Part shown: positions 1-64,000 of the stretch, one piece after another
Layout of the letters: each line of letters begins with the position of its first letter
Numbering within the stretch: position 1 is the stretch's first letter
Assembly: GCA_951406725.2 (NCBI GenBank)
Contig: OX597819.1
Coordinates: forward strand, 30,752,001-30,816,000
Origin: Octopus vulgaris
Lineage: Eukaryota
Length of the DNA stretch: 64,000 nucleotides
Direction: 5' to 3'
Notes under the pieces: model-generated
Database searches by the model: none
What the model saw: the letters and a program-made list of their open reading frames with translations, nothing else
Told to the model about the DNA's origin: nothing
Translations under genes and position numbers: made by a program

Positions 1-528
1 TTCGATTTCTACATAAAAATACCTGAAATTATTAAAGCCCTTGGGAGAGGTAGAAATGTCACAACCTCTTCCCCTCCTCCTGGATTTTGCAAGACAAGTT
101 TTCAGTCTTCTTTCAAATAATTTCAGTTATAACTACCTAAGGCTCAGAAATTTATAAATATCAATTCACTGCTATTTTACTTCAAAAATACATCATACCT
201 ATGGAAAGAAAAATAAACTAAGACAGAACGAAGAAAGATGGGGAGAGAGAGGGAGAGAGACATATACATATATATATGTCATTGCTTCACTTTTGACACC
301 TAATACTGAAATAGTGTAAGAGATAAGAGATTGCTCTGGGCTCGAATTACCCTAAGTAAGGCATGTGTAAAATTTGAATGAAATTGGTTGGGTAGTTCTC
401 GAGTTTTAGGGATTCACACTGACAGACACACATTCTCAATTTTATATCTATAGATTCCTCTTAGGTAATGTATGGAAGCGTGATATTATATAAAGTAGTT
501 GACAGGAATTTTATGTTTGTTCTTTAAT

Positions 529-564
<36 letters not shown>

Positions 565-916
565 CTGAAGTTGGTAGCCTTCAACAATCACTATCTCCTC
601 CGAGACCCTGCGGTGCAAGTTGACCAAAATTGAGAGTATGATAGAAGAAGAAGGCTTGCTCTTCATTCCGTAGAAGATAAAATTCAAATCAGGTCATGTT
701 AAGACCAAAAATTATTTACATCAAAAAGGTGCATTTTTTCTATGAAAATCCCTATTTTTTACGATTTTTTTACTGCTGTGTCGCCATTTTTCAGTGTATT
801 TCAACTTAAAGAGAATTGCAAGCTACATAATGCAAAATTTTTACTTTTCAAAAATTCCAGTTCTAAAGGGTCAAAACAAACAAACCTATTGCTGGGCAAT
901 ACTACTAATATATATA

Positions 917-1148
917 TATCTGTAAATGTAATATGTGACAATTATGCGGTAGCCATGATAAAACTCAGAGTTTCGGATGCTGAGGTGGAAATCCACATCG
1001 CCATCTCTTCTGTTATCCAGCCATCGGAAAAATTTTTCCAATGGCTAGATAACTGAAGAGATAGCAGCGTGGATTTCCACCTCAGCATCCGAAACTCAGA
1101 GTTTTATCATGGCTACCGAATAATTATTACATATTACATTTACAGATA
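917..1148. repeat. 232-bp imperfect palindrome with no spacer (foldback), Penelope-like remnant
   Basis: 917-1032 is the reverse complement of 1033-1148 (tatctgtaaatgtaatatgt / acatattacatttacagata), centred on ggaaaaa|tttttcc and flanked by (TA)n. Confidence 0.9.
1048..1108 (+). ncRNA. Type I hammerhead ribozyme motif
   Basis: gataa-CTGAAGA-[stem II with gtgga/tccac apex]-GAAA-ctc-a-ga-GTT-ttatc; stem I gataa/ttatc, stem III ACTC-A-GAGT. Confidence 0.7.
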
Positions 1149-1210
1149 AATTCCTCTATTTACATAATATCGAGGTCTCTTTCTTTCTTTTGTTGTCTTA
1201 CCATTTTTAT

Positions 1211-1256
<46 letters not shown>

Positions 1257-1260
<4 letters not shown>

Positions 1261-2497
1261 TCATCATCATTTAACCCTTTCGTTACTGTATTTATTTTGA
1301 GATGCTCTGTGTTTCTTTCAGTTACTTTAGATATAACGAAGAATTTAGTAAAATTACTCAGTTATCATTAAGCTAGTGTTAGGAACATAAATTGTGGCTA
1401 AGGTATGGTGGAAGATTTTAATTCAAAACTTATGAAAACAAGACATTTGTACTCAAAGCCAGAGCCGGTTTCAGCCGGGTTGGTAATGAAAGGGTTAACG
1501 TCCGTTCTCCATGCTAGCATAGGTTGGACGGTTCAACCGGGGATCTGGGAAGCCAGAGGGCTGCACCAGGCTCCAGTTCTGATCTGGCAGTGTTTCTATA
1601 GCTGGATGCCCTTTCTAACACCAACCACTCCGAGAGTGTAGTGGGTGCTTTTTACGTGCCAGGCGAGGCTGGCAATGGCCACGATCGGATTGGTGCTTTT
1701 TACATGCCACCGGCATGAAAGCCAGTCAAGGCGGCGCTGGCATCAGCCATGTTCGGATGGTGCTTTTTACGTGCCACCGGCACGGAAGCCAGTCTAGGCA
1801 GCGCTGGCATCGGCCACGTTCGGATACTGCTTTTTACGTGCCACCGGCACAGGGATCACAACTGCAGTTTCCATTGATCTTTGATGTTGGTGTCCTTGAC
1901 CCAATGGATCTCCTCAAGCACAGGGTCAAAACGGTGTTTCATTACTTGCCACCTGCACAGGAGTCAGTCCAGCGACCCTGGCGACTGCCGGGTACCAGTC
2001 ATAGGATTGGTTCAATTTCGAATTTGACTTCGCTTGCCTCAACAGGTCTTCGTGTGTCCAAGGAAGGAAAGGCATGCATAAGTGGGCTGGCTACATCCCT
2101 GGCAAGGGACACAGGATGGACTCACTTGTCCTGCCGGGTCTTCTCACACACAGCATATTTCCAAAGGTCTCGGTCACTAGTCATTGCCTCGGTGAGGCCT
2201 AAAGTTCGAAGGTCGTGCTTCACCACCTCGTCCCAGGTTTTCCTGGGTCTACCTTTTCCACGGGTTCCCTCAACTGCTAGGGATTGGTACTTTTTCACAC
2301 ACCTATCTTCATCCATTCTCGCCACATGACCATACCAGCGCAATTGTCTCTCTTGCACACCACAGCTGATGCTTCTTAGGTCCAACTTTTCTCTCAAGGT
2401 ACTAACAGTCTGTCGAGTATGTACACTGACATTACACATCCATCGGAGCATACTGGCTTCATTCCTCATGAGCTTACGCATGTCCTCAGCAGTCAAC
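1257..2497 (-). mobile_element. RTE-clade LINE 3' fragment (ORF C-terminus, 3'UTR, (ATG)n tail)
   Basis: ORF 2122-2505 reads LRWYGHVARMDE...GRPRKTW...DRDLWK, typical of the RTE reverse transcriptase C-terminus; followed by a repeat-containing 3'UTR and a (CAT)n run on the + strand. Confidence 0.85.
1275..1494. mobile_element. piggyBac-type MITE inserted in an RTE tail
   Basis: Ends ccctttcgttac...gtaatgaaaggg with a TTAA duplication (1271-1274, 1495-1498). Related copies at about 44990-45208, 45740-45888 and 18803-19420. Confidence 0.8.
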
Positions 2498-3053
2498 TTG
2501 GGCAAGTGTCTTCTACTATAGCATCAGGCCAACCAAAGCCTTGTGAGTGGATTTGGTAGACGGAAACTGAAAGAAGCCCATCGTATATATGTATATATAT
2601 ATATATATATGTTACGGAGATGTACTTACTTAGCGAGTGACTTGAACTGAGATCATGTGCTGGAACGAAAACAATTGGAGCGTGGAAGGTGTTTATAAGC
2701 CATTTAAGAAACACGTCGCCGTCTCAAAGCCACGAAAATAGTTTGACAAATTAAATTTAAATGTTGTGAATCTAACGGTTTTGTGTGTTTCTTAAATGGC
2801 TTATAAACACCTTCCACGCTGCAATTGTTTTATGTGTGTGTGTGTGTTTGCGTGTGTTTGTACCCCACCACCACTACAATCCTTGACAACCGATGCTGGT
2901 GTGTTTACGTCTCCGTAACATAGCGGTTTGGTAAAAGAGACCGATAGAATAAGTACTAGGCTTACAAAGAATAAATCCTGGGGTCGATTTTCTGGACTAA
3001 ATGCGTTGCCCCAGCGTGGCCACAGTCAAATGACTGAAACAAGTAAAAGAGTA
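2498..3053 (+). mobile_element. 5'-truncated SINE family A with an internal inverted-repeat insertion
   Basis: Matches the other family A copies (ttgggcaagtgtcttctactatagc...gactgaaacaagtaaaagag). Confidence 0.75.
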
Positions 3054-3156
3054 AATCCTAATTTCCGTATTTGGAACTCGGTACATTATCCTTACCTCTT
3101 CTATATATATATAGGCGATGATCGATTGTATGCCTATATATATATATATATATATA

Positions 3157-3415
3157 TCACCGTAACCGACCAGACTATCAGATGTTGCTACACATCGCTG
3201 GTCACAATGCGCTTCGCATTATTTTTAGCCTTCAAAGCGAGCAGGCCAACAGAAGAAGGAGTGAGAGCAAGTTGTGGCGAAAGAGTACAGCAGGGATCGC
3301 CACCACCACCCCCTGCCGGAGCCTTGTGGAGCTTTAGGTGTTTTCGCCAATAAACACTCACAACGAATCGAAACCGCGAGTCAGCGAACCTAACCATTGG
3401 GCCATTGCGACTCCA
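3157..3415 (-). mobile_element. tRNA-derived SINE family F
   Basis: Reverse complement of the copy at 55601-55913 (gatccctgctgtactcttt...catctgatagtctggtcgg). Confidence 0.7.
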
Positions 3416-3416
3416 T

Positions 3417-3490
<74 letters not shown>

Positions 3491-3492
<2 letters not shown>

Positions 3493-3872
3493 GCGCAGGA
3501 GTGGCTGTGTGGTAAGTAGCTTGCTAACCAACCACATGGTTCCGGGTTCAGTCCCACTACGTGGCATCTTGGGCAAGTGTCTTCTGCTATAGCCCCGGGC
3601 TGACCAATGCCTTGTGAGTGGATTTGGTAGACGGAAACTGAAAGAAGCCTGTCGTATATATGTATATATGTATATAAGTGTGTGTGTGTCTGTGTTTGTC
3701 CCCCTAGCATTGCTTGACAACTGATGCTGGTGTGTTTACGTCCCCGTCACTTAGCGGTTCGGCAAAAGAGACCGATAGAATAAGTACTGGGCTTACAAAG
3801 AATAGGTCCCGGGGTCGATTTGCTCGACTAAAAGGTGGTCGAATGACTGAAACAAGTAAAAGAGAAAAGAGT
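3491..3872 (+). mobile_element. tRNA-derived SINE family A
   Basis: A-box-like tggctgtgtgg, B-box-like ggttcagtccc, internal (TA)n(TG)n tract and AAAGAG tail; at least 9 near-identical copies in the window. Confidence 0.85.
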
Positions 3873-4097
3873 AATATATATATATATATATATGATATCT
3901 ACCATATGAACTACTGTGGGAAAAATAAGAAAGATATAGTATACAATTTTTTTTTGTGTGTGTGCAGGGGTTCCACGAGACATGTAATTTAAGAGTTATG
4001 CAAGAATAAAAAGGTTGAGAAATACGGATGTACAAATAATGCGCATTATAAAACATCTTTCAAAAAAAAAAGAAAAAGAAAAGCATTTTGTCATAAC

Positions 4098-4612
4098 CTG
4101 CGAGTGTTGCTTTTGGCTAAATCCATCTGAGAAGGCACTGGTTCGACAAGGATAGCATTCCAGCCGAGTTGTATCAAATTGAAAGAGTTACTAGAAATAA
4201 GACCATCGTTGGCGCCGATGTCAATAACGAGACGACTCTGCTTAAAGTTTGAAGTTTGTATACGGCGATAGATGAACCCAAATTCGCCGGCATTTGACAT
4301 ATCAACACCTAAGAATGTTAACTTTGGCATATCATCTTGCTCGTTTTTCGGGTAAGTAATTAAAAATACCCGTTCGACTGTTTCTTCAAGCAATTTTGAA
4401 AGACCTCCATCCTTGCCAGCCTCCAGTAATGATTTTATTGATGGGTTTGTTGATATTTTATCAATAAATCCTCCGTTTGTATTGCTGAAAGACGTCAGAG
4501 CTCCTTTGATCATAAAATATGCATAGAATAAAGCACAATTGAATAGTATAAGTTCGGCTACTAAGAAGGTTACGATGAAATATCGAAAAACAACAGAAAT
4601 CTGACGATACAT
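4098..4612 (-). CDS. First coding exon of a membrane-anchored FkbM/Methyltransf_21-like SAM-dependent methyltransferase
   Basis: ATG at 4612; N-terminal hydrophobic helix; motif I VIDIGANDG plus SNS...GWNAILVEP; CAG|GT donor at 4098/4097. Remaining exons were not found in the window. Confidence 0.75.
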
Positions 4613-5011
4613 TCTGTCGCCGGATTAACAGGACACTGATCAAAGTAAATAAACAAACAATCGAGATTGTGAAAGCGAAACGAAATTCTCCCTCTCAATA
4701 ATAGACCACTCTTCAAGTATGATATTAATTATTCTGCACACTTATTAAAAGTAATTATATATAATTTACAATACATCAATATACAATTTTATTTTAAATA
4801 ATTTTTATGAGGTAAGCATTGCTATTAATAGTTTTTTTTGTGTAGTTGTATAGTAATAATTATTGTATGCTTAAAAATTAGGAATTGATGTTTTTTTTTA
4901 TGAGCTTCTTTCCGCTTTACTCGCAGACTTGAAGTAATCAACATTGTCGCATAATAAATACAATTGAACAATAATGTACAATTTTATTTTAAATAATTTT
5001 TATGAGGTAAG
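4613..5011. promoter_or_regulatory. Probable bidirectional promoter and first exon(s) of RPUSD4
   Basis: Lies just upstream of the minus-strand ATG. Two ATGAG|GTAAG donor sites (4807-4816, 5002-5011) splice in frame to the acceptor at 13030. Confidence 0.5.
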
Positions 5012-6435
5012 TGTAGCAAGACATAATAAATTTATTTTTTTTTTTACTGTAGCACGAATTAGTTGTTTGGGACAGACGCTAACAGTTAAAAGTTAACGTT
5101 GCGCAAATTCAAACAACAATTCTAAAAGAACATCTAAAAACTAAAAAAGTTCAGCCAGTTTCTGAGAAGACGTTGAACTGTTAACAATGTATTACAAGAC
5201 CCTCATTCTGTCAGCTTCATCAAGAACATGGGAAATTACTGTTTTGCTTTCCCAGTCATTATGTGAAATCTTGTGCCCATTGTTTCGCATGACATTAGTT
5301 TCTTTTAAGCAGCTACGAGGCTTAATTATATCGTTTTTATTCGCTTTACTGAAATCGGCCTCTCCAGCGAGATCTGTATCTACTTTGTGTCGTGGAATGG
5401 ATTCAGCTCCAATCCAGAGACTCTATTAATTGTAGTAGTAAGTAAAACTGAGGCGATCTTTCGTTTGTAGTAGCACGTTTCCGTCGATGATTTCCGTAAA
5501 AAACTTTTATTTTTTTACATATGGGCTTGCGGGAACATTTGAAGTAATGAGAGCGAAAGAGACTAAGAGGAAGCGATTTTATGACGAGGGAATTTCTTTT
5601 GAAGTTACCGAAGCATTGATGTACATGTGTGTGTGTGAGCGCGCGTGTGTGTGTGTGTTTGATGGGGTGTGGGAGACAGACAGTATGTTGTGTAAGTGAA
5701 GTGCTTCTGTTAATGTGTGTGAAGAGACAGAGAGAGTAATGTGTGAAAGAGAGATAACTGAAATTTTTTACTCGGAAATTTCAACCACCACCCCAAATTT
5801 GACGGAAATTTCGGAAAGACTTCCGCCCGTCCCTGTCTCCCTATTTTCTCCCAATTTTTTTTACAACCCACCCCCCACCCCCGTTTTAGGACACGGAGGT
5901 TCTGGAAAATTGCCAAAAATCGGCATTGTTAACCCCCACTTCCTCCAATTCTTCAATTTTGACTTTTTCCCCAACACTAACCTTAACCCTAAAATCCTAA
6001 CCCTAATACCCTAACCCTAACCAAAACTACAGAAATGTTTTGAAATTTTTGTCTGAATCATAATGTCTATATTTATCTGCATATTTAGAAAAAAAAATTT
6101 TACAAAAATTTCTGAAAAAAAGTAAAAAATGAAGGAAATGGGGGTGTTGGGTGGTAATTAAAAAATGCCAAATTTTTCCAATTTTTTTACAGATTCATAT
6201 TCCCCGTAGCCGAAAAGCGGGGTCTGTGTCAAAAAAAAATTTTTTTTTAAGGGTGGTTTGGGGGCGGGGGGCAGAAGTCTGCTCCAATTACACAAAGAAA
6301 ATTTTTACACGAGAATCAATACTAGCACTCATCCTTTTAGAAATAACAGCCAAATCTCCCTAGTCACACTGCACCGTCTTTGTTGAACAAAACATACCCA
6401 TACGGTATTTTTACATCTTTTGTGTATAAGAGAAA

Positions 6436-6640
6436 ACTCTCTTTACTTGTTTCAGTCATTTGACTGTGGCCATGCTGGAGCACCGCCTTTAATCGAGCAA
6501 CTTGACCCTGAGACTTATTCTTTTTTAAGCCCAGGACTTATTCTATCGGTCTCTTTTGCCGAACCGCTAAGTAACGGGGACATAAACACACCAGCATCGG
6601 TTGTCAAGCAGTGCTAGGGGGACAAACACAGACACACACA

Positions 6641-6717
<77 letters not shown>

Positions 6718-6881
6718 GACGGGCTTCTTTTCAGTTTCCGTCTACCAAATCCACTCACAAGGCTTTGGTTGGCCCGAGGCTATAGTAGAAGACACTTGCC
6801 CAAGGTGCCACGCAGTGGGACTGAACCCGGAACCATGTGGTTGGTAAACAAGCTACTTACCACACAGCCACTCCTGCGCCT
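6436..6881 (-). mobile_element. tRNA-derived SINE family A
   Basis: Full reverse-complement copy with a long internal (TA)n. Confidence 0.85.
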
Positions 6882-8569
6882 AAACGTGTGTGTGTATATA
6901 TATATATATACATGTGTAGATATGTATGTGTGTGTGTGGCGATAACAATACCCTTTTTCCGAATCAATTTTGGTTAAATCTCTAATTTTTACAAGTGCAC
7001 CTTTAACATTTTTTTTTTAAATTTGCATATTCATAGTCTCCGATATCTAAATAAAACCTAGGAATCCGAAGAAATGTCTGATTCTGGAGCATCTTGCAGT
7101 ATTTGGCCTGTGAAGTTCATGAAGGATAAACCTCTTCTATCCGAAATTACCCTACAGGCAGTAAACCATTCACCCATTCAGATGTTGGGTCAGATCTCAC
7201 CTTCTTTAGATTTGAACTTAACATCATGATTTTAAATGGATCTTCATCGTAGCTAACCTGCCTTATCCAGTCTTGGGGGAAGATTTTCTCCACCACTATT
7301 CACTATTAGTGGATGTACGTAAGCAATGCCTTTTGGATGGAACTACTGATCTTTAAATTGTTGGAAAGAATTTGAATACTCCAGTTGTTAGCCCAACAAT
7401 TTTTATCAATGTACCAAGACACATATACCATTCCCTTTTGAACTCTTTCCCAGAGCTTACTAATTTGAACTTCAATGTGAATAGTCCTACTCATTCAATG
7501 AGACATTTTATTTCCAAGAGTGGTGCACCACTTTTTCACGACTGCATCGTCTTCCTCTGGATAAATTCAAGGCAGCAAAGGCTGAGTTTGACCATATGTT
7601 ACAGCTTGGAGGCATTTGTCCTTCTGCAAGCCCTTGGGCCTCTCCTTTGCAGATGGTCCCTAAAGGTTCTGGAGATTTTAGGTTAAAGTCCATGACAGTA
7701 CCTGATAGATACCCTATTCCTCATTCTTGTGATTTTTCATCTTCTTTACATGAATGTACGGGATTTTCTAAGCATGATTTGGTGCGAGTGTATCATAACA
7801 TTCCAGTCAACCCAGATGTTCCGAAAACTGCAATAACTACACCATTTGGCTCATTTTAATTCTTAACCATACCATTTGGCCTCAGGAATGCTACCAGCAC
7901 ATTTCAGCGGTTCATAGATGAAGTCATTCATGGACTAGGTTTCATCTATGCTTATATTGATCTTCTTCTGAAGAGCATGTCCATTGTGTTTCTGGGTCAC
8001 ATTATTGACAGTGAAGGCATTCAACCTCTTCCTGAGTTCAGAATATTGAAGACCTTCCTCCTCCTCCTTCTCTGTGTCATTTCTTTACCCTTTTGAATTT
8101 TAACGACACTTTATTCCTCACTGTGCAGAGCTTCTATCTCCTCTTACTGAAGTGTCAAAGAATCATCAAAAGAAAAACAAGGATATTGTATTAACTTCGA
8201 ACCAGTTGAAATCTTTTAATTCTACACAAGATGAATTTGCTAAAGTGTCCCTCTTATTGCACCTTGTCTCTGATGCAAAGTTTGTGGTTGATGCATCAGA
8301 CACAGCTGTTGGTGCAGTTTTCCAAAAGTTTCATTTAGGACAGTTACAACCTCTTGCATTTTTCTCCTGGAAGTTGAAACCTGCCGAGACACAATACAGT
8401 ACTTTTGGACGCGAGCTCTTTGCCATTTACCTTGCCATAAAACATTTTCAGCATATTCTCAAGGGAAGAAATTTTATGATCAATAATGATCATAAGCCTC
8501 TTTTGCCTTACGATCGAAGCCAGAAAAATATTGACTGAGGGAAACTCAACATCTCGATTTTATACAAAA

Positions 8570-9991
8570 CTAGAGTTTCCATTGGTGCAATGACAACTGA
8601 ATGCAAGGAAGTGACCTGGAGAGACACCTGCACTGTGTTGCAGTCGTGGAAAGGTTAAACTTGCAATACCCCAACCTCCAGAACCATTGAAGAAACTGTT
8701 GTCATCAACTGGCCAAAATTCCAAGCTCTTCTAAAATAAAATTAGACAATACATCGCTACACTACAGATGACATCATTTGGATCCACATGAGATTTAACT
8801 GAAGCAGGATGCATGCAAACTTCCAAGATCCAAGGTCAGATTTATCATTGGATTGGCTCACTACTACCTCTGTCAAATGCAGCGATGTATTGTCTAATTT
8901 TGTTTTGGAAGTGTTTGAAATTTTGGTCAGTTGACGACAACAGTTTCTTCAATGGCTCTGGATGTTGGGGGATTGCGGGGAGTTTAACCTTTCAACCACT
9001 GTAGCACAGTGCAGGTGTCTCTCCAGGCCACTTCCTTGCTTTACATTGTATGCACTCAGTTGTTATTGCACCAATGGAAACTTTAGTGTCATTTGCATAA
9101 TGAACTGCTGGATCATAATCGAAAGCTGCTTCATAGAAGTTACTTCTCTGAGATGTTGCAACTGCTCTTCATTCTGCAGTGGAGATACTATTCTTTATCA
9201 ACCATGCATACATCTGTTCATCACTTTAAGATGCTCTGGCTTTTGTAGTGCACAGTCTGTTCGTTTCTTGGTATGCTTCCTTTTCTGCAGTTGTCTCTCT
9301 TTCTCGGGACAGAGACATTCCTTTGGCTGATCTTGACATTATAGACAAATTTGACACTTTCCTTCTAGGCATGGTTATGTACCTATACAGAAATACACGG
9401 GGGCAGAATATACTAAACAATGAAAATAACTGGTTAACGGAAATTATATTTCTTAATACAACGGGCAAAAAGTAAATAAGAAATTTTTATGGAAAATAAA
9501 AAATTGTATGGGTTGAAGTGAAAGTTGTCACTTAGTGAACCAAAGAGACAGTATCGAAGGAACCAGAAAAACACAAAACCATTGCAAAAGTAAATTAGAA
9601 ATTTTTAGGGAAATTAAGTAAGTGTATGGATTTTAGTGAAATTTATGAAGTTACTTCTGTCAGTAAATTATGTATGAAATTACTTTCATCAGTAATTGTG
9701 AATGTCTTTCTGTCCAGTAATTTGTCATTGTTATTTGTAAATAGCAATTGAAAACTTACAGTGAAAACAATAGAGAGTGAGTGAGATATAGAGAAAGGGG
9801 GAGAGAGAGAGAGCTAGTTAGACAGATAGATACAGAGAGATAAATAGAGATAGAGATGGGTAGAGAGATAGAGACAGATGGATAGAGAGATATAGACGTC
9901 ACTGACAATAGAAAACTGGAAGTAAATATTTTTTAAAACTATCACAGACATGAATCTATAATATAAATCCCGTTCTGTTTATATATTAGAT
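8570..9991 (-). mobile_element. Helitron derivative with RepHel N-terminal fragments, inserted in Gypsy pol
   Basis: GKVKL..PQPPEPLKKLL...IRQY...QMTSFG...KIQGQIYHWIGSLLP is typical of Helitron RepHel. CTAG at 8570-8573 and a TC-type end near 9990. The Gypsy DFI|SQF frame is broken at about 8564 and resumes at about 10292. Confidence 0.7.
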
Positions 9992-10527
9992 AAGATTTGA
10001 TCATTTTTCTACCAATGGATGTAAGGGAGACAATCAGTTTCTGAAAGTTACCTGTGATGATGTTTGCGTCTGGTTCACCCGAACAGAATCATACCTCCCT
10101 TCTCCATGTTACCCAGGAATGGGTGTTTTCTTCCCCCCTGGGGGAGCCTGTTACACATATGAAAAATTTTAAGAGTCTAAAACCATCCCTGGAACATAAG
10201 TAATGTATATCCCCAGTTTGGAGAAAATCAGTCGAAAAATACAGCCATTATAATCTTTTACACACACACAGAACAGGATTTATATTATAGATATCTCAGT
10301 TTTTTGCATTGTCTCCACTGCCTATAAATTCTTTGTCGTGTACTGCAGAAATCAACTTCACTAATTTATCCTCTGATCAACCTCCACTGGACTCGCTGGA
10401 CATTTCATCTGCAGCTTTTGCTACATGCAAGTTCAAGTACCTGCAGCTATTAACTGCTGATAAAGAAATATTATGTAACGTATCTACTGATGTACCACAT
10501 CCTTTTGTTCTTGAGAAGCATTGATAA

Positions 10528-10760
10528 CTTGGGATAAATCACTGACTCCACAACTGAGAGAACGTTCCCCTGGCCAGGGCTCTCTTAATAATCAGGTTTA
10601 TCTTTTTACGGTGACGAATGCAACCTGCATTCAGTACCTATGAAGTTGGAGGACGTTAAATAACCTTTAAATCAAAAAGTTTAGAGTTACTTCCCTTAAA
10701 AAGGATATACAATTATGTTATTATCGGAAATTAAATTGTTATAGGATTTTAATTTATTAT
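10528..10760 (+). repeat. 233-bp direct duplicate of 12560-12792
   Basis: Nearly identical sequence (fewer than 10 mismatches) interrupting the Gypsy integrase. Confidence 0.9.
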
Positions 10761-11200
10761 GCACACTCTGTCACATCCTGACACCGCTGCCCCAGTAAAG
10801 CTCATTTCAGCTATATTCTTCTGGTCTAATATGAGGCGTGAAAGTACTGAGTGGTTTCATTTTTGTCTTCAGCGCCAGAGATCCAAGGTACATAAGCACA
10901 TTTGTGCACCCCTTGGCACTTTTAGTACTCCTGACACTCATTTTAGCCATATTCACATTGATCTGTTGGAACCTGGCCTGTCAGTGAGAGATTTTCTTAA
11001 ATCCTGACTTATATTAATTGATTTTCACATTGGCCTGATGCTATACCATTAAGTGATATTTATGCTGTGGGCTGGATTTCATGCTACAGTGTTCCTACCA
11101 CTATTACCACAGTTCAGGGTAGACAATTTGAATCCCATCTTTTTGCAGAACTGTCTAAAATCATCAGTGCTCAAAGAATTCATATGACTAGCTATCATCC

Positions 11201-11585
11201 AATTTCTTTATTAGCCACAAGGGCCCAAACATAGAGGGGGACAATACAGCCTGATTGGGGTCAGACACACAATGATTATATGACTTTTAAAATTTTACAA
11301 AATATAATGAAATCGAATGAGATACAACAAGGACGTAATACAAACATGAGATGAAGCAGAGAGATGGCTTACGCTCCGACCCCACGAGCCCCATTCTCCT
11401 ACTGAAACTTTTGTATTCAGACTTATGACATGTTCACAAGGAATCTTTCATTCCCAGCACCCTCGCAACATGCAACCATCTTTCTTTGAACATTTTCTTT
11501 GACAGGCATCTTCTCTCCAGCCTCACCTTCCTTTTAAGGTGGAAGATAAAAAATCTCACCAACCCGAGACCGGAGATGAGGTTGC
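11201..11585 (-). mobile_element. L1/Tx1-like LINE 3' fragment with a 9-bp target-site duplication
   Basis: TSD ctatcatcc at 11192-11200 and 11586-11594. Minus strand encodes ...KRKVRLERRCLSKKMFKERWLHVARVL*, then a 3'UTR ending ctaataaagaaa. Confidence 0.65.
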
Positions 11586-12320
11586 CTATCATCCTGCATC
11601 AAATGGAATGGTGGAATGTTTCCACCATCAATTGAAAGCTGCTTTTAAAGCCTCTCCTAATATTCAACATTGGACTGCGTATCTTCCTATTGTTCTCCTC
11701 AACATTCAAGCTTCGATTAAGGAAGACCTTGGTTTTTCTCCAGTGGAGCTATTGTATGGTGCTTCTTTGTCCTTGCCTGGGCAGATGCTTGCCCCTATTG
11801 ATTTGAGTTCACAAGATCCTAACCCATATGTTGATCAGTTATGTGCTTAATTTCAGGAGTTACCACCATTGAACACTCGACTAGAAACTATTAAATCTTC
11901 GGTTCCAGAGAACATTGCCTCATGGACGCATGTCTTTGTTAGAAAAGATGCAGTGAGAAGTCCTCTCACTCCTTCTTATTCAGGATCTTATTGCATGTTG
12001 GCACACTCTGATAAACATTTTACCAAAGAATGGTTTTAGAGGAACAGTCTCACTTGATAGAGTTAACTGTGCTTATACAGATGCTCTGACCTGAGCCTGA
12101 TACACCCCTATCCTACACTATAAAACATGAAAGTAATTCACCATCACATTCACCACAAGCTCATTCACGCACAACTTCTTCACCAACATACATCACGACA
12201 ACCTGTAGTGGTTGTCATGTACATTGGCCCAAGAAACTATGTAAAACAATATTCATATGAACTGTTTCTTAATGCATATTATTTTGCCTGTTTTTAATGT
12301 ATTAAGGCTTCCTTTCTCTA

Positions 12321-12555
12321 TGTGATAGGCATGTACCTAGTGTTGCAACTCCACTTCCACTGCCTGTCACAAGTCCAGCATCTTAAAAGCCATAGCCTAT
12401 TTCGTTCAGCTACGTATGCAGTTACTTTTATTCCACACACACACACACGATTAAGTATATCAGACAGAGCAAATAAGTCGCTAACGGTGATGTCCAATAC
12501 ATGGTATCTGTCTCTATCCCAGTAGCAAACAATGAACCAATTAGGCATCTTCACA
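12321..12555 (+). mobile_element. Probable 3' LTR of the Gypsy element
   Basis: TGTGA...TCACA termini directly after the pol remnant; no clear polypurine tract and no 5' LTR found. Confidence 0.4.
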
Positions 12556-13036
12556 TCATCTTGGAATAAATCACTGACTCCACAACTGAGAGAACGTTCC
12601 TCTGACCAGGGCTCTCTTAATAATCAGGTTTATCTTTTTACGGTGACGAATGCAACCTGCATTCAGTACCTATAAAGTCGAAGGGCGTTAAATAACCTTT
12701 AAATCAAAAAGTTTAGAGTTACTTCCCTTAAAAAGGATATACAATTATGTTATTATCGGAAATCAAATTGTTATAGGATTTTAATTTATTATTTGTACTA
12801 TATAGATTCCATAGAAAGTTAACAAATGAATGGATTTATTTTTAATTTTATTTTGGAAGGCTTTTTTCTATAAAAAAGAAAAGATGTAACTAATGTCCCT
12901 CTCTAGAAATAGAGATAAGTTTATGTTTACAAGCATGTGTTCATAGGATATTCCTATGTGGCACGAAGAACTTCTGTCGTCTTCTATTGAATATATATGA
13001 TTTATATAAATATATTTATCTTATTCCAGTGACATC

Positions 13037-14030
13037 ATGAACCCGTCACAGCTTCGACAGGGTCTTCATTGTCATTATTTTCTTAAGCGAAAAAAGTTAT
13101 GTCGAAATATTTGGAATTGTATACCGTTAATTAAGAAATACTCTTCGTCTGTTGATTCGGCAGAAGAAGACTTCTTTGGAATCAGTGAAAAGGACTCGCT
13201 CGGACAACCATCTGAAAAGGTTGATGAAGTTGTAAATAACGATTATATATACAAAAAATATTTACCTAAAATGGTCGATAAAATGTCAGACCCATCGCTT
13301 GAAAAAATTTTTCAAGTACCGTTTGGTAGTATACGACTAGATTCTTATAATAAACATGCCCTTGCTGATAAAATGGTAAGAGAGAAACATGACGTTCATT
13401 TAGGAGACTCGTCATTTGAAAGCAGAATTTCTACAGAGACCGAAGATAATATTTCCAATTTTCGTAAATTAGATGCTTCCAGAAATAAGAACTCAGAGTT
13501 TGAATATATCGATAATCAATATTTTTCACGAACCGAATATGCATCCGAATCGAAGGGATTAATGGATAATGAAAAAATTACTTCATCTGCTAACCATGTA
13601 TTGATGGATTTAGAAAATAAGGATTTGCACAGAAGCCAGAATCATGATTTAAATAATGTTACTCATGAATTTGTATCAGATGAAAACTTTATCGATTCGC
13701 AATATTTCAATAAACCGATGTCCGGAACAACAGATGAGCCACCATCGTTAGAACTAAATTCTACACATCGAGCACATTCTTTGGCAGAGAATAAAGAAGA
13801 TTTGCAAAGAGAAAATCTGCATTTTATTGATAATCAATATTTTGGCCTTAACGATCAAAACGAAGGAGCATCAACCGTCCTGAAAAAGATTAAACCTGTT
13901 TTGACTAAAGAGGAACCTCTTGAAATAAAGGCTCAGTCAAAACCACCTACCCATGATGATGATGAAACAGAGAATGCATTTAATGTAGCTATGAAGATTC
14001 GAAAAAAACTTCGGGAGGAAAACGTTCGAG
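13037..14030 (+). CDS. RPUSD4: RPUSD4 large N-terminal exon
   Basis: Acceptor ttccag at 13029, long ORF, donor GAG|gtaaat at 14030; joins in frame to 15171. Confidence 0.8.
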
Positions 14031-14583
14031 GTAAATTGCATTATCTTTGGGTTTATTTCATTCATGGTTTGCAGTGTTCTCTCACCAACTCTCTTTCACA
14101 CACATGCACACACACTATCTCTCTGATATAAAAACACTGTCTCTGTAACATAAACACACACACACCAGGTTTGGTTTCGTTATTACACAAATATCGCATT
14201 ACAATTTTGCAATTCAACATGGGACGTCCAAAAAATATGGGCATTCTTTCGCTTGAACCCGCATGCCAAAATGTGCGACAGAAAAAGAACATCTAGCAGC
14301 AAAGGCACAATGGCAAACAATATCATAAAAATTATAAAAATTATTAGAAATGGGAATCAAATGTGAAAATATTGGCGATCCTTCGGTATATGTACACACG
14401 TGACTTTGTTTACATTTCTGAAGATAACAGAAACCCTTTTCTCCCACCCCTAACACAAACCCTAACCCCCCATATATAAAAAAAACCCCACTTTCTTGAA
14501 ATGTATCCGGTACTTATACCGAAGTTACGCCAAAATATTATCTAGTGGTTAGCAGAAAACCGCCTGGGGCGGTCTTTCAGCTA

Positions 14584-14624
<41 letters not shown>

Positions 14625-17600
14625 GAGATAGGGGTTGAAAATTCAACCCACCATGGGATAACATATATCCAATATACTGCTAGAGAGGTACCCAACAAAG
14701 TATTGATTGGGTATCATCTGATGGTTGATGTTTGATTGATTTAAGTATGTTTCTCCATTTTCTAATTTTGTAGTATATATATATATATACTTTATTTTAA
14801 GCAGCAGAAAATTCAACAAAATCTGTTACTCTGAGTTTCTCGTTGCCGTTCATCAGACAGTTTTTGCTAGAATGGAACTCTATATATATATTGTGCATTC
14901 CTCTTTATAAGCATCAAATCTATATCTCATTTCCAAATCACCAATGAACAAAGTAGCCAGAAAATGCATGCTCGAATTAGGATTCGTTAATTAAACTTGG
15001 GACTTCTGAATTGGTTGAAACTACCGTGGCTCTAAATATGCTAAGTTCTTTCAGTTTCTATTCCATTTGTTTCTGTAACTCTTATTTTATTGCTACCCTT
15101 ATTTAAACTTCTATTTCAACTGTGATATTTCCAGATTTTTTTCTAATTCTTTACTCGGTTTCTACCACAGATCCTGATGGTCCTCTTTTAGACAGTAAAG
15201 GTTTCCGTATTTTGAAAGACCAAGTTACTGATTTAACTAAACTGACAAGCTATGAAATCGTAAATCATATTAAAAGCAGAATTATTTATAATAGGAGTAA
15301 GTATAACTCTTATTACATTTTTGCATTTTCTGTATATTTATTCCATATATATGTGCAGGCATGGCTATGTGGATAAGGTGTTTGCTTCTCAACCATGTGG
15401 CTTTTAGTTCAGTCTCACTGTATGGCACATTCTACTATAGCTTTAGACCAACTAATGTCTTGTGAGTAAATTTGGTAAACAGAAATTGTACAGAAGCTTG
15501 TTGTGTGTGCATGCATGTCTATGAATGTTTACATTCTGTGTTGAGTAACTGTGAAGCTTGGTATCATTCCATGCCAACGAATCATTTAGCTCTGCACTAT
15601 TGAAAACATACCGAATAAAACAAAATTTTAAATCCCTTACTTGAAAAATAGTATGAAATACTGACAGGAAGGGCCGTTGTAAAATGGAAAACATTGTCTC
15701 AATACGTAGTCATCTAAGCCATGCTAGCATGAAAAAATGGATGTAAAACAAAATCGACAACAGTTTGTATGGCTATGATAAAAAATATTGCAACAATAAT
15801 CACTTTATTAGCACTGCATAAAACACATAGATATATAATAAAGTGGAAAGTTGGTGAACATAAAATTAGGAAGCTAGACACAATATTTAATTAATTAAAA
15901 TTACACAAGCAGAAAAAAAAAAGAAGATAATCATCATCGTTTAACGTCCGCTTTCCATGCTAGCATGGGTTGGACAATTTTGACTGAGGGCTGGTGAACC
16001 AGATGGCTGCACCAGGCTCCAATCTTGATCTGGCAGAGTTTCTACAGCTGGATGCCCTTCCTAACTCCAACCACTCCGTGAGTGAAGTGGGTGCTTTTTA
16101 CGTGCCAGACGAGGCTGGCAACAGCCATAATCAGATGGTGCTTTTTACGTGCCACCGGCACGGAGGTCAGTCGGGGATGGCAATGGCCACGATCGGATGG
16201 TGCTTTTTACGTGCCACCGGCACCGGCACGGTGACCAGTCGGGGCAGCGCTGGCAACAACCACATTCGGATGGTTCTTTTACGTGCCACCGGCACTGGTA
16301 AGTATTAAGTATGACATGGGTACTGATGGAGAGCTACTAATAGTTTGGTGGTTAACATTGGAAGAGGGTGACATTATTGCAGACTAACATTGAGATAGAA
16401 TGAAAGAATGCAGTTTAGAGAATTGTTACTATTGTTGCCATCAAAGTCGGCTCTCTTGAGGAGTGGCTGTGTGGTAAGTAGCTTGCATACCACATGGTTC
16501 CGGGTTCAGTCCCACTGCATGGCACCTTGGGCAAGTGTCTTCTACTATAGCCTCGGGCCAACCAAAGCCTTGTGAGTGTGTTTGGTAGACGGAAACTGAA
16601 TGAAGCCCGTCGTATATATGTATATGTATGTATGTGGTGTACATGTTGGTGTATCTGTGTTTGTCCCCCACAACATCGCTTGACAACTGATGCTGGTGTG
16701 TTTACGTCCCCGTAACTTAGCGGTTCGGCAAAAGAGACAGATAGAATAAGTACTAGGCTTACAAAGAATAAGTCCTGGGGCCGATTTGCTCAACTAAAGG
16801 TGGTGCTCCAGCATGGCCAGAGTCAAATGACTGAAACAAGTAAAAGGGTTGCAGGAAGCAATGCTGGAAAGGGGATAATATTCTGGAGAGGGGAGATTTA
16901 GAAAAGTGGGGACATGAAAGTCTTGCAAGGGAAACAGTATAGGTGATGAGAGGTCAACTGAGTACATCAGAGGTCTTGAGTGAAGGTGATATGATCAGAC
17001 CTTAGTGGTGGGTTATGTTGATGGCATAGCACAGGATTGAAATTCATTACAGCTCAGTGCAATGTATACTGGTATAGAAATATGGATGTTACATCATCAT
17101 CGTTTAATGTCCGCTTTCCATGCTAGCATGGGTTGGACGATTTTGACTGAGGGCTGGCGAACCAGATGGCTGCACCAGGCTCCAGTCTTGATCTGGCAGA
17201 TTTTCTACAGCTGGATGTCCTTCCTAACGCCAACCACTCCAAGAGTGTTGCGGGTGCTTTTTACGTGCCACCGGCACGGGCGTCAGTCAGGCGGTACTGG
17301 CAACGACCTTGCTCGAATCTTTTTACACATGCCAGTGAAGCGACGTTGGTAACAATCACGCTCGAATTGTGCCCTTTTACGTGCCACGGGTACGGAAGCC
17401 AGTTGGCTCCTCTGGCAACGATCTCGCTCGGATTAGCACCCTACTAGCACATGCACAAGTGCTAGTAAGGCGACGCTGGTAACGATCATACTCAAATGGT
17501 GCCCTAGGAAAATTATTTTAATCTATGATAGAAGTTAAAATCCTTAGTACAAAACGTGTAGGTAATGTTATTAATACTCTATTTTAAATATTAAAGATTA

Positions 17601-20252
17601 CTTGAAATGGAGTACATGTTTCTTGTTGAGAAAAATACTAAACAATGAGTTATTACTACACTCAATTATGATATCAATATACTGAAATACTTTCTTTTTT
17701 TCTGCATTATTTTTGGTTCTCAGAATGTTATAGCATTCTACAGTTTTGATGCAATGTTGCATCTGAAACTAATTCCTTTCTCATATACTATTTACAGTTA
17801 GTTATTCATTCCTTCAGTTTATATGTAGTTCATGAAGTTATGAAAAACAGACTCAATTACACATTAGGCTCTAATTATATAATACTATTGCTAACAATTA
17901 ATACAATATTCTCTAGTCATTAAGTGGTTTTGTTATTTAGTTCAATGCTTCGTTTATCTGTCCAAAGCATTTGAAATGTTTTAAGGAATTATCTGCATGA
18001 AACATCAAGTAAAAGCTGAAGATATAAATTTTACTCATTCATTGCATAAACTTACCATTTTTTTACTGATGTCGTAATTGTAGAAATAAGCTGTAGTCAG
18101 TCTTCACCTTGTTTTGAATTACTCTCTCTTTACTCTTTGACTTGTTTCAGTCATTTGACTGCGGCCATGCTGGAGCACCACCTTAGTCGAGTAAATCGAC
18201 CCCAGGACTTATTCTTTGTAAGCCCAGTACTTATTCTATCGGTCTCTTTTGCCGAACCGCTAAGTGACAGGGACGTAAACACACCAGCATCGGTTGTCAA
18301 GCAATGCTAGGGGGACAAATACAGACACACAAACACATACACACACATATATATATATATATACGACAGGCTTCTTTCAGTTTCCATCTACCAAATCTAT
18401 TCACAAGGCATTGGTCAGCCCGGGGCTATAGCAGAAGACACTTGCCCAAGATGCCACGTAGTGGGACTGAACCCGGAACCATGTGGTTGGTTAGCAAGCT
18501 ACTTACCACACAGCCACTCCTGCGCCTATAACATTTATTTTAAATATTTGGTTTAATGAATCTGCATTCTTTATTTTTACGTAATCCTGTCTACTATAGG
18601 CGCAAGGTCTGAAATTTGGTGGGGAGGGACTTGTGGGTTACGTCAACCCCAGTATTCAACTGGTTCTTTTTTAATTAACCCCAAGACAATGAAAGGCAAA
18701 GTCAACCTTGATGGCATTTGAAATCGGAACATAAAGCTGGAAGAAATATACTTTTTCTGGTGCAGTAATGATTCTCCTAGTTCACCACCTTTATTTCTTG
18801 ACCTTTTTGACACCAACCCAGCTGAAACCACCTCTGGCTCTAGTACAAATGTCTTGTTTTCATAAGGTTTGAATTAAAATCTTCCACCAACACTTAGTCA
18901 CAATTTATGTTCCTAACGCAAGCTTAATGATAACTAAGTTATTTTACTAAATTCTTTGTTATATTTAAAACTAGCAGTATCGCCCGGCGTTGCTTGGGTT
19001 TGTAAGGGAAATAACTATATAAGCATTTTTAGAGAGTTATAGCCAAAAAATAGCAAAAAAATGCATTAAAAATGGGGGAAAAATTATGGTAAATTTTTTT
19101 TTAAATCGTTGACTCATCGTAGACATTTTTAGAGAGTTACTTCCCTTATATAATAGCGAAAAAATGCATTAAAATGGAAAAAAAGGATGGTAAATTTTTT
19201 TAATATTGTAGACTCATCGTAGACGCGCGCTAATACCCAGAAGGGCTCGATATGAATCACAACTATAGGATACCCGGTTTTGGTTAAACTGCACTGCAAA
19301 ATGTGGGAGTAGTTAGGAATCTAAATCGTAGGAGACAGACACACAACTTCACTTTTATATATAAAGATTAATTGAAAGAAACACAGAGCATCTCAACAGA
19401 AATATGGTAATAAAAGGGTTGAATAATAGAAATGAAAGAATATGAAAGAATGTGAAATGTATTTTCTTATTTTATGTTACAGATGACATTGTTGCTATCA
19501 ATAAGCCATATGGCCTGTCTTCTCATGGTAAGTTGATATTTATGAAGCCTATCTTTTATTTAAACTCAGTGAATGCCTTAACAATTCATTAATATGGCAA
19601 GCTAATGAAAGAGCCTTTACACCTGACTTTTCTAATAAGTGACACTTATGCTTTCCAAATATACTGCAGTTTTAAGACATTTCAGAAATGTCAAAGTATT
19701 TATTGTTTAGTGGTAAAGTGTAGCATGTTACCTATCTCCACTTTAAAAATAATTAAATTTTGTTTCTTATGTAATATAACTTTAGAAAGGCAATGACAAA
19801 CTATTCCGCTTTTTGTATTTGGATTGCAAAAGGTTGAAAATCACTGCTCTACACAATCACTTGGCCTGCTAGAAATAGTCACCATATTTCCTACAAGTCA
19901 CACCCTAAAGTCAGTCAGTGTGAGTTGAAGAGTTAAGAATTTTGCTTCTCAACTACTTGGTTTTGAGTTTAGTCCCACTGTGTTGCACCTTAGGCAAGTG
20001 TCTTCTTTTAAAGCCCCTGGTTGATTAATATTTTGTGAGTGAATTTAGTAAACATATATATATCTACCATCTTTATAATGTTATTAATTAACATGAAAAT
20101 AATTATATGTATTGATGGAAAACCTCTATAAACGGCCGATGATTGCTCAACATTTTAAAACTGTTGTAATACTTACAATGTTTAATAAAATGATGTAGTG
20201 TGAAACGATCTTACCAAATTACCGAAGATATTCTTGTTGCTTATTTTGATTT

Positions 20253-20294
<42 letters not shown>

Positions 20295-23200
20295 TATTAA
20301 GTCATACAAAGCAGGATTGAACAAAGTGTATTTGTTTAAAGTCATATAAGATGTATTCAACATACATTCAAATGTATGAAGATCTTTTGCAGCTGAAATA
20401 CTCTCGGGAGGCATGGGAGCATTGCGGCATTGTACACCTTTATCTTCATGTTGGGGGGGAAACGTCATGGCAGTTCCATGGAACAATATGTATACATAGC
20501 ATTTGAGAACAACTTTGCAGAATAAACAACAATTGTCATATCATAACAGGATATGTTCTTTCCACAAAAGGTGCTGGTTACTGAAGGAAGGATAGCAGCA
20601 GTGACGTTATTTATCCTATAATTCATCCTCATCATCTTGAATGGTGAAGAAATTGTTCGATTTTTATGGTGCTTCATCCCTTTGTTCAGTAAAGGAACTG
20701 CTCATTGTAAATTGGTAAACTTCTCATGATTTCTATGTTACATTCACAATTAAACTTGTTACCAGCAAAAATTTGCAGACGTTCTTCTGAGTGCCAACTC
20801 TTAGCAATCAATTCAAGTGGAACTTTGGGAATATTTGTATTCTCAACCTGTATCTTTGCTTTTAATCTAACAGCACCAGCTCCTCCTTAAACTTTCTCTA
20901 TGGAGCACGACCACATCATCCTGTATGATTTTTTGCAAAACTACTTTATTTGCAAATGTCATGATATCTTTGTGAATTTGATGTAAGCTTTCTTTTCTTG
21001 GAATATTTGTAAAGTCATAGATACAGCCTAGCCATGTTTTTTTCCCCCAAACACCATTCAAATCTGAGGGTTACATTTCATTCCTAGTCAGATGGGTGGG
21101 CATTTGGACAACCTGCAATCTGCAGGACATTCTGAACAGCACAGTGAACAAAAATTTACCTTGGATTTTTGTACCTCATTATGGGCCAGGTCTCATGCAG
21201 CCCACTTCTTGAAAAGCATGTCTGAGATAGATAGACAAATGGATAGAGACTTACTTGCTCGCTCACCTCACATAAGAGACACAAACACCTGTGTACACAC
21301 ATTTACACGTGTATGTATGTATATAATGTGACTAGTTTTTCAAATTAACTATATTTGATGTTAAATAAAAAAGCATTTTTGGTGAAGGAAAAAGTGTAAC
21401 TTTTAAACTGTTACAATTATTTCATTATCATCATCATCGTTTAACGTCCGTTTTCCATGCTGGCATGGGTTGGACGGTTTGACTGCAGTTTGGAGAGCCA
21501 GCACCTACACCAAACTCCAATCTGGTGCTGCTGCTGGCTCTCCAGACCTCAGTCAAACTGTCCAACCCATGCCAGCATGGAAAACTTAAGTTAAACGATG
21601 ATGATGAAGATGATGAAATAATTATAAAAGTTTGGGTTTCCATGAGGAACTGTTACAATTTATTTGAATTTCTAATGCAGACCATATCCCCATATTAATA
21701 ATCATACTTTATAATTCTGTAAGTACAAAATCCCATAGTATGATGTAGCTATAATGCAGGATATATATATTATAAAGTAATAGAAATATATATATTATGG
21801 AGTTAAATACATATCCTTTACTTACCCTTATCTTTGCTCACTTTTGCTTTTGTCATTTTTGCCTAAGAAACTGTTATATATTGGGATGTCCGAAAAGTTT
21901 GTGCTGATTTATAGTAGCTTACCTTTCAGCTTATTTTAGAACATGGTTGAGTCCACAAAATAGGATTTGACTACACCTCCATTTAGATCACAGTTTAAGC
22001 TATCTTTTTGTGGAAGAAGTTTTATGTTCTTATAACCTGTGTTAATTCTGTAACCCTTTAAAATGGAAGATAAGAAAGTTCATTTTTGGCACTTGATACT
22101 TTGGGAACTAGACAAAAATTGCTGCAGCTCGGCTGGGATGTGTTACCCCACCCTCCATATTCACCAGATATTGATCCTTCAGATTTCCACTTATTCAGGT
22201 CTCTGCAGAATAGTCTTAATGGTAAAAATTTCAATTCCTTGGATGATGTAAAAAGATACCTTTGCCATGAAACCACCTCAATTCTGGGAAGAAGGTATAT
22301 TCAAGTTAAAGATGGAGATGCATTGTGCAACAAAATGGTTCATATTTGGTTGATGAAAAATGTAATGGCAAGTATTTATTGACCTTTTTCTTTCCCTTAA
22401 AAATCAGCACGAACTTTCCGGACAACCCAATACTTTCAAGAAAGACTACATAATCATCCATCACTGAATGCTTTTATTATCAGTTTGGTCATAGCACCTT
22501 CTAACTAAAACAAGTGAGCAAAGAAACAGTAAATTAATGGACTAAATTATCTAGAGTCAGTGGACTCAGAGTAATAGTTCAACGAGAGGGCAAAATTGTC
22601 TACAGCTAGTAAATATTATTTAAGGAAATGTAAAACTATATAATCTAATATCCTTTCCTTGTTTATGGTTCCTATTTCTAGTAACCATATAAGGTCACTT
22701 CATTAATTTGTGGTCAATAACAATTGGCAACAAATTAATGAAGGTATCTTTATGTGGTTCATGTAGTAGCATGACAGACTATTGCTTATGTTAAAAATAA
22801 TTATGATAATTTTTTGATTTAGAATTTCAGTTTAATTGCTGGTAGGAAGGAACATATTTCATTCTTGTTATACAATATATTTACTTTTAGGTGGTCCCGG
22901 TGTGCATGTGAGTCTAGCAGATCTACTACCAGAACTTGCAGCTAAGATTTACCACAAAGGAACACTCCATCTTATCCATCGCCTTGACAAAGAAACCACA
23001 GGGGTTCTCTTACTTGCAAGGTAAAAGTATTTTCCTTGGCACCTCTCTGTCTATTCAGTTATTCTCTTTCATCAGAAGACAGCTAATAATAAATCATTTG
23101 TTTTTAAAATTATATTTCATATAGGACAGCAGAAATGGCAGCTGTTCTTCATAAGATGTTCAGAGAACAAGAAGTTCTCAAAACGTACTGGGCCATAACT

Positions 23201-26200
23201 AAAGGTGTACCAAATCCTGATGTTGGTATGTATTTTGCCTCTAAAATTTCTGACTATCTCAGATTCCAAAACAAACTTATTTTAATTTTTGTGGAGTTTT
23301 TGAATCATTTTCTAAATCAAAACTATTTTCTTAGTACCGTTTCCTGTCATTGTCATCATTGTCTTGTGTGACCATTATTTACAATGAGCATGCTGTAAAG
23401 AGTTTCTTCCTACTTCTTTTCTGCAAACATGGTTCTTTTCCTGATGGCATCAGAGTCCTGTCTCTTTTTCTATTTGTTATAATTTTTGTGATGGCTAGTT
23501 TACTTTAAAGCCTTTCAATTCCAGAGAAAAGCTACGTATATAGGGAATTATGGTATGGGCATATAATGTGCATAGGTGAAGATAGTTGCATAAAAAGTAC
23601 TACATGCACAAAGTGGATGATATCAGTAGAAGAGAAACTCCTAGAAAGACATGGAATAGTGGAAACCAATTCCAATGTGTTAAGCCTCAGAAAGTTGTTG
23701 ACAGCCAACCGTAATAACTGGTGATATGCTGTACTGTAGAAAACCCACTCTCCTGATCTAGCATTGCACAATGAATGCTAATGAGAGGAATGTTCTTACT
23801 GCATTCATCCACTGCTCCTCCTCTGCCTCTATCTCATTATCCTCTCTTAACTATCTCCCTACATGGGATGCTGTGATACAAGTGAAGGCGCATGGCTCAG
23901 TGGTTAGAGCGTCGAGCTTACGATCGTGAGGTTGTGAGCTCAAATCCCGGACTGGGCTGCGTGTTGTGTTCTTGAGCAAGACTCTTTATTTCACGTTGCT
24001 CCAATTCATTCAGCTGTAGAAATGAGTTGCGACGTCACAGGTGCCAAGCTGTATCGGCCCTTGCCTTTCCCTTGGATAACACTGGTGACGTGGAGAGGGG
24101 AGGGCGGTATGCATGGGCGACTGCTGGTCTTCCATAAAACAACCTTGCCCAGACTTGTGCCTCAGAGGGTAACTTTCTAGGTGCAAGCCCATGGTCAGTG
24201 TCTGACCGAAGGGGGTCTCAACATGGGATGCTGTCTCTACTTGCATCCTCTGCTCTCTTCTATTACTATGGAAACCTCCAGCCTTTCTTTCTCTAATTAA
24301 ACCTCCATTCAGTACTACTTCCCTGTGTTTCTTTCTCTCACTGTCCTCTCTTCACAGCCCTTCTGCTTAAGATGATATCTCTGCATTCATACCAATCTCC
24401 ATCCACACCTATGTGATACTTCCAGTTTTTTTTTATACCTTGTATGGTATTTTGCATATCATTATCATCTTTGTTTTATTCTAATATGTGTCACTGGTTT
24501 ATTGAAATTATCTTTGTTCCCAGCTAAGTTAGAACAATCAATTGTCACTTATTTTCTTAACTCATTTTCATTTTATTCATGCAAATTATGTAGGCCATAA
24601 ATATGTTCTTTCTGTTTTTCTAAATGTCTCATTATCCTGGAGATAAGGCAGGGCTACTGCTGAGCTGATGATGCCTATTGTGGCTGGAACATCTGTCCAC
24701 AACTAATGTCTTGTCTTTTCCTTAATTACTTGTCAATTTTGGAGAATTTGTGAGATTTTTATCCACTTCCCATTAGGAGTTGCTCTCAATTACCAACAAG
24801 CAAATAGTTCAGTCTTCTCTGGAAGCAAAGATAATTTCATTGATCTAGGATTTATTTTGTACGGTATTTAGTATGCCCCTATCTTTGTTGCTCAGATACA
24901 TGCCTCTGGTTACTCTGAATCATTTGTCATGCTGGAGAACAGATGATCGTCAGATGAGACCAAATCAAGAGAGTAGGGATGATGATTAACCAGTTTAAAA
25001 TCAGTCAAGCACAGCAGCCATTGAAACCAAGAATTTGTAAGGGCATCCAGCCGTAGAAACACTGCCAGATCTGACTGGGCCTGATGAAGCCTTCCGGCTT
25101 CACAGACCCCAGTTGAACCGTCCAACCCATGCTAGCATGGAAAACGGACGCTAAACGATGATGATGATGATGATGATGATCAAAAAAGAGATCCCTTTCA
25201 TCAGTTTTCTTGGGCATTTGGTCTTGATAGTCTTTCATAACTGTCTCAGCAAGCTGGCATAATACCCTCCATTGATGGTGTAGCCCTTTTGAAGATAATA
25301 AATACAATGCCTTTTGCATCCCCAGAAACCAAAGGCCATCACCTTCCTTGCAAATGGAACCACTTTGGCCTTTCTTGAAGATGAGGAGGGATGCTTTAAT
25401 TTTCTCCATTTATATATTTATTTAACTTTCTTTTTATTTGTCAAGGAATTATTGATATCCCAATCGCTGAAGGATCAATTGATGGGAAATCAAGAGTAAG
25501 TTTCAAGATTTTACTTCTAATCATATATAATTCACATCAGTACATTGAATTACAATTAATGAGTGGAATTCATTGCTGATAATAAATACCCATTGATATT
25601 TTGCTAGATTATTAAGGTACCAACCTACCATTCTTGGGTTGATGATATTTAACCCATTGCCACCAGTGCACAGTATTGCTTACTAAAACACTCAACTTTC
25701 ACTTATTTGTAAATACACACCACAAAAAAGTTACAGTTTATTGCAGTAGGGAGTAGAACTTGTGTTTCTTTCACTTTCATTCCTAAGTTCAAATCTTCTT
25801 GGAGACAAAACCAATTTTAGTCATTGCATTTAGCAAGGTTATGGAAAGAGTTTTGATGAAGCACTTAATTAAAATGAATTGAACAAGGATAGCCTTGGAA
25901 GATGTTGCATATCAATAAAGATAAGAATTTTTTTTTTCCACAATCTGAAATATACTTTCCTTCATTTTCTACAATGCTCTTCTATCTATCTGGTAGACTT
26001 GCAAGGCCCCTCTTCAGAAATTCATTTGTCTGTGACAAAAAATACTCCGCCAGTACTGCTCTGGCCTCATCTACAGAATTCATATTTTTTCCGTCCAAAT
26101 GATTTTGAAGACTGCAGAATAAATGATAATCAGATGGGGCAATGTCCAGCGAATATGGTAGGTGGAGCATCATTTCCCATTCAAATTGCTCCAGCTTTTG

Positions 26201-29200
26201 GGATGCCATCCTTGTTGTATGTGGCCGAGCATTATCCTGATGGAAGAACACCTTTTGTCTTGAAACCAAATATGGTTATCTTTCTTCTAATGTTGACTTA
26301 AGCCACTCAAGCTGCTCATAGTAGATCTCCTTTGTTATCATTTGGTTTGGGTTCAAAAATTCAAAGTGGACTAAACTTGTCATATCTCACCAAAGAGATA
26401 ACAACATCTTATGTGGGTGAAGACCTTCTTTAGTCTGGGGTGCTGGTGTTCCTCCTTTCCCTACCCACTGTCTTCAGTGCTTGACATTTTTATAGAGAAC
26501 CCATTTTTCGTCATAATTCACTATTTGGTCCAAAAAGGTTTATTCATGAGATCTGACAGCAAAGAAAGGCACAAATTCACTCTCTGTGTGCAATTAGACT
26601 CGGAAAGTTTATGAGTAACCCATTGACCCAATTTGCTGACTTTTCCGATGGCACACAGGTGTCAATGAATGGTTAACTGACCAAATCCAAGCTTCTCTGC
26701 TAGTTCCTCAACAGTTATGATGGAATTTTGCTCCACCAGGGTTTGCAGGACATCCTCATCAAGCTCTACAGATCTTCCAGGATGAGGTTCATCTTATAGG
26801 CTGTAGTTTCTGGCTCGGGAATACTGGAACCACTGTTGACACTCCATATACTGCATTAATATTCCTTACACTCTCCGTTGTGCTGTTGCCTTTATTGAAC
26901 TCATAAAACAAAATATGATGAATATGCTCCTTTGTCACTTCCATTATAACTTAAAAATCGAACTGCATTCTTCAAAACTTGCATTAAGAATGACAAGCTA
27001 AAATTACTACCTTCTTTTATAGCAAGTTGCTGCAGGTAGTTTATCCCGTCCCTCTGCAACTTTTAGTTCATGCAATAATAAAAACCCACATTGTTTATGG
27101 AATGACCTAATATATATGGTCGAACCCATGCCAGCATGGAAAGTGGACGTTAAATGATGATGATGATGACATACACACAAACATGCTTACCTATATCAAA
27201 TTCCTCTATGCAATTATATTAGGATGCTAAAGCCTTCTCACATAGTCAACTTTAATAGCTGCTTTCTACTCCGAAACTATACTCAACATAATAGAAATAT
27301 TTTATTAAATCTTAAATAATCAAGTATGTTGCTTGTCCTATTCATTAAACACTTACCAGCTTATTTTATTATTATTATTCAGTTCTGCTGGCTATAAACG
27401 ATGTGTATAAAATATCTTCATTCTGCACTTTTTATTTTTCTATTCCCTCTAAGATGGTTCTGAAACCTGACTACACTGAAGAAACCCGATTGGTAATGAA
27501 GAAAAGTTCAGTGAAACGATCTGAAGCTGTTACTCACTACAAAGTATTGTGTAAATCATTTGGAAGTGCTTTAGTGGAATGTCAACCAAAGACAGGTAAT
27601 TCTCTCTGAATTGTTTGATTCAGTTTCCTCCTTATTTTAATACAGCACCCACTACACTCTCGGAGTGATTGGCATTAGGAAGGGCATCCAGGTGTAGAAA
27701 CTCTGCCAGATCAAGACTGGAGCCTGGTGCAGCCATCTGGTTGCCAGCCCTCAGTCAAAACCGTCCAACCCATGCTAGTTTACCATATTTTCTGGCATAC
27801 AAGTCAACTCAATACATTGTATAAACACATGTAAAACATTCAAACTATCTTTCCAAATCCTCCTGCATTTTACATGGAAATTTTGTTCCTCCGAAATCAG
27901 CTTACCTTTTTTCGCTGTAAATTCTGGTCTATAAAATTCAGCTTGTATGTGGAAAATACGGCACTGGTTTTTAATAGGTTTTTTTTTTCTTTCTTTTTAA
28001 TAGCAACTTTAAAACTGGTTCTTTTTCAGGTGTCAAGCATCAAGTTCGAGTTCATTTAGCATTTGGTCTCAACACACCTATTATTGGAGACCACAAATAT
28101 TCACATATTAACAAACTTGCTCCTCAGGTAAATAATCTTTGTGTTTCTGTAAATTTGTCTGTCATATTAGACTAAGAAAAGGTCAAGCACATTAAAGTAT
28201 GACTTGATAATTCATAGTGATCTTTTGTGAATGAAATATTGCTGAAAACATTTAAGATTTTGAACCAATAAATGATTGAAGAAAAGTTCATGTGGTTGAC
28301 TGGTAAAAATAATTCCCAGTTTTAGTGCCGCAAAGAAAATGTTCATTTTTTTTTTCACAAGTGCAAGGAAACAACATATTAAATTGACCTTTTCAGTTTC
28401 CATTGCTTATACTAAAATATAGGGATGATGGGTGTGGTTGTAAGATTTCTTTCACCACCAAGTGCTTTTGGTATCAATCTCTCTGTGTTATCTTGGACAG
28501 GCATCAGACCAACCAATACATTGTGTGTGAAATTTGATAGATGGAAAATGTATGGAATATCATCAGATATAGCTTTGTGGTTGAGAAATTTGCTTCCCAA
28601 GTATATGGTTTCAAGTTCAGTCCCACTTGAAGCAAGTGTTTTTAATCATGGTTTTTGGTTGATGGAAACAAGCCCATTGTGTATGTGTCTGTTTTTATCC
28701 CCTTGTCTTGATATAGTGTGATAGTTGTAAATCATTGTCCCAGTTATACAAGCCATACCATCCATTACAAGCATATTGTAAGAACATATCTGGTCATGTT
28801 CTTGCAGAAATATTACTTCACTTGAAAAGAGGTGAAGGTTGGCAACAGGAAGGGCATCAAGCTGTAGAAAATTTGCCTAAATATATTCCATCCACCCATG
28901 CTTGTTCACTTTGTCCTCATTTGAGTAAAAACAATGTACGTGTCCTGTAAACAATACATCTCATAACTTGTGAAAACCATTGAAAGAAGTTTGTCATTGA
29001 GAAGAGAATTTGGCTGTTGAAAACGGCCTTGAAAACGTCCAATTTTCGCTAGTATGGATGTAAAAGATTATGATATCTCTGAATTAACATTGAATTAAAA
29101 GAGTGCTGACGAAATTTTTGTGAAGTGTTCAAGTATTTAAAGTAATTTATCTTCAAGACCAACCAAGATTTCACATTCTAACTTTTAATGTTGCTATTTT

Positions 29201-29404
29201 GGTCTTTTTCAGCGTTTGTTTCCAGAAATATTACAGCGCCTAAATGTCCGACAAAGTAAAGTACGTTATATACCAATGCATCTCCATTCAAAAGCTATAA
29301 TTCTCCCTCAACTACTTAATGGTAAAAACCTGTTCATAAAAGCTAATTTACCATACCATTTCTACAAGAACATGAAGAGCTTAAAGCTTAAAACAGACAA
29401 GTAA
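13037..29404 (+). CDS. RPUSD4: Mitochondrial RNA pseudouridine synthase RPUSD4 (RluA family), joined CDS about 625 aa
   Basis: join(13037-14030,15171-15296,19483-19527,22891-23020,23125-23225,25446-25495,27454-27595,28030-28127,29213-29404) = 1878 nt, all GT-AG and phase-consistent. Motifs [19 protein letters not shown] (catalytic Asp) and [20 protein letters not shown]. Confidence 0.92.
14823..14860 (-). ncRNA. Minimal type I hammerhead ribozyme motif
   Basis: Minus strand: ctgt-CTGATGA-acg-gcaa-cga-GAAA-ctc-a-ga-GTA-acag. Confidence 0.7.
15171..15296 (+). CDS. RPUSD4: RPUSD4 exon
   Basis: cag|ATCCT...AGGA|gtaagt; [15 protein letters not shown]...IKSRIIYNR. Confidence 0.85.
15931..16298 (-). 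mobile_element. RTE LINE 3'UTR fragment
   Basis: Same sequence as 1499-1860, with a (CAT)n end. Confidence 0.8.
16458..16847 (+). mobile_element. tRNA-derived SINE family A
   Basis: Near-full copy. Confidence 0.8.
17092..17503 (-). mobile_element. RTE LINE 3'UTR fragment (subfamily shared with 41258-41611)
   Basis: (CAT)n end, conserved tail and internal repeat units. Confidence 0.8.
18121..18527 (-). mobile_element. tRNA-derived SINE family A
   Basis: Full reverse-complement copy. Confidence 0.85.
18971..19367 (-). mobile_element. Non-autonomous Helitron
   Basis: Minus strand starts TC and ends CTAG with a subterminal GC-rich hairpin (cccaagcaacgccggg); inserted between A and T without TSD, inside a piggyBac-type MITE. 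Confidence 0.75.
19483..19527 (+). CDS. RPUSD4: RPUSD4 exon (motif I)
   Basis: ag|ATGACATT...CATG|gtaagt; [16 protein letters not shown]. Confidence 0.9.
21425..21616. repeat. Inverted pair of RTE 3' tails forming a hairpin
   Basis: (CAT)n-gtttaacgtccg...ttggacggtttgactg / cagtcaaactgtccaa...gttaaacg-(ATG)n. Confidence 0.8.
21881..22430 (+). mobile_element. Internally deleted mariner element
   Basis: TIRs ttgggatgtccgaaaagtt / aactttccggacaacccaa, TA duplication, and [21 protein letters not shown]. Confidence 0.85.
22891..23020 (+). CDS. RPUSD4: RPUSD4 exon with the catalytic HRLD motif
   Basis: GGPGVHVSL...[16 protein letters not shown]; AG/GT boundaries. Confidence 0.93.
23125..23225 (+). 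CDS. RPUSD4: RPUSD4 exon
   Basis: [29 protein letters not shown]; AG/GT boundaries. Confidence 0.92.
23875..24220 (+). mobile_element. tRNA(Arg)-like SINE family D with a 14-bp TSD
   Basis: A box tggctcagtgg; TSD acatgggatgctgt at 23861-23874 and 24221-24234; second copy on the minus strand at about 44210-44550. Confidence 0.8.
24890..25400 (-). mobile_element. Degenerate mariner transposase fragment interrupted by an RTE tail (25038-25181)
   Basis: [15 protein letters not shown] and [14 protein letters not shown] remnants. Confidence 0.6.
25446..25495 (+). CDS. RPUSD4: RPUSD4 exon
   Basis: aag|GAATTATTGAT...AGA|gtaagt; [17 protein letters not shown]. Confidence 0.85.
25900..27110 (-). mobile_element. 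Degenerate near-full-length mariner element
   Basis: [10 protein letters not shown]...[14 protein letters not shown]; N-terminus MEVTKEHI near 26944; TIR-like end at about 27087-27112. Confidence 0.8.
27454..27595 (+). CDS. RPUSD4: RPUSD4 exon
   Basis: MVLKPDY...AVTHYKVL...[10 protein letters not shown]. Confidence 0.92.
28030..28127 (+). CDS. RPUSD4: RPUSD4 exon
   Basis: [26 protein letters not shown]...LAPQ. Confidence 0.93.
29213..29404 (+). CDS. RPUSD4: RPUSD4 last coding exon
   Basis: [10 protein letters not shown]...IPMHLHSK...LPYHF...TDK*; AATAAA at 29499 and 29645. Confidence 0.9.
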   Translation, partial: RLFPEILQRLNVRQSKVRYIPMHLHSKAIILPQLLNGKNLFIKANLPYHFYKNMKSLKLKTDK

Positions 29405-30116
29405 AAGTTTATATATATATATATATATATATAAATGATGATGTATGTATATAAACTGCATTGTGCCTTAAAAGTTTTTAATAGAAAATCACTTTGGAAA
29501 TAAATAATACTGTTTGAGGTGATAAAACTGATAAATACTTTTTTCCGACACAAAAATAACGCTTTGTGAGACTGAAAGTAAAATCTTTGAGATAAAGCTA
29601 CATCACCTTCAGTTTACAGCAAAATATCACTTCATTAAAGTTGAAATAAAGAAATATACTGAGATTTAATGATTTAAATCTTACTACTCAGAGTAATATC
29701 TGGTAAAGAGCCTCTGTTTGTATCATCTTAAAAATTTCAAGTTTTCTCTTCATTATTATATCTGTTTCTCTGTGCTTTAATTGATAGAATGGTTCTGCAA
29801 TATAATATTTCTGTGACCTCATTCCTGCATTATCTAATTTGTCAGGCTCAACATTTTTATCTGATCTTGTACCTTTTATATTATTTTCTAAGTCTTCTTT
29901 GATGCACATCTTTTAATCAGCCAGCATTGTCATGTATTAACTTAGAAATGAGAGTATAACAAGTCAGGAACAGCATAAAATAGGAGATAATGGATAAGGA
30001 CAGTCATAACAAAGTTTTGGTTTGCCTGTGAAAGAGATCTTGTTTCTGGTAAACCAGCCCCAAGAACTGTTTGGCAAAATGCCAAGTTTTGTTGGGTAAA
30101 TGGATTGCATGTGACA

Positions 30117-30517
30117 ACTCTTTTACTTGTTTCAGTCATTTGACTGCGGCCATGCTGGAGCACCGCCTTTAGTCGAGCAACACGACCCCGGGACTTATTC
30201 ATTGTAAGCCCAGTACTTATTCTATCGGTCTCATTTGCCCAACCGCTAAGTGACAGGGACGTAAACACACCAGCATCGGTTGTCAGGCAATGCTAGGGGG
30301 ACAAACACAGACACACAAACACACACACACACATACATATAAATATATATACATATATACGACAGGCTTCTTTCAGTTTCTGTCTACCAAATCCACTCAC
30401 AAGGCATTGGTCGGCCCGGGGCTATAGCAGAAGACACTTGCCCAAAGTGCCACGCAGTGGGACTGAACCCGGAACCATGTGGTTGGTTAGCAGGCTACTT
30501 ACCACACAGCCACTCCT
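30117..30517 (-). mobile_element. tRNA-derived SINE family A
   Basis: Near-full reverse-complement copy. Confidence 0.85.
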
Positions 30518-31006
30518 AATGGAATTGTGCATTATGTGCATTTCGAAATTTTAGTCTGTCAAAACTAATCTGAATGAAGATGTGAGTGACTTGAGTGACT
30601 GAGGAAGTGGACAAAAGCCAAGAGATTGGCAATTTATATTCTCTCAGTAGTACTGCATAGTGTCTGGCCATAGTCAAGACAATTGGCCCTCAGTAACTGA
30701 AACTAAATAACAGAGAGTAGTTGCCATGATGCTGCAGTTTATTTCTGAGAGAAAATCTCTTCATGGACATATTGAAAACATGTTCACTTCAGAGTGAGGC
30801 AAAGACCATCACAACAGTGACTCCTGAGAGTGACATGACTTATGCCCTACTGCTGGCATGTCAATGCTGTGCACAAGCTTGTCACTTGCTTAGATGAAAT
30901 TTATACTTCAATATATAGGAAACAGTGAATAATGTATTCACTGAATATTATGGAAAGCTCAGTGAATGCAGCTGAAACAGCATTAAATCAAAATTGCCAT
31001 CTGTCT

Positions 31007-31446
31007 ATCATCATCATCATCATCATCATTTAACGTCCGCTTTCCATGCTAGCATGGGTTGGACGGTTCAACTGGGGTCTGGGGAGCCCGAAGGCTGCAC
31101 CAGGCCAGTCAGATCTGGCAGTGTTTCTACAGCTGGATGCCCTTCCTAACGCCAACCACTCCGAGAGTGTAGTGGGTGATTTTTTTGTGCCACCGACACA
31201 GGTGCCAGACGAGGCTGGCAGACGGCCACGCTCGGATGGTGTTTTTATGTGCCACCGACACAGGTGCCAGATGAGGCTGGCGAACGGCCACGATCGGATG
31301 GTGGTTGTTACATGCCCACAGCAAGGAGGCCAGTTGATGCGGTACTGGCTACGTTCGGATGGTTTTCTTGTGTGCCACCGGCACTGGTACCACAAAGATA
31401 CAAATTCCATTGATGTTCATCTATTTTGATTTGTTTTGATTTGATA
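31007..31446 (-). mobile_element. RTE LINE 3'UTR fragment
   Basis: (CAT)n end and internal repeat units. Confidence 0.8.
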
Positions 31447-31734
31447 TCATATTAAGTGTATATTCTCCTTTGGAAGGTATGAGTTATGGTTGAGAGGAAT
31501 TCCCTTCATAGATGTGTGTTAGAATGAAACAAATACAGTTATAGCAATGCCTCACAAGAAAACAAGTGTTTTGCCCTACATGGGGCTTGCCAGTGCCCCA
31601 TGCACTGATCACATCTAGATGAAATTAAATCTTCGATATATATATGGAAAACATTTCCTCTCCAACAAAGAACACAGCATCCTGCCTTTCAACAGTTTAA
31701 AAACATTTAGTATGATATATATATATATTATTAA

Positions 31735-31955
31735 CCCTTTAGTGTTCAGATTACTCTGTTAAATGTATAATTTTTTTTAATCAAATTGTTTTTAATTAAT
31801 CATGCATTATCTTATAGCTTTGAGGTTTCAATGACGTGATTGTTTATTTTTAGAATGTCAATGTAGGTTAGGTGTGAGAGCCCTGATCTGGTCAGTTTGA
31901 ACATAAAATAGGTAGAAAACTTCAGCCAGATATGGCCAGTTTAAACACTAAAGGG
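31735..31955. mobile_element. piggyBac-type MITE (second family)
   Basis: Perfect 12-bp TIR ccctttagtgtt/aacactaaaggg with TTAA on both sides. Confidence 0.75.
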
Positions 31956-32641
31956 TTAAATGTTATTTCAATTGCATTCACTAAGTTTTCAATAAAGAGT
32001 AGTTTTTGTTCAGGGTCAAGACAGTTGGCCCTTTCCAAGTATCTGAAGCTAAATAACTTTTACCTTTTCAAATAGCAGTAACACTGTAAAATTAGCAATA
32101 TTAAGTCCAACCTTTTTCTGTTGGGGTAGTTTGGTGAGATGGACACTGACGAAGCTGATTTTCCCATAATACACAATGTTTCAACCCAGGTCATATCTGA
32201 TGATCAAATAGCCCCATGATCAATAACCATTCTGTCTTTTTAGGAATATGTAGAACTACAAATTCTAATGTATGTGATTTGAGGGTGATTTGACTGCTAT
32301 TTCAATCCAGTGGATTACAGCACTCACTGCAGACATTAGAATGAAATCAAGAAAACAAAATTGATGAATCCTTAAAACAAATAATTAGTGAATAATGTCA
32401 TTTCTACACCTGAGAAATATTTTTGAAAGGCAAAATTAGGGAGAAACCTTTTGTGTTTAGTAGTAATAATAAACAGAGAAGAAATGATGTGATATCTCAG
32501 GGTAAACATGGAATGAATCAAGTCTAAATGAGTAATTAGAAAGAGCACTAATTTATGATCAGAAAATAATTTGTTTTTATTATAACAAAAATAAAAAAAA
32601 AAGAATAAAAGAAAAGTAAATTGAATGATAAAATTTTGCAT

Positions 32642-32753
32642 TTAGAAATAAAGTCCACAAAATGCATCTTCCAATGCTCTCTTGCAGCCAACAGTATCAT
32701 GGAATCCTCCAGCAAGTTCCATTGCTGTGGCTGACCGAATATTTTTAAGGTAC
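32642..32753 (-). CDS. MNAT1: MNAT1 exon 8
   Basis: [37 protein letters not shown]. Confidence 0.92.
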
Positions 32754-35700
32754 CTGTTCAACAAAATCCAAAGAAATCATTATACATAATATCTCACATA
32801 ATTAATTATAGTCTAAATTTCTAAGTCTGAAGGAATCTAAAGAAATTATTTCCATTTGCTTCTAATTGAAGGTATTTTTTTTTTCCAGCTTTACTTCAGT
32901 GCAGGTGTAGCTCTGAAGTTAAGAAGCTTACATCTCGGGCTCAGTACCACTGCAAAACACCTTGGACAAGAGTCTTCTACTACACCCACCAGCCAACCAG
33001 AGCTTTGTCAGGGGATTTGGTAGATGGAAACTGAGAAAGCTTACATCATCATCATCGTCCGCTTTCCATGCTGGCATGGGTTGGACGGTGCAACTGGGGT
33101 CTGGGAAGCCAGAAGGCTGCACCAGGCCCAGTCTGATCTGGCAATTTTTCTACGGCTGGATGCCCTTCCTAATGCCAACCAGTCCATGAGTGTAGTGGGT
33201 GCTTTTTTACGTGCCACCAGCACAGGTGCCAGACAAGTCTGGCAAACGGCCACGGTCGGATGGTGCTTTTTACGTGCCACCGGCAAGCTAAGTAAAATCA
33301 TAGTTGTCCTAGCATACAGACATGTCCCCTACATACCTCTCCAGATGAGCAATCCTAACCTTTGTAGGCTCATGGGTGCTGGAGCCACATAAAAAGCACC
33401 CGTGCTAGTACCATGTAAAAGCACTCGGTGTTACAAAGGGCATCCAGTCGTAGAAACCATGTCAAAACAGGCATGTATCCCAGGTTGATGATGATGTGTG
33501 TGTACCCTTGTCTTGACATCAAGTGATAGTTGTATGTAGGCACCACCATCATACAAGTGATGTTGTTTGTTACCAATCTTCCATGAAAAATATGTCTGGT
33601 AATGGGAAATATTACCTTGCTTGGAAACAGGTGAGGGTTGGCAACAAGATCATCCATCCATAGAAAATCTGCCTCAGAATATTCTTTCTAACCCATGCAA
33701 GCATGGAAAAGTGCATGTTGAATGACGATGATGAGTAAGGAACTTTACAATTTAGTTGAGATAAAAAAATATAAAATAAAATGTAGATGTTTGGTGAACC
33801 AAATGTTCTGAGAAGTATTTATAACTCAAATAAATGGCTTCCAATTATGTGCAGTCTATAGTGCCAGAGACAGATGGCAGTATACTTTATTAATATCTAA
33901 TAGCTCCCATGCTTATAGTATGTCATAATGGAATGTTTCATCCATACAGATCAGGGCTAAAATATTTGTCGCCTCTAAAATTTGAATTTTGACAAAGTCT
34001 ATTTCCAAAGAGATAAAATGGAAAAAAATTTTTCTTTAATTCCCTTCAAAACGTTAAACAATGAACTCAAAATGAACATTAAATATGCTTATCTGTGATA
34101 CTTTAGTGAGCAAGAATGTCCTCTCAGATGTGGTTATAATTAAATTTTAAAAAGCTGTTTCAATATGTAGGGCATCAAGGAAAATAGTTTCTTTCTTTTA
34201 CAAAAAAAAAAACTCTCAAAAGGAAATTAAAGACTGCGATTACTAAATATTGTCTGAAAATGCTAATATTTCTTATTGAAAATATTAGTCTTAATCAAAG
34301 TAAAAAAAAATATTAATAATCCAAGTTCAGATCTAGCATATTACTTACCCATGTATCTGCAATTCTTGTACTGTTGGTACTTTGGGTCCAAGCATTGTAA
34401 TCAGAAGAGGTGTGTACTGATAAAGTGGAGCAGATTCTGTTGCTGGTATAGGTAGATATTTATCTTGGTGGTGGCCCTGTTGTAATAACAAAGAACAACA
34501 ACACTGACATAAATCTAAGAATTTAACTCCAAAATAATTGCATAATCATTAGCTTCAATGATAAACTCAGTTCCAATCCAGTGTGGCAAAGAAGAAAGGA
34601 AAATTTCAAAACATATTCAGAATTGGCATTTACATTAACTATGCAGTTAAAGAGGCTTGTGTAACAAACACCAATAAGGTTACAAAGAAGGCAAAAACTG
34701 GTATTAGTAACACAAGCATCCATAACATATAAAGAAAACCCATAAACTGATTTCGATATTGATTTATTTATCATCATGGCCATTTTCACATTTACTTCAA
34801 TAAAACAATCGGATCTTTTTGGTTTGAACGGCAGTTTTTTCTAGCGGTGTCATATGAAATTGCCACCCATAATTATGACCCTAGTATCGATCTATTGCAT
34901 TTCAATCTGTGTTAGGGTTAGGGGTGGGAGGAAGGGTATTTTTTTTTCTTCACAAATGTAAATAAACCCAATCTGTTTCTTAAATGAGGAACATATTCAT
35001 ACGGCACAGAATGTTTTTTACCTCAATAGACGGTCGTTGATTGGTTGAAATTGCAGAAATTGAAGAAAAAAAACAGCAAATATCTTACAAACTATAGAAT
35101 TTTCTCAATAAAGCCAAAAGAAAAAGATGTTTTATAAACACATTCTACCAGTATACGAAGTTTTAAATTTTTTAGTTACCTAGAAATTATGTTAAAAGCT
35201 GCTGTTCAAACCGAAAAGATCCAAACAATCTGTTAGCTAACACTAAACATAATTAAGGTTTGGTTTCTGAATATAAAAATGTGTGTAAAGATGCCATGGC
35301 TTAGTAGTAAAAGTGTTGCATTCAGAATTGCCAGATCATGGTTTTGGTTCCCAGACTAGGCAGTGGGTTTGTTCTCAAGCAAAACACTTCATTTCATATT
35401 GCTCCAGTCTACTCAGCTGTAAATGTAACTCTGCTTCCTATAGTGGTCACTTGCACATCATGGAAACTGGTAACTAGCCCAATGAGTTCTAGGACTCAAA
35501 ACAATATCATATATATTGGGTTGGCAAGAAAGTAATTTTGGGTTTTTAGTATGAAATAAAAGTCATTTTTTTTTTCATACAAAGAATTATATAGTATTAT
35601 ATATGTGTGTATTTTGTATGTGCTGACATCACTGAAGTCTTGTATTTTATCATCAAAAAATAACAAAAATTGTGTTTAATCATTTAAATAGAGGTCCAAA

Positions 35701-37899
35701 TGTCAAAAATTTGTACTGCACTGCCAAAGGTAAGTATGAAAATAAATATGTAAAAAAAATTAACACAAAATAGATTTCTGAGATGTTTCAGCTACACACA
35801 AACAGCCCTAGAGTTTTAGTATTATCGAGATATATTTTCCATTTTGTTTGATGACCTTTTGCTATCTTTCTGGCAACTTCATGATTTCATGCTCATAGAA
35901 CTTCTGGTCCTTATCAGCCAAAAACTGAAGCAATAGCAATTTCAGTTCATCATCATTATTGAAAGGTCTATCATTCAAAAAATTTTGCAAACTTTGAAAT
36001 AGATGGTAATCTGGTGGTGCAAGATCAGGGCTAATATGGTGCCTGCGTCATCACTTTCCAACCAAGCTCCAATAATTTTTCACGAGTTAACAAAGATGTG
36101 TGTGGTCTAGCGTTGTCACAGTGGAACACGTTTGCTTTACGATTTGCCAATTCTGGACGTTTTTCTTTGATTCCTTCCTCTAGTTTCATTAGTTGTTGAC
36201 AGTAAATATCTGAATTGATCGTTTGGTTTCGTGGAAGCAGCTCCTTTGTAACACAACACCTTTGTAATCCCACCAAATTGACAGCATGACCTTTTTTTGA
36301 TGCAATTCATTACGCTCGGACCATTATCGTTTTCAATTGATGTTATTGTAGACAATCCATTTTTTTAATCACGAGTGATGATTTGTTGTGTTGAGTGAAT
36401 CTCTTTCAATTTATGTGGAACCCAAATATTGAGCTTCTTAACAAATCCAAGACATTTTAAGTGATTTTCAATTGTTGTGTGATACATTTAACCTCTCTTC
36501 AATCTCTCACACAATTATATGACAACCAGATTCAATTATGGCTTTGATTCTGTCATCATCAACTTCAGTAGGTCGACCAGAACATTGGTCATCTTTAAGT
36601 GAAAATTCTCCAGATCGGAATTTTTAAAACCATTTCTGGCGTGCGTTCTGTTAAGCAGTTAACAACATAAACTTCACAAATCTCTTTGTGAGCCTCAGCA
36701 GCTTTCTTACCTTTACGGAACTAAAAAAACAAAATATGGCAAAAATGTTCATTTTTGCACTCCATGTTAAAATTGACACTGAACTAACAGCTGTAAACAA
36801 AATTACATGCAATTTGCTTCTAAAATAACCTAAAAGTAATGACTATCAAATGTCAAAATGAAAAAAATCATAACATTGTCAAAAATCATTCAAAAAAATT
36901 GTAATTATTTGTGAAAAACAAAATTACTTTCTTGCCAACCCAATATATATCCTTCATCCATCATCTTGAATTACATTTATTCACTTTCGTATGGCTACTT
37001 TTGTATCGCCTGCATTCCATGTATCGTTTGCTCTTGGTCCAATATTCTTTGGAACTCTCATGGGAAGCATGTCTTATCATTAATGGTATGAAACTAAGTA
37101 ATACCTATTTCTTTACTACCCACAAGGGGCTAAACACAGAGAGGACAGACAAACGGATTAAGTCGATTATATCGACCCCAGTGTGCAACTGGCACTTAAT
37201 TTATCGACCCCGAAAGGATGAAAGGCAAAGTCAACCTCAGCGGAATTTGAACTCAGAATGTAACAGCAGACGAAATACGGCTATGCATTTCGCCTGGCGT
37301 GCTAATGATTCTGCCAGCTCACCGCCTTAAGTAATACTATCTGCTTGATAACTGATGAAGAATTAGGGACGTTCTGTTTTTGTTTTCCCTCCACTTATGC
37401 ACTCAGTATATGTTTTTCTGTTCGTCTGTGCATTCAAGTATAATTCAATTCAAATATATATAACATAGAGATACACTTACCTAATAACCGATCCAGTGGT
37501 TCAATATCAAAAAGAAAAAATTTTCAGACCTATGTTCCAAATTTTTGACCAAGTAATAATATATTAAACCTATGTTCCAAACTTTTGGTCACAACTGTGT
37601 GTGTGTGCGTGCATGCATGCATGTATCGAGACAGATGAGTGACAACCTGGCCACTGGTGGTGGTGAAACACACCATACTAATCATATCTGTCGGGCATGT
37701 GGAAGAGAGTGTAATTTGGCAGGAGGACTTAAACGACATGCAAAGGTACATGAAGCCCCTGTACAAGACATTGTAGATCTTTAGCTGGGCTAAAAAGTCA
37801 CATTCAATCACAGCACCAGTAACAGTTAAGCTTCGTGCAATGGCCATACTCGATAACGAGGGGGCAGCCATAATAATAATGTATGTATGTATATATGTA

Positions 37900-37953
<54 letters not shown>

Positions 37954-38558
37954 AACAAATGTGTGATCTGGGAGCTTGCACTAAGCTTTTGTTAGTTGTT
38001 TTAAGTGCTTATTTAGCTGCAAACAGAAATTTTGGAAGCTGGAGAGAAAGAGAGATGTACCAGCAGTTGAGTAGTTCTCATTTTCAGCTGAGTAGAGTGG
38101 CAAAGGACAAAATACACTGAAAGGACCAGAAATTGAACCCATAACCTTATCATAGTGAGCCTACTCACATGCACAAATGAGTACATATGTGTGTGTGGGT
38201 GTGTATGCATATGTATGTAAAGCAAAAGTAAGAAAATAAACTTACAATTTTAATTCCTGTTGAGAACTGTGTAGTTGCAGCTTTGGGTACACCTGAGGTA
38301 GGTTCTATCAAATCTTTATGTGATGCCATTATAAACTGCGCAGGTAGGTCAGATGACATCTACAAAAGAAAACAAGTTTTTATCAATAATTTATAAGGAT
38401 ATATTTATAGTAAACAAACTTAGAAGTGCTGAATGGGTCAGTATTCTAGAGAAAATAAAGGAATTCTTGACTGCAGATAGGCTGTGACAACAGCTTACAA
38501 AAATTGGGTAAGGACCCTAAGAAGATGGTAAAAAGTGACCAGGAAGCCTCTACAGAGA

Positions 38559-38594
<36 letters not shown>

Positions 38595-41219
38595 CCATGT
38601 GCTTAAGAATTTTGTATAACATCTATGTAGTTCCAGGTTTGATAATCCTAATCCTAATCTAACTTCAGGTTGAACTGGCAGAATTGGTAGCACATGAAAT
38701 AAAATGCTTAGTAGCTTTTCTTCCAGTTCTTTACAAACTGAGTGTAAATTCCACCAAGGTCAACTTTGCTTTTCATCCTTTCTAAGTCAATAAAATAAAT
38801 ACCACTGAAGTTGATGTAATCATTTATAGCCCTTCCCTAAAAATTGCTGGCCTTGTGCAACAATTATTATTAAGGTGGCGAGCTGGCAGAATCATTAGAA
38901 CGCCAGGCAAAATGCTGAGCAGCATTTCATCCATTCTTTTACTTGTTTCAGTCATTTGACTGTGGCCATGCTGGGGTCATCTTTACATTCTGAGTTCAAA
39001 TTCTGCTGAGGTCAACTTCGTCTTTCATCCTTTCAGGGTTGATAAACAAAATACCAATGAAACACTGGGATCGATGTAATCGATTAATCCCCAACCACAA
39101 AATTTCAGGCCTTGTGCCTTTAGTAGAAAGGATTATTATTATTATTATTATTAATTAATTAATTTTGTATCTATATCAAATCTTTCTGTTATTTAACACT
39201 ATTTTGGGATCTTTTCGGTTTGAACGGCAGTTTTTAACATAATTTCTAGGTAACTAAAAAATTTTAAACTTCGTATACTGATAGAATGTGTTTATAAAAC
39301 ATCTTTTTCTTTTGGCTTTATTGAGAAAATTCTATAGTTTGTAAGATATTTGTTGTTTTTTTTCATCAATTTCTGCAATTTCAACCAATCACTAACGTCT
39401 ACTGAGGTAAAAACATTCTGTGCCGTATGAATATGTCCCTCGTTTAAGAAACAGATTGGGTTTATTTACATTTGTGAAGAAAAAAAGATACCCTTCCTCC
39501 TACCCCTAACCCTAAAACAGATTGAAATGCAATAGATCGATACTAGGGTCATAATTATGGGTGACAATTTCATATGACACCGCTAGAAAAAACTGCCGTT
39601 CAAACTGAAAAGATCCCAATTTTGTATATTAAATCATTTAAACAAGGGAAATCCAATAGTGGACAAAACAGTTCATGGTTTAGACCATTCGATAGTCCTA
39701 GACAGGGAATTCGGATAATGGGTAAACAAGTAGAGGACTCACTGCCTGGACTGTACTATAGTCATGAGGAGTGAGTTGGTTCTATATTCAGTTTTGTTTA
39801 TTATAAAAGGCCTTTTTCAGACTATGAACTGGGAGAATTGTTAGCAGACAGGACAAAATACTTGGTAGAATCTCTTCCAGCTCCTTATGGTCAGAGTTCA
39901 AATTCTGCTGAGATCGACATTGTCTTTCAAACTTTTGGGGTCAATAAAATAAGTACCTGTTGAGTACTGGGTCAATGTAATTGTACTCTTCCCTTAAAAT
40001 TGCTGGCTTTGTGCCAAAATTTGAAACCATTATAAAAGGCCTTTTTAGTATTATTTAGCTTGTCCCTTTGATTTCAGAAATTTATGACACACACAAGCTG
40101 GAATAGCTTTATCCAAATATTTCTGTATAATAGAAGTTATGTTAAACAATCATCAAGTACCAGATTGTTGGTGTATCTTCCAAAACAATTTGTGCTCATT
40201 CTAAGACTTCCAGAAGTTTATTTTTTTTATTTGTCAAGACATGGAGTGATCTGGATTCCTTGTTTTTAGACACAAAATGGCATCAGAAAGTTCCCACACT
40301 AGTTCTATAGCATGCCAACAGCTGGCAGCACACAGTCATGTGTGCAGTGAGAGCTAACAGTGATCTTCGTGAGGCACTGTGTTTACTTCACAAGTTGTGA
40401 AATTTGTGTTTTGTGATCCTGTGTATGCTGCAGTCTGCGATTTTGTCATGGACAGGAAGCTAGAACAAAGAGCTATCGGGAAATTTTGCGTTAAACTTGG
40501 GAAGTCTGCTACAGAGACATTGAGCATGCTTTGGTAAGCTTACAGCCATGAGGTAATGGGTCATAATGTTTTGAGTGGCAAGATAAAAATGCAGCTGAAA
40601 GGTCACTGTTTTAACACTTATCGAGACCAAGAGTGAATCACAGGAGGTCCTTGACTCACTTACACAAAAGGATTTCTAGGCTGGATTCCAAAAGTGGCAG
40701 GAATGCTGGGACTGATGTATTGCTGTGAAAGGTGACAATGTCAAAGGAGATGATGTTAAAAGTTTATTAAATGAGTTATTTTTTTATTAAACATAACATA
40801 TCCAGGAACTGTTTGATATCACCTCACGATTTCAGAACACAATGACTAATATCTACAAATTACTCAGGAAGTTTACAGAAGAATTTATATACTTTGAATA
40901 CTTTTGGAAGCTTTTACGAAATTTTAAAATATTCTTCATTTATTGAGACAATCAATAATGCGTTATACATGATGATTGTATAAATACTATCAGTTGGTGT
41001 AGACACGTAATGGATTCTATGTTTCTGTTGCTATTCAGTACCACATTAACCACAACAACACTAGCCTTAACTAGGCAGCCTTGTACTAATCCTTGAACCC
41101 AGGAAATTAATACAGAATATTAGTTGGATTCCTACTTTTACACTATTGAAAACAAAATAGCTGCACTAATCTTGATAGCTTTGTAAATCTTAGATATTTG
41201 CACACACACACACACACAC

Positions 41220-41261
<42 letters not shown>

Positions 41262-44200
41262 TCATCATTTAACGTCTGCTTTCCATGCTAGCATGGGTTG
41301 GACGATTTTGACTGATGGCTGGCAAGCAAGGAGGCCACACCAGGCCCCAATCTGATCTGGCAGAGTTTCTACAGTTGGATGCCCTTCCTAACGCCAACCA
41401 CTCCAAGAGTGTAGTGAGTGCTTTTTACGTGCCACCAGCATGGGGGCCAGTCAGGCGGTACTGGCAATGACCTCGCTCAAATCTTTTTACATGTGCCAGT
41501 GAAGCGACGTTGGTAACGATCACGCTCGAATGGTGCCCTTTTACGTGCCACGGGTACAGAAGCCAGTTGGCTGCTCTGGCAACGATCATGCTCGGATGGT
41601 GTTCTTGGCACCTTACTATATATATATATAACTTTTACAAGAAGAGTGACACTGACTTTGAAGTTTCAGCTTGCTAACTTTTGTCAAAGACAAGCAAGCC
41701 AAAACTTTGAAATCAATGTTATGGCTCTTCTGGCAAAAGTTTAATAAACATGTACTCTACTAAAAAGTATTGAGTAATCTTTCAGTTTAATGTTAAATTG
41801 TTTTTATAAGTAACTTGACATAAAAGCAAACATTGTTTGTTTGTATGTATGTACGTATGCGTGTGTGTGCATGCATGCGTGTGTGTGTGTCACAATATAC
41901 AGATTCGAGTAATCCAGTAGAATTCATAAAAAAAGGCTCCTTCATGTATCTTTCTATAAAAAATATAGAATATATGGTATGATACACAAAATCAAAATCG
42001 AAATCGATCAACATCAATGGAATTTGTAGCTGTGATACCAGTGCCGGTGGCACATAAGAGAACCATCCGAACGTGGCCGTTGCCAGCGACGCCCCGACTG
42101 GCCTCTGTGCCGGTAGCATGTAAAAAGCACCATCCAATCGTGGCCTTTACCAGCCTCGCCTGGCCTCCGTGCCAGTGGCACGTAAAAAGCACCATCCGAT
42201 CGTGGCCGTTTGCCAGCCTCGTCTGGCACGTAAAAAGCACCCACTACACTCACGGAGTGGTTGGCATTAGGAAGGGCATCCAGCCGTAGAAACGTTGCCA
42301 GATCAGACTGGGCCTGGTGCAGCCTTCTGGCTTCCCAGACCCCAGGTGAACCGTCCAACCCATGGTAGCATGGAAAGCGGACGCTAAATGATGCTGAAAT
42401 AGTTTGATGAAATTTTGATTAACAATAAGAAAATTCTAATATCATGACAAATTGTTTCATAACTTAAAAACATGTAAGTAATTTATATTATTAAATTTAA
42501 TAATAAATAAATTACATGTCTGCACTAATGCAATCTTTCAAAATAATGCAGAATTTCAGGTATATCCTCAGGTGAAAGAAAGTCAGTTACAAAACCATTT
42601 GGCATAACATTAGAATTTTCTTATTGTTAAATAAAATTTTATCAAACTATTTCTCTGTCATCTATGACTTTATATATCAGAATATGCATCTTTACACTAA
42701 TATCCAATCTATATTTTGGAAGTGATATCATTTTTCACAGTTAGGTGTCTCACAACTGCAAAGGTGAAACAGTAGTTCTTTTACAATTCAGTCGATAGAA
42801 TAGTTTATCTCGTCTAAAACATAATGTAACTCAACAATGACCTAGGGTTTTAATTCAACAATTATCTTGGTCTATGATTAAACAATTATCGAAGTCTCTA
42901 ACTTAGAAGCTTTCAACAATGCTACAAAATAATCCAACATCAATACTTTTATAAAATAACAAACTCATTGTTTCAAATAAACAGAATATTAATGAAACTC
43001 TAAAGTAACTTACAAGTTCATCCAAAAGTAGTTCCTTGTTTTTTCTTTTGAGCTGTTTTTCTTTTTGCTCAGTTTCAAAAGTTTCTTTTAACCGTTTTTC
43101 GGTATTCTGAATCTCTTCATCCAATAACATGTCTAAGTATTCTTCATCTTGGCTCTGGAAGTAACAAACAAAACAAAAATCAACACTTTCTATAATTGAC
43201 ACCGCAAATAATTATGTTGTAATGGTGTCTAGTTTGTACCAAATTATGTTAGGGAGTGGGTCAAATCTCTCCCTAGGCATTGATCAAGTTTATTTTCTCT
43301 AAGGACAAAGTATAGAGGAAAGAGGCATACTCTTGAATTTCCTATGTATTTCCAGACTGGTGAGGTTGATTTGAATAATGTTTTTTTTTCTTTTTAGTAA
43401 TTCCAAGTTGATAAGTGAAGGAAAGACAGAGAAAGGCGCAGGAGTGGCTGAGTGGTAAGTAGCTTGTTTACCAACCACACGGTTCCGGGTTCAGTCCCAC
43501 TGCGTGGCACCTTAGGCAAGTGTCTTCTACTATAGCCTCGGGCCGACCAAAGCCTTGTGAGTGGATTTGGTAGACGGAAACTGAAAGAAGTCCGTCGTAT
43601 ATATGTATATATATATATATATGCGTGTGTGTGTGTTTGTGTGTCTGTGTTTGTCCCCCTAGCATTGCTTGACAACCGATGCTGGTGCGTTTATGTCCCC
43701 GTTACTTAGCGGTTCGGCAAAAGAGACCGATAGAATAAGTACTGGGCTTACAAAAGAATAAGTCCCGGGGTCGAGTTACTCGATTAAAGGCGGTGCTCCA
43801 GCATGGCCACAGTCATATGACTGAAACAAGTAAAAGAGTAAAGAATTCCAGAGAAGTCCATCAAGAGAAGAATGACAAGGTATAATGGTTAATGTGAAGT
43901 TAAGGTGGGGGTGAGAGTCAATCAATGAGTCAGGGGGAATGATAGCAGTTAACTCTGGAGAGCAGAAACCATTGCAGAAGAAGTAGCAGTGTAAAGAGAC
44001 AGTATATTTGATGAATAAAGGTAATTTGCCCATAAGAGGAATTCAAGTCAATATTGCAAGCCTGTTGATTCCTCATAACTATTATGGCTTACATCAGTAA
44101 ACTAAGCTACTTCCAATGTCTGTGAACATACAGAATCATTCAAACAAGAGGATAAATGAATATGTATAGACATATATATATATATATATACACACACAAA

Positions 44201-47041
44201 CATACATAGAGGAGACCCCCTTCGGTCATGAATGACCATGGGATTGCACCTAGAAAGTTACCCTCCGAGGCACAAGTCCGGGCAAGGTTTTTTATGGAAG
44301 ACCAGCAGTCGCCCATGCATACCAGCCTCCCCTCTCCATGCCACTGATGTTATCCAAGGGAAAGGCAAAGGGGCTGATACAGCTTGGCACCAGTGACATC
44401 GCAACTCATTTCTACAGTTGAGTGAACTGAAGCAACGTGAAATAAAGTGTCTTGCTCAAGAACACAACACGCAGCCCAGTCCGAGAATCGAACGCACAAC
44501 CTCACGATCGTAAGCTCGACGCTCTAACCACTGAGCCATGTGCCTTCACATAGAATGTATATACATGTGCCATACATAGAATGTATATACATGCACAACA
44601 AAGAATCCAATATTGTTAATCATACAAGGATTCAAATTTTTTCCACTAGTGTATATAACTAAAAATTCTCATAGTATTGCCAAAACAAAATGATATAAAA
44701 TTCATTGATATTTACCACTTTTGATCGATTCTTCATTATTTGTTCCTTGTTATCTTTGCGATAGTTTTCAATTTGCCTTTTTGTTGTTTCGATATCAATA
44801 TTGTTGCTCATGTTATAAACTAGAAAATTAATATATAACCACTAATAATACAATATCACTAACGAGAGAGGAAATATGTAAGCATTTTCCTAAAAGCTGC
44901 AAGAAATCAAGCTGTACTTAATCTTATCTTACTATATAATAAAACAGAAGGGGTGTGTGTGTGTGTACAGGCCTTTCTCTTGATCCCCCTTAACCCTTTC
45001 GTTACCATATTTATTTTGATACGCTCTGTGTTTCTTTCAATTACTTTAAATATAACAAAGAATTTAGTAAAATAACTTAGTTATCATTCAGCTAGTGTTA
45101 GGAACATAAATTGTGACTAAGGTTTGGTGGAAGATTTTAATTCAAAACTTATGACAACAAGACATTTATACTCAGAGCCAGAGCCAGTTTCAGCCGGGTT
45201 GGTAACGAATTCTTGAGCAAAATACTTCCTTTCCCATTGCTCCAGTACACTTAGCTGTAAATGAGACCCAGCTGGGACGTTAACCCTCCAATAGACTGGC
45301 ATCCCATTCAGAGGGAAATCTTGTAAATTCAGCCAATTATATCACATGGACGCCAGATAAAGCTCTGGCTTTATGAGTCCTATGACTCAAGACAGATCTC
45401 AGTGATTAAATTCTGTTCTTATTTTACAGCTTTGTATAACTATTTTACTGTAATCAACAGTTAATTTCAGAAGCTAAAGACTGGTCTAATCACTTTGATA
45501 TTAACAATATGCTGTAAGAGATGAAGAATTAATGAAAAGTGAACAAGGAAAGTGAGATAAATTATCATCATTTAAATAATCTATTTTCCCAGGCTAATAT
45601 TGCTTGGAGAGGTCTGCAATATGACAAAGTGTAAGAAGCAGTTCTAAGCAATATGATGGTACATATTTTTCATGTGAGTATTAATTGCAGCAAGTCTATG
45701 AATCATCATCATCATCGTTTAACGATGCAGGGAATTTTATCAGAATAACTTAGTTATCATTCAGCTAGTGTTAGGAACATAAATTATGACTAAGGTTTGG
45801 TGGAAGATTTTTATTCAAAACTTATGAAAACAAGACATTTGTACTCAGAGCCAGAGCCGGTTTCAGCCAGGTTGATAATGAAAGGATTAAGAATGGTAAT
45901 GATAATTCAGTAAAAATTTACATGAAATATATTTTGCAACAAAACAGAAACTGATTAATTAGTGCTGGACTATTATGGATCAATAACCTATAGATTAAAA
46001 TTTTCCTAAAATCATTGCCGTGCATTTCATGAGACTTCATTCAACGTAACCAAATGAAATAAATATCATTCCTATCTCCAATTAAACCAGAACATTGGCT
46101 GAAACAAATTTCCACCATATTCAAAATCAGTGGTAAAAAAATTTTCATATAAAAAAAAATCTAAGCAAAACGTCAAAATAATATTTTTAAGGTATCAATT
46201 ACAACTAAATAAAAAAATTTAAGCTGAATAAAACTTACTTAGAGTTTCTACCATTTCTAAATAATCGTTGTATTCATTTAAGGAGGAGAAGTCAGACTCT
46301 CTCTGGTTGAAGCTGAAATTTAAACGAGACAAAGAAACAAAAAATGAAAGATCTCAAAGCATACCGCTTTAATTTCCTAAATTCAACATTTATTTATTTA
46401 TTTCATTTATTGACAAGCAAATGGAGGGACTGACAGACAGATATATATACATATACAGTAATGCCTTGATATATGAGTTAATTTGTTTCTAGACACCACT
46501 CGTAAAGCACAAACTCATAAAGCAGAGCAATAATTTCCCATAGTAGCAATGATATAAATCGTAATTCGTTTCCAGAAAAATATTTTACTTATAAAATTTA
46601 CAATACTCATAAATAAATGGCAATAAAACAACAGTAGAATGCAAAAGATATTCTATGTAAAAGTAAAAAGAATGTCAAGAAATAAGTGCAAATTTTACCG
46701 GTGAGTATATTAAATTATAAGGCACAAAAAGAAAATGACTCTCCCCAGACACAACAGAATGTCAAGATCATTTATAATAAAAAATGTTATTATTATAACA
46801 ATTTTCTGAATCACTTTCACTCACATTAGACTTACACACCATCACGTGTAGATTTCTTTTTAAAAAACAAGTCTAGAGTTGTTTGCTTTTTTCCACTCTC
46901 TATAAATTTCTTGGTAACATGCAGAAACATTTATGGTAGTAAAAACTTTTACACTTCATTCAAAATTTGGAACTTGTGCTTGAAAAATAAAATTCGTAAA
47001 CACAGGGTCTCATAAAGCAGTTCCTCATAAAGTGAGGTATT

Positions 47042-47077
<36 letters not shown>

Positions 47078-47180
47078 CTTCGATTAGAGATTGTGTTAAC
47101 CTCATGACGGGATGGTTTCATTCAAGGAAATACTGGTTTAATACCTACTATTTTTGGGGAATTAATTTCCTTAAAATAAT

Positions 47181-47216
<36 letters not shown>

Positions 47217-50200
47217 ATATAGTTTATATTCATATAAAAGAAGAAAAAGAAAATGGAGATTGGGAAGCTAATGATGATGGAAGCACTCCGTCGGTTACGA
47301 CGACGAGGGTTCCGGTTGATCCGAATCAACGGAACAGCCTGCTCGTGAAATTAACATGTAAGTGGCTGAGCACTCCACAGACACGTGTACCCTTAACGTA
47401 GTCCTCGGGGATATTCAGCGTGACACAGAGAGTGACAAGGCCGGCCCTTTGAAATACAGGTACAACAGAAACAGGAAGAAAGAGTGAGAGAAAGTTGTGG
47501 TGAAAGAGTACAGCAGGGATCACCCTCATCCCCTGCAGGAGACTCGTGGAGCTTTAGGTGTTTTCGCTCAATAAACAGGGAAGTTAATAATTATTTATTA
47601 TTAACAGCAAATTAATCATCATCCATAAACACATATAAAACATCCAAGAGTATATTTTTTTCCCCACCTCTGAAGATCATATGCTCAGGTCATATCATCA
47701 TCATCATCATCGTTTAGCGTCCGCTTTCCATGCTGGCATGGGTTGGGAAGCCAGAAGGCTGCACCAGGCATGGGTCTGGGAAGCCAGAAGGCTGCACCAG
47801 GCCCAGTCTGATCTGGCAATGTTTCTACGGCTGGATGCCCTTCCTAACGCCAACCACTCCATGAGTGTAGTGGGTGCTTTTTATAAATATTTGATATTTA
47901 CTAAATATCAAAAATACACCAATCCGACCGTGGCCGTTGCCAGCCTCGCCTGGCACCTGTGCAGGTGGCACGTAAAAAGCACCCACTACACTCACGGAGT
48001 GGTTGGCGTTAGGAAGGGCATCCAGCTGTAGAAACATTGCCAGATAAGACTAGAGCCTGGTGCAGCCTTCTGGCTTCCCAGATCCCCGGTCAAACCGTCC
48101 AACCCATGCTAGCATGGAGAACGGACGTTAAACGATGATGATGATTTAGCGAGTATTAATTGAAACAGCTGTAAGGGATGATGATTAAATTGCTGTTAAT
48201 AATAAACAATTATCAACTTCCAAATCTCCATTTTCTTTTTCTGATCATCAAAGTTTCAAATCTACAAGACAGTACATGGTTAATTCAAAACAATGTGAAT
48301 AAATAAGCATTACATTTGACAGAGTAATCTGAATATTAAAGGATTAAGTGCATTCAACTGAAAAGAAAAATATGACAGCTTTCATTACAAGAATGGATTA
48401 AAACCAAATGTATTTCTGTCACTATTATAAGTTGAAACATTAAATTTTAGTAACAGAATATGCTTCTTATGCTTCTGTGCCATTATCCCTACTTTCACTT
48501 TTACATTCCACATGTGTGGAATGTAAATGTAAGGTTTAAAGCTGAGGTATTTTCTGACAGTAATAAAGAAACTAAATTTTTCTAATACAACATTAACCTT
48601 AAGTAGATGGTATATATGTGTGTATATATGTGTCATGAAAGGTTATCAACAGAAGAAATATATATATATATGTGTGTATATATGTGTCATGAAAGGTTAT
48701 CAACAGAAGAAATATAACAACCACTTACTCTTTTAAAATCTTTTTTCTTATGTCTACTTCTTTTTCAATTGTGGAATCTTCAAAAAGTTGAACCCTAAAG
48801 TTGTTCCTTCGAAGTGCTGTATTGCACTCAGGACATGCACCAGAACCTCGTATAAATAGCAGATCAACACAGTTTTCACACCTGTCAATAAACATAAGCA
48901 AAAGCTAAACTAAAATTGATACAATGTTGTGTAAAATTTAATCCATTCATCTGTATATCATCATGCAGTTGTGAAACTCTTCTATAAAACAAGCTCTTTT
49001 GTAATAAGTCATTATCAACATACTTTGATAAAATTATCAATTGTTTTTTTTTTGACATCTGAGAATATTGTAGCAGAAAAATATTTTTTTCTTTGATTTC
49101 TGATCCAAATTACACCTCTTGCACAATCCAATCAAATTATCTCTCAATAGTTTCTCAGAATCGAAATCGATCAATGGAAATTGCAGATGTGTTACCAGTG
49201 CCGGTGGCATGTAAGAGAACCTTCCGTTTCGCGACCGTTGCCAGCGCCGCCCCGACTGGCCTCGTGCCGGTGGCACGTAAAAAGCACCATCCGTTCGTGG
49301 CCGTTTGCCAGCTCTGTCTGGCATGTAAAAAGCACCCACTACACTCACGGAGTGGTTGGCGTTAGGAAGGGCATCCAGCCGTAGAAACACTGCCAGATTT
49401 GACTGGGCCTGATGCAGCCTTCTGGCTTCACAGACCCCAGTTGAACCGTCCAACCCATGCTAGCATGGAAAACGGACGCTAAACGATGATGATGAAGGAG
49501 CCTGTATATATGATACTCAACTTGCTAGAAAAAGAGCCAATCTCCTTCAAATGACATTTTGTTGTTTTATACAAGAAAGGAGACCTTTGGTAATGCAATC
49601 CTACTTGCACTATATCTGGAAAAAAGAGTGGATGACCACTACTTTGACTAGGGTTTAAACAACGGCGACTAGAATGTGGTTTAGCTGCCAACGCATGGCC
49701 TGCAAAGCTACCATCATGAAAGCAAAAGAATACTTTCTGCAAACTTTCCAGCCAACTAAATTGCAACAGATTTTGCTGGCCCTTTAAGCAAAGGAGTCTC
49801 AACCAACCAAACAGCAACGATAAAACTGCCAGAGCTTGCAATTACTCCAAGTCAACAATTGTCTGAGCACTGCATCCTTCAAAACTTCCATGCTTCCTGA
49901 GATTCGCCAACACTACACTTGATTTTCTCCCCTCCATACACACACAAGCATATATCTGACTTATACATTGTTCGCTTTCCAGACATTTCTACATTACTGC
50001 ATGTACTTTATATGCACTTTCTGACAAGTTGTGGTGCACCTGAGCACTGTATACAATTTTAATATTATTATTATATTATATTATTACAACGTCCTGATGT
50101 TATCCATTTACCATCCTCAAACATCGCACTCTGATGATTTCTCACAGTAATCCCACATATATGTGGGTAGGGTTAAAGCTATAGACCCTAAACTCACCTG

Positions 50201-51191
50201 TATAGCAGTTGTGCTGTTATACATATACATACAAAAACCAAAAGAAAGTGATTCAATGATTCATTCACCACCTCGCTACAATCATACCTTTGACATAAGA
50301 TTTCCTCTTTTTACCTTCTCTATCACAACTACAACTGCTTTTGAAACCGCTACCTGTACAACTTCTTCCACCAAGGTGCACCCGTCATCTATACTGTCTT
50401 GCCGTCAACTTCAACCAAGTCCTTCCTTCTAACAATGCATCCTTTAGGAATTTGTTTGCCATACAATAAATATCAACCAACAAATGATCGTACATCAACT
50501 TCATTATTATGGGACAACCTGAAAAGCTCATGGATATTGCTGTCTCTGCAATAAATAATGTTATCGCCTGTATAACTGCTCATATGGAATAAAGGAATGG
50601 TAGCATAAAATGAAGAGAAAAATGAGCAGAGTTTGGGGCAGCTGTCACTCAAACAACATGGGAAAAGGAAAAGGAACGGAAGTTGGATAAAAAAATATAT
50701 AAAATTGACATTTGGGAGGGAAAACATTTTCACAGAAACGTATGAATACTAAAAAGAAGCGGGGTGGAAATCCAACCTTTTTCTTTTACGATGAGATATC
50801 GGGCTTCGCAGGACAACTATTCCGAAATTCCACCCAAAATGAACGGCTGAATGGCTTTTATAATACATCGCAAATAATTGGGTGAAATTTTGGAACAGCT
50901 GTCCCGCGAAGATCCATACTTCATCTTAATAGAAAATGGTAGGATTTCCATCACGAATCTTTTTAGAATTCATACGTTTCTGGAAAAAAATAGACTGGTC
51001 TTCAAATGTGAGACATGTCTTTACTGCTGTTAATATAAATACAAAAACACGCGTGTTTATTGTTTCTAAGAATTACGATGGAAATATTAAATACAGACTT
51101 ACAAAGAATGACCACAGACATTGACCAAAAGTTTTAAGGAAGGATTCCGATATTTTGTAGTTTTACACCGTGGACAGCCTTGTTCGTCCAT
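32642..51191 (-). CDS. MNAT1: CDK-activating kinase assembly factor MAT1 (TFIIH/CAK subunit), 304 aa
   Basis: complement(join(32642-32753,34349-34476,38246-38359,43014-43154,44716-44819,46239-46312,48729-48881,51103-51191)) = 915 nt, GT-AG and phase-consistent. RING finger [34 protein letters not shown]...CPEC; C-terminus LAGGF...[13 protein letters not shown]. Confidence 0.95.
34349..34476 (-). CDS. MNAT1: MNAT1 exon 7
   Basis: [11 protein letters not shown]...LYQYTPL...GPKVP; cag/gtaagt boundaries. Confidence 0.88.
34811..35222. mobile_element. MITE with GG-starting TIRs and an 8-bp TSD (Merlin/MULE-like)
   Basis: TIR ggatcttttYggtttgaacggcag; TSD aaacaatc at 34803-34810 and 35223-35230. 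Confidence 0.8.
35516..36943 (-). mobile_element. Degenerate mariner element
   Basis: Perfect 24-bp TIR ttgggttggcaagaaagtaatttt, TA duplication, and [11 protein letters not shown]...LGWKV. Confidence 0.88.
37107..37328 (-). mobile_element. tRNA-derived SINE family C
   Basis: aaggcggtgagctggcag head and ctttgcctttcatcctttcggggtcgataaa core; duplicated taagtaatac flanks; other copies at 52573-52803 and 38870-39135. Confidence 0.75.
38246..38359 (-). CDS. MNAT1: MNAT1 exon 6
   Basis: [15 protein letters not shown]...FSTGIKI. Confidence 0.9.
39207..39616. mobile_element. MITE, same family as 34811-35222 in opposite orientation
   Basis: Same TIRs; 8-bp TSD ctattttg/caattttg with one mismatch. 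Confidence 0.8.
40275..40827 (+). mobile_element. Deleted mariner-like element
   Basis: [25 protein letters not shown] at about 40448 and a C-terminal remnant FQKWQECWD. Confidence 0.6.
41258..41611 (-). mobile_element. RTE LINE 3'UTR fragment
   Basis: Same family as 17092-17503. Confidence 0.8.
41988..42394 (+). mobile_element. RTE LINE 3'UTR fragment
   Basis: gttggcattaggaagggcatccagccgtagaaac...ccgtccaacccatg tail. Confidence 0.8.
43014..43154 (-). CDS. MNAT1: MNAT1 exon 5
   Basis: [14 protein letters not shown]...[10 protein letters not shown] coiled coil. Confidence 0.92.
43434..43843 (+). mobile_element. tRNA-derived SINE family A
   Basis: Full copy. Confidence 0.85.
44716..44819 (-). 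CDS. MNAT1: MNAT1 exon 4
   Basis: [31 protein letters not shown]. Confidence 0.92.
46239..46312 (-). CDS. MNAT1: MNAT1 exon 3
   Basis: [24 protein letters not shown]. Confidence 0.93.
46456..47047. mobile_element. pogo/Tigger-like MITE
   Basis: ta-cagtaatgccttga...gtgaggtattactctg imperfect TIRs. Confidence 0.5.
47272..47576 (-). mobile_element. Chimeric SINE (family F body plus family E tail)
   Basis: 5' part matches 55688-55790; 3' part matches 53135-53303. Confidence 0.7.
47693..48145. repeat. Head-to-head inverted pair of RTE 3' tails
   Basis: (CAT)n arm 47693-47882, AT-rich palindromic junction, arm 47916-48145 ending (ATG)n. Confidence 0.8.
48729..48881 (-). CDS. MNAT1: MNAT1 exon 2
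   Basis: [45 protein letters not shown]. Confidence 0.95.
49159..49494 (+). mobile_element. RTE LINE 3'UTR fragment
   Basis: Conserved tail and (ATG)n end. Confidence 0.8.
50733..50982. repeat. Foldback element with 105-bp arms and a 40-bp loop
   Basis: 50733-50837 is an imperfect reverse complement of 50878-50982. Confidence 0.8.
51103..51191 (-). CDS. MNAT1: MNAT1 exon 1
   Basis: [29 protein letters not shown], then gtaagt donor. Confidence 0.95.
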
Positions 51192-51796
51192 GGCAAATAA
51201 AAAATATTTGGTTTCTCTCGCACAAAAATTATCCAGCTATATCGCCATCTCCTTTTAATGTAAACATAGGAAAACCATTTAAAGACAAAGTTTAGTAAAA
51301 TTTTCTATTCCATTTTATAGCACAGAGCTTTATGCTATATAAATCAAATATGAAAAATTGTTTAAATCATTTATTGAATTTAAATGATTATATTAAAGAA
51401 TTCGATATATAATTTCAGAGATATCTGGACTGACTAATTATTTTAGTTTCATTATTAATACAGGGAGACAACTCCGTGTCTCCCTGTACCAATAAGGAAA
51501 CCTCTATGTGGTCTACGATCTGCTAGATATAGCAATCAAGACTTATTCAGATCTCACCTTTCAGTCTAACAAAATACCACATTGAATGATGTAACCCTAA
51601 AAAATAGTCGGGATAAATAATGCTGTAATGCATGTCATCATGATTCTGCTCTATTAAGTTTCACCATATCAGTTAATTTTTAATTGAAAAGATAATATAT
51701 GGAGTAGGGTTGCAAAATTACTAACTGGGGTGCAATTAGTAATTTCTGATCTTTTGTCATTTTCTCCCTACCTGTTTGAAATCATTCCATTCTCTT

Positions 51797-52201
51797 TCTC
51801 TTTTACTTGTTTCAGTCATTTGACTGCGGCCATGTTGGAGCACCGCCTTTAGTCGAGCAAATCGACCCCGGGACTTATTCTTTGTAAGCCCAGTACTTAT
51901 TCTATCGGTCTCTTTTGCCGAACCGCTAAGTGACGGGGACGTAAACACACCAGCATCGGTTGTCAAGCAATGCTAGGGAGACAAACACAGACAAACAAAC
52001 ATATACACACACACTTATATATATATATACATATATACGACAGGCTTCTTTCAGTTTCCATCTACCAAATCCACTCACAAGGCATTGGTCGGCCCGGGGC
52101 TATAGCAGAAGACACTTGCCCAAGATGCCACGCAGTGGGACTGAACCTGGAACCATGTGGTTGGTTAGCAAGCTACTTACCACACAGCCACTCCTGCGCC
52201 T
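51797..52201 (-). mobile_element. tRNA-derived SINE family A
   Basis: Full reverse-complement copy. Confidence 0.85.
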
Positions 52202-52572
52202 ATTGCAAGTATTGCATCATCATTTTGTACTGTTGCATCACCTTTAGGAGTAAAAATTGGCCAGGATCGTTGTTGTTGAAGCTGAGAGAGTTTGAAAAAT
52301 AGTCAGCTGACAGGTACTTTTTTTTTTTTCAAGAAATTTTTCCTCAGCTTTGACTCAATTGTAATTGAGGTTGTTAATAAAATATCAGAATGATTTTTGG
52401 TGTTTAACAGTCAATATTCTTTTCTGTGTTGGATTCTAAGTCAAATTTTCCCCCACACTAATGACTAATTAGATAATTTTCAATTTTCAAAATGATATCT
52501 AAGATGGGGTAAAATGAGCTATGACTAATTCCAATAATCTCTTTTCTTTAACTGCATGGCACATAGATATAT

Positions 52573-52803
52573 ATTTCTTTATTACCCACAAGGGGCAAAA
52601 TACAGAGGGGACAAACAAGTACAGACAAACGGATTAAGTCGTTTACATCGACCCCAGTGCGTAACTGGTACTTAATTTACTGACCCTGAAAGGATGAAAG
52701 GCAAAGTCGACCTCAGCGGAATTTGAACTCAGAACGTAACAGCAGACGAAATACGGCTACGCATTTCGCCCGGCATGCTAACATTTCTGCCAGCTCGCCG
52801 CCT
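52573..52803 (-). mobile_element. tRNA-derived SINE family C
   Basis: Same family as 37107-37328; flanked by duplicated tagatatatat. Confidence 0.75.
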
Positions 52804-52995
52804 AGATATATATCATGGCACATAGATATAGAGGGAAGACGGTCATTCCAGCAGATCATGAAGACATTATGGGGAATATTTTGTTGAGATTTTAGATTTA
52901 GTTGAGTTCTGTTAATTTTATATTATGTGCCATTTTTCAATGATCCTCTTTTTATTTGAATTAGATATTTAATAACTAGATATACCCTGGATGGG

Positions 52996-53303
52996 AAGGC
53001 ATGTGGTTTAGGGGTTAGGGCATTCGGCTCACGATTGTAAGGTCGTGAGTTCGATTCCCAGTGATGCGTTGTGTCCCTGAGCAAGACACTTAATTTCACG
53101 TTGCTCCAGTCCAATCAGCTGGCAAAATTGAGTAGTACCTGTATTTCAAAGGGCCAACCTTGACACACTCTGTGTCATGCTGAATTTCCCTGAGAACTAC
53201 GTTAGGTGGACGTGTGTCTGTGGATTGCTCAGTCACTTGCACGTTAATTTCACGAGCAGGCTGTTCCGTTGATCGTATCAGCTGGGACCCTCGTCGTCGT
53301 AAC
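52996..53303 (+). mobile_element. tRNA-derived SINE family E
   Basis: A/B boxes (gagttcgattccc), gagcaagacact core and ttaatttcacgagcaggctgttccgttg tail. Confidence 0.7.
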
Positions 53304-53451
53304 CTACTGTTCTTACTCCAGCATAGGAGTAACTTTTATGCTGGAGTAAGAAGAGCATGTTCTTTGTCTATCTCCTTAACTTCTTGGAGATTTTAGGTAG
53401 AATTATACTAATGTGTCCATCTGTTCTAATTTAACTAAATTCTATGTCTTT

Positions 53452-53540
53452 GTGCAGCTGAAGATTGCTCTGCATTTTAAATTGATGTAATAATTGCATT
53501 GTTCAATTAAATGGAGTTGCATGAAACGATCGTACTGCAT
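53452..53540 (+). ncRNA. Type I hammerhead ribozyme motif with an extended stem II
   Basis: tgcag-CTGAAGA-[long imperfect hairpin]-GAAA-cgatc-GTA-ctgca; palindromic stem III ACGATCGT. Confidence 0.72.
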
Positions 53541-55600
53541 TACCTCTGGATATCCTTGTTGCTTATTTTGATTTTAATCACCTTACTTTGAAATTGTATG
53601 GATAATATCGTACTAAATTCTGGTCCCTCAACTTAGGTACCATATTCATCTGAATCCAAATTTTTGCTGAACTCATCTACCATACACACAATGTGTGTGT
53701 GTGTGTTCTTTTATTCTTTTACATGTTACAGTCATTTGACTGCGGTCATGCTGGAGCACCACCTTAAAGGGTTTTAGTCGAAGAAATCAACCTCAGCCTA
53801 GTACTTATTCTGTTGGTGTCTTTTGCCAAACCTCTAATATTATGGGGATATAAACACACCAGCATTGGTTATTAAGTGATGGTGGGGGTGGAGTGTGAAC
53901 ACAGACACACATAAATGCATACATATGTCTATAATACATTAAAAGTGAGCTTGAATCATGCTTGCTTGCAATGTTACCCAGCCAAACTGGCGCATCATAG
54001 GAAAATACTATGAATTAAGTTCCCTCTGAAATGTGAATACAAATGGAATAAAACAAGTTTTGCATAAATTGGACAAGTGGTTATTGAAATATTAGGGGTT
54101 TTCAGGGTATAAATACCCAAAATGGTACATAATGGGTAATTATTCTGAAAATAATTTAACCCTGAAAGGGAAGAAGCTCTTACCTTTCGATTAGACACAG
54201 TGACTTGACAATGAAAACATCTGATTTGTTTTTTACAGCAAATGTTTCTATTTTTGCTTTTGTTAAACATAATATTTTAATCATTGAGAAATATTTTTAA
54301 GCAAATGTGATTTCAAAAATGTAAGTCGTTTGTACAGTAAGTATTTACATTTTAGCTTTCTTTAAACAGACAATATTTTAATATTTTTTAAAATCATTTT
54401 CAAGTGAATATCATCGCAAAAATTTCTTTTGACATATTTAAAAAATATTTTAAAGTGGATATGACTTTAAAAATACGGTAAATATTTTGTAAAAGACCCA
54501 TTCATAATTTTGGTGTGAAATAATTTTTTTCATAGGGTTTTTTTCAAGTGCATTCAACGTATCTCACCTCCAAAGATTTGGCTGATAATTCTAGTACGCC
54601 CTGCTACCATGTAACAGCTATTTGCGATAAAGGACCCGAAATACCTTTTACATGGTAGCAGAAAATGCAAAAAATAGCAGTGAAATCTTTCCCTTTCTGG
54701 GAAAAGGAACCGTTTATGCATGATTTCGATGTCACATTTGTTGAAAGAATGCAAAATAACTTAAAAAAGAAATTTTTTTAAATGCGAAACAAAACTCCAT
54801 TGCTGGAAAACTCAGACTTTCCCAGTGATTCAATGGGTCACGGGTAGTCTAATATATTACATATATATGACAGGCTTCTTTCAGTTTCCATTTACCAAAT
54901 CCACTCAGAAGGCTTTGGTCAGCCTGAGGCTATAGTAGAAAACATGCCCAAGGTGTCACACAGTGGGACTGAATCCAGAACCATGTGGTTGGGAAGCAAG
55001 TGTCTTACCACACAGCTAATCCTGCACCTATATACACAAAAGATATGGTTGTATGGTTAAGAAGTTTGCTTTGCTGTTACATAGTTTGAGGTTCAGTTCC
55101 ACTGAGTGGCACCTTGAGCAAGGGTCTTCTGTTATAGTTTTGAGCTGACCAAATCCTTGTGAGTAAATTTCGTAGACAGAAAAAGTGTCGAAGCTTGCTG
55201 TATACATGTATGCTTGTGTGTGTATGTGTGTCACCCACCACTACATGACAACCAGTGTTAGCTTGTTCACATCCATAAAATAGTACTTAAAAATAAGGAC
55301 TGGAGTAAATTTCTCAATTAAACCTTTCAAAGCGATACTACAGTGCAATGACTGAAACACATAAAAGATACATACATACATGCATACATACATATATATA
55401 TATCATCATCATCGTTTAACGTCCGTTCTCCATGCTAGCATGGGTTGGATGGTTCGACCAGGGATCTGGGATGCCAGAAGGCTGCACCAGGCTCCAGTCT
55501 GATCTGGCAGTGTTTCTACAGCTGGATGCCCTTCCTAACGCCAACCACTCCGTGTGTGTAGTGGGTGCTTTTTACGTGCCACCTGCACATATATATATAT

Positions 55601-55913
55601 ATGGAGGCACAATAGCCCAGTGGTTAGGGGAGCAGACTCGCGGTTGTAGGATCACGGTTTCAATTCTCAGACCGGGCGTTGTGAGTGTTTATTGAGCGAA
55701 GACACCTGAAGCTCCTCGAGTCTCCGGTAGAGGTTGGTAGCGATCTCTGCTGTACTCTTTCACCACAACTTTCTCTCACTCTTTCTTCTGTTGGCCTACT
55801 CACTTAGCCAGTGGAGTAGCGTCATTTAAAGGCTAAAACAATGCAAAGCGCATTGTGACCAGCGATGTGTAGCAACATCTGATAGCCTGGTCAGTCATGG
55901 TGATCACGGTGAT
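55601..55913 (+). mobile_element. tRNA-derived SINE family F
   Basis: A box tagcccagtgg; body matches 3157-3415. Confidence 0.7.
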
Positions 55914-55923
55914 ATATATATAT

Positions 55924-56292
55924 ATCATCATCATCATCATCGTTTAACGTCCGCTTTCCATGCTAGCATGGGTTGGACAGTTCAACTGGGGTCTGGGAAG
56001 CCCAAAGGCTGCACCAGGCCAGTCAGATCTGGCAGTGTTTCTACAGCTGGATGCCCTTCCTAACGCCAACCATTCCGAGGGTGTAGTGGGTGATTTTATG
56101 TGCCACCAACACAGGTGCCAGACGAGGCTGGCGAACGGCCACGCTCGGATGGTGTTTTTTACGTGCCACCGGCACGGAGGCCAATCAATGCGGTTCTGGC
56201 TACGGCCACGTTCGGATGGTTTTCGGATGTGCCACCGGCACTGGTACCACAAAACTACAAATTCTATTAATGTTCATCAAGTTTGCTTTTGA
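55924..56292 (-). mobile_element. RTE LINE 3'UTR fragment
   Basis: Near-identical to 31007-31446; a shorter copy lies at 55402-55588. Confidence 0.8.
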
Positions 56293-56910
56293 TATATATA
56301 TATATATATATATAGGCTGTGTGTTCAGATCATGAAGAACACTGAATCTATTGAGTTTTTATTTTCCATTCTTCCCATAAACAAAATGCTAATGTTGTCC
56401 TTACTGATGGATAGGCTCAGAGAGAAAGGCTGAGAAAGATGGAATTGTTTCTGGAGCCAGTTGTAGGAAAAGCTGTAATGGGACAGATTTTGTTGATATT
56501 ATGGGTAATATTCAAACGAATCCCAAGATTGGATATAATGATTGATTGCTGACTATTCCTGCTATGCACACACATATTATGTGTTTGCATATATGTGTGT
56601 ATAGATGAGGGCCAGAGTTAGGTGGCCCTTTTGGATGCAGTCTAGGATGTTTGTGTGAGTAGCAGCAACAGTCATTGATGCTGGTACAGTATTTCATTGA
56701 ATACCGTCATCATCATCACCACCTGGTTGGGTGACTTACCTGCACAAAAAGAATCACATTGGTCTCACCTGTGCATGCCACGACTACAGATGATAGCAAT
56801 AGATCATTAGCTGAACTGGTTGATTCTGGTCATTGACAATTTGTTGTTTGTTCATTTGCTCAGCATCCAGTGATATTCACCAGTGATTCAATAAGTTCAT
56901 TTGCTGCAAT

Positions 56911-57317
56911 AGGCGCAGGAGTGGCTGTGTGGTAAGTAGCTTGCTAACCAACCACATGGTTCTGGGTTCAGTCCCACTGCGTGACACCTTGGGTAAGTGT
57001 CTTCTACTATAGCCTCGGGCCGACTAAAGCCTTGTGAGTGGATTTGGTAGATGGAAACTGAAAGAAGCCTGTCGTATATATGTATATATATATGTGTATG
57101 TGTGTGTCTTTGTTTGTCTGTGTTTGTCCCCCTAGCATTGCTTGACAACCGATACTGGTGTGTTTATGTCCCCGTTACTTAGCAGTTCGGCAAAAGAGAC
57201 CGATAAAATAAGTACTGGGCTTACAAAAGAATAAGTCCTGGGGTCGATTTGCTCGATTAAAGGTGGTGCTCCAGCATGGCCACAGTCAAATGACTGAAAC
57301 AAGTAAAGAGTAAAGAG
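56911..57317 (+). mobile_element. tRNA-derived SINE family A
   Basis: Full copy. Confidence 0.85.
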
Positions 57318-59345
57318 CTCTCCACCATCTCTTGGTCATCTCTTTATGCTGTCTCTCAATGCTCTCTATCAGGTAGCTAAGGCTTGCTGAATTTATAATG
57401 CTTCTTAGTCTCAGAGAGAAAGGAACATATGATAGAATTGTTGCAGGAGCCAGTTCTAGGCAAAGTTGGGATCGGTCAGGATTTGCTATTATGGGTAATA
57501 TTCTAGCAAATCGTAACATCAGATATAGTGGTTGATTCCTGAATATTCCTGCTACACACACACACATAACTGAATGTCACATCTGTGCATGCCATGACTA
57601 CAGATGATAGCAGTTTGTTAGCTGAACAAGTTGATTCTGGTCATAGACAGTTGTTGTATGTTCATCTACGGATACTCACCATTGATTCAATAAGTTTATT
57701 TGCCACAATAGTTCACAGCCACTAAGCAGCATCCTATCATTTCAATGCAACCCTGACTCAGGTAGTTACCAGGTAATAGGCCTTATCAAGGGGTCACTCT
57801 ACTTACATATTAATTAATCTATAGCTGGGTCCCTTACAAGTGCTACTACTCCAGGTAGGGTAGACATGAGAACAACAGTGGTTAAGAGGTGGTTCCTAAC
57901 TCCTCAAAACCTTGGAATTCTCAAATCAAGGCCCCGCTTTCAGATGCAGCATTGCAGAAGGATATTATAGGAAGGATGGAAATTTCATCTTTTTCTACAG
58001 TTAATAATATGTAAATGATGAGAGAAAGAAAGCAGAAGAAATGAAATATAAAAATATAACACAAAACAATTGAGGTTTGAAGAAATTTATCAATGCTTTT
58101 ATATATTACAGGACAATATGAACTTGTACACAAACATCAAACCCTGTTCAGTAAAAGCACAAAAGTTCCCCCCAGAAAATCCATTCATGTACCCAGAATG
58201 TCATCATGGTCTGCTGGATTACTTTATATTTCATACAAAATAAGAATATTCATAAAAGTGATAGCTGGAAGCAAAAAAAGAAACTATCTCTAAGCAACAA
58301 ACAATGGCATACCCCAGGTCCTGAAACAGGATGTACCAAACATTATGATAATTGTTTTTATTGGTTTAGGTTGGATTTATTTATTCTTATTTTCATATTA
58401 TATAAATGTAATATGTTTGAATAACAATATTTATAAATAATTATTTCAAATGTAGACACAAGGCCTGAAATTTTGGGCAGTGGGGGAAGCAGGGTGTTAG
58501 CTGATACCATTGACTCTAGTACTTTTTGACTGGTACTTTATTTTATTGACCCTAAAGAGATGAAAGGCAAAGTTGACCTCAGCAAGATTTGAACTCAAGA
58601 ATGTAGAGAGGCAGAACAAATAACAACAAAGCATTTGTGTCTAATGCTCTTAATGTTTCTGTCAATCCACTGCCTTTCCAATAATTATAAATAATGCTAC
58701 AGGAACATGTTAAAAGTCGTAATCCTGAATACATGACCCTCACTACAAAATGCGTCTTTTAAATAATCATGCTATTTTCTACTTTGATAAATCACATTTG
58801 GTTTCCCTTGTTTTAGTGGTGCAATGAAGCTGGTGGCAGGTGAGAATTTCAGAATTAGCAACAAAATATGAAGAGAAAAATTAATTGAACATTTTATTCA
58901 TGTATATGATGAAAATGATATATATGATGATAATGATGATGATGAATTCTTGCATCAATTTCAGTATGTGTGTCCAGTTGCTTTAACAAGTGGGCAACCT
59001 ACATATTGAATTAGTATGCAAAGTGGTTGAATATTCTACAGACACATTTCTCCTTTAATGTAATTCTCTGGACCTTTGAATTACAGGCACAGTCTGTCTG
59101 ACAGGTTTCTATACAATTTCTATCAAAGAAATTGCACTCACAAGGATAGAGTTGACCTGAAGCTATGATAAATGCTCTTATTGTCCAAGATGCATGGCAT
59201 CATAGCCTTGTGTGAGATTGAACCCAGGACTTTATGGTTTTGAAAAGAATTTCTTAAGCATTCAGACATGCCTGCATCCACGCGTGCACGCGTTTGTATG
59301 TATATATATGTATGTACATGTGTGTGTGTGTATACACACACACAC

Positions 59346-59376
<31 letters not shown>

Positions 59377-61353
59377 TATGGAATGTTATATGTTAGTGTG
59401 TAGGTGTCTCAGTTGACAGCTGGAATAATTGAGTTGATCATGACTAACATAAAAACATGAAAGTGATGCATAAAATATAGAGAAAAACTGTCCCTGAGGA
59501 TCTACGAAAGCCAAATCCAGTGTCATTTATGATGGGATGCAGGCTTGATACGTTTGTGCACTTGTGTTAAACTGAACATTCATATACTTAATGGGGCCCT
59601 TTTTTAAAGTTTATCTTCCTATCAATTATCTAGGTGTTGGAATTTTAAATAACATTTGAACTAAGTTATTCTTATATGTGTATAAATGCATCAACATTTC
59701 TTGGTTATTCTATATCAGACTTCACTTCTGTTAGTTGGCTGTGTGATTTCTACTGTGCAAGTCCATGTATCACATAGGCAACCATCATGAAGTATTTATC
59801 ATATATAAGTGCATTTATGTTAAGATCTACCACACAGGTATCTATCATACAACACAATCCCTCTCTGGTAACACCCACCACACAGTCCATCTTTGGTAAT
59901 GCCCACCACAGTCCATCTATGGTTACACCCACCTACAGTCTATTTATGGTAATACCCCCCACACAGTTCGTCAACCATGTAACAGTCCAAGGACATTATG
60001 AACCAATGAAGGCAGGCTCTCTAAGTGGTCTCATGACATCTAAAAACATCAGCTTTACATCCTTGAAATCACACCCTAGCATCTCAAGCAAGGCAGGAGA
60101 CACTGAATAATGTAATCCTAGATGTATTTATGTATGGAAATATCACTGGAGTACTTTTGATCAATAGGTCAGATAAATCAGAATAGACTTGGGGCTAACT
60201 AGCCACAAGGGATTCAATGACAATGCAATACTGACGATGGTCATCAGTGTCATTATGACAAATTCTTCCCAAGCCAACACCCTCCAGCTCAATGTTTTAT
60301 TCTGTTTTACTATTACAGTACTTCCAGCATAAATTTAGCTAAGATAGCTAAAACATGCCCAGGAACTAAACAACATGTGTTCTCTAGATGTTCATGAGGC
60401 AATCAACCAATACAAACATGCCAAAGGACTAGAAATTATATAGTAATCAATTAATACAAACAAAGAATGAGGCTTGGGTGCCATAAATTCTCTTCGTGAA
60501 CTAATATTCACAAAATTAATCTATAAGGAAACACTATTTCTATGGAGGTGACATTTATCTGGTATCCAAAAACCAACAGCAATAACAATAACAATAATAA
60601 TGAATAATATAAGTTGTAGCAGAACAAGTAGTTTCTAAAAATGCTACTTAATAATAATAGTAATAATGATAATAATAACAGCAACAATAATATAATGTAC
60701 ATGTATACCAATAAAAATTATATAAATCCAATTTTACAAGTTATTGTAATAAAGTGTATACACTCATTTATGCAATTTATGTATACACTTGCGTACATGT
60801 GTGTGTGTATTTCTCAGAGTTAATCACAAGACTGGCTTCGTGGAAAGACTTGGTAACTATAAGGGAGTTCAGTGTGTGTGTGTGTGTGTGTGTGCATTTA
60901 ATGATTACACGCACCTAACAAAACAGGTTCCCTAACACCTTGTAGGGGCTGTTTGAGAAATGAAGTGGGGAAGTAGAATATGGTTTGTGCTTTTCTACAT
61001 TACATTTGCACATTTGGGAGGATATACATATATTTATATCTATATATGGATATATTTCCATATATTCATATACTCTTACAATTATAAATATAGAAGAAGA
61101 AAAAAAACAGGTGAGGAAGAGAGATATTACATTTCCTTGATCAACATAACAATACTGGGAAAAGTTAATCAGGAGTACTCTGTTAGAGAGCAAAAATTGA
61201 TTCAACTTTTCATTCTTCTAGGATTGATAAGGTTGAACACATGAAAGCTTAAACAAAATCTTATTTTTATATTTAGGTACACGTAACATAGGAGTAATTT
61301 CAAATATTTGAGTGTATGTATGTGTGATAACATTTAGGTTCAAGTTACATACA

Positions 61354-61392
<39 letters not shown>

Positions 61393-63082
61393 CACACACA
61401 CACACGTATGTATGTATGAATGTATGTATTTATGTAGTAGAGGTAAATACGTTGTCATATACTAATTTTGTCAAATTTGCTGTTTTTAAACAAAAGAAAT
61501 AATGGGAGATGTCGTTTCTGAGAATATTTTCAAAATTTATTTTATAGACTTTTCTTTCTTGAGTTTAAAATATATATTTCCATATTTTCAAAGATCCTCA
61601 TTTTGGAATGTAAGATATTTGTGAAAGTATAATCCACTGTTGTCGGTTAAGTACGGTCATTGGTTTGCATAGTGACAAGGCCAATTTTTGCAAGGGTATG
61701 GTTTAAATGATTGAAGTTATTTCCAATTTTGTACATAAAAAAGGCAAAGTTGGACAGCAGAAGTTGGTATTAGGTAATAGAGCTAAGGCTAAAAAATAGT
61801 GTAATGGCCTTTAGTTCATGTCTTCTGTTTTTGCCAACTCACCAACAAAATTAACTACAGATATTGAAAAATTCTGTTAAACTTTAAGAAATGGTAACTT
61901 TTATTAGCCAGACAAATCAAATACTCACAGTCAAGGCAGAAATCTGTATTAAAAATTAGCCCTTTAACTTTGAAATTAAATTTCATGGCTAGTCCAGGAA
62001 TGATGTTAAATATCTACCAAAATTAGAATTGGTATTTTCTGCAAGTTTTGCTGCCACAATAAACTTAACACATCCCACAAAAAAATAGTTTCAAACATGA
62101 CATTCCTAAATAAAAGATAGATTGGTATATATAAAATTGCTTTCTGCAGTTAAAGGTAATGAAATTTTGAGTGAATATATCTGATTTTTGCAGTAAAAGA
62201 GTTAAACTAATTCAATGACTAAAGAAATACAATAAATCACAAAACAGTGTCTAATTGAAGGACTGAAAAACTACAATTAATTATGAAACCGGATGCTACA
62301 CTTCAATGAACATTATGATACATCTGCGATAAATAGTAAGATTTGAAAGTTCAGCTGCTTCATTTGACACCTTTCGTCAACAATTTTTTTATTCATAAAG
62401 CAATAATTAGAAGGATTTGTGGCTGTCATGAAACCCATATTGTCAAATTTCAAAGCTTCATGTCTAGACATGAAAATTAAACCTAACAACAGTAGGCCGA
62501 TACTGGCCAGGAAAGCTGCAAATTTTTGTGGTTTGTTATCACTGTACAAGATAAAAAAAATATAACAATAAATATTAATTTCTTAAATTTGTTAAAAAGG
62601 GAAGGGAGTTAATCATGCTAGGCATTCTATTGACTCTCAGATATGAAAGACTGTGAACTAAACTAAATGCTTTGATTCAATTAGTTTTGGTATATACCAT
62701 TTCTGTCACTCCAGCAAATTAGATAATGATTTCAAATAATTAGACATGATGATATAGCAGGTATGGGGAATAATATGTCAAAAAGCTGTTTATTTTAAGT
62801 GACCATGATGACTTAGAGATAAGAAGAGGGGGAGAAATGTTGATAAAAAAATATAATTTTATTTCAAACAACCTTTTCTCTTCTCTCACCTCAAATCACC
62901 AAGAAATCAATCATTTTGTATAATTCCCAATAACCTTCTTGGCTTCACCCTCAATGTTCCTCTTCCAATTGGTAAGGAAATCTGCTGTTGTCTTCAGAAG
63001 GTTTCTAGTTTAAAAGGTTTTATGCAGACGTAAGTGTAATTATGAGAACATGCAATGTATCAATGTCATACATGTGTGTGTA

Positions 63083-63140
<58 letters not shown>

Positions 63141-64000
63141 CACACATGTGTATTGATGGTGAACACATCATATACCTTTAATGATATAAAAGAGTGGAAT
63201 AAAACTTCAGCATACACCCAATTCATATTGTAATATAAAACATTTTAACCCCTCCCCACATACACACACACATACACATACACCTTTTTTTTTGTGTCTC
63301 TCTTGGTAACAAGACTGTTGTTCATAAGCAGGACATTAATAGCAAAGATGAATGGTAAGAACTTGAAATCATGATATTTTTAATTCTTACACCTTCAGAA
63401 ACAGAACAAATAAAAATACAGTTTCACTTTTATTGTTTGTTAAATTATGCTCCCAAAACTCAAGATATTATTTACAGATGCATTATATTGTGTACATCTA
63501 TTGCAGTAAGTCATAAATACATTCAACAAATATATATATATATTTAACATGAAAGAAAAGAAAAAAAAAACAATTGGTAAAAATTTGGTAAAATTGCACT
63601 TGGTAACATTAACATGTGTGTATATGTATTTATGGATATGTGTGTGTGTGTGTGTTCAGGATGTGCTATGTGCTGTCTGCGAAAGTCATGAAATAGCAAT
63701 TATATTTGTTTAAGTAAGTTAATTACCTATTTGTAATAGATTACTTCCTAATAATATAAAATGCTTTACACACACACACATACATACACACTCTCTGAGT
63801 CATGCACAAAATCTCTTTTACTAATATTTGACAAGCAAGACTGTTTTTCATGATTTTATCATATCAGCATTGTGTCATTGTCTTTACTTGAACCATACAG
63901 CAATGACATCTGGTGATTTCTCTCCAGGTCATCTTTTAAGTAGAGTAAAATTTTGTGAGGTAAAACAGATATCTGTTTTGCTTTTTTTTTTTTGTCTGCC

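What the first reader, a model, noticed from the sequence alone, without database searches (positions are those of the whole stretch)
14823..14860. 38-nt minimal hammerhead antisense in an RPUSD4 intron
Seen: all conserved core nucleotides are present, with a GUA cleavage triplet, a 4-bp stem I, a GCAA-capped stem II with one A-A mismatch, and stem III ACUC-A-GAGU. That stem III is identical to the one in the 1048-1108 motif despite unrelated flanks. The unit lies between (TA)n tracts. Known: single-nucleotide-loop stem III hammerheads typically need dimerisation.
Basis: partly seen in the sequence, partly recalled or inferred. Interest (0 to 1): 0.72.

Follow-up and report, generated by a model that had tools for sequence, protein, structure and literature searches.

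The report
Penelope retrotransposon stub carrying hammerhead ribozyme
This is the broken-off 90-base tail of a common octopus jumping gene, carrying the small hammerhead-shaped RNA motif known from such elements; it lies backwards in an intron and likely does nothing to the host gene.

Summary
The motif is real but ordinary. Window 14823-14860 (minus strand) has a full type I hammerhead core, a GUA site and the stems described. The exact 38-mer occurs 3,422 times in this genome, control 0. It is the terminal-repeat ribozyme of a young Hydra-clade Penelope-like retroelement: full-length copies carry it twice, about 3.4 kb apart, around a 711-aa RT-endonuclease ORF with the Hydra motifs. The window holds only a 5'-truncated 90-bp 3' stub in (TA)n, antisense in intron 1 of RPUSD4, so the pre-mRNA carries no core. 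The A·A mismatch is this subfamily's own state, not decay. The stem III shared with 1048-1108 is a clade trait: that motif belongs to a second family with a Hydra-like endonuclease, and 5 of 25 published Hydra hammerheads have it. One detail is worth keeping: about 1,300 more diverged sister motifs have a U4C core, while the largest, least diverged subfamily has canonical U4. Cleavage is untested.

The parts
14823..14860 (-). Minimal type I hammerhead motif (pLTR ribozyme of the element); predicted cut between 14827 and 14826
   Evidence: 3,422 exact genomic copies
14815..14868 (-). Motif with extended stem I (4 bp, A·A loop, 7 bp)
   Evidence: predicted pairing
14790..14879 (-). 5'-truncated 90-bp 3' stub of a Hydra-clade Penelope-like element; 3' end at 14790, no 72-nt tail
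   Evidence: 96-99% identical to ends of full-length copies
14774..14789 (.). (TA)n target tract at the element's 3' end
   Evidence: 56 of 122 sampled 3' ends run into TA, 63 into the tail, 3 other
14881..14891 (.). (TA)n tract at the 5' truncation point, where the element itself reads ATATAT (microhomology inferred)
13037..14030 (+). RPUSD4 coding exon 1
14031..15170 (+). RPUSD4 intron 1 (GT..AG, 1,140 nt), host of the stub
   Evidence: joint in 4 of 4 runs
15171..15296 (+). RPUSD4 exon 2 (absent from annotated X2 isoforms of two Octopus species)
14623..14773 (.). Separate short interspersed repeat in the same TA tract, not part of the element
   Evidence: found between TA tracts without the stub at most sampled loci
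1048..1108 (+). Hammerhead motif of a second, more diverged family (long stem II), preceded by an inverted partial copy

Best explanation
The 38-nt motif is the hammerhead sequence at the 3' end of a high-copy Hydra-clade Penelope-like retroelement, and the window copy is a 90-bp truncated stub lying antisense in RPUSD4 intron 1, where it is likely inert. Shown: full-length copies read pLTR(hammerhead)-ORF-1.05 kb 3' UTR-pLTR(hammerhead), with inverted truncated copies, a 72-nt tail and (TA)n targets. Inferred: the element's endonuclease nicks (TA)n, its RT copies the RNA from near the 3' end, and early termination at an internal ATATAT left this stub. Inferred: in element RNA two hammerheads pair through the near-palindromic stem III (4 bp, A·A, 4 bp) and cut weakly after GUA, 37 nt before the 3' end; one copy alone is predicted to misfold. 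The RPUSD4 pre-mRNA carries the reverse complement, with no core, so it would not be cut.
For: 3,422 exact 38-mers, control 0; 4,135 with free stem II and loop 3. Same-strand hammerhead pairs 3,352-3,443 bp apart around a 727-codon frame in L088, L089, L091, L092; 6 of 7 regions fetched for this purpose hold the unbroken frame. ORF has RWK, DKT, YRDD, CxCx5C (8 of 35 copies; F for the second C in 27), VY..YTG, CxxC, CxH, the Hydra diagnostics (PMC8557442 section 11), and reads alongside Hydra-1_Obim and Hydra-2_Amil by eye. Inverted truncated copies flank the ORF in 9 of 12 regions by self-BLAST. Host strand has no CUGANGA at 14761-14900. The homodimer minimum-energy fold of the 56-mer is exactly the double hammerhead, -23.0 kcal/mol; the monomer hammerhead fold (-5.7) lies 4.7 above a misfold (-10.4). 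Dimer behaviour and low activity of such motifs: PMC4209133.
Against: No cleavage assay. The dimer gains only 2.2 kcal/mol over two misfolded monomers, less than 493 of 500 shuffles gain, and the dimer ensemble is mixed. Stem II lacks the conserved 10.1-11.1 pair, so the motif may be nearly dead. No Rfam hammerhead match. No Pfam family hit the ORF, so clade assignment rests on motifs and visual comparison, not on a tree. Antisense transcription through the intron was not tested: only contigs were available.
Confidence: 0.88

Rival explanations
1. The element is as described, but its hammerhead is a catalytically dead relic carried along because it sits in the 3' end that the RT copies first.
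For: Position 11.1 takes A, G, U or C across subfamilies, so that pair is not kept. About 1,300 sister motifs have U4C, a change said to lower activity considerably in vitro (PMC3088659). Ribozyme mutants did not affect insertion in vitro for an anole element (PMC11167929).
Against: A mismatch at 10.1·11.1 is seen in 15 of 25 listed Hydra hammerheads (14 U·U, 1 U·C by my reading); 2-bp stems II and U·U starts occur in active natural hammerheads, and U4C still supported viroid infectivity. The largest subfamily has the canonical core.
Confidence: 0.35
2. The stub has been co-opted as a regulatory ribozyme of RPUSD4 (antisense RNA processing or an effect on exon 2 splicing).
For: Intact core, 310 nt upstream of an exon that annotated X2 isoforms skip.
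Against: Wrong strand for the pre-mRNA; identical to thousands of young copies, so intactness reflects age; exon 2 skipping is annotated in two other species too; flank contigs of 2 of 4 runs stop matching at 14881 with 16 and 18 unmatched letters, a weak hint that the stub is missing there.
Confidence: 0.03
3. The unit is a free-standing non-autonomous retrozyme or SINE that replicates as a small circular RNA.
For: Many copies are short or hairpin-like; animal retrozymes are reported as derivatives of Penelope-like pLTRs (bioRxiv 10.64898/2026.07.22.740005, abstract).
Against: No short head-to-tail hammerhead arrays among the listed matches; 5' ends vary while the 3' end is fixed, and longer copies run straight into the ORF.
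Confidence: 0.04

Closest known systems
Hydra clade of C-terminal EN+ Penelope-like elements (PMC8557442; Hydra-1_Obim, Hydra-2_Amil, Penelope-3_HM)
   Same: Single RT + C-terminal endonuclease ORF, RWK, DKT, CxCx5C, CxxC and CxH, (TA)n targets, 3' hammerhead. Hydra-2_aMil has the same stem I, core and cut site and a stem III differing only in the loop base; Penelope-3_HM has the identical stem III.
   Different: A different family from Hydra-1_Obim (other hammerhead, other protein). Unit about 3.4 kb against 'generally <3 kb'; tail about 72 nt against 30-40; stem II of 2 bp with A·A, not seen among the 25 listed; 38 nt against a listed minimum of 40.
Minimal PLE hammerheads (min-HHR; PMC4209133)
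   Same: Type I, in both flanking repeats about 3 kb apart, thousands of solo copies, opposite-strand pairs, palindromic stem III, predicted dimers.
   Different: Those typically have a long helix II with G10.1-C11.1 and almost no helix III; this one has a very short helix II without that pair and a 4-bp helix III.
Non-LTR retrozymes of animals (bioRxiv 10.64898/2026.07.22.740005, abstract only)
   Same: Type I hammerheads related to Penelope-like pLTRs.
   Different: Retrozymes are tandem non-coding units; this is a truncated end of an autonomous element.

Membership tests
Type I hammerhead ribozyme | Core CUGANGA, GAA, A15.1-U16.1, H17 | tested here: met
Type I hammerhead ribozyme | Three helices, helix I open | tested here: met
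   Pairing possible for all three; helix II only 2 bp, helix III needs a 1-nt loop or a dimer
Type I hammerhead ribozyme | 10.1-11.1 pair (strongly conserved, not universal) | tested here: not met
   A·A here; G, U, C at 11.1 in sister copies; mismatch in 15 of 25 Hydra motifs
Type I hammerhead ribozyme | Match to an Rfam hammerhead model | tested here: not met
Type I hammerhead ribozyme | Compensatory changes in the stems among homologues | tested here: inconclusive
   Copies are too young (1-3% apart); no formal covariation count was run
Type I hammerhead ribozyme | Self-cleavage after N17 | not testable with these tools
   Needs an assay; only contigs could be laid
EN+ Penelope-like element | Single ORF with RT and C-terminal GIY-YIG-type endonuclease | tested here: met
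   YRDD at 360 and VY..YTG at 598 of the 727-codon frame; motif reading, no Pfam hit
EN+ Penelope-like element | pLTRs with hammerhead, 5' truncation, inverted copies, optional tail | tested here: met
Hydra clade | RWK and DKT motifs | tested here: met
   positions 53 and 129
Hydra clade | CxCx5C linker; CxxC and CxH near the C-terminus | tested here: met
   CxCx5C intact in 8 of 35 copies, C-to-F in 27; CxxC 683, CxH 711
Hydra clade | No CCHH in the endonuclease | tested here: met
   No cysteine between the VY and YTG blocks in the printed protein, read by eye
Hydra clade | (TA)n insertion | tested here: met
Hydra clade | Placement in the Hydra branch of an RT tree | not tested
   Named Hydra references were seen only as supplement text; no tree built
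Naiad clade | N-terminal endonuclease, no canonical hammerhead | tested here: not met
   Endonuclease is C-terminal and a hammerhead motif is present
Non-LTR retrozyme | Short non-coding units in tandem | tested here: not met
   Copies join the 3' UTR and ORF of the element

The most novel reading that the evidence does not exclude
The family is a natural experiment on what Penelope hammerheads are for: earlier master copies spread with an impaired U4C core, a later master regained U4 while losing the 10.1-11.1 pair and then made the largest burst, and its 38-nt dimer-only form with a 2-bp stem II is among the smallest working natural hammerheads.
Probability: 0.15. Interest if true: 0.5.

Novelty: new member of a known kind. 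Interest (0 to 1): 0.2.

Why it matters
For RPUSD4 it does not matter: one of thousands of antisense stubs. For transposon biology it adds a recently expanded Hydra-clade family with intact ORFs in Octopus and a very compact hammerhead. The role of hammerheads in EN+ Penelope-like elements is called unclear (PMC8557442); the three subfamily variants give ready-made sequences to compare in one cleavage assay.

Tried and rejected
Rfam scans found no hammerhead. Pfam scans of the ORF gave 0 families. A protein search gave 932 relatives at E<=1e-30 among 7,995 scored candidates; of the 120 listed only one had an organism name and none a PLE name, so it did not fix the clade. Naiad was my first guess and was dropped on domain order. 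The dimer-gain control did not support special dimer stability. Run search: no RNA holder on record listed; contigs cannot show strand, ends or level. No contig was listed that joins across the stub, so an empty site is not shown. Earlier scan findings could not be consulted. The 2017 paper on small Penelope hammerheads cleaving as dimers (PMC5785218) was not held; I saw only its title in a reference list. One column was off by one base and was replaced; the divergence figures include loci picked for likeness to the window, so (pattern-search loci only) is the one used.

Full report
Observation. The reverse complement of 14823-14860 gives stem I (4 bp), the core C3-A9, a stem II made of A10.1·A11.1, two G-C pairs and a GCAA loop, G12-A14, stem III ACUC-A-GAGU, A17 and the closing arm. 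The cut is predicted between 14827 and 14826. Stem I can extend by 7 pairs past a 1x1 loop. Rfam found no hammerhead at gathering score or E up to 10, and the 38-mer alone folds no better than shuffles. Chance is excluded by copy number: 3,422 exact 38-mers in the 2.8-Gb genome, 0 for the reversed control.

Host gene. Exon 13037-14030 is 98% and 90% identical to two Octopus proteins with PF00849, named RPUSD4 in the database, and identical over 331 residues to an entry labelled O. vulgaris. Eight further exons map to 15171-29401 on the + strand. Four of four laid runs, guessed but not recorded as RNA, from four studies, join 14030 to 15171 over a GT..AG intron. The motif is therefore in intron 1 and antisense; the host strand at 14761-14900 has no CUGANGA.

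What it belongs to. Flanks of genomic copies share the sequence on both sides of the motif up to a fixed 3' end 37 nt after the cut site; that end runs into (TA)n in 56 of 122 sampled ends, into a constant extension of about 72 nt in 63, and into other sequence in 3. Twelve regions between opposite-strand motif pairs were fetched; 9 show long inverted repeats between the motifs and 7 contain RT or endonuclease frames of at least 150 codons. Seven regions chosen for a long ORF or same-strand motif pairs show pLTR-ORF-3' UTR-pLTR: motifs 3,352-3,443 bp apart in four regions, and an unbroken 727-codon frame (711 aa from the first Met in most) in 6 of 7. The protein has RWK, DKT, YRDD, a CxCx5C linker, VY..YTG, CxxC and CxH and no CCHH. 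These are the diagnostics given for the Hydra clade, which inserts into (TA)n and carries hammerheads (PMC8557442 section 11). It resembles Hydra-1_Obim and Hydra-2_Amil by eye but is neither. No tree was built and Pfam gave no hit. The window's 14790-14879 is 96-99% identical to these 3' ends and breaks off where the element reads ATATAT: a 5'-truncated stub.

The A·A mismatch is the state of the main subfamily, not decay. A 19-mer with G at 11.1 has 1,372 matches and with U 263. Most of these have C at core position 4: 1,300 matches with C4 against 93 with U4 and a non-A base, 18 of them U. Among 57 classifiable of 67 distinct copies from pattern-search loci, difference from the group majority outside the searched core was 28 of 2,028 bases for U4/A (23 copies), 23 of 1,229 for C4/G (15) and 38 of 1,397 for C4/U (16); U4/A against pooled C4 p = 0.005. 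The samples are small and from the start of one contig, so the order C4 before U4 is an inference; C4 to U4 is also a CpG transition that needs no selection. In the published table, 15 of 25 Hydra families have a mismatch at 10.1·11.1 by my reading, none A·A, and 5 of 25 have ACUC-N-GAGU. The 1048-1108 motif belongs to a second repeat (copies 86-91% alike); 4 of 30 loci with its upstream sequence hold endonuclease remnants 27-32% identical to the first family's, with CxCx5C, one ending 900 bp before the motif on the same strand. The shared stem III is thus a clade trait.

How it likely works. Shown: anatomy, copy number, target, orientation. Inferred from the family literature: the endonuclease cuts AT-rich DNA and the RT starts at two internal sites of the RNA that define the tail (PMC11167929, passages); early termination leaves stubs and inverted copies (PMC8557442, passages). 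A 1-nt loop cannot close stem III well; the monomer hammerhead fold is 4.7 kcal/mol above a misfold that pairs the core with stem III, while the lowest-energy homodimer is exactly the double hammerhead. That support is weak: the dimer gains 2.2 kcal/mol, less than 493 of 500 shuffles, and its ensemble is mixed. Related minimal motifs cut poorly and only as dimers (PMC4209133, parts 1-2 of 4), and ribozyme mutants did not block insertion in vitro in an anole element. I put weak dimer cleavage at about 0.6 and a dead relic at about 0.35. At this locus there is one copy on the untranscribed strand, as far as tested, so an effect on RPUSD4 is unlikely.

Novelty. Hammerheads in Penelope-like elements, solo copies by the thousand, the Hydra clade and an Octopus member are in print. 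A 2026 repeat annotation of O. vulgaris lists 31 recently active Penelope-like families with no mention of hammerhead or Hydra in its main text (PMC13282606, passages; its supplement was not read and may include this family). Searches for hammerhead with octopus, Hydra clade or cephalopod gave no paper on this family in the held library. Other papers seen: PMC3088659 and PMC6765202 (passages), bioRxiv 10.64898/2026.07.22.740005 (abstract and outline; supplements closed).

Verdict. Real motif, known kind, new family member, incidental position. Interest 0.2.

Noticed in passing
G000 genome-wide; e.g. L125-L148: Sister subfamilies of the element carry a U4C core with G, U or C at 11.1 (about 1,300 motifs) and look more diverged than the U4/A·A subfamily.
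   Followed up: partly
L088, L089, L091, L094 ORF position 580: 27 of 35 sampled ORF copies have F in place of the second Cys of the CxCx5C linker, including unbroken full-length frames.
   Followed up: partly
L088-L092: Tail of about 72 nt and 3' UTR of about 1.05 kb, both longer than described for the clade.
   Followed up: partly
window 935-1212: Hairpin-type insertion (inverted partial copy plus hammerhead end) of a second, more diverged Hydra-like family with a long stem II and A or G in loop 3.
   Followed up: yes
window 14623-14773: Unclassified short repeat with imperfect inverted ends that sits in TA tracts; next to the hammerhead element also in L002 and L020.
   Followed up: partly
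window 15171-15296: RPUSD4 exon 2 is missing from annotated X2 isoforms in two Octopus species; exon 1 encodes an unusually long (331 aa) N-terminal region before the synthase domain.
   Followed up: no
window 14881: Flank contigs of runs X15 and X16 stop matching here with 16 and 18 unmatched letters: weak hint of an empty site.
   Followed up: no
window 14154-14560 and 5979-6020: Another high-copy repeat with AACCCT-like runs in the same intron, and a similar run at 5979-6020.
   Followed up: no
window 4091-4624 (-) and 7485-8538 (+): An exon-like ORF of a methyltransferase-like gene and broken LTR-retrotransposon pol-like frames (labels from recall, not tested).
   Followed up: no

What the first reader, a model, noticed from the sequence alone, without database searches (positions are those of the whole stretch)
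53452..53540. Intergenic hammerhead with an intact core and an unusually long stem II
Seen: 5-bp stem I (tgcag/ctgca), CUGAAGA, GAAA, palindromic stem III ACGAUCGU and a GUA triplet. Stem II is a 58-nt imperfect hairpin whose closing pair is U-U. This is the best candidate in the window for residual activity.
Basis: partly seen in the sequence, partly recalled or inferred. Interest (0 to 1): 0.72.

Follow-up and report, generated by a model that had tools for sequence, protein, structure and literature searches.

The report
Long-armed hammerhead of a Penelope retrotransposon
This is a real hammerhead-ribozyme motif, but it is the stranded tail of a Penelope-like jumping gene with hundreds of equally intact copies in the genome; its unusually long arm is shared by many related element families, and it would likely cut RNA only slowly and in pairs.

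Summary
The motif is not a lone intergenic ribozyme. It lies in the last ~360 nt of a 5'-truncated Penelope-like retroelement (PLE). [quoted passage not shown]

853 copies of this family match an intact-core pattern (control 0). 4,507 motifs with the same helix III have 44-72 nt between the core halves (control 2). Helices I and II covary across 11 families. The U-U closure is a published Hydra-clade trait.

What looks new is the helix II length: Hydra-clade motifs and the descriptor I saw in print span at most ~26 nt, and Rfam misses this one.

Cleavage is untested. Folding predicts a trapped monomer that palindrome dimerisation could just about rescue. RNA-seq shows family reads crossing the site and almost none at this locus, but the runs may come from another species. 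Verdict: new variant of a known kind; this copy is an ordinary fossil.

The parts
53305..53327 (-). short inverted copy of the element's own 5'-truncated end (PLE-type 5' inversion)
   Evidence: self-inverted match 53301-53361, 82%; 11 of 29 other copies also have an inverted 5' piece
53328..53688 (+). 5'-truncated 3'-terminal fragment (pseudo-LTR) of a Hydra-type Penelope-like retroelement, here called family A
   Evidence: 2780 first-look candidates, the 40 best 96-100% identical; shared right end and ragged left end; longer copies continue into an RT-EN ORF
53452..53457 (+). hammerhead helix I, 5' strand
   Evidence: pair probability 0.73-1.0; first two pairs formed in 11 of 11 families with 3-4 pair types
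53458..53464 (+). core CUGAAGA (C3-A9)
53465..53522 (+). 58-nt imperfect helix II: U-U at the base, 3-bp basal stem, middle helix, 6-bp apical hairpin
   Evidence: fold; compensatory changes in related families
53523..53526 (+). core GAAA (G12-A15.1)
53526..53533 (+). 8-nt palindromic helix III, predicted dimerisation helix
   Evidence: self-duplex -10.0 kcal/mol; other families use different palindromes
53534..53534 (+). H17; predicted cleavage 3' of this A (GUA)
   Evidence: hammerhead numbering; not tested experimentally
53535..53540 (+). hammerhead helix I, 3' strand
53541..53688 (+). sequence that is the 5' leader of the next ORF in tandem copies; position 53685 maps 36 nt before the ATG
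   Evidence: L236 junction
53689..53705 (.). CA/TG simple repeat at the insertion site
   Evidence: 28 of 29 other copies run into a simple repeat, mostly (TA)n (read by eye)

Best explanation
This is the type I hammerhead motif in the terminal repeat (pseudo-LTR) of a Penelope-like retroelement, likely of the Hydra clade, left here as a ~360-nt truncated insertion, and it likely cleaves only slowly and as a dimer. SHOWN: anatomy, repeat membership, position downstream of an RT + GIY-YIG ORF on the same strand, one hammerhead in each pseudo-LTR of intact sister elements, the cut site 186-210 nt before the next ATG, and covariation of helices I and II across families. INFERRED: in a tandem element the two hammerheads of one transcript pair their 8-nt palindromes into a shared helix III and cut after GUA, giving a unit-length RNA that may be re-ligated into a circle. 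The element's RT starts about 40-150 nt downstream of the site at a nick in (TA)n-type DNA, copies back through the hammerhead and usually stops early, which made this copy. As a monomer the core is predicted to be trapped, because GAUUG pairs with CGAUC of the palindrome. My odds: the family RNA cleaves measurably as a dimer in vitro ~0.6; this locus cleaves in vivo ~0.05-0.1.
For: Repeat membership and ends. Family-A ORF pieces in L099/L098 with DKT, CxCX5C, CxxC and CxH; Pfam GIY-YIG E 0.01, below cut-off. Intact sister ORFs of 941-1091 aa, 64-68% identical over the RT pieces; L227 and L228 have RWK-type motifs and a hammerhead with a 60-nt helix II on both sides. ESM Atlas hits 0.94-0.98 to eukaryotic clusters with HTH_animal, DUF8422 or RVT_1 on 16-84% of members. 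Cut-to-ATG distances 186 nt (L236) and 208-210 nt. Genome counts: 853 vs 0, 4,507 vs 2, 1,760 vs 2. Covariation in 40 copies / 11 families picked on core and helix III only: I.1 11/11, I.2 11/11, II.2 10/11, II.3 11/11 paired. In 9 related sequences, 8 of 17 pairs have double changes and 90.5% of cells pair, vs 19-48% when slid. Literature: Hydra-clade definition and hammerheads with U...U (PMC8557442); U10.1-U11.1 is natural and the best-tolerated mismatch (PMC3088659); GUA works in natural hammerheads (PMC1636495); PLE hammerheads are slow and dimeric (PMC4209133).
Against: No cleavage data. Pfam gave nothing for the two intact ORFs and PDB phmmer nothing, so RT identity rests on motifs, the Atlas and by-eye likeness to published Hydra proteins; no tree was built. 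The window's helix II alone is weak (z -1.54) and the catalytic fold lies 4.4-4.7 kcal/mol above the ensemble. Genomic 5' ends do not pile up at the cut site (1 of 29 starts at 53535), and RNA reads show no begin/end pile-up there. In the anole PLE, cleavage was dispensable for insertion in vitro and no cut-site ends were seen in RNA-seq (PMC11167929). The alignment is small, its members are related, and the structure was drawn from them.
Confidence: 0.88

Rival explanations
1. The motif is homologous to a hammerhead, but in family A it is catalytically dead or nearly so. The fold is kept as a protein-binding, packaging or translation element of the PLE leader.
For: Core predicted trapped, P about 5e-4 for a hammerhead-compatible fold; U-U closure; reads and genomic copies cross the site; cleavage dispensable in the anole PLE; Cervera and de la Pena leave non-cleavage functions open.
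Against: All catalytic positions and H17 are kept across many unrelated families while the helices covary. Nearest-neighbour folding ignores tertiary core energy. PLE hammerheads tested in print cleave, slowly.
Confidence: 0.25
2. A domesticated, locus-specific ribozyme that processes a host transcript here.
For: The core is intact, and only one position in 53452-53540 (53492, apical loop) differs from most family copies.
Against: 9 of 29 flank-picked copies are equally intact and 853 match genome-wide. Core positions vary 7/273 vs 51/1447 in helix II and 83/1798 upstream, with no clear copy-level selection. Depth at this locus's own junction is at most 1.8, and 145 of 167 reads at 53492 in X21 carry the family base.
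Confidence: 0.04
3. A non-LTR retrozyme or hammerhead SINE: a short non-coding unit amplified through circular RNA.
For: Most copies are short and non-coding; retrozymes are argued to derive from PLE pseudo-LTRs (bioRxiv 10.64898/2026.07.22.740005).
Against: No head-to-tail arrays of a short monomer were seen in the first 30 loci. Left ends are ragged and run into a multi-kb 3' region and an RT-EN ORF.
Confidence: 0.03
4. A chance arrangement of short motifs in AT-rich DNA.
For: No Rfam match; the whole motif folds no better than shuffles (z -0.91).
Against: 0 hits in 300 simulated windows; thousands of genomic matches against 0-2 controls; covariation across families.
Confidence: 0.01

Closest known systems
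Hammerheads of Hydra-clade PLEs (Craig et al. 2021, PMC8557442 File S2: Penelope-1..18_HM, Hydra-1_oBim, Hydra-2_aMil)
   Same: Type I, sense strand, near the 3' end; CUGANGA-U...U-GAA with a UGC/GCA basal stem; short helix I; self-complementary helix III; (TA)n targets; ORF motifs RWK, DKT, CxCX5C, CxxC, CxH.
   Different: Listed Hydra motifs span about 9-26 nt between the core halves; here 58 (19-86 in this genome). Helix III is an even 8-nt palindrome rather than 4 bp around 1-2 nt. Elements are about 4.6 kb or more, with 1.2-3.4 kb between stop codon and hammerhead, against generally under 3 kb.
Minimal PLE hammerheads (Cervera and de la Pena 2014, PMC4209133)
   Same: In pseudo-LTRs; palindromic helix III; proposed dimer; mostly dispersed single copies; inverted pairs; low activity expected.
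   Different: Their descriptor allows helix II of 3-7 bp with a 3-10-nt loop and so cannot find this motif; their consensus has G10.1-C11.1.
PLE-X1 hammerheads of Selaginella, marked 'deviates from canonical structure' (PMC8557442 File S2)
   Same: PLE-associated motifs with about 50 nt between the core halves: a precedent for long helix II.
   Different: Plant, endonuclease-less, rDNA-targeting elements of another clade with a different helix III.
Poseidon element of Anolis (PAc; PMC11167929)
   Same: Hammerhead at the pseudo-LTR/ORF junction; genomic 3' ends downstream of the site; no cut-site ends in RNA-seq.
   Different: There the ORF starts inside helix II; here the ATG is 186-210 nt past the cut site.

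Membership tests
Type I hammerhead ribozyme | Core C3 U4 G5 A6 N7 G8 A9 / G12 A13 A14 A15.1 / U16.1 H17 | tested here: met
Type I hammerhead ribozyme | Helices I, II and III around the core, open at helix I, with covariation | tested here: met
   helix III is only 2 bp as a monomer
Type I hammerhead ribozyme | Quasi-conserved G10.1-C11.1 pair | tested here: not met
   U-U here; a known natural variant and usual in Hydra-clade motifs; sister families have G-C, A-U, A-A or A-C
Type I hammerhead ribozyme | Tertiary contact between helices I and II | not tested
   no tool for it; a long helix II moves loop 2 far from helix I
Type I hammerhead ribozyme | Site-specific self-cleavage after H17 | not testable with these tools
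   RNA-seq showed no end pile-up, but such libraries rarely show natural ends
Rfam hammerhead models | Score at gathering threshold or E<=10 | tested here: not met
PLE pseudo-LTR hammerhead | Lies in the terminal repeat on the ORF strand, once per pseudo-LTR | tested here: met
   L099, L236 (family A) and L227, L228 (sisters)
PLE pseudo-LTR hammerhead | Short palindromic helix III | tested here: met
   58 nt vs at most 26
Hydra-clade PLE | Single ORF, RT followed by C-terminal GIY-YIG | tested here: met
   broken in the family-A copies seen, intact in sisters; Pfam support weak, Atlas support
Hydra-clade PLE | DKT, CxCX5C linker, CxxC and CxH flanking the conserved E and N | tested here: met
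   family A and sisters
Hydra-clade PLE | N-terminal RWK | tested here: inconclusive
   pattern found in L227, L228, L230, L231; RWR in L229; a stop lies at that place in family-A copy L236
Hydra-clade PLE | CCHH motif absent from the endonuclease | tested here: inconclusive
   not seen by eye in the printed ORFs; no alignment to CCHH-bearing clades was made
Hydra-clade PLE | Insertion into (TA)n, 5' truncation, inverted 5' copies, optional tail | tested here: met
   28 of 29 end in simple repeats, 11 of 29 have an inverted piece, right ends spread over 53655-53694
Hydra-clade PLE | Phylogenetic placement with published Hydra families | not tested
   by-eye likeness to Hydra-1_Obim only
Non-LTR retrozyme | Tandem short non-coding monomers, each with a hammerhead | tested here: not met

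The most novel reading that the evidence does not exclude
The long helix II is a working module of a cephalopod radiation of PLE hammerheads. Together with the self-trapping GAUUG/CGAUC pairing it makes a switch that fires only when two copies meet or when the element's protein binds. With more than 6,000 intact-core copies sharing one palindrome, fossil copies inside host introns and UTRs could pair in trans and cut host RNAs: a genome-wide ribozyme layer that Rfam and the published descriptor do not detect.
Probability: 0.08. Interest if true: 0.8.

Novelty: new variant of a known kind. Interest (0 to 1): 0.4.

Why it matters
This copy alone matters little. The set it belongs to is more useful. 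At least 4,507 long-helix-II hammerhead motifs in one animal genome fall outside the Rfam models (tested on this window) and outside the published PLE descriptor, so censuses of animal ribozymes and statements that a PLE 'lacks a hammerhead' may be under-counts; the 'half-core' cases noted for Naiads at 35-50 nt spacing deserve a second look. The sister families form a natural series: helix II of 19-86 nt, G-C vs U-U closure, and intact pLTR-ORF-pLTR elements. That makes the open question of what PLE hammerheads do directly testable.

Tried and rejected
Rfam: nothing.

A 9-mer match suggested a second hammerhead 1.4 kb upstream in long copies; it was a chance match.

A repeat next to one long copy (L058 ~4950-6530) was followed as a possible continuation and is an unrelated repeat.

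An apparent flip-flop terminus is most likely the usual 5' inversion, since most copies continue into the ORF.

Neptune clade was my first guess; it was dropped for Hydra on motifs.

Hidden ORF in the long 3' region: rejected. Indel lengths mod 3 were 117/288/105 for 0/1/2 between copies and 1 of 29 in frame between the long repeat units, with no similarity to the ORF.

Enrichment of genomic 5' ends at the cut site: not seen.

RNA: no listed holder is on record as RNA. Three raw RNA runs of one study (about 6% of each read) and one contig set were laid. A young sister element got no reads at 95%, so these runs may be from another species, and the RNA results are inconclusive.

The L161 row was mis-cut by 5 nt and is disregarded.

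Pfam and PDB gave nothing for the intact ORFs.

Lunse et al. 2017 on dimeric PLE hammerheads was not held. File 1 of the PMC4209133 supplements could not be searched, and figures were not seen. Any of these might show long-helix or cephalopod examples.

Earlier scan findings were not available.

Full report
OBSERVATION. The 58 nt fold into an imperfect hairpin that alone is only slightly better than shuffles (-12.5 kcal/mol, z -1.54, 13 of 200). The whole descriptor hits once in the window and never in 300 simulated windows. Rfam gives nothing here. 'Intergenic' is unproven: 26 of 33 long frames scanned show only an LTR-element RNase H piece at 8104-8535.

WHAT IT SITS IN. A search of the own genome (2.8 Gb, 227 contigs) with 53400-53600 gave 2780 first-look candidates, the 40 best 96-100% identical. 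Copies share a right end at about 53655-53694 and have ragged left ends. Of 29 other copies picked by the flank downstream of the motif only, 11 have an inverted 5' piece and 28 run into a simple repeat, mostly (TA)n by eye. The window copy is 53328-53688 with a short inverted piece at 53305-53327.

Walking left through longer copies gave a non-coding region with three ~850-nt units about 70% alike, and then the end of an ORF. In L099 and L098 this ORF, broken by stops, has an RT-like region with DKT and a C-terminal endonuclease with CxCX5C, CxxC and CxH (Pfam GIY-YIG E 0.01, under cut-off). These are the motifs given for the Hydra clade of PLEs (PMC8557442, section 11 read).

A protein search found 150 scored relatives among 4036 candidates, many with 800-1090-aa open frames. 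Of 12 regions fetched, L227 and L228 are pLTR-ORF-pLTR elements with a hammerhead of 60-nt helix II on each side, about 4.6 kb apart. In family-A copy L236 the window-type sequence precedes the ORF: the cut site is 186 nt and the window copy's end 36 nt before the ATG; in three sisters the leader is 208-210 nt. Pfam and PDB do not recognise the intact ORFs. The Atlas returns eukaryotic clusters with RT-associated families at 0.94-0.98, and the proteins resemble Hydra-1_Obim by eye. No tree was built.

HOW UNUSUAL IS THE MOTIF. Within this genome it is not unusual. An exact family-A pattern with core, 3-bp helix I and palindrome matches 853 times (control 0), and 9 of 29 flank-picked copies are fully intact. 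With only the core and this helix III fixed, 4,507 motifs have a 44-72-nt spacer (control 2) and 1,760 have 14-43 nt (control 2). Other palindromes occur, with spacers up to 86 nt. Families B, D and E with long spacers also lie downstream of the same kind of ORF.

In 40 copies taken in genome order, forming 11 families, helix I pairs 1 and 2 form in 11 of 11 and helix II pairs 2 and 3 in 10 and 11 of 11, with several pair types, whereas the closing 10.1-11.1 position pairs in only 6 of 11. Nine related long-arm sequences show double changes in 8 of 17 pairs, including the apical hairpin (small, related set). So the fold was under selection in the source elements. Individual copies show no clear selection on the core.

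In print, U...U at the base of helix II is the usual state of Hydra-clade hammerheads (File S2 of PMC8557442, supplement parts 1-2 read; also the Hydra row in the PMC4209133 supplement). U10.1-U11.1 is natural and the best-tolerated mismatch (PMC3088659, passages), and GUA is used by natural hammerheads (PMC1636495, passages). The Hydra motifs listed span about 9-26 nt, and the published descriptor allows at most 26. Two Selaginella PLE-X1 motifs of about 50 nt are a precedent in another clade. Searches for a report of long-arm or cephalopod PLE hammerheads found none beyond Hydra-1_oBim (short arm) and 235 Rfam hammerhead hits in giant squid (PMC6962438, passages). A 2026 octopus repeat annotation has no occurrence of 'ribozyme' or 'hammerhead' (PMC13282606, passages). 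Lunse et al. 2017 was not available; I saw only its title and a review's summary.

MECHANISM. Shown: position, anatomy, covariation. Inferred, from PMC4209133 (parts 1-2 of 4 read) and PMC11167929 (part 1 of 4 and passages): a transcript of a tandem element carries two hammerheads whose palindromes form a shared 8-bp helix III (-10.0 kcal/mol), cutting after GUA to give a unit-length RNA that may circularise. Reverse transcription starts downstream of the site and copies back through it, so the template was uncut or re-joined there, and early stops give copies like this one. Only 1 of 29 copies begins at the cut site.

For the window RNA, folding predicts that GAUUG of the core and helix II base pairs with CGAUC of the palindrome. 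This puts the catalytic fold 4.4-4.7 kcal/mol uphill, which dimerisation roughly repays (-0.8). These numbers ignore tertiary energy.

ACTIVITY OF THIS COPY. No second intact copy of this family lies in the window. In three RNA-seq runs of one study, family reads cover the element at up to about 185-fold on both strands, with no pile-up of ends at 53534/53535. Depth at the locus's own junction (53305-53346) is at most 1.8, and 145 of 167, 160 of 173 and 85 of 104 reads at 53492 carry the family base rather than this copy's. Most reads are only 90-95% alike and a young sister element got no reads, so the runs may be from another species. This is weak evidence either way.

VERDICT. A real hammerhead motif, correctly read, belonging to a known system: the pseudo-LTR hammerhead of a PLE, likely Hydra clade. 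The copy is an ordinary fossil. The long, covarying helix II shared by thousands of copies in many families appears undescribed in the papers I could see and escapes standard searches. New variant of a known kind; interest 0.40.

Noticed in passing
window 20080-20262 (+): Copy of sister family B with a 59-nt helix II and U-U closure; in this copy the core and both helices I and III carry mutations. The family has 1755 first-look candidates.
   Followed up: yes
window 1048-1108 (+) and 14823-14860 (-): Two more intact-core hammerhead motifs with a 9-nt self-complementary helix III like published Hydra-clade motifs; the 14823 family flanks a 962-aa ORF in L233.
   Followed up: partly
L058 6641-9290, L099, L098 (3' region of family A): Non-coding region after the stop codon with three ~850-nt units about 70% alike; the related copies L234 and L238 lack the repeats. 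1.2-3.4 kb lie between stop and hammerhead across families, long for this clade.
   Followed up: partly
L227, L228, L229, L230, L231, L232: Sister PLEs with 941-1091-aa open frames and near-identical hammerheads between copies; the ORFs have long Asn-rich low-complexity linkers. Pfam recognised neither of the two scanned.
   Followed up: partly
L229 812-928 (+): Hammerhead with an 86-nt, very stable helix II (z -8.1) and a GUC triplet.
   Followed up: no
window ~52995-53304 (+): tRNA-derived SINE with A/B-box-like and CORE-like segments (labels recalled), whose 3' end is replaced by the PLE insertion; further SINE-like repeats start at 53706.
   Followed up: partly
L236 2344-2365: A pyrimidine run ending in CAG lies just before the ORF start and looks like a splice acceptor; PLE leaders can hold introns.
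   Followed up: no
window 8104-8535 (+): RNase H-like domain of an LTR retroelement (Pfam RT_RNaseH, E 1e-20).
   Followed up: no
L058 4953-6530 and L055 2347-4363: An unrelated high-copy repeat (2759 candidates) inserted in (TA)n; not classified.
   Followed up: no
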